Of a DNA stretch of 64,000 nucleotides, positions 1-64,000 are shown in pieces (the first letter of the stretch is position 1; each line of letters begins with the position of its first letter). The stretch covers positions 338,569-402,568 of the forward strand of contig BCKQ01000008.1 in NCBI GenBank assembly GCA_001600695.1, in the 5' to 3' direction. The notes beneath the pieces are model-generated. The model was not told where the DNA came from. It worked only from the letters and a program-made list of their open reading frames with translations, and did not search any database. Position numbers and translations under genes: made by a program. The stretch is from Ascoidea asiatica JCM 7603. Taxonomy: Eukaryota > Fungi > Ascomycota.

Positions 1-2911
1 TGATTTCAGAAGATTGAAATTTTAAACCATCATTTTTTAATGAATTATTATTATTAGAACTTTTTATTTCTTTTAAAATATCATGATTTTCTTTTAAATC
101 AATATTTTCTGTAGTAATTTCAATATTGTTATTAAATTCATCCTTTATTGGATCAGTAGATATTGTAGGATGTTCTACTAAATCTGTTTTATCAAGTTCA
201 GAATCTCCATATTCAGTTGTATACTCTTTAATAAGTAATTGAATATCTTCATTATTTCTAGTTAAGTAATATTCTAAAAGTTCAGTTTTTATATTTAAAA
301 TTGGAGCAATTTGATCATTAGATTCTATTTTTGGTTTAAGATTTGATTTCCAAATGGATAATGCAATTCCAATTAATTCTTTCATAGAAATATTAATAAA
401 TTTTAATTCTAAATTTATTTTATAATTTTTGAAAAAATTTTGATGAAATTCAATAATTAATTTTAAATCATTTATAACAGTATCTAATAAAGGAAATTGT
501 AAAATAAAATTAAATAAAGTAACAAATGAACTTAATGGATATGTAAAAATTGAATTAATTTGATAAAAAGAAATATTTTTACATTGTCTTGTTAATTTTA
601 AAATTTCTCTTGAATATTCAAGACATTTTTTAAAAGAATCTATTGAAAGTAAACTATAATTTGGATTTTCAATTCTATTTTTTGATTTATTTATATTATC
701 CCAAGGTATTTGAAAAGCCATTCTATTAATTGTCATTAAATGAAAAAAATAATTAAAATGTAATTTTAAAACATTAAAACGATATTCATTAATTGTAAAA
801 TCTAATTTATTTTTTGAATCTTTTAAATTTATTTTTATAATAATTCCAGGTAATAAATTTTTTGGAAAAATTGAATTTTTCCAATTTATTAAATCATTTG
901 ATAATTTTATAATTATAGTTAATAAATCATTAATTGATTTATTATTTGAATTATTAACAGAAAATAAATTTTTATAAATTTTATTTGAAATTAATGAAAA
1001 TGAATATAAAGCATAAAAATACCAAATTGAGAAACCAAAAGCATTTTCTAATGGAATTAATTTTAAATATTTATCAAAATTTATATCATTAATTTGTTCA
1101 AATAAAATTAAAGAATTATTTGAAGAATTATTTAAAGAATTATTTAAAGAATTATTTTTTTTATTTAAAATTTTTAAAATTGGAATTATATAATCATTTT
1201 TTGAAATTATATTTGAATCTAAATCATTTATTAATGGAGGTTTACCAGTTTCAATAGATTGAATTTTATCAAAAGAATATAATAAAGACCAAAGAGATTT
1301 TCTAACATTTTTATTAATTTCATTTAAACCAATTAATGAATTTTTATTATTTAAATTAATTTCAAAAGCAAATCTTATACAAGTTGAAAATAAATTATAA
1401 TTTAAATTTGAAATTGATAAATCTTTATTAAATATAAATAATAATAAAATTGCTTGAACAGATTTTAAACCATCAGAAATTATTGAAATTTTATGATAAT
1501 AATAAATTGAGGATATATAAAATTTATTTAATAAATTTAATAATTTTTTTTCAGATAATTTAAAAAGTAAATTATCATTTTTTTTAAATAAAATTTTATC
1601 ATTATTAAAAAAATTATTTTGATTTATTGAAATTACAAATTTTATTGAAAAACAAATAATTAAATTAATAATTAAATAATCCGAATTTGAGATTTTTTTA
1701 ATTGAAATTTTTTTTTTATTATTTTTATTATTTTTATTATTTTTAATTTTATTTTTGTTTTTGTTATTATTATCATTATTATTATAAATTTTAAAATAAG
1801 AATTTTTAAAAATTTCATTAATATCATAAAAATATAATATATAATATGGAGTATGAATAAATTTAGAAATATCTAAAACAGAATTTATAAAAATTATATT
1901 TGGTAAAGATAAATTTAAATTAATTTTATTTAAATTTAATGAATAATTTATCCAAATTTTTGAAAAATTATTAAAAATTTTAAATAAATAAGTATAAATT
2001 AAAGATAAAGTTTTTAATAAATTTTTTTTAATTGAATTATTATTATTATTATTGTTATTGTTATTGTCATTGAAATTATCTAAGATCCATTGAATACCAT
2101 TTGAAGTGAATATTGAAAATGAAGGATGAGTTGATTGAACATTTCTATCTTTGAAGAAATTTTTATTACTATTATTGTTATTGTTATTGTTATTGTTATT
2201 ATTATCATCTGAATTGTTTTCTTCATTTGAATTAGAGTTATTTTTATTTATTATATTAAATGAAATACTATCATTATCTAAATAACTATATTTATTGTTA
2301 TTATTATTATTATTAGATGATGAAGATGAAGAAGAAGAAGAATCTAGTTTATTTATGAGTAAATTTAATTTTTCATTAAGTAAAATGAAATTTTTATCAT
2401 TATTATATAATTTATTATCATTGATATTATTTGAAGTGTTATTATTATCCAGATTATCATTGATATTATAATTTGTATTATGTGAGTTAGATAAATTATG
2501 TAATTGAGATAAATTAGTAATATTTTTTAAATCAAATTGATAATCATTTTCATTTTTAAAATCATTTAATAATGTATTATTATTATTATTATTATTATTA
2601 ATATTATTTTTATTAAATTTTTGTTTAAAGATATAATTATAAGTACAAGATTGAGATAAATTTAAACAATTTAAACATGGAAATTTTCCATTACATTTTC
2701 TTTTTCTTTTTCTACAATAATCACAAGCTTTTGAAACTCTTTGTCTTTTATTTTTATTTTTTAAATTATTATTATCATTTTCATTGTTGTTATCGTTATT
2801 ATTAGTATCATTGGATTTATTATTTGTATTGGCGGTATTATTACTAATATTGGCGTTATCATTTTCATTATCACTTGAAATTGATTGATTATCAGTATTA
2901 TTATGAATCAT
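1..2911 (-). CDS. Zn(II)2Cys6 transcription factor, Pdr1/Pdr3-like; 3' end runs off the window (absent from ORF track)
   Basis: ATG at 2911 (minus). Manual translation gives RQRVSKACDYCRKRKRKCNGKFPCLNCLNLSQSC (~2640-2745), close to the Pdr1 zinc cluster. A fungal TF middle-homology-like segment SLWSLLYSFDKIQSIETGKPPLI lies at ~1230-1300. The frame is still open at the left edge. Confidence 0.85.
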   Translation of the reverse strand, partial: MIHNNTDNQSISSDNENDNANISNNTANTNNKSNDTNNNDNNNENDNNNLKNKNKRQRVSKACDYCRKRKRKCNGKFPCLNCLNLSQSCTYNYIFKQKFNKNNINNNNNNNNTLLNDFKNENDYQFDLKNITNLSQLHNLSNSHNTNYNINDNLDNNNTSNNINDNKLYNNDKNFILLNEKLNLLINKLDSSSSSSSSSNNNNNNNKYSYLDNDSISFNIINKNNSNSNEENNSDDNNNNNNNNNNNSNKNFFKDRNVQSTHPSFSIFTSNGIQWILDNFNDNNNNNNNNNNSIKKNLLKTLSLIYTYLFKIFNNFSKIWINYSLNLNKINLNLSLPNIIFINSVLDISKFIHTPYYILYFYDINEIFKNSYFKIYNNNDNNNKNKNKIKNNKNNKNNKKKISIKKISNSDYLIINLIICFSIKFVISINQNNFFNNDKILFKKNDNLLFKLSEKKLLNLLNKFYISSIYYYHKISIISDGLKSVQAILLLFIFNKDLSISNLNYNLFSTCIRFAFEINLNNKNSLIGLNEINKNVRKSLWSLLYSFDKIQSIETGKPPLINDLDSNIISKNDYIIPILKILNKKNNSLNNSLNNSSNNSLILFEQINDINFDKYLKLIPLENAFGFSIWYFYALYSFSLISNKIYKNLFSVNNSNNKSINDLLTIIIKLSNDLINWKNSIFPKNLLPGIIIKINLKDSKNKLDFTINEYRFNVLKLHFNYFFHLMTINRMAFQIPWDNINKSKNRIENPNYSLLSIDSFKKCLEYSREILKLTRQCKNISFYQINSIFTYPLSSFVTLFNFILQFPLLDTVINDLKLIIEFHQNFFKNYKINLELKFINISMKELIGIALSIWKSNLKPKIESNDQIAPILNIKTELLEYYLTRNNEDIQLLIKEYTTEYGDSELDKTDLVEHPTISTDPIKDEFNNNIEITTENIDLKENHDILKEIKSSNNNNSLKNDGLKFQSSEI

Positions 2912-3043
2912 TTTTAAAGAGTTGGATTGAATTAAGATATTAAATTGAATAAATTAAGAATGATATAAAATTTTAGCATTTTTAATAGTATTTGTACTTA
3001 ATATATATATAAATAAGTAAGACCAAAAAAAAGGGATTATAAA

Positions 3044-3044
<1 letters not shown>

Positions 3045-3080
<36 letters not shown>
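3045..3080. repeat. (TTGA)9 microsatellite
   Basis: Read directly from the sequence. Confidence 0.95.
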
Positions 3081-4182
3081 CTATCTATGTAGGATACGTA
3101 ATAGCGATAGTAATTGAATTAGAATTAGAATTGAAATACCATAAATAGTTTAATGTTTTCAGAATTCAATATATCATTTGATATTATAAAGAATTGAAAG
3201 AATATTTAACAATATTTGAATGAATTGATAATATTTATTGTTGTTTATTGTTGTTTATTGTTTTGTTTATTATTGTTGTTTGAATATCTTTTAGCTATTT
3301 TAAGATCTTTTAAAGATTTTTACAAGTTGTTTTTTTAGCTTTGTTTTTACTTCTTTGAAGCTGTAAAAATTCTAAAAACGGCAGATTCTTTTCAGATTCT
3401 TTTCGGATCAAAAATTCTAAATTTAAGGCTAAAGAAAACACACACAAAGGGTCACCTGATGCGGCTAGTAGCCGAGCCGACCAGCTCAGTTCCGGGTCAC
3501 CTGCTTTAAGAGCCCTAAAGCACACGTGGTATTGCTTCATTGACATGTGACATGGTGTGGTTTACTCAAACCTCAAAAGATATTGGAGGTCTGACAATTG
3601 CAAGTGCAATTAGTTTCCTCTTTGGGTTTTTGTCTCAACGGTTCCGGCATTCCGATGCCGGGTGGTGTCTCAGTGGCGCTTGCCTGCCCAATGGCACCAG
3701 AGCGGTGGAAGAACAAAGGCGCCTAAAGTGCATGTGACAAAGCGCTTGTTTTCTTTGGACTTATTTGTCAAGTTACTCAGCTGGTTTGCGGAGGTGAATC
3801 CCTATAATTGCAGGGCTGCCGACGGGTTTGATTCCTCTCATTTGCCGGCTGATTGTTAATCATTTTATTCTTTTATTGGAATTGTCTTCGAATATTCTAG
3901 GCTATTCTTAGACTTTCTAAGATTGCAAAGATTGTTCTACGACTACATTCTATTGCGTTCTCCGAACTTCCGTGTGCATGTTAAATGTACTAGAACGTTC
4001 TGGGTCTGCATTATTTATTCTTTCTTCGAAGTTCTGTGTGCATCTCGAATGTACTGGAATCTTCGTGTTTGTTCTTGGACTGACGTAGTGTCTTCTAGAT
4101 CAATACTTTATTTTATTTCTTTTTTTAAGTATGGGAAGTGAACTTTCACATACTAAATTTACAAATTTATTCTTAAGATGGG

Positions 4183-4189
4183 TTACCCG
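4183..4189 (+). promoter_or_regulatory. Reb1-type site TTACCCG (also CCGGGTAA 20313-20320 upstream of MRPL22 and CGGGTAA 53708-53714)
   Basis: Match to the Reb1 consensus TTACCCG in intergenic DNA. Confidence 0.45.
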
Positions 4190-4593
4190 CTTCCATTTTC
4201 CACTAATATAAATAGGGCACTTACCTCCCATATTTTTTATTGTTTAAAATTTGAATTAGATATCTTCTTAGTAATAATTTGATATTTCGTTCGAACTTCA
4301 ATCACGGCTAAGGTTTCTGCACAGGGCCTGCTGCACCTCCTTTTCCGCAGGGTTTTTTGGCCTGTCAGGCTGGGCTTGCCGTGCGCAGCGTCGCAATTTG
4401 TTGCCCCAAACGCTCTGCCGCGGCTTTCCAGGCCTTTTCACTTCTCTCAACTCAGTTACATTTTTAGTGCCCTGAGTGTCTCACTTTCTTCTTTCTTTTC
4501 TTCTTCTTTCTTTCTTCTTTCTTTCTTTTAGATCCAAATCGTAAATTCAGAAAACCTTCAAATTCAAATTCAAATTCAAATTCAGATCACAAT

Positions 4594-4711
4594 GACTAAC
4601 GTTACATACTAATTTACATACTAATTTACATACTAATTTACATACTAATTACTACTAATTTACATACTAATTTACTACTAATTACTGTTTTGCCACTAAT
4701 TCTTTACTAAA
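4594..4711 (+). repeat. Degenerate ~12-bp tandem repeat (TTTACATACTAA) containing 7 TACTAAT
   Basis: TACTAAT at 4607, 4619, 4631, 4643, 4653, 4665 and 4676; GACTAAC at 4594; CACTAAT at 4694. Confidence 0.9.
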
Positions 4712-5841
4712 TAATAATAACAGTAATAATAATACAAATAAAAACAGTTTTTTCAATTTTTTGTAAATATTTGCCGTAAAAAAAACATTGGTACCTTTCA
4801 AGAATGAAATAAATCAACTAACTTTCTTAACTCTTATTAAATATATATATAAATAAATGAAAGGAATTTGATTATTTGAATTGAAATAATCAAAAACTAA
4901 TTAATAATATTTATAAATGACTAAAAAGAAAATTAGATATTTTTAACCTATTTTTGTAAAAAAAAGTGATTGAAATTTGTAATTGAAATTAAAATTTGAA
5001 ATTAAAATTTGAAATAGACAGGCACTTAATTTTTATAAAACAAGACATAAAAAAAAAAAAACATCAAAGAAAAAAAAAAAAAACATCATTTTTTGTAAAA
5101 GAATTTTATCAATTTATATAATTTATCACATTGTATTCAAAATATCATTATACATTCATTATTATACATTCATTAGAATATATTCATTAGAATATATTCA
5201 TTATAATTAAATAATAATTTTAAAAAATATTTCAAATTTAACAGGTTATTAAATTTTAAATCATTCATTTTAAAAATTATTTTATTTTTTTCTTTTATTT
5301 TATTATTTATTCAAAATTTATTCTCTTATTCTCTTTTTATTCTCTTTTTACTCTCTTTTTACTAATTTCACTTAAATAATATCTTTTATTCTTATTCTAA
5401 TTCTTATTCTTATTCTTATTTCATTTATATTAAAATAATAATAAGAACAGTAGAAATAATTTCAATAAATCTTTTCTTCATTTATTTACTACTTCCCTTA
5501 AATTCAACTTCATCGCCGTTTATTCTCACTTTATTCACTTTATTACTTTATTAACTACTTTATTCATTATATTCATTATTCATTACCGTTATAAACTAGT
5601 AGTAAACTAAACTAGTATATTATATTACTACTACTACTTTATTACTACTTTATTACCACTTTATTACCACTATTCTTTTATACTCAAAACAATATTTTGA
5701 TAATAAGCAACTATCAATATTTCTTATTTCTTATTTCTTATTTATCCTTTCCATCTATTTATTAATCTATATAAATAATTATTTATCTAATTATTTTATT
5801 ATTTATGTATTTACTTATATATCTATTTTTCTAATGTAATA

Positions 5842-7177
5842 ATGCTTAATATAATGAATAAAAATAATAATAATAATATTAATACTAATACTATTACTAA
5901 TTCAAATTCAAATACAAATACAACTACTACAAATAATCATCTCAATAATGACAATAATCTAATCAAAAATAAAGATAATAATAAAGAAGAAAATGATCTT
6001 AATAACAATAACAATAACAATAACAATAACAATAATTTAGAATTTAATTTATTTGATTTCAAATTAGATAATTTAGATTCAAATTCAAATTTAAATTCAA
6101 ATTTAAATTCAAATTCAAATTCAAATTCAATTTCAAATGTTTATTTTTCTGCAAAAGAATTATTATCTTTTAAACCAAGAATTGAAAATAGATCTTTAAG
6201 AAAAAAAATTAACGCTGATACTTTTTCAAATAATATAACTATAAATTCATTTTTAAAAGATGATGAATTAGATAATATTTTTAATCTTATTAATACTAAT
6301 ACAAATACAAATACAAATATTAATGAAAATGAAAATGAAAATGATATGAATAACGACAATAATGAAGATGATGATTATTTATCTATATTTAATAATTTAG
6401 AAAATTCAAATATTAATTTATCCTTAAATAACAATAATAATAATAATGAAGACACTGATAATAAGAAAGATAAAATATTAAATGAATTAACTAATAATAC
6501 AAACATTAATGAAAATGAAAATAAAAATGAAATTAAAAATGAAATTAAAAATGAAATAAAAAATGAAGAAATTCAAAATAAAAAATCTATTGATGAAATT
6601 AAATTTAAATCTCCAAAAAGTCCAAATAATTTATCAAGTCCAAATAATAAATTATCTCCTTTAAATAATTCTTCAATTTCTCCATTAAATAATAGTCCAA
6701 AAAATAATTTAAGTCCAAAAAACAATTCATTAAAAAAAAAATCAATAACTGATTGTTCAAATTGTCATACAACTAAAACTCCTTTATGGAGAAGAGATTC
6801 AAATGGTAATACTCTTTGTAATGCTTGTGGTTTATTTCAAAAATTACATGGTACATTGAGACCATTATCTTTAAAAACTGATATTATTAAAAAAAGAACT
6901 TCAAAAAGATCTTTATTAAATAATTTAAATTCAAATTTATTATCAAATTCTTTTTTAAATCAAAATCAAAATCAAAATTCAAATTCAAATTCAAATTCAA
7001 ACACTAATTCAAATACTAATAGCAACAACAACAACAACAACAATAGTAGTTCTAGCGCCAATACTACTACTTCAAATAATGGAAACTCTTCAAATGATAA
7101 TTTATATTCAATTTTAACAAAGAAATTCCATGCATATTCAAATGAATTTTATCCAAATTCAATTTCAAATCAACTAG

Positions 7178-7221
<44 letters not shown>

Positions 7222-8046
7222 GATGGAAATAATTATATATATACTTCAATGAATAATAAAACAAAAAATGTTCCAATTTTACCAAAACCACTTTCTTCAA
7301 CTAATTTATTAACAGCTCCAAGTTCAATATCAAATTATGAAAAACATAGTAATATTAAAAGAAGAAGAAGTAGTGGATATTCTTCAAGATCTTCAAATAA
7401 TTTAATCAATAGTCTTTCATCAATTCCAATTCCAATTCCAATTCCAATTCCTAATAATAATAATAATAATAATAATTCCAATTCAAACATTAAAAATAAT
7501 TCTAATAATTTATCAAGTAGTATACCAAATAATATGCCTGGATATAATTTTTCTCTAAATTTTAATAATCTGGCAAATAATTCAATCTCTGGTTCTTCTT
7601 CAAGTTTAAATAATGGTCCATATAATATTATCAATAATAATAATAATAGTAATATTCCTTCTCATCAACAATTTTCAACTTCTGATCAATATTTATATAA
7701 TCCAAATTTCAATTATAATAATTCAAATAATAATCTGAATACAAATTTAAATAAAAATTCAATTAATAATAATATCAATATTAATATGAATAATACAAAT
7801 AATAAAGGTATTAGAAATAGTTCTAATGCATCACCATTAAATTCAGTTTCATCATCATTACAATCTGTATCTACTTTAAATTCATTAAATTCAGCTGGTA
7901 ATCCAAATAGTATCGCAATCAATAATAACAATAATAATAATAATATATCCGGAACTTTTCTTAATAATTCTAGTAATAGTTCTTCAAGTAATTTATTTTC
8001 ATCATCTTTACCAAATAATTATCAAATGCCTAATAATAATTCTAAC

Positions 8047-8097
<51 letters not shown>

Positions 8098-8682
8098 CAA
8101 CGAAATTCTTATCAAAATGGATATGGACTTCAATTTAATAATCCAAATACTACTAATAATAACAATAATAATAACAATATAAATATCAATTATAGGAGTA
8201 ATTCAATATCTCAACCTTTCAGTCAATATAATAATAACAACAATAATAATAATAATACATTTTCCAACAATCAATATGGAAATCTTAGTGGTGCAAGTAG
8301 TTGTAATAATTTAAAACAAACTGTTAATATGAATAATCAACCATTTAACTCAAATCAAAATTGGCTTCGTCATCAAAGTAAAAGTTTTTCTTTCAATCCT
8401 CCATTAAATAATAATGGTAATAACAATAATAATAGCAATAATAATAACTTCAACAATAACAATGGTACTAATATTAATAATAATAACAATAATAATAATA
8501 AAAATAGTAACAATCTCAATAATGGTAATATAAAAAGTAATAATAGTGGAAATACTGATACAAATACAAATAATGCTACAAAAAATAGTGGAAATGAAAT
8601 AAATAGTACTGGAAATGGGTGTAAAACTAAGGATAAAGCGTTTAATTTAGGTGATTTGGATTGGTTACAATTTGAAATATAA
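5842..8682 (+). CDS. GLN3: GATA-type nitrogen-regulatory transcription activator, very Asn-rich
   Basis: GATA finger [48 protein letters not shown]; N-terminal [10 protein letters not shown] motif; C-terminal DLDWLQFEI resembles the Gln3 end (LDWLKFGI). Confidence 0.85.
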
Positions 8683-9143
8683 TAACTTTAATTTTATTTT
8701 TTCTTGATTCATTTCATTTTTTCTTTCTTCGATTCAAATTTATTGAATAATTAATTTCATTTTTCTAACTTTTTTTCCTTTTTTTTTTTTATCAAAAATT
8801 TTTCACTTTTGTTTTACTTTCTTTTTTCAGTTACAAAAAACTTTTTTTTTATTTAAAATATAGATCCTTTTTAATAATTTCCTAATAATAATTTTTTTGA
8901 TTTTTCATCTTTTTGTCTTTATTTATTTTCTTATTATTTTCTTTTATTGTTTTGTGTTTTTTTGTGTTTTTGTGTTTCTTGTGTTTTTTTGTAAGGTGTA
9001 ACATTATCAATTTGTCAATTAAAAGCTTTTTTGGAAAAGAAAAAAAAAAAAAAAATCGTTTATTTATTCACTCACTTTTTAATTATTAATCAATAAACTA
9101 ATCTGCTTTTTTTTTTTTTAAATATATTAATAATGTAGTTTGA

Positions 9144-9692
9144 TTATTTACGTATAAGAAGATATATTTTATCTTGTTTTAAAGAAGATAAACTTCTATA
9201 AGAACCTTCTAAACACATTAATAAACCACCAAAAGAAGCATAAACTTTAATTAAATTATCACCATTTTCATCATTTTTATTTTTTTTATTTGAATTTGAT
9301 TCATCAAATTTATATATTGTTCCAAACATAACATAATCATAATCATCAGATAAATCTTTATTACCATTATTAGGATTATTACCAATACTATTAATACCAT
9401 TATTATTAATTTCTTTATATGAATTTGGGAAACTTGTACTTTGACTAAAACTTGAAGTTGGTCTCCAACCAATATTTTTAAAATCTTCAGTTTCATCTTC
9501 TGTTAATGAAGAAGCTAAAGCAATTGAAATTTCTTCATTTTCTTCAATAGGATAAATCTCAGAATTTATATCTAAAGTGATTTTTATAGCTCCTGAAGTT
9601 GTTGAAGTTGCAATTAATCTTGTTATTCTATCATATCTTGCACTATCTGTGCTATTTACCATAAATCTATCATCAAATAAAGTCCTTGACAT
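9144..9692 (-). CDS. RPB8: RNA polymerase I/II/III shared subunit ABC14.5
   Basis: MSRTLFDDRF...ITLDINSEIYP...DDYDYVMFGTIYKF...VYASFGGLLMCLEG...IYLLIRK. Confidence 0.95.
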   Translation of the reverse strand: MSRTLFDDRFMVNSTDSARYDRITRLIATSTTSGAIKITLDINSEIYPIEENEEISIALASSLTEDETEDFKNIGWRPTSSFSQSTSFPNSYKEINNNGINSIGNNPNNGNKDLSDDYDYVMFGTIYKFDESNSNKKNKNDENGDNLIKVYASFGGLLMCLEGSYRSLSSLKQDKIYLLIRK

Positions 9693-10414
9693 TTTTTTTA
9701 ATTAAATATAATATGATACAATACAAAGCTCACTATAATACACACCCTTTGAAATTCTCTTCAACCTCCAATTTGAACTTGAACTCGTCACTCGTCTTCT
9801 ACTTCTTCTATTTCTTCTCCTTCCTCTGCTTCTTCTGCTGCTTCAACTTCTTCCATCGCCTTCATTTTCAGCTTCTTTCTAAAAATTTTCGTTCAGTGAT
9901 AAATTTCAGTTCCACTTCCGCAGCCGGAAATATCTATATCTGTTTTTTAAATCCTGAGTCCGGCAGCAAGACACTCTCCAACACGGATATTTTACACTTG
10001 CTTAGTCATCTTTAGTACTATGATTACATAACTCTTATTATTTTTCTAATTTCTTAAGGTTTGAAGGTTTGATCCTGCCGTAAAGTTTGAATCTCCAAAA
10101 TAATAGGAATAAAACAGTTTAAACTGCTTTTAACTTGGCTTTCTTCCCTCGAACACAATATATTCTTATTCTTAGTCTTATTCATAAGGATAAATAATTT
10201 ACTTATCACAGGTTTCTATGGAGAAATCGATTCAATAACTTAATCATTTATTTATTTATATATATACAAATATTCTTCATTCTTTATAATCATAATCATA
10301 TTCAAAGTTGAATTTTTATTCTATGAAAGTTAGTCAAACTAATATATATTTGTTTGTTTTGATTTCATTTATTGATAAATAATTAATTCAATAATTCAAT
10401 AATATATATTAAAA

Positions 10415-12619
10415 ATGTCTTTAACAAGTGATTTTTCAAATACTATAGCTCCATTAACAGTTTTATTAAAAGATAATGAAACTACAGCTTCAATATATCC
10501 AATAAATTCATTTGAAGAATTACCACCAGGTTTATTAGTATTTTTATGTGATGAATTTAATAATGAAATTGAAAAAGGTGAAACTTATCCATTTTTTGAT
10601 ACTTTAGATTTACAACTTTTTAAAGATTATTGGTTTGGTTCATTTTCTGCAATTATGTTATTAGGTGATTATAATGATAATTTAAATTATTCAATTTCAA
10701 AAGAATGGGAAAAAATTTGTCTTGGAACATTTTATATAAAACCAAATTATCCAGGTAGATGTTCACATATTTGTTCAGGTTCATTTTTAGTTAATGCAGG
10801 TATAAGAAATAAAGGTATTGGAAAAGTTTTAACAGAAACTTATTTAAATTGGGCTCCAAAATTAGGTTATTCATATGCAATATTTAATTTAGTTTTTGAT
10901 GTAAATTATTCCGCAAAACATATTTTTGAATCTTTTAATTTTAAAAAAATTGGTAAAATTAAAGGTGCAGGAATTTTAAAAGGTCATGAATCTGCAATTG
11001 ATGCAATAATTTATGGTAAAGAATTATCAACAATTTTAAGTACTGATAATGATCCAAATTTAAATTCTTCATCTTATAGATTTGATAAAATTAAATTTTA
11101 TTTAGAAACTGGTAAATATCCTCCATTAGCTGATAGACAAGAAAAATCAAGATTAAGATCATCTGCTGCTCATTATAAATTAATTGATGATAAATTAATG
11201 TTAAAAAATAGAGAAGTTATTAGTGATCCACAAAAACAATTTCAAATTTGTACTGAAGTTCATATGATTAATCATGGTGGTATAAATAAAACAACTGCTG
11301 CAATTGCAGAAAGATATCATTGGACAAGAATAAAAGATACTGTTGCTCAAGCTATAAGAAATTGTTTACAATGTAGAGAAACTGCAAATGCTTCAAATTC
11401 AATCTCAAATTTAAATAATTCAATACCTTCTAATAATAAATCTCAATCTCAATCTCAATCTCAATCTCAATCTCAATCTCAATCTCAATCTCAATCAAAT
11501 TCTCAAATTCAATTAAATTCTCAAAATCAATTACATTCTCATTCACAATCACGATCACCTTCTCGATCTCAAAATCAATCACAATCAATATCTCAATTAC
11601 AATCTCAAAGTCAATCTCAGAATCAATCTCAAGATCAAATTCAAGTTCAAAATGATAGTATAATTAATAGATCTAATTCAAATACTGCTCTTCGGCCATT
11701 AAGAATGAAACCAAATCAAAATCAGAATCAGAATCATAATCAAAATTATACCTTGATTGATTCAAATAACAATAGTAATAATAATAGTAATAATAATAGT
11801 AATAATAATAGTAATAATAATATTTCAAATCAAAATCAAATTCAAAATAATCAAATATCAAATTCTAATCAAAATGATTATCTTGGACCTTTAACATCAT
11901 TATTAGGTGGAAATGTTTCACAAAATTCCAATTCACAAAATTTTAATAGTATAATTACAAATGCATTACAAAATTTTGATGCAGAAAGTTCAATTTTAAA
12001 TGTACCTAGAGATAATTCTATTGGTTATAATTCAAATGATACAAATAATAATTCTAATTCAGATATAAATAATCTTAATAATCTTAATAATTTAAATAAT
12101 GAAATGATGGATACAAATAATAATTCTTTAAATTCTAGTCGTAATGATTCTAGAATTAATTTAAATAATAAACATTCCCTTGATAATGATGATGAAGATG
12201 AGGAAGAAGAAGATGATGAGGAAGAAGAAGAAGAAGATAATGATGATAATGGAGATAACGATGGAAATAATTTAGATAAAACATCAGCTTATAATATTGA
12301 ACATATAATTCAAACATCCTTAGGACAATCATTAGGACAATCATTTTCATCAAATTCTAATTTAAATTCAAATTTAATTCAACATATGAATAGATCTAAT
12401 AATTCAAGTTTATCAGAAGAAGAAAATGTAGATGATAATGATAATGATAATGATAATGATAATGAAAATGAAAATGAAAATGAAGGTAATCCAAGAAAAA
12501 TAAGAAAATTATTAAATCATTCAAATAATAGTCAAAATATTTCAATTAATCAATATTCTTCACAAAATTCTAATAATCATAGAAATTCTAGTGCGAATCG
12601 TATGAATAATAATAATAGC

Positions 12620-12661
<42 letters not shown>

Positions 12662-12673
12662 TACAATAATTAG
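10415..12673 (+). CDS. SPT10: Histone-gene activator / putative histone acetyltransferase (GNAT + H2C2 zinc finger), with SQ- and N-rich tail
   Basis: GTFYIKPNYPGRCSHICSGSFLV GNAT motif; HMINHGGINKTT...YHW...C-x2-C integrase-like finger. Confidence 0.92.
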
Positions 12674-13119
12674 CATTAATTAAAAATGAATTTCAAATAA
12701 TTATTTTGAAATTTATTTTATTTCTCAAATATTCATTATTATTACATTATATATTTCAAATATTAAATAATATTAAAATAGTATTATTAATTTTGTTCTA
12801 TCGGATAAACCCGTTTTGTAAAAGTTACTCCAAATTTAATTTAAGAAATAATCCGAAATGCGGAAAAACAACGGAGAAGCAACGGAAAAACTCAAATAGG
12901 AAAATTTAAGATATTGAAAAATGATAAGATAAGGAAAATGAAATTTTTATGAAATCATTTGTTATTGATTTTATTAAATGGATTTATATATAAACTGAAA
13001 CAAAAAAACAAAAATCTAGATATTATTATAAATGAATTCTATGATAACTGATAAATAAGATAAGATATATGAAATATGTAAAATATGTAAAATATGTAGA
13101 ATATGTAGAATATATAAAA

Positions 13120-13968
13120 TTAAAAGGCTTTATCCATTTGAACAAGTAAATCATCAATTTCTTTTTTATCAGCAGCAATTTTTTCAGCTTCAATTACTTT
13201 TTCATCTTTTTTAATATCATTATTATTATTACATTTTGGAATATTTTCATTATCTAAAATATTAAAAATCCAAGAAATCCAATTATTTACCATAACTTTA
13301 TTATTTGGAACATAATGACCACCAGGATGTTTATAAATAGTTGTTGTATTCAATTCACAAAATTTATCAATTAAAAGTTTTGAAAGATCATTTGAAACTA
13401 CAGTATCTAATTCACCCATGATATGTAAAGTTGGAATTTTAATTTTTTTATTATTTGGTAAATAAATATTTCTTAAATTTTCAGATTTTATTGGAAATCC
13501 ACTAAATAATAAACCAAATTTAATTTTTTTATTATTATTATTAAATAATTCTAAATTATTTAAAATTAAAGCAACTAAACCTGCACCTTGACTAAAACCC
13601 ATGATACCATCAAATGGACCTTTTTCAATAAAAATTTTTTGAATATAATTTATAACTAATTCTTTAAATTCATTTTCTGGATAATTATTTTTTTCATAAT
13701 CTTTACCAATTACTTTCCACCATCCATAATATTTAATTTCATTTTCAATTGAAATTTCTGAATCTAATTTTACAGGTTCAAAAGGTAAATCATCATTTTT
13801 TAAAAATAAACCACCATCAATAAAACAAGTTTCAAATTCATATTTATTTTCTTTTTTTGCATTTTTTTTTAATAATTTTCTAAAACCAGAAGTTTTTGCA
13901 TAAAATGATTTACCATTTTGAGCAAAACCATGAAGACATAAAATTCTTAATTTCTGAGGAGAAGACAT
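13120..13968 (-). CDS. FSH-family serine hydrolase (Fsh/OVCA2-like)
   Basis: ILCLHGFAQN, GPFDGIMGFSQGA nucleophile elbow, LHIMGELDTVV, HPGGHYVP. Confidence 0.92.
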   Translation of the reverse strand: MSSPQKLRILCLHGFAQNGKSFYAKTSGFRKLLKKNAKKENKYEFETCFIDGGLFLKNDDLPFEPVKLDSEISIENEIKYYGWWKVIGKDYEKNNYPENEFKELVINYIQKIFIEKGPFDGIMGFSQGAGLVALILNNLELFNNNNKKIKFGLLFSGFPIKSENLRNIYLPNNKKIKIPTLHIMGELDTVVSNDLSKLLIDKFCELNTTTIYKHPGGHYVPNNKVMVNNWISWIFNILDNENIPKCNNNNDIKKDEKVIEAEKIAADKKEIDDLLVQMDKAF

Positions 13969-14499
13969 TTTATTTTTTTTTTTTTATTACTCTTTTTGAT
14001 TTTTTAAGTACCTTTAGTATAAATATAATGAAATAAAGATTATGAATATATAAATAAATCTAGATTTATACACTATTTATATAATGTTATTTAGATAAAA
14101 GAGTGGAAATCTGATAAAAAATTATCAAAAACTTGATTACCAACCAAAAAAAAAAAAACAGTGAATAAAAACCGGGTAGCGGAAACCCGGCTTACGTAAT
14201 CCTGGAACCGGATTTTATAAACAAACGAGAAAAGATCAGAAATGATTTAAAAGAGAAAATCAACAAAGAAAATCAACAAAGAAAAGAACTTAAACAATCA
14301 ATGAACTTATAAACAATCAATGAATGAACTAATGGAATAACTAACAACTAATCAATCAATCAATCGATCAAAGAAGTAATAATCGATTTGGGGAGAAGTA
14401 AGTGAAGATAGGAAGAAGAAGAAGAAGAAGAAGAAGAAGAAGATTCACTACATAAGTAATCAATAGAAGAAAGACAAACAACAACACTTCATTATCATA

Positions 14500-15268
14500 A
14501 TGAGCCAATCTGTTTTGGCGCTAACAGAAATAGATATTTTAATAAATAATCTAAGAAATCCAAATGAAATAAAACAAATCATTAATCAAATAACTGGAAA
14601 GAAGATTTCAAGAAGTGAAACACTTTTACAATATCTTGCTTATTATATTCCAAAGATAAAAAATGAACAAAATTTATTCTTAGTTTTAGAATTTTTCTTT
14701 AATTCAAATATCTTTTTAAATAGATTCAATGATGATGATGATGATAATGATAATATAAATATAAATGAAGATTATAAAATTATTGAAGTTATTAAGACAA
14801 TTTTTGATAATAAAAATCAAATAAGTTTACCAACAATTTCTAATTTTAAATTTCATAATATTTTCATACAATCAATTTATAAATTAAATAAAAAAAATCA
14901 AATTAATAATAAAAATTTAAAATTAATTAAAAAAAATTATATTTTTTCAAATTTAATTATTACTGGAATTTTATTATCATTAAAAGATAATGAAATTAAA
15001 AAAAATTTTGAAAAAAATTTAATTTATTTATATATTAATAATTTAATAAAATTTTTAAAAATAAAATTTAAAAATTTTGATAATGAAAATTTTGAATTAA
15101 ATAAATTAATGATAATTTCAATAAGTTTATGTTTTATAAATTTAAATTTTAAAAATGAATATATTAATAATTCATTAAATATAAATAAATATAATAAATT
15201 TTTTTTAAAATTTTCAATTGATTATTTATTTAATGAAATTAGAAATGAAATTGAAGCTAATGAATATG

Positions 15269-15307
<39 letters not shown>

Positions 15308-16330
15308 TTAATCCAATAATTATAAATTTAAATAAAATTTCAAATTTTATTGAAATTTTAATAATTCAATTAGGTTCAAATGAAAAAAATATAATAAATT
15401 TAAAATTTTTTAATGAAATTATTGAAATAATTTTAATAAATTCAATAAAATTGAATAGTAATAAAGAAAATTTAATTAAAAATATAATTTTTTCAATAAT
15501 TTTAATATTAAATGGATTTTCAAATTTATCATTAAAATTTAATTATTTTACAATTAAAAGTAATAAAAATAATGAAAATAATGAAAATATTTTTGAATTG
15601 AAAGAAATTTATAATAAAATTTTTAAAATTTTATATTTTTTAAATTTTAATATTGAAAATATTGGTACTGGAGGATTTTATCATTATAAATTAATTTATA
15701 AAATTTCTATTGAAAATTTATTAAATTTAAATAAAATTATTAATATAAATGAAAAAAAAAATGAAAATTTAGAAAAATTATCAAATTTTTTCTTAAATGA
15801 TATTAATTGTAATTGTAATTGTAATAATATTAATAATAATAATATTGATAATAATAATTTATTAGATATAATTAAAGATGAAAAAAGTAAAAGTAAATTA
15901 AATTTTATTTTAAATTTTTGGGAAATTTTAATATTAAATTGTTCAAAATCATATAAAAATTTAATAATTAAATTAATTTTAAATAATTTAATTAAATTAA
16001 TTGAAATTAATAATTTTATTACAAATAATAAAAAAAATATAAATTTTATTGAAAATATACATTCATTAAAGATTATTGATATTAAATTTAGTAATGATAA
16101 TAATAATAATACTAACAATAGTAATAATAATTTTGAAGAGATTATAAATTATATAAATATAATTTTAAATTTTAAATATTTTAAAATTTTAAAAATTCAA
16201 CAAATTAAAATTATTTTAAATTCAATAAGTGAAATAATTTTATTAAATTTAAATGATAATTTTAATTTAAATAATATTAATAAATTTTTAAATTTAATAA
16301 AATTTAAAATTATTAAAAATATTTTAATAT

Positions 16331-16362
<32 letters not shown>

Positions 16363-16689
16363 TTTATTGAAATTAAAAATTTTAAAATTGAATTAATTGA
16401 AATAATTTTAAATTTATTACCAATTATTGATGAATTAAAATTATTTAAAAATTGGATAAATATAATTTATTATGAATTAATTTTAAATTTAAATAATGAA
16501 TTAAAATTAAATTTAAATTTAAATGAAAAAAAAGAATTAAATGATAAATTATGGGATATTATAAGTTTAAAATTAAGTATTGAGAAATTTAATTTTGCAA
16601 TTGAATGGTGGTTTAATAAAAAAGAGATTAATGAAATTAATGAAATTAATAATAATAATAAAAATTATATAAAAGATGTAAAATTATAA
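14500..16689 (+). CDS. PEX8: Peroxin 8 (importomer organiser), highly N/I/K/L-biased
   Basis: LLQYLAYYIPKIKNEQNL and NIGTGGF motifs; AIEWW near the C-terminus; PTS1-like C-terminal VKL. Confidence 0.7.
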
Positions 16690-17421
16690 ATATAAATATA
16701 AATAAAATATAAATAAAATAGAATAAAATAGTAATTTGGTTGGTTATATTAGTTTATGAGAAGAACCATGAAAGTGGTCTCTGTGTACCACGTTTGCGGG
16801 TGCGCGTAGATGTAAGTGCTAATACAGTATTGTGCATTTGATAGGAAGTTTCCATTCTTATGGGTGGAATGGCCTAAAATAGTAAATATCCTTGTTTTTT
16901 GAGGGTGAAAACGGAAAGAAATTTATGATTTCCAGGAGATGAAGAAGAAGATTTGAAAAAGTGAGTTTGAAATGGAGCAGAAAAGAGGAAAATTAAAAAA
17001 ATATGCAATTACCGAGCCACCAGGAGGTGCCTTACTCAGCCACACTTGTTTTATATTTTGTTTTATGTTTTTATGTTTTTGGTTGTGATGGGGGTGCAAA
17101 AGCGGAGAAGTTGGAAAGTAAAGTGAGGCTGAGGGATGGTAAGTGGATGGTAAGTGGATGGTGGATGGCGCATGAGTGGCGATTATTAATAATTTTACAT
17201 TTATTGTTCATACGAGCATTTTTAAGTAAGTGAAAGAGAGTGAAAATGCAATTAAAGAGATTTATTAAAGAGAAATTAAGATCTTTATTTATCAGTTAAT
17301 AAATCCATTATTTATAATCTTCAATTACAATTACATTTACATTAAGTAAATTATCTTTCTAGATTATTATAGATATCAATAGAATAGAATAGAATAGAAT
17401 AGAAAAGGAGGTATATTCATA

Positions 17422-18008
17422 ATGGCTACAAGAGGATTTGCATTTAAATTTCAAAGATTTTTAAATTCAGAAACTGGACCAAAAACCATACATTTTTGGG
17501 TAAGTTTAATCAAATATATTATTATATATATTATTATATATATTATTATATATATTATTATATATATATTGAGATAGAAATACTAATAATATATATATAT
17601 TTTTAATAAAATTCAAAGGCACCAACATTAAAATGGGGATTAGTAATAGCAGGAATAAATGATTTTAAAAGACCAGTAGAAACATTATCAGGTACACAAC
17701 AATTTGCATTAATGTGTACAGGATTAATTTGGACAAGATGGTCAATGGTTATAAAACCAAAAAATTATTTATTAGCATCAGTTAATTTTTTTCTTGGTGG
17801 TGTTGCTTTAACACAATTAACTAGAATTTCATCATGGAGATATTCAAATGGTGATTCAATTTTTGAAATTTTTAATTATTTATTAAATGGTAAAAAAAAT
17901 AATTTAATACAGAATAAAAATTTGGATTTAAAAGAAGAAATTAAAAAATTAGATGAAAAATTAGATGAAAAATTAACTTCTTCAATCTCAACAAGTAAAA
18001 GTACCTAG
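17422..18008 (+). CDS. MPC2: Mitochondrial pyruvate carrier subunit, spliced: exons 17422-17499 and 17619-18008
   Basis: Exon 1 MATRGFAFKFQRFLNSETGPKTIHFW joins in frame to APTLKWGLVIAGINDFKRPVETLSGTQQ...TGLIWTRWS. The ORF track shows only the 3' part. MPC2 versus MPC3 naming is not resolvable. Confidence 0.9.
17500..17618 (+). other. Spliceosomal intron (119 nt) in MPC2
   Basis: 5' GTAAGT, branch TACTAAT at 17581, first downstream AG is AAG at 17616-17618; removal restores the conserved HFW|AP. Confidence 0.88.
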
Positions 18009-18666
18009 TTATTACCTAGTTATTACCTAGTTATTTCTCATTTTTATCATCCTCTGTATTGAATCAACATTACCAAATACTTAAATACTTAAATACTTAA
18101 ATACTTCAGTACTTAAATACTTCAGTTAACTTAGGAGAATAGTTTCTAATGCGGATAAATGTGGATATAAACGGATTACATAATATCCAGTCACGGAAAT
18201 ATACTACTCCATCAGCACTGAATCCTGTGTCTAATCCACTTCTTTCCGTGCTCGGTTCCCGGCTCGTGCAACATTGCCACTGTGACACTGCGGGTACCAG
18301 TGCTGTGGTTCTCTCCTCTTATCGTTTTACTCTTCACTTCGATCATCATTTGATTCATTTATTATTATTGTATTATTGTACTATTATTATATATTATGTA
18401 TTATATATTATATATTATATATTATATATTCTTTAATCTTTCTTGTCACTGGCTTCATTTAAAACAACGTTATCTTATTAATAAGAAGCTTAATAATGTA
18501 GTGGTACTGTACTATTGTGGTATAAATATGTTTTGATTTCCTCTTTTTTATAATTCAATTGATTATAATTTATTCATCTCATTATTTATTATATTCTATA
18601 TTATACAATCACAATTAATACATTACTTATTATACTTATAATATTCAATTTATAAATATATTCAAA

Positions 18667-19358
18667 ATGGGTTTAAGAATAACTGAAATAATTGAAGATG
18701 ATTATGATAGTGATGATAATTCAATTATTATTAATAATAAAAATAATAATAAAAAACATTCAAATAATTCAATTTATTTATGTAAAAATTGTTTAACACC
18801 ATTATTAAATTCAAATTGGGTTGAAAGTTTTCAATTTAATGGTTTATATGGTAATGCATTTTTTACAAATAATTGTAAAAATTATTTAATTAATAAAAAA
18901 TTAAAATTTAAAAAAATGATGACTGGTTATTATTATATAAAATTAATTAATTGTAAACAATGTTTTAAAGAAATTGGTTGGAAATATATAAAATCTGATA
19001 ATATTAATCAAAAATATAAAGAAAATAAATTTGTTATTGAAAAAAATTTATTATCTATATTAAAATCAAATAATTATTTAAATTATAATCATTATATTAA
19101 TGAAAATGATGATGAAGAAGATATTGATGATGATGATGATGATGATGACGAGGATGACGAGGATGACGAAGATGATGATGAAGAAGAAAGTGATGATGAA
19201 GATGATGAAGATGAAAATAATACTTTAGATCATTTATTAATAAATGATTCAAATTATTCAATTTATGATAATAACTACTACAATTATAACAATATTCATA
19301 ATAATAACTTCAATTTCAATTTTAATACCAATAATTATCATAATAGTAATAGTAATAG

Positions 19359-19389
<31 letters not shown>

Positions 19390-19989
19390 GATATCAAAGA
19401 TAATGATAATAATGATAACAATGATAACAATGATAATAAAAAAAGACAAAAATTTGAAAATATTGAAAATACTAAAAATATTAATATAATTAATAAAATT
19501 ACAAATTCTAATTCAATTACAAATTCAAATTTAAATTCAAATTTAAATTCAAATTCAAATTCAAAAACAATAAGTTTACCTTCAATTAATTCAATTTTAA
19601 ATAATCCTTTAAATCCAATAATTCCATTAAATACAATAAATAACTTAAATAATATAAATAATATAAATAATATAAATAATTTAAATAATTTAAATAATTT
19701 AAGTTCTTTTTCTTATAATCTCTCAAATCATATCAATCTTTATAATAATAATATTCATAATAATATTTATATACCTAATAATAATCATAATCATAATATC
19801 AATAATAATATTAGTATTAGTAATAATAATAGTAATAGTATTAGTAATATTAACATAAATAATAATCAAAATAATAATCAATCAAACAATAATCAAAATA
19901 ATAATCAATCAAACAATAATCAATCAAATGATTCAAATTCAAATAATTTAAATAATTCTAATTCAAATAGTTATTATCCTTATTTTTAA
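18667..19989 (+). CDS. MOH1: Yippee-family protein with long acidic and Asn-rich tail
   Basis: YLCKNC...FNGLYGNAF...KMMTGYY...CKQC...IGWKY...QKYKENKFVIE Yippee domain. Confidence 0.8.
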
Positions 19990-20469
19990 ACTCCTTATTA
20001 CTTTTTCTTTTTCTTTTTCTTTTTCTTTTTTGCTATAATTATAACTTCTTTTCATATGGTTTTATCTGGTTTTTTATTGTTTTTTATCTGTTTTTTATCT
20101 GTTTTTATATATTTTGAAATTTATTTTCAATTGTTTTTATCTTATCTCTTTTCTTTTTAGATTCATATCTTTTAACATTTATTTTATTAGTTAAAATAAA
20201 TTTATAAATCCACAGTTATGGATGGAATGCAAAGCCATGTTACTTCTTGCATATTTATGTAAACATACATTAGAATACATTATAACACATCAACGTACAC
20301 TAACATGCATTTCCGGGTAACTTTTTTAATAAATATTCAATTTTAAATTTAATTTCTGATATTAATTTTTAAATATTTCATATATTCAATAATTGAAATT
20401 GAATAAACAATTGAATGTTTGAATAAATAATAACTCATTCAATAAGTTATTTTAAATTATTAATTAAAA

Positions 20470-21492
20470 ATGTCTTTGGCTTATAAATCTTTTAATCTAA
20501 CTAAATCTATAGTTAATAAATCATTTAATAAATCATTTAATAAATCATTTTTAAATTCACCATTTATAATTAAATCTAATTTTCATAAATTTTCAATAAA
20601 TTTAAATGAAAATAAAATTAAAACTTCATCATTATTTAGTGATTTAACAACAACTGAAAATATTAATAAAAATTTAAAAAATTCTTCAAAAACTTTTATT
20701 GATGAATTAGCTGAAAGAGCAGATTCTCAAACTGAAAATGAAATTTTAGATAATGAAAATGATGAAAATTTAAATTTATCAGAATTAGAAAAATTAAAAA
20801 ATCAATTAAAATTAACAAAATTAAAAATTAATAATGAAAATGATGATATTAATTTAAAAATTTATAATCTTAATAATCATACAAAATTACAAAATTTTAA
20901 TAGATTTTTAACTCCATTAAAAAAAAAAATTTATTTAAAAAATATAAAAAAAAATGGTTTTTTTAAAAATAATCAAATTATTAAAATTAATAATATTTCT
21001 TATAAATTAAATTTAACAAATGAAGAAATTGAAGCTTTAGAACCTTCAATTTATTTAAAATCTTTTAGAATTCAATCTTCAACAAAAAAAGCTTTACATA
21101 TTACAAGATTATTAAGAAAATTAACAATTAAAGCTGCTATAACTCAATGTCATTTTATAAATAAAAAAATTTCAAAAGAAATTCTTAAAGTACTTCAAAC
21201 AACTATTGAAAAAGCAAAAATTTTTAAAATTGATTTAAATAATTTATATATTGATCAAATTTGGACTGGTAATGATGGTGATATTTATAAAACTTTTGAT
21301 CCAAAATCAAGAGGTAGATTTGGTCAACTTAGACATAGACATATTCATATTAGAGCAATTTTAAAAACTGATCAAACTTTGAAAAGATTAAAATTTCAAA
21401 AAGATTTAAAAGCAGAAAAAGCAAGACCTGTTGATCAATCTTTAGTTAATCAACCATTAAGAGGTCTTCCAAAATCTTTCTACAGTTGGTGA
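20470..21492 (+). CDS. MRPL22: Mitochondrial ribosomal protein uL22m
   Basis: EEIEALEPSIYLKSFRIQSSTKKA...LYIDQIWTG...KSRGRFG; basic/hydroxylated presequence-like N-terminus. Confidence 0.9.
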   Translation: MSLAYKSFNLTKSIVNKSFNKSFNKSFLNSPFIIKSNFHKFSINLNENKIKTSSLFSDLTTTENINKNLKNSSKTFIDELAERADSQTENEILDNENDENLNLSELEKLKNQLKLTKLKINNENDDINLKIYNLNNHTKLQNFNRFLTPLKKKIYLKNIKKNGFFKNNQIIKINNISYKLNLTNEEIEALEPSIYLKSFRIQSSTKKALHITRLLRKLTIKAAITQCHFINKKISKEILKVLQTTIEKAKIFKIDLNNLYIDQIWTGNDGDIYKTFDPKSRGRFGQLRHRHIHIRAILKTDQTLKRLKFQKDLKAEKARPVDQSLVNQPLRGLPKSFYSW

Positions 21493-21770
21493 TTTAATCA
21501 AGTTTTACTTTTATCTCATCTGATATCATCTGATATCATATTATATAACCACAACCACTAATAAATAAATTCGTGTAAATAAATAAATAAATAATCAATT
21601 GAAATAATTGAAATAATTGAAATATTCGTATATAAATTGTATAAAGTGTGTAGTGATAGTAAAAGGTGGATGGAACACCTGACTTTCATCGCTTCCACAT
21701 TTAAATTACAACCTTTTTTTGTGTGAAAAGTTTCGTTTTAGAACTTTATGAGAGGAAATTGAAATATTTG

Positions 21771-21778
21771 ATGACTCA
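21771..21778 (+). promoter_or_regulatory. Gcn4/AP-1 site ATGACTCA upstream of WRS1
   Basis: Exact TGACTCA about 190 bp before a tRNA-synthetase ATG. Confidence 0.45.
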
Positions 21779-21968
21779 ATTGAGATAAGAAATTACATTA
21801 TTTTATTTCATTCTTATCATATCATATTGTTGTCTAGAACTGCTGATAAATAATTGAAGAACTTATTTTTATTGTTGGTTACTTAATTTGTTATTGCAAT
21901 CAATCAATCAATCAATCAATTTAGTAAGAAATATAGATTTATCAAGATAGAATAAGAATAGAAAAAAA

Positions 21969-23273
21969 ATGTCTGTTAAAGAAGTTGAAAAAAAAGTTGA
22001 AAAAAAAGTTGAAGATTTAAAAATTGAATCAAATCAAAATAATGAAGAACAAAAAATAACACCATGGGAAGTTGAAGGTGCTATTGTTGATGGTAAAGCT
22101 CAAGTTATTGATTATACAAAATTAATTAAACAATTTGGTACAAAAGAAATTACAAATGAAACTTTAGAAAGATTTACAAAAGTTACTGGTTATCAACCAC
22201 ATAATTTTTTAAGAAAAGGAATTTTTTTCTCAGAAAGAGATTTTAATAAAATTTTAGATTTATATGAACAAGGTAAACCTTTTTTTCTTTATACAGGTAG
22301 AGGACCATCAAGTAATTGTATGCATTTAGGACATTTAATACCATTTATGTTTACAAAATGGTTACAAGAAGTTTTTGATGTACCTTTAGTTATAGAATTA
22401 ACAGATGATGAAAAATTTTTATTTAAACCAAAATTAACAATTAATGATGTTAAAACTTTTGCAAAAGAAAATGCAAAAGATATAATTGCAGTTGGTTTTA
22501 AACCTGAAAATACTTTTATATTTAGTGATTTAGAATTTATGAATAGTTCATTTTATGAAAATGTTGTAAGAACTTCAAGAACAATTACTACAACTACTGC
22601 AAAAGCTGTATTTGGATTTACAGATTCTGATTGTATTGGAAAAATTCATTTTGCTTCAATTCAAATTGCAACTGCATTTCCATCAAGTTTTCCAGGAATT
22701 TTAGATTTACCATCAAAAACTCCATGTTTAATACCATGTGCAATTGATCAAGATCCATATTTTAGAGTTTGTAGAGATGTTGCAGATAAATTAAAATTTA
22801 GTAAACCATCTTTAATTCATGCAAGATTTTTTCCTGCTTTACAAGGTTCAACAACAAAAATGTCAGCTTCAGATTTAAATACTTCAATTTTTATGACAGA
22901 TTCAAATAATCAAATTAAAAAAAAAATTAATAAATATGCTTTTAGTGGAGGTAAAGCAACAATTGAAGAACATAGAAAATTTGGTGGAAATCCAGATATT
23001 GATGTTTCTTATCAATATTTAAGTTTTTTTAAAGATGATGATGAATTTTTAAAAAAAATTTATAATAATTATAAATCTGGTGAATTATTAAGTGGAGAAT
23101 TAAAATTAGAATGTATAAAAGTTTTACAAAATGTTGTTAATGAATTTCAAGAAAGAAGAAAAAATGTAAGTAATGAAATTTTAGATAGTTTTATGAAACC
23201 ACATAAATTAATTTTTGGTAATAAAGAAAGATTAGTTCCAATTAAACCAAAAGTTAAAAAAGATAAAAAATAA
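21969..23273 (+). CDS. WRS1: Cytoplasmic tryptophanyl-tRNA synthetase
   Basis: ITPWEV, LYTGRGPSS..MHLGH (HIGH), CAIDQDPYFR, KMSAS. Confidence 0.97.
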   Translation: MSVKEVEKKVEKKVEDLKIESNQNNEEQKITPWEVEGAIVDGKAQVIDYTKLIKQFGTKEITNETLERFTKVTGYQPHNFLRKGIFFSERDFNKILDLYEQGKPFFLYTGRGPSSNCMHLGHLIPFMFTKWLQEVFDVPLVIELTDDEKFLFKPKLTINDVKTFAKENAKDIIAVGFKPENTFIFSDLEFMNSSFYENVVRTSRTITTTTAKAVFGFTDSDCIGKIHFASIQIATAFPSSFPGILDLPSKTPCLIPCAIDQDPYFRVCRDVADKLKFSKPSLIHARFFPALQGSTTKMSASDLNTSIFMTDSNNQIKKKINKYAFSGGKATIEEHRKFGGNPDIDVSYQYLSFFKDDDEFLKKIYNNYKSGELLSGELKLECIKVLQNVVNEFQERRKNVSNEILDSFMKPHKLIFGNKERLVPIKPKVKKDKK

Positions 23274-23508
23274 ATAAACTTTTATATATATTTATTTATA
23301 TAAATAAATCAATAAATAAATGAATAAATGAATAAATAAATAAATATTTAAATTGAAAATCATATATTATTTGATAGATTGATTATTTTATAGAGTTTGA
23401 TTTTTTTTTATTCAAAAAGAAAAAAAATATGGAAAAAAAGAAAAACCGAATGTTGAAATAGATAAAGATTGATAATTTATTAAATAATTTATTTAAAAGA
23501 TAATTGAT

Positions 23509-23855
23509 TTAATCATCTTCAAAACCTTTTAAAGATAAATCTCTTGGTCTATTTGGTATTGGATAAGTTTCTGGAATTGGATTATGATCAGCATATAAGA
23601 ATTTTCTTCTTAATGGAGTTATAGTATAAATTGCAGCAGGACCAGCTAAACCAATTATTACAGAATAAAATAAATGTGGTCTTGTATGAGAATAATATCT
23701 TGCCCACTTTATAATGAAAAAATAATAATATTGAAAAAAAATTGATAAAATTAATTAGTTTATTGATTCAATTGAGATTGTTTTAAGATTGATATATATT
23801 AACTTACACGAATTGGTTGCTTGAAATAAACAGGTTTTGGACCTAATGAACTCAT
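23509..23855 (-). CDS. Complex I accessory 9.5-kDa subunit (NI9M / NDUFA3-like), 81 aa, spliced: exons 23855-23808 and 23706-23509
   Basis: Manual translation: MSSLGPKPVYFKQPIR|WARYYSHTRPHLFYSVIIGLAGPAAIYTITPLRRKFLYADHNPIPETYPIPNRPRDLSLKGFEDD*. Not in the ORF track. Confidence 0.85.
23707..23807 (-). other. Spliceosomal intron (101 nt) in the NI9M gene
   Basis: 5' GTAAGT at 23807, branch-like AACTAAT at 23760-23754, first AG is AAG ending at 23707. Confidence 0.85.
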
Positions 23856-24843
23856 TTTTTTAAATATATATTATATTGAAGAAGCTAAATTGATTATTAT
23901 AATAAACACTGTTTATATTTTCAGTATTATTTTATTTATTAATCTTCTGATTATTCAATGATTAACCTAGATTATACCAGTTCAATTCTTTAATATTAAT
24001 TTAAAGCTTCATTTTCAAAGTGGCCCATACAAATTAATTGTATCGATTATTTATTGCAATACTTTTATTGGCCACCCGTACTGCCTATACAGGCATTGCC
24101 TATTATAGATTAGCACTTAATACTACCGTATTAAACATATAAATGAAGAGTAAAGCTTTTTTATAAGAAATTCCTGATCAAGGTATGTTTCCGCTAACCA
24201 GCCTTCTAAATCTATTTTAGGGTTATGTGCCACTTAATCATTCATATTGTGGCTGTCACATAGTTAAATATCACTATGCTGGCTCCTGTATTACTCTGCC
24301 GTGTCAGTACTGCTTGCATTGTCCCGCGCCCAGCGCCCAACTCCCCAACTTCCCAATTCCCAACCTCCCAATTCCCAACCTCCCAGCGTTCGCACTTTCA
24401 CAGCATTCGCACTTTCACAGCAGCCTTGAGCCTTAAACACTAAAATAATAATACGCAATTCAACACCGTGACAATCTGCAAAAAATGTTAACTTTTCTGT
24501 TACTATTAGCCTTAGTTTAGTTCTATTTTATTTTGAATGTTAAATACTAATTAAAATCAATTATTAAAGGGCCTCATTATCGATAAGGATAAATTTTAAT
24601 TCTAAATTTTACTTTACTTATTTTATTACTTATTAATGTGACTTGTTCATTAACCATTGTTTTTTATATAAAATATTATCTTCATAATTATATTTAATTT
24701 TTTTCTATTCCCTTTATATTTCATCATATTTCATTATTCAAATATATATATATATATATATATAATATTCTTTCTTGATTCAATAGTTAGTCAGTGAATA
24801 GTAATAACTAAATTCAAATACATATATAATAATAATAATAAAA

Positions 24844-25506
24844 ATGGGATTTTATCAAGATTTATTACCTTTATCAACAGGTTTAATTATATCTGCATCA
24901 TCATTTTGTTTAGGTATAGTTTATTCAAATTTTCAATATGATTGGAAAACATTATTTTCAAAAATTTCAACAGAACAAGATTTTTTAAATTCTTTAAATC
25001 ATTATAAAAATTGGAGAACAAATCCATTATCAATTTTACATATTATTCATATAATTTTTTCAATTGGTATAATTGGATTTTGTATAAAAATTTGGAAACC
25101 AACTGATGATTCATATTTATTTGATTATTCATCTTTAGCTTTATTTGTTTTATCAATGATAATTTATGTAACAAATTTAAAAATTGGTGCAGATAGTTGT
25201 ATAAGTGGTGAATGGGGTGAAGTTGATTGGAAAACAGGTTTAAATGTTATGGCTGCAAGTCAAATTATGATTATATTTTTATTAGTTGGAGTTTTATTTT
25301 TACAAGCTGGACAATTTTATTCTGAATTTGATTTTAAAAGACAAACAAGAAATTTTGAGAAAAAATTAATTGAAGAAGAAAATAATAAAAAAAAAGATTT
25401 AAATAAAAAAGAAAAATCTTCTTTAAATAATAATAAAAAAGATAAATTATCATCAAATAAAAAAGATGAAAAATCAAATGGTATTTCAACTGGTGTTGAA
25501 AAATAA
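24844..25506 (+). CDS. SHR3: ER packaging chaperone for amino-acid permeases
   Basis: TGLIISASSFCLG...YDWKTLF...LFDYSSL...GEWGEVD...LNVMAASQ...LVGVLFLQAG; four TM segments and a Lys-rich tail. Confidence 0.92.
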   Translation: MGFYQDLLPLSTGLIISASSFCLGIVYSNFQYDWKTLFSKISTEQDFLNSLNHYKNWRTNPLSILHIIHIIFSIGIIGFCIKIWKPTDDSYLFDYSSLALFVLSMIIYVTNLKIGADSCISGEWGEVDWKTGLNVMAASQIMIIFLLVGVLFLQAGQFYSEFDFKRQTRNFEKKLIEEENNKKKDLNKKEKSSLNNNKKDKLSSNKKDEKSNGISTGVEK

Positions 25507-25757
25507 TATAATTTTCTTTTCATTTCTATTATGTATATCAATTATATAAACATTTAAATCTAATAAATAATGTAAATTTAATTTTTCTTCTGTATATCAT
25601 TTTTATTAATATAATATTGTTTTAAGTGATTCTAAAAGTTACATATAAATTAATTGAAAATGCTACAACTACTACTACTACTACTACATAATGATAATAA
25701 GTAATTGATATTGAGATATATTAGTAAGATATAAAATATATATTAAAAATAAATAAA

Positions 25758-26510
25758 TTAAGCAGATGGAGTTTCAACAACTTCTTCTTCTTCAACAATT
25801 TCTTCTTCAACAGGTTCTGGAACTGCAACTTGTTTATAATTTTTAACTAAAGGTTCAGGAACTTCTTCTTCATCTTTTGGTTTAATAATATCAACAAAAT
25901 CTGGTAAAGATTTAAGACCAACTTTTCTTTGAGCAGGATCTAACATAATTTTAACTTTAACACCTAAAACACCTTGTCTCATTAAAACATGTCTTGTTGC
26001 AGTATCAATAAAATCTTTTGCAGGTTGACCAGAATGAATCATAAAACCATCATGAAATTTCATAGATTTTGCTCTTGCAGCTCTTAATTTACCACTAATT
26101 ACAACTTCTACACCTTTTGCACCAGATTCCATAACATATCTTACAACCCCATAAGCAGCTCTTCTAATAGCTAAACCATTTAATAATTTAAATTTAAGAG
26201 ATTCAGCTTGTGCAGTTGCTGATAAACCTCTATTTTGAATTCTTTCAGCATATAAAAATAAAGTATTTTTTGCAAATTTAAATCTTTTTTGAACTAAAGA
26301 TGTTAATTCATGAATTCTTCTACCATTTTCACCTAAAATATCTTTTGTTCTAATTGCTCTAATAATAATTTCAGTTTTTGTTGGAGTAATTCTAACTTCA
26401 ACACCAGAATAACCTTCTGCAGCTAATTCTCTTGTAAAAAATTCATTTAATTCTGCGAAAAAAACACCATCAGCTACAAGCTTTCTTTTTTTTGATAAAA
26501 TTTGAACCAT
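25758..26510 (-). CDS. RPS3: 40S ribosomal protein uS3
   Basis: [24 protein letters not shown]...[13 protein letters not shown]...[17 protein letters not shown]. Confidence 0.98.
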
Positions 26511-26762
26511 TTTTAATATATATATATATAATTTTATTAGAAATTAAAGGTAAAATATTAAAATTACTTTTATTATTATTGATATATATTATATTCTAAT
26601 TAAATTAAATGTAATATATTGAAAATTGATTTAATGAAAATTTGATAGTGAATAATAATGTATGGGGAGAGGGAGAGAAAGTATCGGTGGATAGTACCAT
26701 AAGTCTGGTTTCAAAATTGAATTTATTGAATATTAAAAAGATTGTTTGCAAACAAATGTAAA

Positions 26763-26828
26763 TCACGTGCATGTCATGTGTTTAAACACAGGGCTGTACT
26801 ATATAATAAAAAGACGCTGGTAGGGCTA
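26763..26828. promoter_or_regulatory. RPS3 upstream module: Cbf1 site TCACGTG (26763-26769) plus Tbf1-like CAGGGCTG (26789) and TAGGGCTA (26821)
   Basis: Motif matches 250-320 bp upstream of the RPS3 ATG. Confidence 0.6.
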
Positions 26829-26874
26829 CTAAAATGGTGAAAAGATAAAAAAACAAAACAAAAAAAAAAAGAAG

Positions 26875-26993
26875 TGGTCCAGGAGGGGTTCGAACCCACG
26901 ACCGTCGCGTTCCTCACACGACCGTGACATTAACACAAACGTTTGTCATGAACGGTTATAAGCACGAAGCGCTTACCTCTGCGCCACAAGACC
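26875..26993 (-). tRNA. tRNA-Ile(UAU) with 46-nt intron (26956-26911)
   Basis: Minus strand GGTCTTGTGGCGCAGAGGTAAGCGCTTCGTGCT-TAT-A[intron]ACGCGACGGTCGTGGGTTCGAACCCCTCCTGGACCA; anticodon stem TCGTG/CGCGA; oligo-T terminator follows. Confidence 0.95.
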
Positions 26994-27748
26994 AATTCTT
27001 GAAATTCAACTAGCAGAATGAACTGATCATAAGCAAATCAAGTTATTATTAATTAATAGTTGACTCTTGACTGTAACGTTAAGTTTTTTTATTTTTTGTA
27101 TTGAATTGATAAGAGTCTTTTGATATTTTATGTGAAGTTTATTAAAGAATTCATTTAAATGGATGAATTAATTATCAAAATGGTTATGGAATGTTAAGAG
27201 ATGTTAAGAGATGTTAAGATTAAGATTAAGATTGTTGTTAATTGTTTTAATAATGATGATAAAAGGTGAATAATTTAACTAAAATGGAAAGTGAGACAAG
27301 ATAATAAAGAATTGAAAATACGGATATCGTCTAATATTTAGTCTATTTTAGGTTATTGTAGGTTATTGTAGTCAATACTCGAGTAATATTGTATATGATT
27401 TATTAGAATATTATGAAACGAGAATTGGCTTAGAATATATTAAAATTAAATATTTAGATAAATAATAGAGTAAATGAGATTATATATTAAATATTTACTC
27501 GTAACTTGATTCCTAATAACTTGATTCTAGTGTAATTAATTAATTAATTAATTTATTGATTAATTAGGGGTAAAATAATTTATAAATGGATTTTTTATAA
27601 ATGGAATAATAAATGGATATAAAAAGAATGAAATCCATTATGTTTTTGAATTGAATATGATTGTAATATACTATACAATTAATACAATATAATACAATAT
27701 AATACAATACAAGGTAATATAATAGATAAGAGATAATAGATAATAAAA

Positions 27749-28030
27749 ATGCAAATTGAAGTTAAAAAAATAATTTTATCAAGTTTAATAATTTTAAATT
27801 TATCAAAAGCAGTTACAATTAATGTAACAGAAACAGTTACTGGAAATACATTATCTACAATTACAGAAACTGATTGTACAGCATGTATAACAAAAACTTC
27901 ATCAAATTATTCTATTAGTACATATATTGCTGGTGTTAATGGTAATAATGATTATAATATTTTAAATTCTAAATCATATTTTGCTTTTGGTAGTTTAATT
28001 ATTGCAGGTGTTGGTTTATTAGGTTTATAA
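27749..28030 (+). CDS. Small secreted, probably GPI-anchored Ser/Thr-rich cell-wall protein
   Basis: N-terminal hydrophobic signal, TITETDCTAC motif, C-terminal hydrophobic tail (FGSLIIAGVGLLGL); TATA-like tataaaaa and AAAAATG context. Confidence 0.75.
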   Translation: MQIEVKKIILSSLIILNLSKAVTINVTETVTGNTLSTITETDCTACITKTSSNYSISTYIAGVNGNNDYNILNSKSYFAFGSLIIAGVGLLGL

Positions 28031-29129
28031 TAAGTTTAATAATTATTGTTTTATTTACTGACTGACTGACTGACTGACTTTTAATTCTTTTATTTCAGTG
28101 ATTTTTTTATCTTTTTTATCAGCTTTATTTTTTTTATTTATTTTTCTTTATTATTATTATTATTATTTGGTTTCTTTAATAGTTTTTAATATTTTTACTT
28201 AATCTGGTGGGTTTTATTCATTGCTTAATGAATGATATAAAATTGAATTCTTACTTTCTTACTTTCTTACTTTCTTACTCTCTTCTTTTCCTTTATTTAT
28301 AAGTCTTTAGAATCAATAAATTCATAACTGTTATCCATTTACTTTTAATAACAGTATTAAGTTAAAATTATTATTTCTTTATTGAAATAAATAATATCCT
28401 TGTCATGTGACTCGTCGGAGATCAACATCGCGGGTCTTCTGTTCCTGAGCAATCTCGAACTTTTCGAATAAAAAACATTTCAGGAACAGCAGCAAAAGCA
28501 ACAGCAACAAGAACACCACCTCTAACACCACCGCAAGCAACTCCAGCAAAAGCATTCCGCACGAGCTGGCAAACTTTGCCGTGCCACCTTTCAAGAATGT
28601 GCCCCCTGCGCCGCTGAGTACCACGCTGTGTTTAGTTGCACCGACACGGCCACCCGACGCGGCTCTCCACGCGCCTTGGCCACTGGACCCGTCTCTTTGG
28701 TACCTGCTGACTTGCGGTGTTGTTCCCCCAGGACACCCGTCCGTACTTGAATACACTTCCGTCCCTGCCTCCATAGCTGTTGTGTCCCATTGTTCGGTGT
28801 AAAATGAGTCCATTTCTCAGATATACTACGAGTTATTTCATTATTTCTTTATTTCATTATTTCATTACTATTTCAAATATCTTAAACCTCTTTAAGTCCT
28901 TTTATTTCAACTAAATTCTTTTTTTTTTTCAATTCTATTCTTAATTCTGATTTTGATTCTAATTCTAATTCTATTTCTTAAATTTAATCTTATTATTTAT
29001 TATTTCAATAAAACTTACACTATTGTATCATATAATAATAATATTCAACCCTATTATATCCTTTGATAACCTATATATTATATATATCTTATCATATCTT
29101 ATCATATAACATTAATTCAATAACTTAAA

Positions 29130-29696
29130 ATGAGAAGTATTAAATGTGTAGTTGTTGGTGATGGTGCTGTTGGTAAAACATGTCTTTTAATATCTTATAC
29201 AACAAATACTTTCCCACATGATTATATTCCAACAGTTTTTGATAATTATTCTGCAAATGTAATGGTTGATGGTCAACCAATTAAATTAGGACTTTGGGAT
29301 ACTGCAGGTCAAGAAGAATATGATAGATTAAGACCTTTATCATATCCACAAACTGAAGTTTTTTTAATTTGTTTTTCAATTGTTGAACCTTCTTCATTTG
29401 CAAATGTTAAAGCAAAATGGATTCCAGAAATTAGACAACATTCAACAAAAGATATTTCAATATTATTAGTTGGTACTAAATTAGATTTAAGAGATGATCC
29501 TCATACTTTAGATAGATTAAGAGAACATGGTAATGAACCAATTTCAACAATTCAAGGTTCAAAATGTTCAAAAGAATTAAATTGTGTTGAATATTTAGAA
29601 TGTTCTGCAGCTACTCAACAAGGTGTTAAAGATGTTTTTGATGCTGCTATTAAAGCTGTTATAGATCCTCCTCAATTTGATGATTATAATAATTTA

Positions 29697-29738
<42 letters not shown>

Positions 29739-29873
29739 CAAAATAATAATAATAATAATAATAATCAAAATAATTTAAATAATTCAAATTCTCAAAATAA
29801 TTCAAAATCAAATAATGGTCATCGTTCAAGTACAAGAAGATCAAGAAAGAAACCAAAATGTATAATCTTATAA
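29130..29873 (+). CDS. RHO5: Rac1/Rho5-type small GTPase with poly-Asn hypervariable region
   Basis: [44 protein letters not shown], polybasic tail plus CAAX (CIIL). Lies near RPS3, as RHO5 does in S. cerevisiae; called RAC1 in Candida. Confidence 0.85.
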
Positions 29874-29943
29874 TCTTATAATCTTATAATCTAATCTAAT
29901 CTAATCTAATCTAATCTTATCTTATAGTCTTATAATATTCCCT

Positions 29944-30063
29944 AATCACCTATTCAATCACCTATTCAATCACCTATTCAATCACCTATTCAATCACCTA
30001 TTCAATCACCTATTCAATCACCTATTCAATCACCTATTCAATCACCTATTCAATCACCCATTT
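29944..30063. repeat. 12-bp minisatellite (AATCACCTATTC) x9 perfect plus one degenerate copy
   Basis: Read directly; lies just 3' of the GTPase stop codon. Confidence 0.97.
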
Positions 30064-30265
30064 AATCAATCAATTAATCATTTCATTTAATTATTATAAG
30101 ACTCTTTTAATTGAATTTAATTTTAGTTTATTTATCTTCTAGTTTATTAATTAATCCATTATTTAATTATTTAATCCTTTTTTTTATCCAGTTTTTATTA
30201 TTATTAATCTTGTTTTATTTTACAGTATCTAACTTGACTTTTTATATTATCTTAAATAATCTTAC

Positions 30266-30315
30266 TTTAATTTAATTTAATTTAATTTAATTTAATTTAA
30301 TTTAATTTAATTTAA
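30266..30315. repeat. (TTTAA)10 microsatellite
   Basis: Read directly from the sequence. Confidence 0.95.
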
Positions 30316-30695
30316 TTTGAATTAATATATTTTCGTATTTACTTATCTACTTATCTACTTATATACTTATATACTTAATTACTTATTTACTTATTTACTT
30401 GTTAGTTTCTTTGTTTGTTTGTCTGTTTTTTTATTATTTCTTCTTCTTTATTAATTTGTCGATGTTTTTATTTATTTACTCTTCTATTTTCTATTTTCAT
30501 TTATTTATAAAAATTATGCTTTTAATTTAAATATACTACTTATTTCTTTCAAATTTCTGATATTTTTTAAAAAAAATAATATAAAAATATAAAAAAAATA
30601 TAATCTATAATCTCTAAACTTTAAACTAAAACTAAAACTAAAACTAAAACTATATAAACAGTATATAGAAAATATAAAGTAAATAATTCAAACAT

Positions 30696-30723
30696 TCATT
30701 TATTGATTTTCACTTTCTTATTC

Positions 30724-30766
<43 letters not shown>

Positions 30767-31520
30767 GATATTCTAATTTTATTGGCGATTTTTCATTATT
30801 ATCATTGGATATTGGTAAATATAAATTATCATTAGATATAGGTGATATAATTGGTGTTAATCCATTTCTTGAAGAATTTGATGATCCATAATAATCACTA
30901 CCTAATGATGATCCAATTAATCTAATTCCATAATCTTCAAATTTTTTATCTTCTTTATTAACTTCACTTATTTTTCTTTTATCCCTTAATAATGATATAT
31001 TTCTTCTTAAATTTTTATCATTAAAATATTTATTTCCATTTAAATAATCATTTCTAAATCCCATTAATTTAAATAATTCTTCTGGTTCTTTATTTAAAGA
31101 TTCTTCTTCTTTTTTAATATTAATTTCATTTGCACTAAAATAACTTGATTTACTTGATTGAGAATTTAATGATACTGCACTTATACTAAATTTTCTCTCA
31201 TTTTTTCTATTATTAGATTTTTTAAAAGTCATATCTCTTTCATCTGATTTATTTTCTGAAATATTTCTAATTTCAGGTGATGGAATAAATCCAATTTCTT
31301 GTTCATTAATTTCATTATTATTCAATTCATTTATTGAACTTCTAATAGATTCATTATCAATTTCAATTCTTGTTGAAATTGGCGATAATTCAATTGGATT
31401 ATATTGTTCATTAATTCCATTAAAAATTTCATTAAATTCTTCTTCAATATCAATTGAATCTGAAAGATTTCCGGTTGGTACTTCTTCTAAATCATTTTCA
31501 ATAATAAAATCATTCATTGA

Positions 31521-31561
<41 letters not shown>

Positions 31562-33305
31562 CATTATCAGTAATATCTATATCTTGAAATCTATTATTAT
31601 TTAAATTATTTTCTACATCAATTAAATTATCAAAATTTGGACTTTCAATATAATTAATATTAATACCATTAGAAATAATATTATTGGTACTATTATTATC
31701 ATTATCATTATTAATAATATTATGATTATTATCTCTATTTAAATTTGCTAGAGAAGTTTCAATATAATTATCTCTCCTTATTGGAATAACTCTTGTTGGA
31801 TTTAAATTTGAAATATTATTAATTTCAGAACCTGATGTAGGTGGATGAGAATTTGTTGAAATTTCATATTCTGCATTTGGATCTAAATCAAAATGAGGAT
31901 TATTACTATTTTGCATTGAAGTATTTGGATAATAAATATTATTAAAACTTTCAGATCTTGATAAAAATTCTAATGAATTACTATTTCTCTGAAAATGAGA
32001 ATTATTACCACGATTATTATGTTGTTGATAACGATTAAGATCATTATTATTATTATGGATACTATCTCCGATTGAGTTATGAATTGAATTGTGAATTGAA
32101 TTTTGAATGGAATTGTGAATTGAATTATGACGAGAATTTGGAAAAGAAAATGGAGTTGTAGGAATTGGGTTAAATTCTAAATTTGGAGGTAAAAGATCTC
32201 TATTTATACTATATCTATTAAAAGAAGAGTTTGAATTGTATGTTGGTCTTCTTGAAATACTTGTAGAGTTTAAATTTAGATCATGTTGATTTGTATGAAA
32301 GTTTCTATTATGATGAAATCTTCTAGTTATATAATTTGTTGAAATTGCTCTTCTTATTGTTGGAGCAGAATTTAAATCAGGGATTGAAATATTTGAAGTG
32401 GTATTTATTGTAGGAATTTGAGAATTATGATGATTGTTATTATTACTATTATTACGAGTAGAGGTTGTTGCTGTGTGTCGTATTGGTCTAATTAATCTTC
32501 TATAAATCCTTCTTAATCTATTAATATTATTTGATGAAGAATCTGAATTACTAATATTATTATTATTATTATTATTGGTGTTCAAAGAAGGAGTTATCAT
32601 TGAGGGTTGTAATAAATTTGGAGTTGAATTTAAATTTGTTTGTGTTGAAGGTAAAATAATATTTGATTGTGGGATTGAGAATCTACTATTAGATCTTTGT
32701 AATTCGATATGAGAAGAATAATCATTTGCTCTGAATCTTTGTAAGATTTCATTATTATTATTATAAATTTCATTATAACTTGATCTTGAATTAATTCTAT
32801 CTAATTCAGCTTGAGAATGATTATTAAGAGAATTCGATAAATGAAGATTAAATAATAAAGAATTCAAATCATCATCATTATTTATACCGATATTATTAGA
32901 TTGATCACCACCATTAAAAAATCGATCAATTTGATTAATATTATCTAGATTATTATCATTTGAATGATTTGTATTATGATTATTTCTATTAGTATTAAGT
33001 CTTGATAGGTTAATTTGAATATCTTGATCATCATGAGCAATGAAAGAGAAATTTCTAGATAAATCACCATTAACATTTAAATCATTGTTATTATTGTTAT
33101 TATTATTACTGATAATATTGAGACTGGCTACCGGAGAGGAATTTGGATATGCAATTCTTTTATTTAACTTGTATTTTGAAGAATTACTTGCAGTTCTTTT
33201 TGAAGATAGAATTGAATTTCTATTTTTATTTGAAAAAGTATCATGATAATCTAAAATTGTAGTGGTTACCTTTGTTGGTGTGACAAATATATTTGAATGA
33301 AACAT
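30696..33305 (-). CDS. Hypothetical low-complexity (N/S/I-rich) protein, 869 aa
   Basis: Long open frame with genome-typical codon bias; no recognisable domain. Confidence 0.7.
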
Positions 33306-33732
33306 TATTCAAATGACATTAAAAAAAAAATATCAAAGAAGTTGAAGGTTGAATTGAGAGAAAAAAGAGTGAATAAAACACATAGTTGAAATTAACAACT
33401 TTGATATATTGAGTATGTGATTAACTAATATTAACCAATACTGTTTTACTATTGTTCGATATCCTCCAGTATTAAGACACATTCAATCTCTTTCACAATC
33501 ATTTTCCACTCAGATATCGTCGATTATCGTTCTTATTAGTCTATTTCTCTGTTCTGGATTGTTTGTTTTGTTTTGCTTTGAGATTCATCATCATTTGTTT
33601 GTTTGTTTATTTATTTATTTTATTTATTACGAAGAAGAAATAAAGTTTAGGAACAAAGCCATTACACAAAATAGAAAAAGGCAAAAAGGGGCGCCGTCGG
33701 TGTGGTCTCTGTGGTCTCACCCAGAACAAATC

Positions 33733-35310
33733 CTAAATTTCAGAGAGCATGATTCTTCTGAAGTTATCACAGACTTTGTTGAATTGAATAAGTTCATTCT
33801 CTTCATCTTTGGAATCAAAAATACCTTTGTCAAAGATAGCAGTGATATTCAAACCAGATTTTTCAGTTGTGATAACTGCTAATATAATCGAACCTGAGAT
33901 AACTCCAATATCAGAAGTAAAGATTAAATCATCAATTTGAAAAGAATTTTCATCTTTGAATTCATTTTTATAAAAACCAATATTTGAAACTCTGAAATCA
34001 TTTACTTTAGGTTTATGTAAAGCACCCATTAACATTTTTTCAATTGAATCAATTTTAGCATTATTTTTTATTCTTAAACCAACTGAATTTTTAATTAAAT
34101 TAGGTAAATCATTAATTAATTTTGCTCTTTTATCATTAAATATCTTTGAAAATTCCCAATTAAAATTGAAATCTGATTTTGATTTAATTTCTTCTTCATT
34201 TTTATTTTCATTTTTATCTTCTTCAGTAGTGAAACTTTTTAAAAAATCTTCAGTTTTTAATTTAAAAAATCCTAAAGCAGGATATGAACCAAAAGTTAAA
34301 TTTTCATTTTCATTTTCAGTACCTTTAATTAATGATTGAATATAATTTCTAGTATTAACTGGAATTGCAACTGTTGGTAAATATTCTGGAAAATCTTCTA
34401 AATCTTTGATATAATCTTTGAAAGCAAATAATAAACATGAATAAATATATGAATCTAATTTGATATTCAATTTTTTACAATTTTTAAGAATAATATTCTT
34501 AAGGTCAATACTTGAAAAATTCATTAATTTATAATTGGCAGTTATATCATATTCATTTGGAATATTGTTTAAGTTGAAAACTTGTTCATTATTATTACTT
34601 TTAGTTTTATTTGAAATAGAAACAGATGATGTTGGAGAAGGAGGAGGAGGTATATCAGACTTTAAATTTAAAACATCAATTAAATTATCATAAGATTTTG
34701 GTAATTTACTTAAAATCTTATAATCTTTTTTTAAATTAAAAATCTCAGTTTCATTAATATCAATATCTTCAGAGATATTTTCAAATAAATCATTTAAATT
34801 TTTTGGATCATTTAATTCTTTCAATATTTCATTTTGAAAAGAAACACAGGCAACACCATCATTTAAATGATCTGTTAAAAAAATTAAAAATTGATCATTT
34901 AAAACAATTAATTTCCAAAATGGTTTATCTTTTAAATTTCTGGAAATTTTAGTAAAATCATTATTTTTACATAAATATTTCATTAATTCTTCATTAATTG
35001 AATTACCTGAACTTAAATTTGTTGTAAATTCAGGATTATTTATAAATTCAATTAATGTTGAAAATTTTATACTATCACAAGATTTTAGATAAAATTCATT
35101 TTCATTATTATTATTATTTTCTTTAATTACAGTTAATGTAAGATAAGAATTTTTCAAAATTAAATTTCTTAAAGAATTATAAATTAATTTTTTATTATCA
35201 ATTTTTTTATTCAATTTTGAAATTAACATTATTGTTTTTTGAAAACCAAGATTGTTAAATGCAACCCAGAATGATTCTGCATGACCAACTTTTCTTTTAT
35301 AATTTTCCAT
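33733..35310 (-). CDS. Alcohol O-acetyltransferase / Sli1-like CoA-dependent acyltransferase family protein
   Basis: RKVGHAESF N-terminus, KPFWKLIVL, DHLNDG (HxxxDG-like), IPVNTR, FRVSNIG, IDDLIFTS. Confidence 0.75.
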   Translation of the reverse strand: MENYKRKVGHAESFWVAFNNLGFQKTIMLISKLNKKIDNKKLIYNSLRNLILKNSYLTLTVIKENNNNNENEFYLKSCDSIKFSTLIEFINNPEFTTNLSSGNSINEELMKYLCKNNDFTKISRNLKDKPFWKLIVLNDQFLIFLTDHLNDGVACVSFQNEILKELNDPKNLNDLFENISEDIDINETEIFNLKKDYKILSKLPKSYDNLIDVLNLKSDIPPPPSPTSSVSISNKTKSNNNEQVFNLNNIPNEYDITANYKLMNFSSIDLKNIILKNCKKLNIKLDSYIYSCLLFAFKDYIKDLEDFPEYLPTVAIPVNTRNYIQSLIKGTENENENLTFGSYPALGFFKLKTEDFLKSFTTEEDKNENKNEEEIKSKSDFNFNWEFSKIFNDKRAKLINDLPNLIKNSVGLRIKNNAKIDSIEKMLMGALHKPKVNDFRVSNIGFYKNEFKDENSFQIDDLIFTSDIGVISGSIILAVITTEKSGLNITAIFDKGIFDSKDEENELIQFNKVCDNFRRIMLSEI

Positions 35311-36001
35311 ATTGATAACCTAAATTGTATTTGATAATAGAATTGATTAAATTTTTATTGAAATTATCCTTTATTAATTGAAAATTTATAAAATTATAAA
35401 GTATAAAACATTTTTAAAAAGCAGATTTTAAAAGTTTATATACTTTATCATTTTCACATTTAATACTCAACTTAAAACTGTTCTTATTCTTAGAGAAAAG
35501 CTAACCTGTAACTGTATGAGTTTAATTAATGAATAATTGTTTGAATTGAAAATAACTGGTTAAAGTTAAAGATTATCTTAAGTCAAATAGCCATAATAAC
35601 CAAATTGGTGACTGAGTAAAGCTAACAAAAGAAAAGAATAAAACTTTGGGACGAGTGAAATTATTTTGGAGCCAAAACAAACTTATTTTAAAGTTACCAA
35701 TTAACAATTTGCCAATTTTGAAGTTTTCCTGAGTTTGTCCCACAACGCCGGATTTGTGGGAGCTCTTAAATTAGAGACCACGTTTGTGGATGTTAATGAG
35801 TTGGGGTTGTGAACTTGCCACACGGGGGTCTAAACTTGCGCCTCAGTTTAGAGGTTTGTTATTGATTCTTGAAAAAAATAAATTTTTTTTTTGATGAAAT
35901 ACATGAAAATTGGATTATTCACGAAATACTGATAAGAAAATAGAATCAATCTTAGGATAGACTATTCATTTTTACATTTTTATCCAGTTATACTATAAGA
36001 A

Positions 36002-37423
36002 ATGAGTAAGCACAGTACAGATAATAATCTTTCAGGAGATGAATCATCTGAAAATGATACTATTCAAAAACACGAAAAGAAAATAAAAGATAAATCAAGT
36101 AAAAAAAAACATTCTAAAATACATCACAATGAAAAGGAAACAGATTTTGAAACAAAAGTAAAAGAAGAAAATTTCGAGGCAAAAATAAAAGAAGAAGACT
36201 CTGATACAATATTGAAAGAAGAGAGAAAGAAAGAAAAGAAGGACAAAAAAGACAAAAAAGACAAAAAAGACAAAAAAGACAAAAAAGACAAAAAAGATAA
36301 AAAAGAAAGTAAAAAGAGAAAAAGATCAGTAAAAGAAGAAGAAATTGAAATCGATTTAAATGAACCAAAACCTTTATCTAAAAAAGAAAAGAGATTGGCG
36401 AAAAAAGGGAAATTAGATTTAAAAGAAAGAGTAAAAGAAGAAAAATTAGAAATTAAAAAAATTAATGATATTAAAGAAAAAAATGATAATAAAGAAATCA
36501 AAGAATTAAAGGCTAAAGATGATGATGCAAAATCTGTATGGATTGGAAATTTATCATTTTCAACATCAAGACTTGATTTAATAAAATTTTTATCAAGTAA
36601 TCTTCCTCCTAATGAATTTAAAGAATCTGATATTTCAAAAATAAATTTACCTACAAATAAATTTAATAGTAAAAATAATAAAGGATTTTGTTATATACAT
36701 TTCAAAACAAAAGAAATTATAGAATCTGTATTAAAATTAAGTGAAAGAGAACTTGATGGTAGAAATTTATTAATTAAAAAAGCTGATGATTTTACAAATA
36801 GTCGTAGTAGAGCAGATAAATTAGATTTAATTAAAATACAAAAAAATGAACCTTCAAGAACTTTATTTATTGGAAATTTACCTTTTGATGTTACACAATC
36901 TATAATTGAAAGTTTTTTTATAAGATGTGGTGAAATTGTTAAAGTTAGATTAGGTACATTTGAAGATACTGGAAAATGTAAAGGTTGGTGTTTTGTTGAT
37001 TTTAAAGAAATTGAAAGTTGTACTGCAGCTTTAACAAATAAAGAATATAGAGAAATAAATGGTAGAAGATTAAAATTAGAATATGGTGAAGATAGAAGTA
37101 AAAAAACTCCAAGAAGATTTCAAAATTTACCTGAGGGTAAAATTACTGAAAAAGAAAATTTTTCTTCTGAAAATAACAATAACAATAACAATAACTATAA
37201 TAATGATAATAACTATAATGGTAATAACTTTAGAGATAATCAATCTGATAATTTTAGAGAAAAATCAAAATCCAATTTCAATTCAAGATCAACTAATGGA
37301 TATAAAGAAAGACCAACTAAAACATTTAGAGAAAGGCCTGCTTCAAGTGTTTTGTTAGCTAATGCTCAAAGAGCTTCTGCAGCTATAGTGCCTTCTAGAG
37401 GTAAGAGAATCAAATTCGATTAA
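36002..37423 (+). CDS. NOP13: Nucleolar two-RRM protein with KKD repeats
   Basis: VWIGNLSF / NKGFCYIHF and LFIGNLPFD / KVRLGTFEDTGKCKGWCFVDF RRMs; C-terminal ANAQRASAAIVPSRGKRIKFD. Confidence 0.88.
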   Translation: MSKHSTDNNLSGDESSENDTIQKHEKKIKDKSSKKKHSKIHHNEKETDFETKVKEENFEAKIKEEDSDTILKEERKKEKKDKKDKKDKKDKKDKKDKKDKKESKKRKRSVKEEEIEIDLNEPKPLSKKEKRLAKKGKLDLKERVKEEKLEIKKINDIKEKNDNKEIKELKAKDDDAKSVWIGNLSFSTSRLDLIKFLSSNLPPNEFKESDISKINLPTNKFNSKNNKGFCYIHFKTKEIIESVLKLSERELDGRNLLIKKADDFTNSRSRADKLDLIKIQKNEPSRTLFIGNLPFDVTQSIIESFFIRCGEIVKVRLGTFEDTGKCKGWCFVDFKEIESCTAALTNKEYREINGRRLKLEYGEDRSKKTPRRFQNLPEGKITEKENFSSENNNNNNNNYNNDNNYNGNNFRDNQSDNFREKSKSNFNSRSTNGYKERPTKTFRERPASSVLLANAQRASAAIVPSRGKRIKFD

Positions 37424-37747
37424 ATAATTTTCTTTTTTATAGTCGATTCATCGTTGATCTTCAATGATCATCTACAAATAGTAAGTTTGTTTTTTTTTCA
37501 TTTAAAGAGATACGTATTAAATAAATTATAATTATTTTGGTATATGTATTAGTATATGTATTGTTTCATTTAATCAATATGTTTTGTAAAGAATAGATAA
37601 TTAAAAAAAAACAGATTTTATATAAGTTTAAATAAGGTCATGGTAGTGTATAATTTTTTTCTAAATGAATCTATATATACTGTATATATATATGTATTTA
37701 TTATTAAATCCAGGAATAAATCTTAGTTTCTAGAAAATTTCTTTATT

Positions 37748-38665
37748 TTAAATTTTTGAGTCATCTTCCTCTTCAGTTTTAGGAGGAGGAGAAGGATTGT
37801 AATCTTCTTTCATTTTTGTCAAATTTTTATAAAGCCAACCAAATGCAGCTGGTAATTCAACATCACCTTGAAATGCAATATTAACTTTGACAGCAGTAGG
37901 TGATAAATCTGGTAATGAATTTAAAGAAGAATTAATTTCAGAAATTATATTATATTTTAAAAGTTTGAAATCAATTTCACCATTATTTTCATTTAATAAA
38001 TTTTTTAAAAATAATCTCATTTTTAAATCTAATCTTCTAACCAAAGAAATAAAAGGTTCCGATAATATACTTTTTCTTTCTTCTGGAATTTGATCAATTT
38101 CAAAATCACTGTTTTCAAATTTTCTAGTTTCAAGTGAAATTCTACTTAAAAAATAAATTAATTTTATAATATCATGAAACATATTAATAAGTGTTTTAAA
38201 ATTTTCTTCATTTAAGTATTCATTTGAGACTCTTGAAAATGTTTTTTTTAATAAATATTTTGGTAATTCATCGGTTTCAAAGATTTTAAACAGATGAGTA
38301 ATATGATTTAAAATATAAACATCTTCTTTATATCTAAGATTTACATTAGGCATATGGTAATCACTAAAATCTTTTCTAAGACCTTCTTTTTCAGTTTCAA
38401 CAAAATCTTTAAATTGATTAATAAGTTGACTTAATTCCTTATTTTGAATTAGATTATCATTAATTGTTTCACCATCATCATTTTCTTCATTAATAGTTTC
38501 AAAAAATGAATTATATAAAGAAAGAAATAATTTTCTGAAAAATTGAATTTCCAGTTCTTCTGAATTTAAATAAGTTGCTCTAACATTTAATTGGAAACGA
38601 GAATAATATTTTTCAAATTCTAAAATTTCTGAACCTTCTATGAATGATACTTCTTTAACAGGCAT
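37748..38665 (-). CDS. Hypothetical, probably all-helical protein (~305 aa from ATG at 38665)
   Basis: Long ORF with normal amino-acid complexity. The ORF-track start is a TTG; the first ATG is at 38665. Confidence 0.65.
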   Translation of the reverse strand: MPVKEVSFIEGSEILEFEKYYSRFQLNVRATYLNSEELEIQFFRKLFLSLYNSFFETINEENDDGETINDNLIQNKELSQLINQFKDFVETEKEGLRKDFSDYHMPNVNLRYKEDVYILNHITHLFKIFETDELPKYLLKKTFSRVSNEYLNEENFKTLINMFHDIIKLIYFLSRISLETRKFENSDFEIDQIPEERKSILSEPFISLVRRLDLKMRLFLKNLLNENNGEIDFKLLKYNIISEINSSLNSLPDLSPTAVKVNIAFQGDVELPAAFGWLYKNLTKMKEDYNPSPPPKTEEEDDSKI

Positions 38666-39189
38666 TATTAATATTAGTTTATTACTTAGTATTGATATGC
38701 TATGTATATATGATGTTTTGAAGAGAAGATACAATTTTATAAGTTTTCTTAGAAAAAAGTAACAGCTATTTAGCTATTTGAGATGATTTAAATAATTCGA
38801 GAATTGAATCAATCTTAAAGAAAAGGGCAAAATCGTTTCCTTAAATATTAATTTTTTCAATAGAGTTTTACTTTAAATCTCTAATGTATTTCATTTTATT
38901 TTAGAGAATAAGATTGCTTGAATTAAGTAGAATTATAATCCATTTTATATAAAATAAAATATTTTTAAAATTGCTTTATATTTATTTTGAATATCCATTA
39001 ATTGAGAGAGCATAACTCCAGCAACTTAACAGAAATAAGGAATATGATTGGTTTGATATTGATATTACTATTACTATTGCTTATAATAAAATGCCTATTG
39101 TTCTTATATGTCCATTGACTTAAATCTAAACCTTATTTAACCTTAATATCTGAAAATATTGTCATCCAACAGGAAAAAAGAAAAAAAAA

Positions 39190-39457
39190 AAGATGGTTAC
39201 GAACAGTTAATCCATTGAACTGGAATTTAACCAGCGAGATGCAACCCGGTAAGCCTCACCTACGTGTGGCGCACTGTGCTGAATTGCTTCCCTCCAGTGG
39301 TCCTGCCACTGTCTTGCAGTAACAAAGCCCCGGTCTGATTACTCGAGACCAGAAACTCTCCTCCCGCAGGGATCGAACCGGACATGCTCAGCTAAACACT
39401 CTTCCGAGCTCAAAGAACTGAAAACACTGCCATTTCCACCAAAATGCCATTACAGCG
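39190..39457 (-). ncRNA. SCR1: Signal recognition particle RNA (~270 nt, Pol III)
   Basis: The 5' end CGCTGTAATGGCATTTTGGTGG is the fungal minimal Alu/A-box motif. There is an internal B-box GGTTCGATCCC and a helix-8-type hairpin CACTG-GAGG-GAA-GCAA-TTC-AGCA-CAGTG. The 3' ACCATC can pair with the 5' GGTGG, and a long oligo-T terminator follows. Confidence 0.9.
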
Positions 39458-39934
39458 GAAAACATAAAATTGTAATCCTACATATATGTCAGCCTAATAA
39501 TGTTCGAGACCATATCTACGGATCTGTTTACTTTGTATATTCAGCTCTTCTTTTTTGGTCTGTGTAACAAGCAGATTAAATTAAAAGGTGCAAACTCCAA
39601 CGATTATAAAGAAGTTTTCAGTATAATGATGAGGAATATTTTGTTTTCTATTCAAGCTTTTGTGTTTTCAAGCAGCTGTTTGTTTGTTTGGGATTTTGGT
39701 TATGCTCGTTCTAAAGTTCTGGTTAAATGTTTATCTCTTTTTTTTGAAGTAAATGGTGAACTGATTACTTTCTATGAGTTCAGATAGGTGAGTGTATTCT
39801 TTTTAAATTGTTATGTTTGTTTCTATGAAAACTTTATGAGAAATAATAATCTAAAATCTCAAGTTGGATTATATAATTTATGTGATCATCAGATAATTAT
39901 AAGTTTCAAGGTAATTATATTGAATTTATTCAAA

Positions 39935-41272
39935 ATGGGGTTAATTTCAAATATGCAATATAATTCAATAATGAAATCAATGAAATTTTCAGGCTTATAT
40001 TTTTATTTATGTCTTTCATTAATCTCAATTTCAAATGTAAAAGCAGAAGCAGAAGCTTTTACTCTGGATTTAAGTCTTTCAAAGACAAAAGATTCAATAG
40101 AAAATACTTATATAAATATGTTGACAGATGCTGAATCATATTTAAAAAGAAAATTTAAAAATGACTTATCTATGAAAACTATAATAGATGTAAATTATAC
40201 ATTATATGATTTAGAACCAGTATTTGGAACAACGGTTAAAATAAATAATCAGTCAATGTTATTAGATTTATCTTTCAATCTTCCAACAACAATTATTATT
40301 CAAAAAAATTGTATTATTAGAAAGAATCTTACTGAAAATTGTGTTGGTTTTAATTCATCTTTAAGTGATACATTTAAATCAAATGGTACTGAATTTATGG
40401 ACTCTCTAACTTTACTACCTGGCACAATTGGAACTGATACATTTCACTTAGGTCCATTAACTATTCCGAATCAACAATTTCTTATACCTGATGCCTTATT
40501 TAAGGATACCAATGGAATTTTGTCTTTAGGACCTTATTCTAATGCACCTTCAAATGTTACTGATACTCATTTACAATCAATTATTGAAAATGCAAAACTT
40601 TCAAATGTAACAAATTCTTCAATATTTGGATTTTCTATTGAAAAAAAACTTAATGATTCATATTCAGGTGAATTATCTATTGGTGGTTTTGATGAAAAAA
40701 AAGTTAAAGATTCAGAAATAGCTTGGTTCAAAAGTGATTTATTTCATGGTTCTTGGTCTTTACCATTAACTGGAATTACAATTAATGATAATACTTATAA
40801 AGTTGGTAATGAAATTAAAAGCATTCAATCCATTTTTCTTCCAACTTTTGATTTAATTATATTACCTCCTCATCTTGTTGATATGATTGCTGTAAGTATT
40901 GGATTCACTGATATTTCTGATGATGATCTTTTTCCAATGAATTGTTCTGAAATTTATAGTTTACCAGATGTTTCAATTACTTTTGGTGATAAAAAAATTA
41001 TAATTCTTAAACCTGAAGATTATTTTCAAAAATTAGATTTATTTACATTTAAAACCAAATTAAATGATAATAATTTAAAAATTAATGAAAATAAAATTAA
41101 GTTCTTGAAAGAATTTGAAGAATATCCAGAAATTTGCTTACTTAAATTTTATGGTATTCCAGTTGAAGATGATAATAATCCTGGAAATTATTTAACAATT
41201 TTTGGTACTTCTTTAGCAAAAAATGTTTACACTATTTTTGATGTAGAAACAAATCAGATTGGATTAGCTTAA
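39935..41272 (+). CDS. Secreted pepsin-fold (Pep4-like) protein lacking both catalytic D(T/S)G motifs
   Basis: Pep4-like segments FNSSLSDTFKSNGTEF, GILSLG, GELSIGGFD, LPDVSITFG, LKPEDY and VYTIFDVETNQIGLA; signal peptide MKFSGLYFYLCLSLISISNVKA. The true start is one of the ATGs at 39935-39980. Confidence 0.8.
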   Translation: MGLISNMQYNSIMKSMKFSGLYFYLCLSLISISNVKAEAEAFTLDLSLSKTKDSIENTYINMLTDAESYLKRKFKNDLSMKTIIDVNYTLYDLEPVFGTTVKINNQSMLLDLSFNLPTTIIIQKNCIIRKNLTENCVGFNSSLSDTFKSNGTEFMDSLTLLPGTIGTDTFHLGPLTIPNQQFLIPDALFKDTNGILSLGPYSNAPSNVTDTHLQSIIENAKLSNVTNSSIFGFSIEKKLNDSYSGELSIGGFDEKKVKDSEIAWFKSDLFHGSWSLPLTGITINDNTYKVGNEIKSIQSIFLPTFDLIILPPHLVDMIAVSIGFTDISDDDLFPMNCSEIYSLPDVSITFGDKKIIILKPEDYFQKLDLFTFKTKLNDNNLKINENKIKFLKEFEEYPEICLLKFYGIPVEDDNNPGNYLTIFGTSLAKNVYTIFDVETNQIGLA

Positions 41273-41537
41273 TTATATTTTCCTGTTGTCTTTAATATAG
41301 ATATTTATAAATTCTAATCCAAAAAAAGGACTCAAACATAGAAACTCTTTATATATTTTATTTTTTTCTCATTTATTCTCATCTTTATAATATCAGTACC
41401 TTTATTTTAATATACAAAATTTAATATTTCAAACATTGAAATGGAATAGACCACTTCAGTGGATTTTAGAATACGAATGAAACCCATTTTTATTAATAAT
41501 TATTTAATATTTACAGAAGAAATTGAAGAAGAAGAAA

Positions 41538-41984
41538 TTAACCATAAAATTCATAATATTTTTTAGAATAATAAAGAGAAGTAGATAAACCAATAAATGT
41601 TAAAGTTAAAGGAACAGGTTTTGAGAATTTAACAGGAATACCTCTTGCAATGCCTGCAGCTAATAAACCTGTTGAACCAAGTAAAGCTAATTCTAAACCC
41701 CAATCTGCATTTTTTTTTAATAAATAACCTGCAGAAAAATAAATTCCAGAAAATGTTAAACCTGCAACAAGTGATGGAATTGAACCTTTTCTTCTATATC
41801 AAAGTAAAATTTGAATTGATAAAATAATTAAGTTAGAAATTTTATTATATTTAATATTTTATATTTGATATTTGATATTTGATAATTATTGAATTTTTAT
41901 GAATAAATAAATATTTACTTACGCATAACCCATAATACCACCAACGGCACATAAAGTACCAGCAGTTAAAGCAGGATGTTCCAT
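41538..41984 (-). CDS. TMEM14-family small membrane protein, 105 aa, spliced: exons 41984-41923 and 41793-41538
   Basis: MEHPALTAGTLCAVGGIMGYA|RKGSIPSLVAGLTFSGIYFSAGYLLKKNADWGLELAL...KPVPLTL...YYSKKYYEFYG*. Not in the ORF track. Confidence 0.9.
41794..41922 (-). other. Spliceosomal intron (129 nt) in the TMEM14 gene
   Basis: 5' GTAAGT at 41922, branch TTCTAAC at 41838-41832, TAG ending at 41794. Confidence 0.88.
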
Positions 41985-42278
41985 TTTAATAATTTATAGT
42001 ATTGAAAGAATATAAATTGGATATAATTGAGAATATAATTATATATATATATATGATTATATATATTTACTTATCGATAATTATATATTTAACAGAAATA
42101 TCAATTTGAATCAACTTTAATCGCTTACTAATTAATTGCCTTTATTCTTATTTTTATAAAAATCAGACGATATATTAATGTCACGTGCTGTTGTACCAAT
42201 AAAACTGGAAAAAAAAGAACCATTAAATTGGTCTTAAATTGGTCTTAAATTGGAATTAAATAAAATTTACTATTAAAT

Positions 42279-43574
42279 TTATAAATCTTTGACTAAATAA
42301 TCTCTTCCAAATGTGATTAATTTAACTTTTCCAATAAAATCATCTCTATTTAAATAAGCTCCACATAATCTTCTTTCACCAATAAATGAAGTTCTGGAAT
42401 GTAAACATCTCCAATTATCAAAAATTAAAACTTGACCAGGTTTCATTTGAAATTTTATAAAATTTTTATTATTATTAAAAATTTCATTAATTTTATAAAT
42501 TGAATTATAAAATAATTTATAAATTTCATTAATTGAATTTAAATTAAATTCCTTAATAATTTCATTTAAATAAAATTTCGAATAATTATTTAAATTTAAA
42601 TTTGATCTATCTGAATTATTCCATCTAATTTGAATAAAATTTTTATTAATTTCATTAATTTCTATAATTGTTTTAAAATAATTTGGTTGAATGAAATTTT
42701 CTAAATCTCCAACAGAATGAAATAAAATTTTAAATTTACATAAAAATTTAAAAAAAATTGGATATTTTGATTTAAATAATTCAATACAAAAAAATGAATC
42801 TGTTATTGTTGTTTCACCTCCAATTCCATTATGTTTTAATAAATGAAATAATTGTAAACCTGGACTTTCAGTGAAATAAGTTCCATCAGTATGTGAAGAT
42901 ATTGAAATATCAGTATATGCAGTATCATTAATTTTTAAATCTGAAGTAAAATCCCAAAATTTTCCATAATGAGTTTCTCTAATAAAAGAAAATTTATTAA
43001 TTAATTCTTCAGTTTTTATTGGAGATATTGGTACATTATTAACAAAACAAAATCCATATTTAAAAGTTTTTAAAATCCATGAATTAATTTCTTTTTTACT
43101 TTCATTTTCATTTTCATTAATGATTTTATTATAATCAACACTTGGTAAATCTTTTGAAATAATTTCTTTATTCCATAATATTCTTAAATCATTAAGTTTT
43201 AAATCAATATTTTCAAATTTATTATTATCATTAGAATCCAAATTATCATTTAATTCAATTGAATTTTTAATTAAATAATCATTTGAATAAATTGAAAAAT
43301 GATTATTAAATTCCCAATTAATTTCAATTTTCTTTTGATTTTGAATCTGTTTAATATTTTTAATTTTTATATCAATTGGAATTTCAAAAGTTTCTAATAA
43401 TCTTTGTTTTGTAATTGAATGATAACATTCTTTACAATGACAATTATCTCTTAACCAAATATTTAAATATTTTGAAGTGATACCATTATTCCAATTAATA
43501 TGTAAATGATTTTCTTTTACTTCTATTGAAGATATTTCAATTTCAATTTCCATTTCTTTCATTTTCAAAAACAA
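42279..43574 (-). CDS. Trimethyllysine dioxygenase (TauD/BBD family, carnitine biosynthesis)
   Basis: WLRDNCHC..C zinc motif, IRETHYGKFWDFT, DTAYT, HTDGTYF (HxD), DNWRCLHSR, RRLCGAY. Confidence 0.9.
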   Translation of the reverse strand: MFLKMKEMEIEIEISSIEVKENHLHINWNNGITSKYLNIWLRDNCHCKECYHSITKQRLLETFEIPIDIKIKNIKQIQNQKKIEINWEFNNHFSIYSNDYLIKNSIELNDNLDSNDNNKFENIDLKLNDLRILWNKEIISKDLPSVDYNKIINENENESKKEINSWILKTFKYGFCFVNNVPISPIKTEELINKFSFIRETHYGKFWDFTSDLKINDTAYTDISISSHTDGTYFTESPGLQLFHLLKHNGIGGETTITDSFFCIELFKSKYPIFFKFLCKFKILFHSVGDLENFIQPNYFKTIIEINEINKNFIQIRWNNSDRSNLNLNNYSKFYLNEIIKEFNLNSINEIYKLFYNSIYKINEIFNNNKNFIKFQMKPGQVLIFDNWRCLHSRTSFIGERRLCGAYLNRDDFIGKVKLITFGRDYLVKDL

Positions 43575-44157
43575 TAAATATTAAAGATAATTGCAGAGAA
43601 CAAGGAATATAAAATAAAGATCTTTATTTATTTATGCTGCTTTTAACTCGATTTTATCGGTCCAATTTTTTAACTCCACAATCCATGCACGTCGAAGTAG
43701 CGACTATGCAGGCACCGCCACAGAAGAATAGAACCCGTTGTTTTGGTACTCAGATATTTATATTTGGTATAACTTTACAGTAATTATAAAGATTGTAATT
43801 GTAAATGCGATTTGAATATTGATTGTAATTAGAATGAGTTCCTATGTAAAAAGTATATAATTTTATAGATCAGAGTTATAAAAAGAAAATAGTCAAATTG
43901 AAAAGTTTGTAGCTAACAATACTTGTAAGCAATGGAGTGGAAATTAAAATATTAGGAATAAATTGAATAATAAATGTTCATGAATGTGAAAATAGGGGTT
44001 GTTTAAAGAAGAATAAATTAAAAATTCAAAAATAAGTTTGTAGAAATATTGATAACTATTTCAATATTCATAATTGAAGAAAATAAAAAGCTAATCACTG
44101 AATGATTAACCTTTTTTTTTTTTTTTTTTTTTTTTTAAGAATGGGGAATCATTTACC

Positions 44158-47100
44158 TTAAGAAGTTTGAGATTCATTGATAATTTTGGCATCTTCTGGT
44201 TTTGGAGTAAAAATATTTGTTTCAGGTTCATGTCTTTCTTTTCTAGGTCCATTAAACCATTTCTTAACATCTAAAACTGATTTTAAAGACCAAACTTTGA
44301 CTCTCATAATATAATAACAAAATAACATTGCTACAAAATTGAAAATAATATATGCAAAAATAAATCCTAAATTTCTCCATCTATATGACCATTTTATATT
44401 ATATTCTTTAACAACATCATCTTGTTTAGTAAATTGACAATATTCACAATCTGATTTAGAATTTGAATTATTAAGATATCCTCCATTATTTGAAATATAT
44501 GTACTCATATATTCTCCACAAGTTTGATCACTTGGTGGATCAAAAATTAAATATTCATCTGAAGAACAATGAACTGGTCTATTATGAACTAAAGGTGTAA
44601 CAAATGATTGAACAAAATATGTATATGGTGATACTTTATATAAAAATGTCCAAAATCCAGGCATATATTGTTGTGGTTGTAAAATTCCACAAAATAATAA
44701 CATTCCTGCAAATAAATTAGAATTAATCATTGATGCTGAAGGTACATTTGGTGAAAAATATAATACCCATAAACCATAAGAACAATAATATATTGGAAAT
44801 AAAACAACAAAAATTAAGAAAAAATATCCAGTTGTTACATTCCAACCACTTTGTCTTGCTGGAAACCAAAAACAAATAAAACAAAGAAATTGACAAATAA
44901 AACACCAAAAAATTTCAACAGTTGTATGAGCTAATAATAAACATGACCAATGAAATGTATTTGATTTAGCTTCTCTAACTTCATATAATTCTCTTGTATC
45001 ATATGCAAAAACATGAATTTGATTAATCATTGCAAGTGAAATTAAAAGCATCATGAATATACTTGAAAATGCTTCTTGAGCTGCTGACATTGTATGATTT
45101 AATCCAACAAATGAAAATCCAACAAGTAATGCACAAAATAAAACTTCTGAAAATTTAGCTCTAATATAAATTGGTGATCTCCAAAATTGAATAAAAGTTC
45201 TTTGAAGAACAACATAAAATTGTTTATAATAACTTGCAGAAAATTTAGAAATTATAATTTCTTCTGAATTTGAAAATTTTTTTAATGGTAATTCTTTATG
45301 TAATTTTTCAATTTCTTTTGTTGATGCTTCAAATTCAGGTGATTGAATCCATAATTCATGCCAATCTGAATTTGCAGATGCTGTTGCTCCTGCTCCAATA
45401 CAATTTAAAATATATTCTGCTGGATTTTCAGATTCTCCACAAATTACACCACTTTGTCTTTCAAAATAATCTAAAAGTACAGAAGAATTTGGTCCAATAT
45501 CTCCAAAATAAACAGTTTTACCACCTTTTTTTAAAAGTAATAAACGATCAAAAACTTCAAAAAGAGTAGCTGATGGTTGATGAATTGTACATAAAATTGC
45601 TTGACCAGAATCTGCTAAAGCTCTTAAAAATTGAATAATAGACCAAGCAGATTGAGAATCTAAACCTGAAGTAGGTTCATCAAGAAAAAGTAATAATGAT
45701 GGTTTTGCAACTAATTCAACTGCAATTGAAAGTTTTTTTCTTTGTTCAACATTAAGACCTCTACCAGTTTTACCAACAACAGCTTCAGCATATTTTTCCA
45801 TACCTAATAAATTAATAATTTTTTCAACATATTCAAATTTTTCTTCTTGAGAAACTTCTTTTGGTTGACGTAATTCTGCTGCAAATCTTAAAGATTCTCT
45901 AACTGAATATTCAGATAAATGTAAATCTTGTTGTTGAACATAACCAGTTCTTCTTTCAAATGATGCATCAATTGGTTTACCATTTACTAACATATCACCA
46001 GTAATAATACCAAAATCAATTCTTTGTGCAAGAGTATTTAATAAAGTTGTTTTTCCAGCTCCAGATTCACCCATTAATGCAGTCATTGTTCCTGGTTTAA
46101 CATAACCTTGAATATTATTTAATAAAATTCTTGTTGAACCTTCATATGGAATTGTATACATAAGATTTTTCCATGAAAATACATCTTTTTCTTCAATAAC
46201 TTTTTTTAAATCAGCATTTGGACCATTAAGAGCTAACATCATTTCATCTCTTGAAGCAACTTTACCATCAACACCTTCAGAAGTATCTTTTGGTAAAAAA
46301 CCTCTTTTATATAATAACATATCACCACCACCAACAACACTTTTTAAATATTCAGATAAAATAACATTTAAAATAATAAAAAGAAAAGTCCAAGCAATAT
46401 TAATACCAAAATTTCTCCAAACATGAGAATAATGATAATGATATTTTGCAGTAATATAAGCATCACCAGAAACCCAATTTTGACCTTTAATAGAACCAGT
46501 AATTGCACAAATTTGATTTGAAACAGAAATATTTTCATAACCATTACCACTTGGAATTAATTGATCACAAGGCATTTTTCTACCATGAAATTCAACAGCC
46601 ATAAGTTGTTCATAAGCATATCTTAATGGATTTAACCAATTAATCCATTTAATCCAATGATGCATTTTTGGTAAAGTTATTATAAAACCAGTATAAACAC
46701 ATAAAATTAAAACACCTAAACCAGCTATAGCATGAGCAGTACCACCATCTTTAGTTGTAGTTGCAATAAATTTAAAAAAAAATGACATACATTGTTGAAC
46801 TAATAATAAAAATAATAAATATTGAAAAAATGAACCAGCTTCATGTTTTAAATGTGGCATCCAATAAGTTGTTAAACATAAAATTATTACTGCCATTAAT
46901 TTTATTGGAATTTCAGTTATAATTTCTTGTAAAGCTTCTGCAGATAAATGATACATTGAATAAGATCTTTGTTTAACAATAATACCTCTATGTTGAAAAG
47001 AATGAGAAATTTCAGCTAATGAAGTTACAGCACAAAATAATAAACAATAAAATAAAATTCCACCTCTTGAATAAGCACCAGAAGTACCTTTTGGAATTTT

Positions 47101-48690
47101 ATAATACATTGAACCAACAATTAAACCTTTAATTAAAAAAGAAGATAAATAAATACATTGATAAGTCATATTACCATTTGCTCTTTGAAAACCTCTTTGA
47201 ATTAAAGCAGAAAGTTGAGAAATATATGAAAGTACAAATTGAGAATTTTGTCTATTAAATTTTTGATTTCTTTGAGATTTTGAAATTGCTAATCTTTGTC
47301 TTGTTTCTTCAACAGGATGATTAATAATATAATTATCATATTCTTTTAAACAATTTTGATATTCAATTGAATTTAACCAATAATTTTCAAATTCTTCAGA
47401 AGTTTTAGGTACTTTATTTTCATAACCTAATTTTGGAGTTCTACCATTTGGATCAGTAATTGAAGTTAAAAATTCTGGAGTTGTCATTCTTGAAGGTTTA
47501 AACCAACCCATTTTTTCAAAATAATTTTTTGCATTAATTGTTGAACCAAAATAAATTTGTTTACCAAGATAAATTACAGTAACTTTATCAAATAATTGAT
47601 AAATATTTTCACCAGCTTGATAAATTGCAACTAAAGCAGAATTATTTAATAAATTTGTTGAAGCTCTTATAGCTTGAGAAAATTCTAAAGCAGTTGAAGC
47701 ATCAAGACCTCTTGTAGCATTATCCCAACAATAAATTGAACCATTACAAGCTAAAGCTTCAACAATTGAAACTCTTTTTCTTTCACCACCAGAAACACCT
47801 CTAACAAAATCATTACCAACATTAGTTGAATAAGTATGAGTTAAACCAAATACAGTACACCATAAATCTCTCATATTATTAATATAATCAATTCTTGAAA
47901 TTGAATCAATTCTTTTTGAAGGAGTTTTAGTTTTTAAAGCAAAATCTATAGTTTCTTTAACAGTTATTAAAGGAAAATGATTATCTAATTCAGGATTATA
48001 AATTATATAACCTTTATGATTTTTCATCATTTCAAATTGATTTAAACCATCATAAGAAAATTCACCATTAATTTTAATAAAATCATCAATTTCTCCAGAA
48101 CAAGTTTTTAATAAAGTTGAACAACCTGAACCTGGTCTACCAATTACAAAACACATTTCACCAGATTCTATAATTCCAATAAAATTAGAAATTATTTCAC
48201 GTTTTTTAATTTCTTTATTAAATTTTTTATTAAATTTAAAAAATTTTAATGGCCATTTAAAAAAATCTCTTAACATTTCTTCAACAGTTGGAGCATAAGC
48301 AGCAGAAATATCATTACCAATTACAGTTAAATTTTTAAAAGCAATACCAGCAGAATTTGATTGTATACCTTGTTCATTTGATTTTAAATTTAAATAATTT
48401 AATAATAATTTTAAATCAAATTCATCTTTATTAATTTCAAATTTATTCATTTCAAATTTTGTTTTTTTTGATAAAGTTCTTGCTAAAGATTGAATTTTAT
48501 TTAAATTATTTTGATTTGATAAAATATTTGATAAATGATTTGATAATAATTCATCATTATTTTGAGATTCAATATCATTTAATTGATTTTTATTATTATT
48601 ATTATTATTATTAAAAGTATTTGGATTAAAAGAAGTAATTTTTTCAGATTCTATTGAATCAGAATCTGAATTTATATTTTCTTTAACCAT
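44158..48690 (-). CDS. PDR12: PDR-family ABC transporter, weak-organic-acid exporter
   Basis: GRPGSGCST, VSGGERKRVSI, CWDNATRGLD, GESGAGKT, LNVEQRKKLSI; the C-terminal KKWFNGPRKERHE is characteristic of Pdr12. Confidence 0.92.
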   Translation of the reverse strand: MVKENINSDSDSIESEKITSFNPNTFNNNNNNNKNQLNDIESQNNDELLSNHLSNILSNQNNLNKIQSLARTLSKKTKFEMNKFEINKDEFDLKLLLNYLNLKSNEQGIQSNSAGIAFKNLTVIGNDISAAYAPTVEEMLRDFFKWPLKFFKFNKKFNKEIKKREIISNFIGIIESGEMCFVIGRPGSGCSTLLKTCSGEIDDFIKINGEFSYDGLNQFEMMKNHKGYIIYNPELDNHFPLITVKETIDFALKTKTPSKRIDSISRIDYINNMRDLWCTVFGLTHTYSTNVGNDFVRGVSGGERKRVSIVEALACNGSIYCWDNATRGLDASTALEFSQAIRASTNLLNNSALVAIYQAGENIYQLFDKVTVIYLGKQIYFGSTINAKNYFEKMGWFKPSRMTTPEFLTSITDPNGRTPKLGYENKVPKTSEEFENYWLNSIEYQNCLKEYDNYIINHPVEETRQRLAISKSQRNQKFNRQNSQFVLSYISQLSALIQRGFQRANGNMTYQCIYLSSFLIKGLIVGSMYYKIPKGTSGAYSRGGILFYCLLFCAVTSLAEISHSFQHRGIIVKQRSYSMYHLSAEALQEIITEIPIKLMAVIILCLTTYWMPHLKHEAGSFFQYLLFLLLVQQCMSFFFKFIATTTKDGGTAHAIAGLGVLILCVYTGFIITLPKMHHWIKWINWLNPLRYAYEQLMAVEFHGRKMPCDQLIPSGNGYENISVSNQICAITGSIKGQNWVSGDAYITAKYHYHYSHVWRNFGINIAWTFLFIILNVILSEYLKSVVGGGDMLLYKRGFLPKDTSEGVDGKVASRDEMMLALNGPNADLKKVIEEKDVFSWKNLMYTIPYEGSTRILLNNIQGYVKPGTMTALMGESGAGKTTLLNTLAQRIDFGIITGDMLVNGKPIDASFERRTGYVQQQDLHLSEYSVRESLRFAAELRQPKEVSQEEKFEYVEKIINLLGMEKYAEAVVGKTGRGLNVEQRKKLSIAVELVAKPSLLLFLDEPTSGLDSQSAWSIIQFLRALADSGQAILCTIHQPSATLFEVFDRLLLLKKGGKTVYFGDIGPNSSVLLDYFERQSGVICGESENPAEYILNCIGAGATASANSDWHELWIQSPEFEASTKEIEKLHKELPLKKFSNSEEIIISKFSASYYKQFYVVLQRTFIQFWRSPIYIRAKFSEVLFCALLVGFSFVGLNHTMSAAQEAFSSIFMMLLISLAMINQIHVFAYDTRELYEVREAKSNTFHWSCLLLAHTTVEIFWCFICQFLCFICFWFPARQSGWNVTTGYFFLIFVVLFPIYYCSYGLWVLYFSPNVPSASMINSNLFAGMLLFCGILQPQQYMPGFWTFLYKVSPYTYFVQSFVTPLVHNRPVHCSSDEYLIFDPPSDQTCGEYMSTYISNNGGYLNNSNSKSDCEYCQFTKQDDVVKEYNIKWSYRWRNLGFIFAYIIFNFVAMLFCYYIMRVKVWSLKSVLDVKKWFNGPRKERHEPETNIFTPKPEDAKIINESQTS

Positions 48691-49776
48691 TTTTTATATA
48701 ATTATATGATTAAATATATATATAAAATGAAAATAATAATAAAGAATAAAAGAATAAAAGAATAAAAGAATAAATAAATAAACATTTTTAAAAATGGATA
48801 AATTCTTAAATATTTATATCAATTATTATTTATTTTCATGAATGAATATTTGAATATTAATAAAATCTTTAATGACCAATGTATGTATGAATTATATTCT
48901 AAGAATATAAAGAATATAAAGAATATAAGGGATATTAAAAATATTGAAAGAATATGAGGGAAAATCAATCAAAATTTGATTGAATTGAAAGATAATTTAC
49001 ATTAATTTTCATAAATTTCATATAAACAAACAATTAAGGAAAATATCCTAAAATAGATAAAAATCGATAATAATAAATAAGAAATTTATGAATGAATAAG
49101 ATAAAATATCGAATTAATTGGAAAAAAAATTAAGAGAAAGTAAATTTAATTTTAATCACTCTGATTATTTATGATTATTTATGATTATTTAATAAATATT
49201 TAATAATTTTTAAAATTTTAAAATTGATAAGATAAATTTAAATTTATTTTAAAATTTTATAAAATTTGAAAAAAAAATAGGTTACTGAACCTGGTACTTT
49301 TTCTTCACACTATTTGCCAAGGAGGTATTAGTGTGTTCTACCTGAAATAAATGGGAATAGGGAATTATAATGATAATTAATTGGATGGTGGTTAAGTATT
49401 GTAAGAATAAGAATGTTTTAACTGTTTTAATTATTTTAAAAGGTGTGTGAGATAGAGCTTATTAAACTTATGAACGGCTGAAATTAAGCCCCAGATTACC
49501 TGTTAAATTGGAAATTGAATCGGCGTAAAAATGGTATTTACTCAAGTTCACCATGGCTTACTTTGTTAATGAGCCATTCTATTACCACAACTGTGGGTCC
49601 AAAATCAAGAAAAAAAGTTCCATGCAATAAATACAGGGAGATTAACAATGTTTAGCACTACTAAAAGAAAGATTTACTTAGAAATAGTCCCAATTGACAG
49701 GGGTTTATGATTTTGTTAGCCGGTGAGTGATTTTTGAAGTCTGATAACTTCCATTTTAGGAAAGTCAGCAATCAAG

Positions 49777-49805
49777 CGGAGCATCCTGTTTTGGGAATTC
49801 AACCG
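49777..49805. promoter_or_regulatory. Candidate weak-acid response element CGG-N23-CCG (War1 site)
   Basis: CGG 49777-49779, 23-nt spacer, CCG 49803-49805; about 1.1 kb upstream of PDR12. Confidence 0.6.
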
Positions 49806-50721
49806 ACCTTGAAAGCTTGTTCCCGGTCGGAGTGGTCCGGGACTAGGGAAGGCCACTCAGCAAATTGAGCAGTGATTTGATTGGCTGGAGGTGAATAGTC
49901 CAGTATTACAGAAGAAGTACCGTCAAAGCGGCGATGAAGTTGGTGGCAGTTGAGACCAAATATAAGGATCTCCCTCTTTTTCACTTCATTTTTCTTCTTC
50001 TTTCTTTGTGGTTGAAGGCAATCAAATGAATTGAATTGAAGTAATGAAATATCATTTTACTGCAGTGAGTTGTTGATCGATGAGTGAAGAAGAGAAGAGA
50101 AGAGAAGAGAAGAGAAGAAGTTCCTAAGCTCTGGTTTTGATTCTTGATGGATTTTCTTTTCTTTTCTTTGTGCTTCTTCAGTTGGTGTCAATGAACTGAA
50201 ATCATTGGCAATTTACACCTGGAATACTTTACTTTATAATAAAATCAGTAATATTCAGTCTTAATCATATCACTTCTCAATGCTTCTTTATTCAATTCAA
50301 TAATCAATTCAATAATCAATTCAATAATCAATTTAATAATTCATTCAACTTCTTTCATTCAATCCATGAAACTGGTTTCTTTTGTTTTCTACTTCCGAGG
50401 GAACGTGGTTACGCTGCTTCCGAAACTGCTTCTATTTCCGAGGAGTTAACGGATTTTCTTTTTTGTTGCCTTCGATGAATTTGATGAATTTGATGAATTT
50501 GAATTCAATCAAATTTTTTAATTCTTTTATTATAAAAAGGAATAAAGATTATCATTAATTAATTCAATTTCTTTTTTTTTTTTTTATCTTTTTTGTATTC
50601 CAATTGATTTACTTTATTTCTTTTAATCAATCTTTATAATCAATTACTCCTTTTTATCTCAATTCATTTCAATTCATTTGATAGATAATTATACACATAG
50701 ACATAGATTAGATAGTTATAG

Positions 50722-51626
50722 ATGACTTCAATTAAACAATCAAAACCACTTTGTATTGGTCATAGAGGTTTCAGAAGATTATATCCTGAAAATACAATTT
50801 ATGGATTTTCTCATTCAAAAGAATTTATAAATATTTTAGAAACTGATTTACATTTAACAAAAGATAATGAGATTGTAATTTGTCATGATTTAAAAACTGG
50901 TAAAATTTTTAATAAAAATTTAAATATTAATAATTCAAATTTAATTGATTTAAAAATTCTTAAAACTTTAAAAGAACCATATGAATCATTACCAACTTTT
51001 AAAAATTTATTAACTTGGTTTATAAAACAACAACAAAATTCATCCAATAATTTTAAAATAATGCTTGATATTAAAAAATCAAATCCATTAAAAATTTTAA
51101 AATTTATTTTAATTGAATTATTTAAAATTAATCCATTAAGAAAATTTTGGTTTAATAAAATTCAATTTGGTATTTGGAATTTAAAATTTTATAATTATGG
51201 TATTAATGAATTATCAAATTTTGATAATTTACCAATTTTTTATGGTTTTGAAATTATTAATATTTCAATTTCAATTTTTTCATCAATAAATTTATTAAAA
51301 AAATCTGATTTAATTATTAATAAAAATTTAAAAATTAAAGGTATTTCTATTTTATTTTTAAATTCTTTTAATAAAAGTTTATTTTCAAATAATATTACAA
51401 AAAATTCTAAAAATTTATTAAATTTAAAAAATTTTATAATAAATTTTTGTATTTATAAAAAAATTGATTTATATTTTTGGACTCCAAATTCAAATTTTGA
51501 TTTAAAATATTGTTTAAATTTTCCATTTGTTAAAGGTATAATTACTGATAATCCTGATTATTTAAAAAATTTTATTAATAATTATCAAGATATTCAATTA
51601 CCAATTTCTCAAACCAATGAAATTAT

Positions 51627-51662
<36 letters not shown>

Positions 51663-51810
51663 AAAAAAAATTGAATATTTGAATTTAAAAATTATTCAAT
51701 TAAAAAAATTATATCCTCCAATTTATACAAAATCTGGTTTAAAATTATTTTTTATTTATAATTATTTTAAATTTATTGAATTAATTTATTTTTATCTTGG
51801 TTTACTTTAA
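50722..51810 (+). CDS. PGC1: Glycerophosphodiester phosphodiesterase family, phosphatidylglycerol phospholipase C-like
   Basis: CIGHRGF...YPENTI...LETDLHLTKD..IVICHD, MLDIK, GIITDNP; hydrophobic C-terminus. Confidence 0.8.
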
Positions 51811-52062
51811 AATTACATATATATAATTAAATAATTAATATAAAATGAATGTTTATAAAATATAGAATTAAAGAAATAAAGAACCAAATTAGAAATGAGT
51901 GATGTATGTAAAAAAAAAAAAAAAAAAAAATAGCCAAAAATAGCCAAAAATAGTCCAAATTAATCATCTTTCACAAAATACCAAAATAAGCCAAAATATA
52001 TAAAGATTAATATAAAGAAAATAAGAAAATAAGAAAATAAGAAATTAAATAATTATAAAATC

Positions 52063-52845
52063 TTATAAGAAAAATAAAGCTGCAATTGCAATAAATGATG
52101 ATAATGAAATTGTATATCTTGAAACACCATTATTTGAATCAATTACACTAATAATTGGAGTACTTGAAGCCTCAGTAATTACACATGAAGTTAATCCTGA
52201 ACATGAAGTAATTGTTTTTGTTGTTAAAGTATTTTGACCAATAGTTGTTGTATTGGAAAAATATGGAGCAACAGTAACTTCAGAAGATGAAGATGAAGAT
52301 GAAGATGAAGTAGAAGCAGTAACAGATTCAGATGATGAAGAAGATGATGAAGAACTACTACCAGATTTTTTTAATTTCATTGGTAAACAAGATGAAGATT
52401 TTTTAGTTAATTCAATTGCATATTCTGTTGTTGAATATCTATAAGGATCATTAATATTTTGACAAGCATAATAAGTTTCTAAAGTATTATTTCTTAATAA
52501 ATAACCATCAGAATTAAATGACCATTTATCATAAGAATCAAAAACGGAATTAATTAAAATACCTTGATTTGAAGAAGTTGAAAATGAAACATAATATGTA
52601 TAACTATATGTAGAAGTTGTTGGAGTATAAATTAAATTTGTTTCATCATTATAAGTTAAAGATTCACCATCAGAATCAGTACCAATAAAAAAATAACTTA
52701 AACCAGCACCTTCATGAATTGAATTAATACCAAAAGTATTAATTTCATCATTATTTGGAGAATCTACAATTAATGAAATTTCATTTGTTGAAGCTAATGA
52801 AGAAGTAATTAAAGCTAAAGTTGATAATAAAATTTTAAAATTCAT
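52063..52845 (-). CDS. GPI cell-wall protein, Pga29/Pga30/Pga31(Rhd3)-like
   Basis: Signal peptide; SIHEGAGLSYFF and YACQNINDPYRYS motifs; Ser/Thr stalk; hydrophobic C-terminus. Confidence 0.85.
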   Translation of the reverse strand: MNFKILLSTLALITSSLASTNEISLIVDSPNNDEINTFGINSIHEGAGLSYFFIGTDSDGESLTYNDETNLIYTPTTSTYSYTYYVSFSTSSNQGILINSVFDSYDKWSFNSDGYLLRNNTLETYYACQNINDPYRYSTTEYAIELTKKSSSCLPMKLKKSGSSSSSSSSSSESVTASTSSSSSSSSSEVTVAPYFSNTTTIGQNTLTTKTITSCSGLTSCVITEASSTPIISVIDSNNGVSRYTISLSSFIAIAALFFL

Positions 52846-54163
52846 TTTGTTTTTGATTTTGTTTTTGATAATAAATATATAAAAAGAAAAAGAAAGAATA
52901 AATGGATATAAAAAGGGAAAAGATTATTACTTTATTTATACAAAATTCGTAAAATTATAAACTAAGGTAAAACTTTTATTTAATAAAAAATTTACTATTA
53001 GTAGTAATTTTAGAATTTAAAAAAAATAAAGGTCAAAGAACCTTTGTTAACTGAAAGCTTAAAGTTATAAGCTTTTCCAATGACATAAAAATATCTAGTT
53101 AATACTAGTTAATACTAATTTCTCTTTGTTTCTTTGTTTCTTTGTTTCATTTCTTTTAATAATGCCGAAATTTTATTCACTTTCAAATTTATTTTTAAAT
53201 TTTGAATTAATTATCAGAGTCTTTCATAACTGTTTCTAAATTGTTCTCAAGTTTATTTCTTTAATTATTCTCATGATTATTCTCATGATTTTGAAATGTT
53301 ATTTAGATCTTAAATAAGTTTTAAAATAATCTCATTACATTATTTATCCAAATTTAGTTAAATTCATAATCTAAAATGGATTTTAAAACTAATTTTATAA
53401 TTCTCAATCTGAGAGAATGACCAAGATAGAAATATTTATGAGCTAAATTGAGTATTGGTAATTGCCAATAAACTTCTTTTCAAAGTTATTTAGAAACCTC
53501 TCATAATATTTTCTTTATATTTGCATTATTATTTATTATTATTATTTCTTTATCCTTTCTTTATATTTGCATTATTCTTTCAACTCACAATTATTTTCTT
53601 CTGTGGTTAAACGCATTTGACGAGGCTCAGCAGTGGAAATTACGAATCCGGCCACGGATGTGGTAATAAAACACAGAAGATGTCATCGGACGCATAGCAG
53701 ACATTGACGGGTAACGAATAACGTTGACGGAAGTTGCACAGCATCACAAGGCATTACTTTTGCTGCCTAATGCATTTTAGTGCTTTGAATCTATAATTAG
53801 AAGCATTTGAGTTAATATTCACTTATTTCAATATCTGGTAATGGAATATGAATAATGAAATATAACAATGACATTTACATTTACATTTACAATTACAATT
53901 ACAATTACAATTACAATAACGATGACAGTCAGTTTTTTGAATAAATTAAAAACATATTACATTTATTTATTTTATGATTACTTTTATTAGTTAATATTTA
54001 GTATTTATTGATATTTATTATTAGTTATATACCGTATTGAAGAGAAGTTCTCTCACCTTAATCACCATCCCAGATATCACAACAACATGAACCAACACCA
54101 TGAAAGAAATAAAGAAATAATATAATATTGAAAAGGGGATAAAAACAAACAAAAAGTAATTCC

Positions 54164-54496
54164 TTAAATAAAAATCAATGAAGTAATTGTAATTAATGAA
54201 CCTAATAAAGAAATAGAATATTTAGAATATTTAAAATATTTAGAATTTCCATTATTTGATATAATTATATCAGGATTTGAATTATTTGAAAAATTAGAAA
54301 TTAAATTAGTTTCTATAGAATTAATTTCAATTGTATTTGTAACTATACTTGAATAATTTGAAAAAAATGGTTCAAGAGTTGTAACTAATGATTCATTTAT
54401 TAAAGTTGAAATTGAAGTTGAATTTATATCTAATCCAGAAACATAATTTGATGAAATTAATAAAATTATTGATGATGAAAGTAATTTGAAATTCAT
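54164..54496 (-). CDS. Small secreted / GPI-type Ser/Thr-rich protein, related to the neighbour at 52063
   Basis: MNFKLLSS signal, PFFSN motif, SNNG followed by a hydrophobic tail; AAAATG context. Confidence 0.65.
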   Translation of the reverse strand: MNFKLLSSSIILLISSNYVSGLDINSTSISTLINESLVTTLEPFFSNYSSIVTNTIEINSIETNLISNFSNNSNPDIIISNNGNSKYFKYSKYSISLLGSLITITSLIFI

Positions 54497-55243
54497 TTTA
54501 ATTATTGATTTTTAATTATTATTGATTTTTTTGAATATTTTTTAAGATAAGTTTGTTTAAATTAATAATTAATAAATAATGAGTGAAATAAGTTAAATTA
54601 TAAAAATATTTTTCAAAAAAAAAGAAGAATTCTTCAATATTTTATATCATTTTTAATTTCATTCAAATCTAAATCAATTTTTTAATCAATTCTTTAATCA
54701 ATTCTTTAATCAATTCTTTAATCAGTAAGTCAATTTTTCAATAAATTAAATAAAAATTTTCTTTTTTACACTTCACATTGTCTTAATTTAACAATAAATT
54801 TTAACATTATATCTTGACATATTTAAAATAACTAGTTCACCAATTCTTCTTTTTGGGTGTTATATTAGATATATTTAATTTCAATTACTTTCTTGATGGT
54901 CTAATTTCTTCTCAGACGAAGGTATGAAAACATTCACCACAGCCAGCATTTTCAACACTTTTCAACACTTTTCAACACTTTTCAACATTGTCAGCTTCAA
55001 TTTCAATTCTTTTAAAGTTAAAAGAGAAAAAAAACCGGCAATTTCAAAGCCAGCTATTTCAGAACCAGCACTGCGGGAGCCAGCACCCACCCACGTTTCT
55101 GGTCTTCACTTTTTTTTGTTATCTCAATTAGGAAATACACTCACTTAATATCTATTAAATTTATGCTATTTTATATACTGTAATTCTATTTAATAATCAT
55201 TTAACTATTTCATTTCATTTCATTTCATTTCATTTCAATTCAT

Positions 55244-56998
<1,755 letters not shown>

Positions 56999-57095
56999 TT
57001 AAAATAAACATTTTAAAAAGGAAAATGAAAATTAGTTAAGTATAAATTAATAAGTTGATTGAATGTATTTATATTTAAAATAATTAAAATATAAG

Positions 57096-57698
57096 TCGAT
57101 AAGTTTAGTATAATTTATCTCGTTCCTTGTCGTTAAAATATAAATATAAATATAAATATAAATATTCATTTTTATCGTTCCTTTCAATTTTTTTTTTTTT
57201 TCAAATTTTTCTTTCATTTCTTTTTTATTCATCATAGATTTCGATCATGTCATTTATCAAATTCAATAAGAACTTTTGTATTTGAAATATCTTTGATATA
57301 TATTATTAGTAATAAATTATTGTATTTATTATCATAATGGCATATCGAATAATTTTTTTAAAAAATCAGCAGTTTTAAAAAAAGTTTATTTAAATTGTAA
57401 ACGATGAGATTAAAATGATGATTTTCATTTGAAAAAAAAAGACTTGAATAGTAAAACGAAAGAATAGAATTAAAGCGTCGGTAACTATTCAATTGATTCA
57501 ATATTAAAGCATCCAATATTAATCTATGAATTCAATTACTTCTTTGCTTCTTTCTTTCTTTATTTATTTATTTCTTTATTGGATATTTCTTACTTTAATT
57601 GAATAAAAATTATCAGTTTTTTTTTGTATTTTTGTGGTTGTTTTTAAAAGGCGAATAAAAAAACAAAATTTCGTTTAAAAAAATAAACAACACGTGAC
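57096..57698. promoter_or_regulatory. ERG11 upstream cluster of Upc2-type TCGTT(T)A-like motifs plus a Cbf1 E-box
   Basis: TCGTT at 57120, 57130 and 57175; TAAACGA 57398-57404; AAAACGA 57453-57459; TCGTTTA 57671-57677; CACGTGAC 57691-57698. Confidence 0.55.
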
Positions 57699-57938
57699 AG
57701 GGCTTTAGTTTGAAAGAAGACCCGAGATAGTGGTCTCTAAATTGTTTTAGGGCTCTACCGGAATTTTAAATTTGAATTTTGAATTTGAAAAAGGAGAGAA
57801 ACAACAAAGAAAGAGAAGAAGAAGAAGAAGAAGAAGAAGAAAGAGAAGAAAGAGAAGAATAAACTGTTTGTATTGGAATGAAGAGAATGATAATGACAAT
57901 AGAGATAGGAATATAATCTAAGAAAGAACAATTGAAGA

Positions 57939-58337
57939 ATGATCAAGTCTGGAGTTGCAGGAGAGTTAAAAATTGAGAGAATTGTACCTGGAGATGGTAT
58001 TAATTTTCCAAAAACTGGAGATACAGTTTCAATTCATTATATTGGTACTTTAGAAAATGGAGAAAAATTTGATTCATCAAGAGATAGAAATGAAGAATTT
58101 AAAACAGAAATTGGTATTGGTAAAGTTATTAAAGGTTGGGATATTGGAGTTATGAAAATGTCAAAAGGTGAAAGAAGTAAATTAATTATTCCATATAATT
58201 TAGGTTATGGTTATAGAGGTTTTCCACCAGTTATACCACCAAAGGCTACATTAATATTTGATGTTGAATTAATTAATATAATTAAAAAAGATTTAAATAA
58301 TTATAATAATAATAAAAAAAGTTTCTTTTCCTGGTGA
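57939..58337 (+). CDS. FPR1: FKBP12 peptidyl-prolyl isomerase
   Basis: PGDGINFPKTGDTVSIHYIGTLENGEKFDSSRDR...VIKGWD...GFPPVIPPKATLIFDVEL. Confidence 0.95.
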   Translation: MIKSGVAGELKIERIVPGDGINFPKTGDTVSIHYIGTLENGEKFDSSRDRNEEFKTEIGIGKVIKGWDIGVMKMSKGERSKLIIPYNLGYGYRGFPPVIPPKATLIFDVELINIIKKDLNNYNNNKKSFFSW

Positions 58338-58383
58338 TCTATATGTATATGTATACGTATATGTATATGTACTGTATATATTA
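58338..58383. terminator. Compact convergent 3'-end region with TATGTA/TATATA efficiency-type repeats
   Basis: 46-bp gap between the FPR1 and TES1 stops containing atatgtatatgtatacgtatatgtatatgta. Confidence 0.55.
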
Positions 58384-59493
58384 TTAAAGTTTACTTTTTA
58401 TTTTTGTTTCTGTCTTATTTATATTATCTTTTTTTCTATCAATTGAAACTAAACCTTCTTGAAATATATAAGCAATTAAATTACCATTTTGATTATATAA
58501 TCTACCATTCATTAAACTTAAATCATTATTTGATTTTAAAGATTGAGTGATATATAAATTATAATTATTTAAATTAAATTCATTATAATTTAAATTTGTA
58601 TTAAAATAAATTGAATGATCTAAAGATACAGAAAATTTATTTGAGAAATATTTTTTATTATATAATGGCATTAAACCAAATAAAAAAAAACAATCTGAAA
58701 GGTATGAAATTTCAATATCTTTAAAAGAAAATGAATAATTTTTTTTAAAATTTTTTTTTAATTTAGATTCTTTAAATTTTATCCAATAATAATATTCTCT
58801 TTCATTAATTGAAATATTTTTATTAAAAAATTCATAATTTGAATTTATATTAAAATTTAAATCATTAATATTTTTATAAATTAATTTTTTTGGTAATTTA
58901 ACAATTAATGGATCATTTTCATAATAATATAATAATTTTTTATTAATTTCAGATAATTTATTATATTCAATTAATTTTTCTTTTGTTTTATTATTATTAT
59001 TATTATTATCATTTAATAAAAGATTTAAATTAATATTATTAAATTTAGATAACATTAAATTTAAAAAATTATCATTTTCACAATTTTCAATACATTCATA
59101 ATTTTTTAAATTAATTTTTGGTATTGAATTTAATTGATTATGAGATTTATTATCATCAATTTTTTTAAAATTTATAAATTGATTAAATATTATTTTATCA
59201 TTTTGATAAATTAAAACTTGTCTATTTATAAAATTTTTACCATTTCTAATTCTTTTAACTTTTAAAATTAAATTTTTATTATTTGGATCACCAGAAATTA
59301 AAAAATAATTATGTAAACTATGTGGTCTAAAATTAAATTTTGGTAAAGTTTTAAAAGCTGCTAATAAAGATAATGAAATTAAAGTACCACCAAATATACC
59401 ATTATTTTTACCAGGTACATGTAAATAACCTGTATTTTTAAAAATATCTTTTTCAATTTCAATTAAAGATAATTGATCTTGTAATAATGACAT
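58384..59493 (-). CDS. TES1: Peroxisomal acyl-CoA thioesterase II
   Basis: GIFGGTLIS, HSLHNYFL, RIRNGKNF, SYLSD, VSLDHSIYF, QEGL; C-terminal SKL. Confidence 0.92.
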   Translation of the reverse strand: MSLLQDQLSLIEIEKDIFKNTGYLHVPGKNNGIFGGTLISLSLLAAFKTLPKFNFRPHSLHNYFLISGDPNNKNLILKVKRIRNGKNFINRQVLIYQNDKIIFNQFINFKKIDDNKSHNQLNSIPKINLKNYECIENCENDNFLNLMLSKFNNINLNLLLNDNNNNNNKTKEKLIEYNKLSEINKKLLYYYENDPLIVKLPKKLIYKNINDLNFNINSNYEFFNKNISINEREYYYWIKFKESKLKKNFKKNYSFSFKDIEISYLSDCFFLFGLMPLYNKKYFSNKFSVSLDHSIYFNTNLNYNEFNLNNYNLYITQSLKSNNDLSLMNGRLYNQNGNLIAYIFQEGLVSIDRKKDNINKTETKIKSKL

Positions 59494-59830
59494 TTTTTAT
59501 ATAATAAGATATATTAAATAGATGTAAACAAGATTATGAATATTAATAAATGAATTTTATAAGTAATTGAATTAAATTGAAGGAAATTAAACTATTTAAA
59601 TTAAAATTAGTTAATTCATATCAATTGGCATATAATCAAATAAATTCAAATTGAATAATATTAAGATCAATAATAAGAAAGTGATGAAGTCAAATGAAAT
59701 AAATAATTATTAAGATAAAGAAGAAAGATAAAGAAAGATATTTGCACAGTCTTTTTGGAAATTTACACTTTTTGGGGAAGTTGAAACCAAATCCAAATTA
59801 GGAAACAGAATACAAAAGCGCATGTGACCG

Positions 59831-60061
59831 GAAAGGTACCGCAGTGGTGGTCGTACCATTACGTTGGTAGTACCATAACATTGGTAGATCCGCTCTGTTG
59901 GTAGTACCTCAACGATGGTAAATCCATGACATTGGTAGTACCATGAAGTTGGTAGATCCTTTGTGATGGTACTACCATTCTCACGGATCTACCATCTTTA
60001 CGGTACTACCACCACTCTGGTACAGCCAACACTGCGGTACTACCAACACTGCGGTACTTCT
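59831..60061. repeat. 14-unit array with exact 17-bp period (9-bp quasi-palindromic core + 8-bp variable spacer), orientation reversed mid-array
   Basis: Cores start every 17 bp from 59849 to 60053: GGTCGTACC, GGTAGTACC, GGTAGATCC, GGTAGTACC, GGTAAATCC, GGTAGTACC, GGTAGATCC | GGTACTACC, GGATCTACC, GGTACTACC, GGTACAGCC, GGTACTACC, GGTACTTCT; a partial unit lies at 59832. Confidence 0.95.
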
Positions 60062-61479
60062 TTTTCCTGTTCCAAACTCTGCGATTTTCCGCGAGATTTC
60101 AGAGCCAGTTTTTAAAGCCAGTTTTTAAAGCGAGAGTTTTCGCGTAGCACAAACAACAACAACAACAACAACAATAACAGAAAGAAGTGGATTAAAAACC
60201 TATTTTTTATTCATTTCAATTGCAAAATAAAGATTTCACGAATTCGCATAAATATCAATGATTGAAATGATAAAAGATAATGATAAATGATAAATGATAA
60301 TGATAAATGATAATGATAAGATATAATAAAATAATTGAAATGGTAGTCATTATCATCTGATAATTATCAGGCTCTGTTTAATGTCATGTTAAGTTAAATT
60401 TCTGCTGATTTTAGTTTTAAATAGTATTGTAATTCTAGACTATATTAAATATATTTTATTTTTAATGTGCCGTATATTTTATGTATTTTATATTAAATTT
60501 ATTATTATTCAATAGAATATATATAAAAGAATTGAAATTCAAGTACCTGAAGGATATAAAGAAGTAATAAAACAATAATAATTAAAAGAATTATTGACTT
60601 CTTGTATTGTTTTAATTTCAAAAGACAAAAGACTTTTTAAATTATTCAAAAAAATTTATTATTATATTTATTTTACTCTGAAAGATATAAAGAATTTCAA
60701 TTCAATTCAATTCAAAACAAAACAAAAATAAAATAAAATAAAATAAAATAAAATAAAATAAAAAAAAAGAGTAGAGATTGTAAATAAAAGATAAAAAAAA
60801 ATAATTGACTACTTTTAATTTGATCTAAAGATCATCATTTATAATTCTTATTCTTATTCTTATTATTATTCTTATTATTATTCGTTAATAATTGTATTAA
60901 AATTATCAATAAAATATTATTTTAATAATTTTACTTTACTTTTAAAACCTATAGGTTTTCATAAATTTCATAAAGTTCATAAATTTCATAAATTTCATTA
61001 TCTTAAATTATATTAGTTTAAAATAATCTTAAATAAAGTTAAAATTTAGTTTTATAAAGTTATAAAAAGCTTTATAAAGTTATGTTGAGTAAAAAAATTA
61101 TTTAATATTATTTAAAATTATTTGAATTCAAACGGTTTTTATTTATTTTTTGCTTTATTTATCAATTATTTATCAATTATTTATTAATTATTTATTAATT
61201 ATTTATTAATTATTTATTAAATATTTCATTTCATTTCATTTTAAGACAATTTTGTCTTATGTTTTCATGTATTAATACATTCTATTATTAATTCAATCTA
61301 TAATATTTATATCCTATCATTATCATATTCATAATCATATCAATTCAAATAACTTATAATAAATTATAATAAATTATCAATAAACAGAGTTAATTACATT
61401 CTTCTTTTCTTTCTCTTTCCATTTAAGGATATTTAAATCTATAATGTTTTAAGGAGTTACTCCTAAACATTCTTTTAAA

Positions 61480-61521
<42 letters not shown>

Positions 61522-62468
61522 GTTATAATTTGAATAATGAAAGATAATAAAAGATAAAATAAGATAAAATAAGATAAAATAAGATAAAAGATTAAAAGAT
61601 TCTCAATTTTATTTTAATCATTTACAAAATATTTTTAAAACTTTTTAATTTTTACAAAATTTATACTCTTTCTTACATTTTTTAAATTTCAATTCAATTA
61701 ATTTTAAAATGCCTTTAAAGCCTGTAATTACAATAATGACAAACTTGTTCAATATTTGAATATTTATTATTCATTATTTATTATTTATTATTTATTATTT
61801 ATTTCTTTTAATTTTATTACTTTTTTTTTTTAAATAATATTCTAGAATTAAATGTGATCTAAAGTTCACTTCCAACAATTTCACTTATTTTTTTTTTTTT
61901 TTCAATTTCTTATTAGAATATTTCACCAATTTTTGAAAAATTTTTAAAATTATTAAGAAATTATTGTTCATATTTCATAATATTTTATAATATTTTATAA
62001 TATTTTATAATAAATTTTCATTATTTTTCATATTCCTTTTAATTTCATTCATATTTTTCTTTTTTTTTTTATTTATTTATTATTATTTATTATTATTTAT
62101 TATTATTTATTATAACAACTCATAATTTTCAATTGAACTAATACAGTATTTAACCTTTTTAGTAAAAAAGTTACTTGAATAAGTAAGTTACTTCAGTTAC
62201 TATTCTATTATTTACTCGAGTATTGTAAATTTCTTTTGAAAAGATTTATAAAACTTATAAATTTCAATTCAAATTCAAATTCAAATTCAAATTTAAATTT
62301 AAATTTAAATTTTATATTCATATAAATATTTCAATTTATTCCTCTTTTTTTTAAAACTTTCAAATTTCAAAAAGTATATTTATTTAATTCATTTTATTTC
62401 AACTTTATTTCCTATTATCATTATATATCTCATTATATCTATTGAATATATCTATAATTTATTATAAA

Positions 62469-63230
62469 ATGTTTTCAAATTCAAATTTACAATCAAATAT
62501 CAATTCCCCAATGAATTCATTTAATTCTTCTAATTCTTCATTAATTTCAAAATGTGAAACAAGTGTTATAGATTTTGGTTATACACAATCAATTGAAATT
62601 AAAAGAAATTTATTACCAATAATTATGATAAAATTAGATTTAAATAATGTTTTAATTAATAATAATCATTTAAATATAGATCAATTAATATTAAAACATT
62701 CTTCTTTTTTTCAAAAACTTTCAATTTCTTTATATTATAATTCAAATCCAATAAATCTTAATAACAATAACAATATCAATAACAATATCAATAACAATAT
62801 CAATAATTGTACAAATTCAGTTTATCAAAAGATAAAAAATTCAAAATTAATTCGTTCAAATATACTTTATAATTGTTTTGATTCAAGATTATTTAATTCT
62901 TCAAATATTTCTGCAATTGAACAAAGTTATAATCAAAATAATAATCAATTAATAAATAATAATAATAATAATAATAATAAAAACAATTGTATAAACAATA
63001 ATGAAAAGAATAATATTAATAATCAATTAAATGAAATTCCTCCAATTGTATTTTTTTCATTTAAAACATTAATAGATAGTGGAGATTTTACAAAATCTGG
63101 ATTATATTTTTTTAAAATTAAAATAAAATTCAATTCTGGAATTACAAAAACATTTTTAACTGAAAATTATTTTGTAAAACCAAATCCATATTATAATTCA
63201 TTACCTTTATCAATATTCAAAGATATTTAA
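62469..63230 (+). CDS. Hypothetical protein (~253 aa from ATG at 62469), beta-rich segments separated by Asn inserts
   Basis: Open frame with genome-typical codons and AAAATG start. The ORF-track start at 62442 is a TTG. Confidence 0.7.
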   Translation: MFSNSNLQSNINSPMNSFNSSNSSLISKCETSVIDFGYTQSIEIKRNLLPIIMIKLDLNNVLINNNHLNIDQLILKHSSFFQKLSISLYYNSNPINLNNNNNINNNINNNINNCTNSVYQKIKNSKLIRSNILYNCFDSRLFNSSNISAIEQSYNQNNNQLINNNNNNNNKNNCINNNEKNNINNQLNEIPPIVFFSFKTLIDSGDFTKSGLYFFKIKIKFNSGITKTFLTENYFVKPNPYYNSLPLSIFKDI

Positions 63231-63905
63231 AGATATTTAAAGATATTTAAAGATATTCAATTATATTTCAAGTTGCTGAGTTTTTTACATTAGCTTATTT
63301 ATCAAATTTAGAGCAGTTTATTTCAAATTCATTTTAATTTCATTTTAAAACCTATTTTCTTTTACTGTTTTTGTATTTTTTTTTAACTCATTATATTATA
63401 TTATATATTATATTTTATTATATTTCATTACATTTGAAGGTGTTTACAAAAAAATAAAAAAAAAAAAAAGAAGGTTTAGAATATTATTATTATTACTATT
63501 AAATTATATTATACAACTAAACTTTTATTTCATATCCTTAATCTTAGATAAATAAATGAATATTAATCTGAAATTTAATATAAATAATGTGAGGAGATTG
63601 TTCTCATTTAATTTTCATTTATATATATAAAATATATATATATAAAATATATATATATAAAATAGATATGAAAATTGTATTATACTTTTTATTTTATTTT
63701 TTTTATTAACGTTTATTTCAAATAATTGAATAATTATCATATTAATAATAATCATTAATGATTTTGAAGTAGAATATATGAATAATAAATGATCTTTATT
63801 TAATTAAATGATAAATAAATTGAAATTTCAAGCCTTGAGATTAATTTAATTGAATATTTTTTAAATTATTTTAGCTCCAATTTCAATTCCAATTTATGTT
63901 ATTAA

Positions 63906-64000
63906 GAATATTGAAATGAATATTGAAATGAATATTGAAATGAATATTGAAATGAATATTGAAATGAATATTGAAATGAATATTGAAATGAATATTGAAA
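63906..64000. repeat. 12-bp minisatellite (GAATATTGAAAT)n running off the window
   Basis: About 8 perfect copies visible. Confidence 0.95.

What the first reader, a model, noticed from the sequence alone, without database searches (positions are those of the whole stretch)
59831..60061. Phased 17-bp repeat-spacer array that inverts mid-way into a fold-back element
Seen: 14 units at an exact 17-bp period, each a 9-bp GG-N5-CC core (GGTAGTACC, itself a palindrome around one base) followed by an 8-bp spacer that is different almost every time. The cores largely alternate GTACC/GATCC, giving a 34-bp higher-order period. From 59968 the cores switch to the reverse complement without losing phase. 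The array is symmetric around ATGGTA-C-TACCAT (59966-59978), so GGTAGATCC(59951)/GGATCTACC(59985), 59934/60002 and 59900/60036 pair perfectly. The left end GTACCGCAGTGGTGG (59836-59850) matches the reverse complement of CCAACACTGCGGTAC (60026 and 60043) at 14/15. Inference: conserved cores with free spacers and fixed spacing is not how the slippage minisatellites elsewhere in this window look; it suggests selection for cooperative protein binding. Candidates are a multimeric enhancer/silencer, a non-autonomous fold-back/MITE-like element with subterminal binding sites, a centromere/recombination element, or a long hairpin RNA. I found no clear target-site duplication and do not recognise the motif.
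Basis: partly seen in the sequence, partly recalled or inferred. Interest (0 to 1): 0.9.

Follow-up and report, generated by a model that had tools for sequence, protein, structure and literature searches.

The report
Tightly packed yeast promoter-factor site array
This is not a fold-back transposon, centromere or hairpin RNA. It is 13 copies, packed every 17 bases, of an unidentified bipartite DNA motif that is common in the promoters of this Ascoidea yeast, most likely the binding site of a lineage-specific general promoter factor.

Summary
The unit is CC-N8-GG (13 units, 59839-60054); the 'GG-N5-CC core' is the junction of two units. Arrays end on inward half-sites (38 of 42 ends). The same 17-bp packing occurs at 33 loci (73 hits, 2 control) with unrelated flanks; core spacing is only 17 or 34 bp. 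The 20 loci examined all lie upstream of genes. The unit profile matches a widespread single promoter motif, (GAG)ACCA-N5-RYGG-DTCT, enriched only in non-coding DNA, which also forms 27-29-bp arrays, one helical turn longer. In-phase inversion occurs at other loci, and spacers are not mirrored. Transposon, centromere and hairpin-RNA readings failed their tests. Best reading: a homotypic cluster of sites for an unidentified dimeric general regulatory factor, grown by slippage, in the TES1/orphan-gene divergent promoter. Binding and function are inferred. The array is absent from the A. rubescens orthologous promoters. The scan had already noted both array types and the single motif on other DNA of this genome; linking them as one site is new here.

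The parts
59839..60054 (.). 13 tandem CC-N8-GG dyad units at a 17-bp period (the array proper)
59839..59969 (+). Units 1-8; the seven junctions between them read GGTAGWWCC on the + strand (two carry one mismatch)
59968..59976 (.). Junction at which orientation switches in phase (central G becomes C); not the centre of the array
59975..60054 (-). Units 9-13; junctions in the opposite orientation
60026..60054 (.). Units 12 and 13, identical: a recent 17-bp duplication
   Evidence: 8/8 spacer identity
59834..59840 (.). Left terminal half-site: CC side only, no outer GG
60053..60061 (+). Right terminal half-site GGTACTTCT, the same right flank seen in several GAGACC-N8-GG sites elsewhere in the genome
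59719..60234 (.). GC-rich promoter island holding the array
58384..59493 (-). TES1-like acyl-CoA thioesterase; ATG 346 bp from the array; likely target
62469..63230 (+). Divergent orphan gene 2.4 kb away, conserved in A. rubescens; low-confidence Ig-like beta-sandwich; possible second target, not shown to be the binder

Best explanation
The array is a homotypic cluster of binding sites for an unidentified, lineage-specific, probably dimeric general promoter factor of Ascoidea. The factor reads (GAG)ACCA-N5-RYGG-DTCT: two short half-sites on either side of a nearly free centre. Single strong sites carry the GAGA left flank and sit in many promoters. In the tightest packing (17 bp), the right flank of one site runs straight into the A-CC of the next, which creates the apparent GG-WWCTA-CC core and sacrifices GAGA. 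The weaker sites are then probably held through neighbour-neighbour cooperativity. Packing one helical turn wider (27-29 bp) keeps GAGA. Arrays grow by slippage duplication of 17- or 34-bp blocks, the centres then drift, and orientation can flip in phase because the dyad is nearly symmetric. Here the array probably acts as a nucleosome-clearing, activating element for the TES1/orphan divergent promoter. Shown: motif, unit, spacing rule, dispersion, promoter position, match to the single motif. Inferred: a protein binds, it is one factor, binding is cooperative, and the role is nucleosome clearing or activation.
For: CC-N8-GGTAGWWCC-N8-GG: 73 hits vs 2 control, 33 loci on 16 contigs. Core pairs within 25 bp: 28 at 17 bp, 6 at 34 bp, none at other spacings. 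Inner half-site present at 38 of 42 array ends against about 5% by chance. No shared flanks. All 20 loci examined are non-coding and upstream of a gene, 14 in divergent promoters, median 450 bp from an ATG. CCR-N6-YGG outside the arrays: 65 at spacer 8 vs a mean of 11.5 at other spacers in non-coding DNA (P about 1e-27), no peak in coding DNA. AGACC-N8-GG pairs: 50 vs 0 control, 44 at 27-29 bp. Profiles of the two families agree at positions not fixed by the query (A3 0.96/0.96; purine at 9 0.75/0.87; T14 0.71/0.60; C15 0.58/0.77; T16 0.71/0.81). Mixed arrays join both kinds 17, 26, 28 or 29 bp apart. Neighbours are mostly unrelated housekeeping and signalling genes.
Against: The factor is unidentified. 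The array is absent from the A. rubescens TES1 and orphan-gene promoters, so conservation across species does not support this particular array. The N8 excess in A. rubescens is modest (13 vs mean 5.2, but 11 at spacer 5). The 17-bp and 28-bp families differ at the left flank and could be read by paralogous factors.
Confidence: 0.72

Rival explanations
1. The sites bind a pathway-specific regulator rather than a general factor, for instance one of the many velvet (NF-kB-like) proteins of this genome or the neighbouring orphan Ig-fold protein under autoregulation.
For: At least 10 full-length velvet loci, one 8.9 kb from this array and one 4.8 kb from another. Known velvet motifs share WWCC...GGWW half-sites (PMC4999599). 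Several neighbours are Ras/cAMP/MAPK genes: CDC25, CYR1, RSR1, HOG1. The orphan has features near LAG1/CBP60/velvet clusters, all scores under 0.9.
Against: Velvet motifs have a 2-bp centre, not 8. The orphan shows no profile match to velvet (E 0.77, shallow alignments) and only a generic Ig fold (best Z 8.8, unrelated proteins). Its ortholog has no array upstream. The single motif is in too many unrelated promoters for a narrow regulon.
Confidence: 0.12
2. The motif and its arrays are a chromatin or replication element (origin specifier, fork or transcription roadblock, insulator between divergent genes) rather than an activating element.
For: Preference for divergent intergenic regions (14 of 20). 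All four clean central-base switches run the same way, G then C. General factors such as Abf1 and Reb1 have such side roles (own knowledge).
Against: No array lies in a convergent, terminator-only interval among 20. Four of four switches is not significant (P about 0.12, two-sided). No replication data. This reading overlaps with the best one, since the same factor could do both.
Confidence: 0.08
3. A neutral, decayed minisatellite with a local inversion, or the relic of a fold-back/MITE-like transposon.
For: Local duplications are evident: units 12 = 13; units 2, 3, 6 and 7 share 6-7 of 8 spacer bases; within-array spacer identity 0.35 vs 0.31 between arrays. The genome is slippage-prone.
Against: The same fixed positions recur at 33 unlinked loci while 82 of 88 centres differ. 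One period only. No shared flanks or terminal repeats. Strictly promoter-located. True minisatellites that match the pattern elsewhere mostly have constant spacers.
Confidence: 0.05
4. A long hairpin or multi-stem-loop non-coding RNA.
For: MFE -122 kcal/mol, z -11 against dinucleotide shuffles.
Against: With the repeat frame kept, z is about -2. Unit arms are less complementary than shuffled. Most family members do not invert, so cannot form the long hairpin. No Rfam match.
Confidence: 0.03

Closest known systems
General regulatory factor sites of budding yeasts (Abf1, Reb1, Cbf1, Rap1; Tsankov et al. 2010, PMC2897762)
   Same: A short motif spread over many unrelated promoters; bipartite with a free centre like Abf1 (own knowledge); the paper shows that GRF repertoires are lineage-specific and turn over.
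   Different: The sequence matches none of these consensus motifs (own knowledge). Strictly phased arrays of up to 13 sites at 17 or 27-29 bp are not something I know for them. Nucleosome depletion is untested; an Abf1 ortholog search was uninformative.
Velvet-protein sites (PcVelA, Ryp2/Ryp3, VosA; PMC4999599, PMC3720256)
   Same: Pseudo-palindromic WWCC...GGWW half-sites read by dimers; this genome has an expanded velvet family.
   Different: 2-bp centre instead of 8; no phased arrays described in the passages read; no test links velvet to this site.
Mcm1/SRF CArG box
   Same: CC...GG dyad with A/T flanks, used in many yeast promoters (own knowledge).
   Different: CArG has a 6-bp A/T-rich centre; here the centre is 8 bp and 39% GC over its free part, and the spacer-6 class shows no peak.
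Fold-back elements and MITEs
   Same: Internally repetitive, partly inverted sequence.
   Different: No terminal inverted repeats shared between loci, no common flanks, inversion in only a few arrays, promoter-only position.

Membership tests
General regulatory factor site | Motif enriched in many unrelated promoters and not in coding DNA | tested here: met
General regulatory factor site | Nucleosome depletion over the motif in vivo | not testable with these tools
   no chromatin data available
General regulatory factor site | Bound by an identified abundant factor | not testable with these tools
   needs pull-down or ChIP
Abf1, Reb1 or Cbf1 site | Match to the known consensus | tested here: not met
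   profile compared with consensus motifs from own knowledge
Abf1 site | Abf1 ortholog in the genome | tested here: inconclusive
   no PF04684 match, but the control rang nowhere
Velvet-binding site | WWCC-N2-GGWW consensus | tested here: not met
   centre is 8 bp vs 2 bp in PMC4999599
Velvet-binding site | Velvet genes present in the genome | tested here: met
Mcm1 CArG box | CC-(A/T)6-GG | tested here: not met
MITE / fold-back transposon | Terminal inverted repeats and common ends among dispersed copies | tested here: not met
MITE / fold-back transposon | Target-site duplication | tested here: inconclusive
   no element ends could be defined; none seen by eye
Centromere | One locus per chromosome | tested here: not met
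   33 loci, five on contig C8
Centromere | CENP-A occupancy | not testable with these tools
   no ChIP data
Structured non-coding RNA | Pairing kept beyond what the repeat frame gives; family match | tested here: not met
Structured non-coding RNA | Transcript | not testable with these tools
CRISPR-like repeat-spacer array | Repeats and spacers long enough to carry targeting information | tested here: not met
   free part is about 6 bp
Neutral minisatellite | Even divergence along the unit; locus-specific unit | tested here: not met

The most novel reading that the evidence does not exclude
Ascoidea has recruited a new kind of general promoter factor, perhaps from its expanded velvet family or from a domesticated transposase, which polymerises along DNA in a fixed helical register (17 or 17+11 bp). 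Slippage-driven changes in site number would then tune promoters like a ratchet.
Probability: 0.25. Interest if true: 0.72.

Novelty: new variant of a known kind. Interest (0 to 1): 0.5.

Why it matters
If right, it gives a precise site definition and spacing grammar (17 and 27-29 bp) for an unidentified general promoter factor in a little-studied yeast lineage. The 13-site array is the largest found and an ideal bait for identifying that factor. It would also be a clear natural case of tandem-repeat slippage building phased, cooperative site arrays in promoters. It does not reveal a new mobile element, centromere or RNA.

Tried and rejected
Rfam: nothing. Whole-region DNA search of the genome: only array-to-array matches. 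The array pattern in viral contigs and prokaryote genomes: 0 hits; five metagenome hits were mostly constant-spacer minisatellites or coding-like repeats. Single TACC-N-TGGTA dyads without GAGA: not enriched over control. Orphan ORF: no Pfam, no homolog by word search, one homolog among representatives, the A. rubescens ortholog; single-sequence model useless; two-sequence model gave only a generic Ig fold; no velvet profile match. No 17-bp array in about 64 kb of A. rubescens DNA, including the TES1 and orphan promoters, and no N8 excess in small samples of Saccharomycopsis, Pachysolen or Cyberlindnera. Literature searches for the motif found nothing relevant.

Full report
Setting. The window is G000:C8:338569-402568 of a 20.3-Mb, 71-contig, very AT-rich budding-yeast genome. 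Its ERG11 is closest to Ascoidea rubescens at 69% identity, so the host is an Ascoidea; A. asiatica is my guess from memory of the assembly size. The array lies in a GC island (59719-60234) between a TES1-like thioesterase running left (ATG 346 bp away) and an orphan gene running right (2.4 kb away).

Observation. The sequence holds 12 full GG-N5-CC 9-mers at an exact 17-bp period, with a half 9-mer at each end, and nothing similar elsewhere in the window. The GTACC/GATCC alternation and the in-phase switch at 59968 are real. The fold-back is weaker than stated. Eight units lie left and five right of the switch. Spacers mirrored about the switch agree at 4.0 of 8, against 3.7 of 8 for any left/right pair. 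Only the end units match well (unit 1 vs units 12/13, 7 of 8). The RNA fold z-score of -11 falls to about -2 when only spacer letters are shuffled.

It is a family. Pattern searches of the genome gave 66 dimer matches against 0 control. The minimal element CC-N8-GGTAGWWCC-N8-GG gave 73 hits against 2, at 33 loci on 16 contigs. Among core pairs within 25 bp, 28 are 17 bp apart, 6 are 34 bp apart and none has another spacing. The window's array is the longest found (13 units; next 9, then several of 6). Flanks of 21 loci share nothing beyond the arrays and simple sequence. All 20 loci kept for analysis are non-coding and upstream of a gene, 14 in divergent promoters, median 450 bp from an ATG. 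Neighbours include CDC25, CYR1, HOG1/HRD1, RSR1, EFR3, UBR1, DST1, VPS13, GLO3 and ARO8/BNA2, named from Pfam and by eye: mostly housekeeping and signalling genes, with no single pathway. Five arrays lie on one 720-kb contig, which excludes centromeres.

The true unit. Beyond the last full 9-mer, the next slot carries the inward half (CC on the left, GG on the right) at 38 of 42 array ends, against about 5% by chance. The unit is therefore CC-N8-GG, and the 9-mer is the junction of neighbours. Orientation switches in phase at three other loci, always central G then C (four of four, suggestive only). Of 88 six-base centres, 82 are distinct. Unit arms are less complementary than shuffled (65 vs 84), which argues against RNA stem-loops. 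Local duplication is visible (units 12 = 13; units 2, 3, 6, 7 alike), so arrays grow by slippage and then drift.

Link to a genome-wide motif. AGACC-N8-GG pairs give 50 hits against 0 control at 27 loci, 44 of them at 27-29 bp, about one helical turn more than 17. Outside the 17-bp arrays, CCR-N6-YGG occurs 65 times at spacer 8 against a mean of 11.5 at other spacers in 96 kb of non-coding DNA, with no peak in coding DNA. GAGACC-N8-GG occurs 18 times in 244 kb, which extrapolates roughly to 1,500 sites. Read in the CTACC direction, the 17-bp units match the AGACC sites at positions the query left free. At four loci the two kinds are joined 17, 26, 28 or 29 bp apart. The consensus is (GAG)ACCA-N5-RYGG-DTCT. 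At a 17-bp period the right flank of one site runs into the A-CC of the next, which explains the 9-mer and the loss of GAGA. Single dyads lacking GAGA are not enriched, which fits weak sites that need neighbours.

Relatives. The orphan and TES1 have orthologs on one A. rubescens contig, in rearranged order. Neither promoter has the array; the TES1 promoter has one CC-N8-GG. A. rubescens non-coding DNA shows a modest spacer-8 excess (13 vs mean 5.2, P about 0.003, but 11 at spacer 5), including one GAGACC site. Small samples of other genera show none. The motif may be shared across Ascoidea, while this array is lineage-specific. No true match was found in viral, prokaryotic or metagenome collections.

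Who binds it? Not determined. The genome has at least ten full-length velvet genes, although most Saccharomycotina have none (PMC10845976). Velvet motifs share WWCC...GGWW half-sites but have a 2-bp centre (PMC4999599). The adjacent orphan is a real gene (53% identical to its ortholog) with a low-confidence Ig-like fold, but it has no significant velvet match, and its ortholog lacks the array. The two-part idea of array plus own binder is not supported, though not excluded.

Mechanism and comparison. Most likely a dimeric factor reads two half-sites about one turn apart and binds neighbouring sites cooperatively only in one rotational register. It probably clears nucleosomes or activates, as Abf1, Reb1 and Cbf1 do; such factors are known to turn over between yeast lineages (PMC2897762). 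It works like a general-regulatory-factor site cluster but is not a site of any named factor I could match. Binding, cooperativity and function are inferred, not shown.

No RNA run was listed. Four array loci could not be fetched. Earlier notes of this scan had already flagged other 17-bp arrays, the 28-bp arrays and the single motif on other DNA of this genome; they are leads, not support.

Verdict. A real, selected-looking promoter element; a new variant of a known kind. Interest 0.5.

Noticed in passing
G000: C4:419639, 457814, 487383, 559023; C7:518313, 622780; C12:462268; C1:656573; C3:1154123; C8:407345; partial on C6, C20, C4: Large velvet-family expansion (at least 10 full-length PF11754 loci plus partial ones) in a budding yeast, where most species have none.
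   Followed up: partly
G000, 27 loci, e.g. L043:1706-1860: Sister arrays of GAGACC-N8-GG at a 27-29-bp period, at least 7 units long on C13.
   Followed up: yes
window 16766-16781, 33694-33709, 35774-35789, 39506-39521, 49952-49967, 57722-57737: Six single GAGACC-N8-GG sites in this window, nearly all intergenic.
   Followed up: yes
window 62469-63230: Ascoidea-specific orphan with an Asn-rich insertion and an Ig-like predicted fold behind a long intergenic region; conserved in A. rubescens (P0124).
   Followed up: partly
window 60085-60146: Two CGCG elements, one SCB-like (TTTTCGCG at 60137-60144), just right of the array.
   Followed up: no
L052:5033-6604: HOG1 with a long Asn/Asp-rich N-terminal extension, in a divergent pair with HRD1 around a 17-bp array.
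   Followed up: no
L051:3058-3708: 216-aa ORF with Cys/His spacing suggestive of zinc fingers and no Pfam match, next to a 17-bp array.
   Followed up: no
L036, L038, L039, L042, L045, L051, L054 (array flanks): CACGTG (Cbf1-type E-box) lies within 250 bp of 7 of 20 arrays; no background rate was computed.
   Followed up: no
L068:14680-17568: In A. rubescens FPR1 and TES1 are separated by MET16, and the orphan lies on the other side: the region is rearranged relative to this window.
   Followed up: partly
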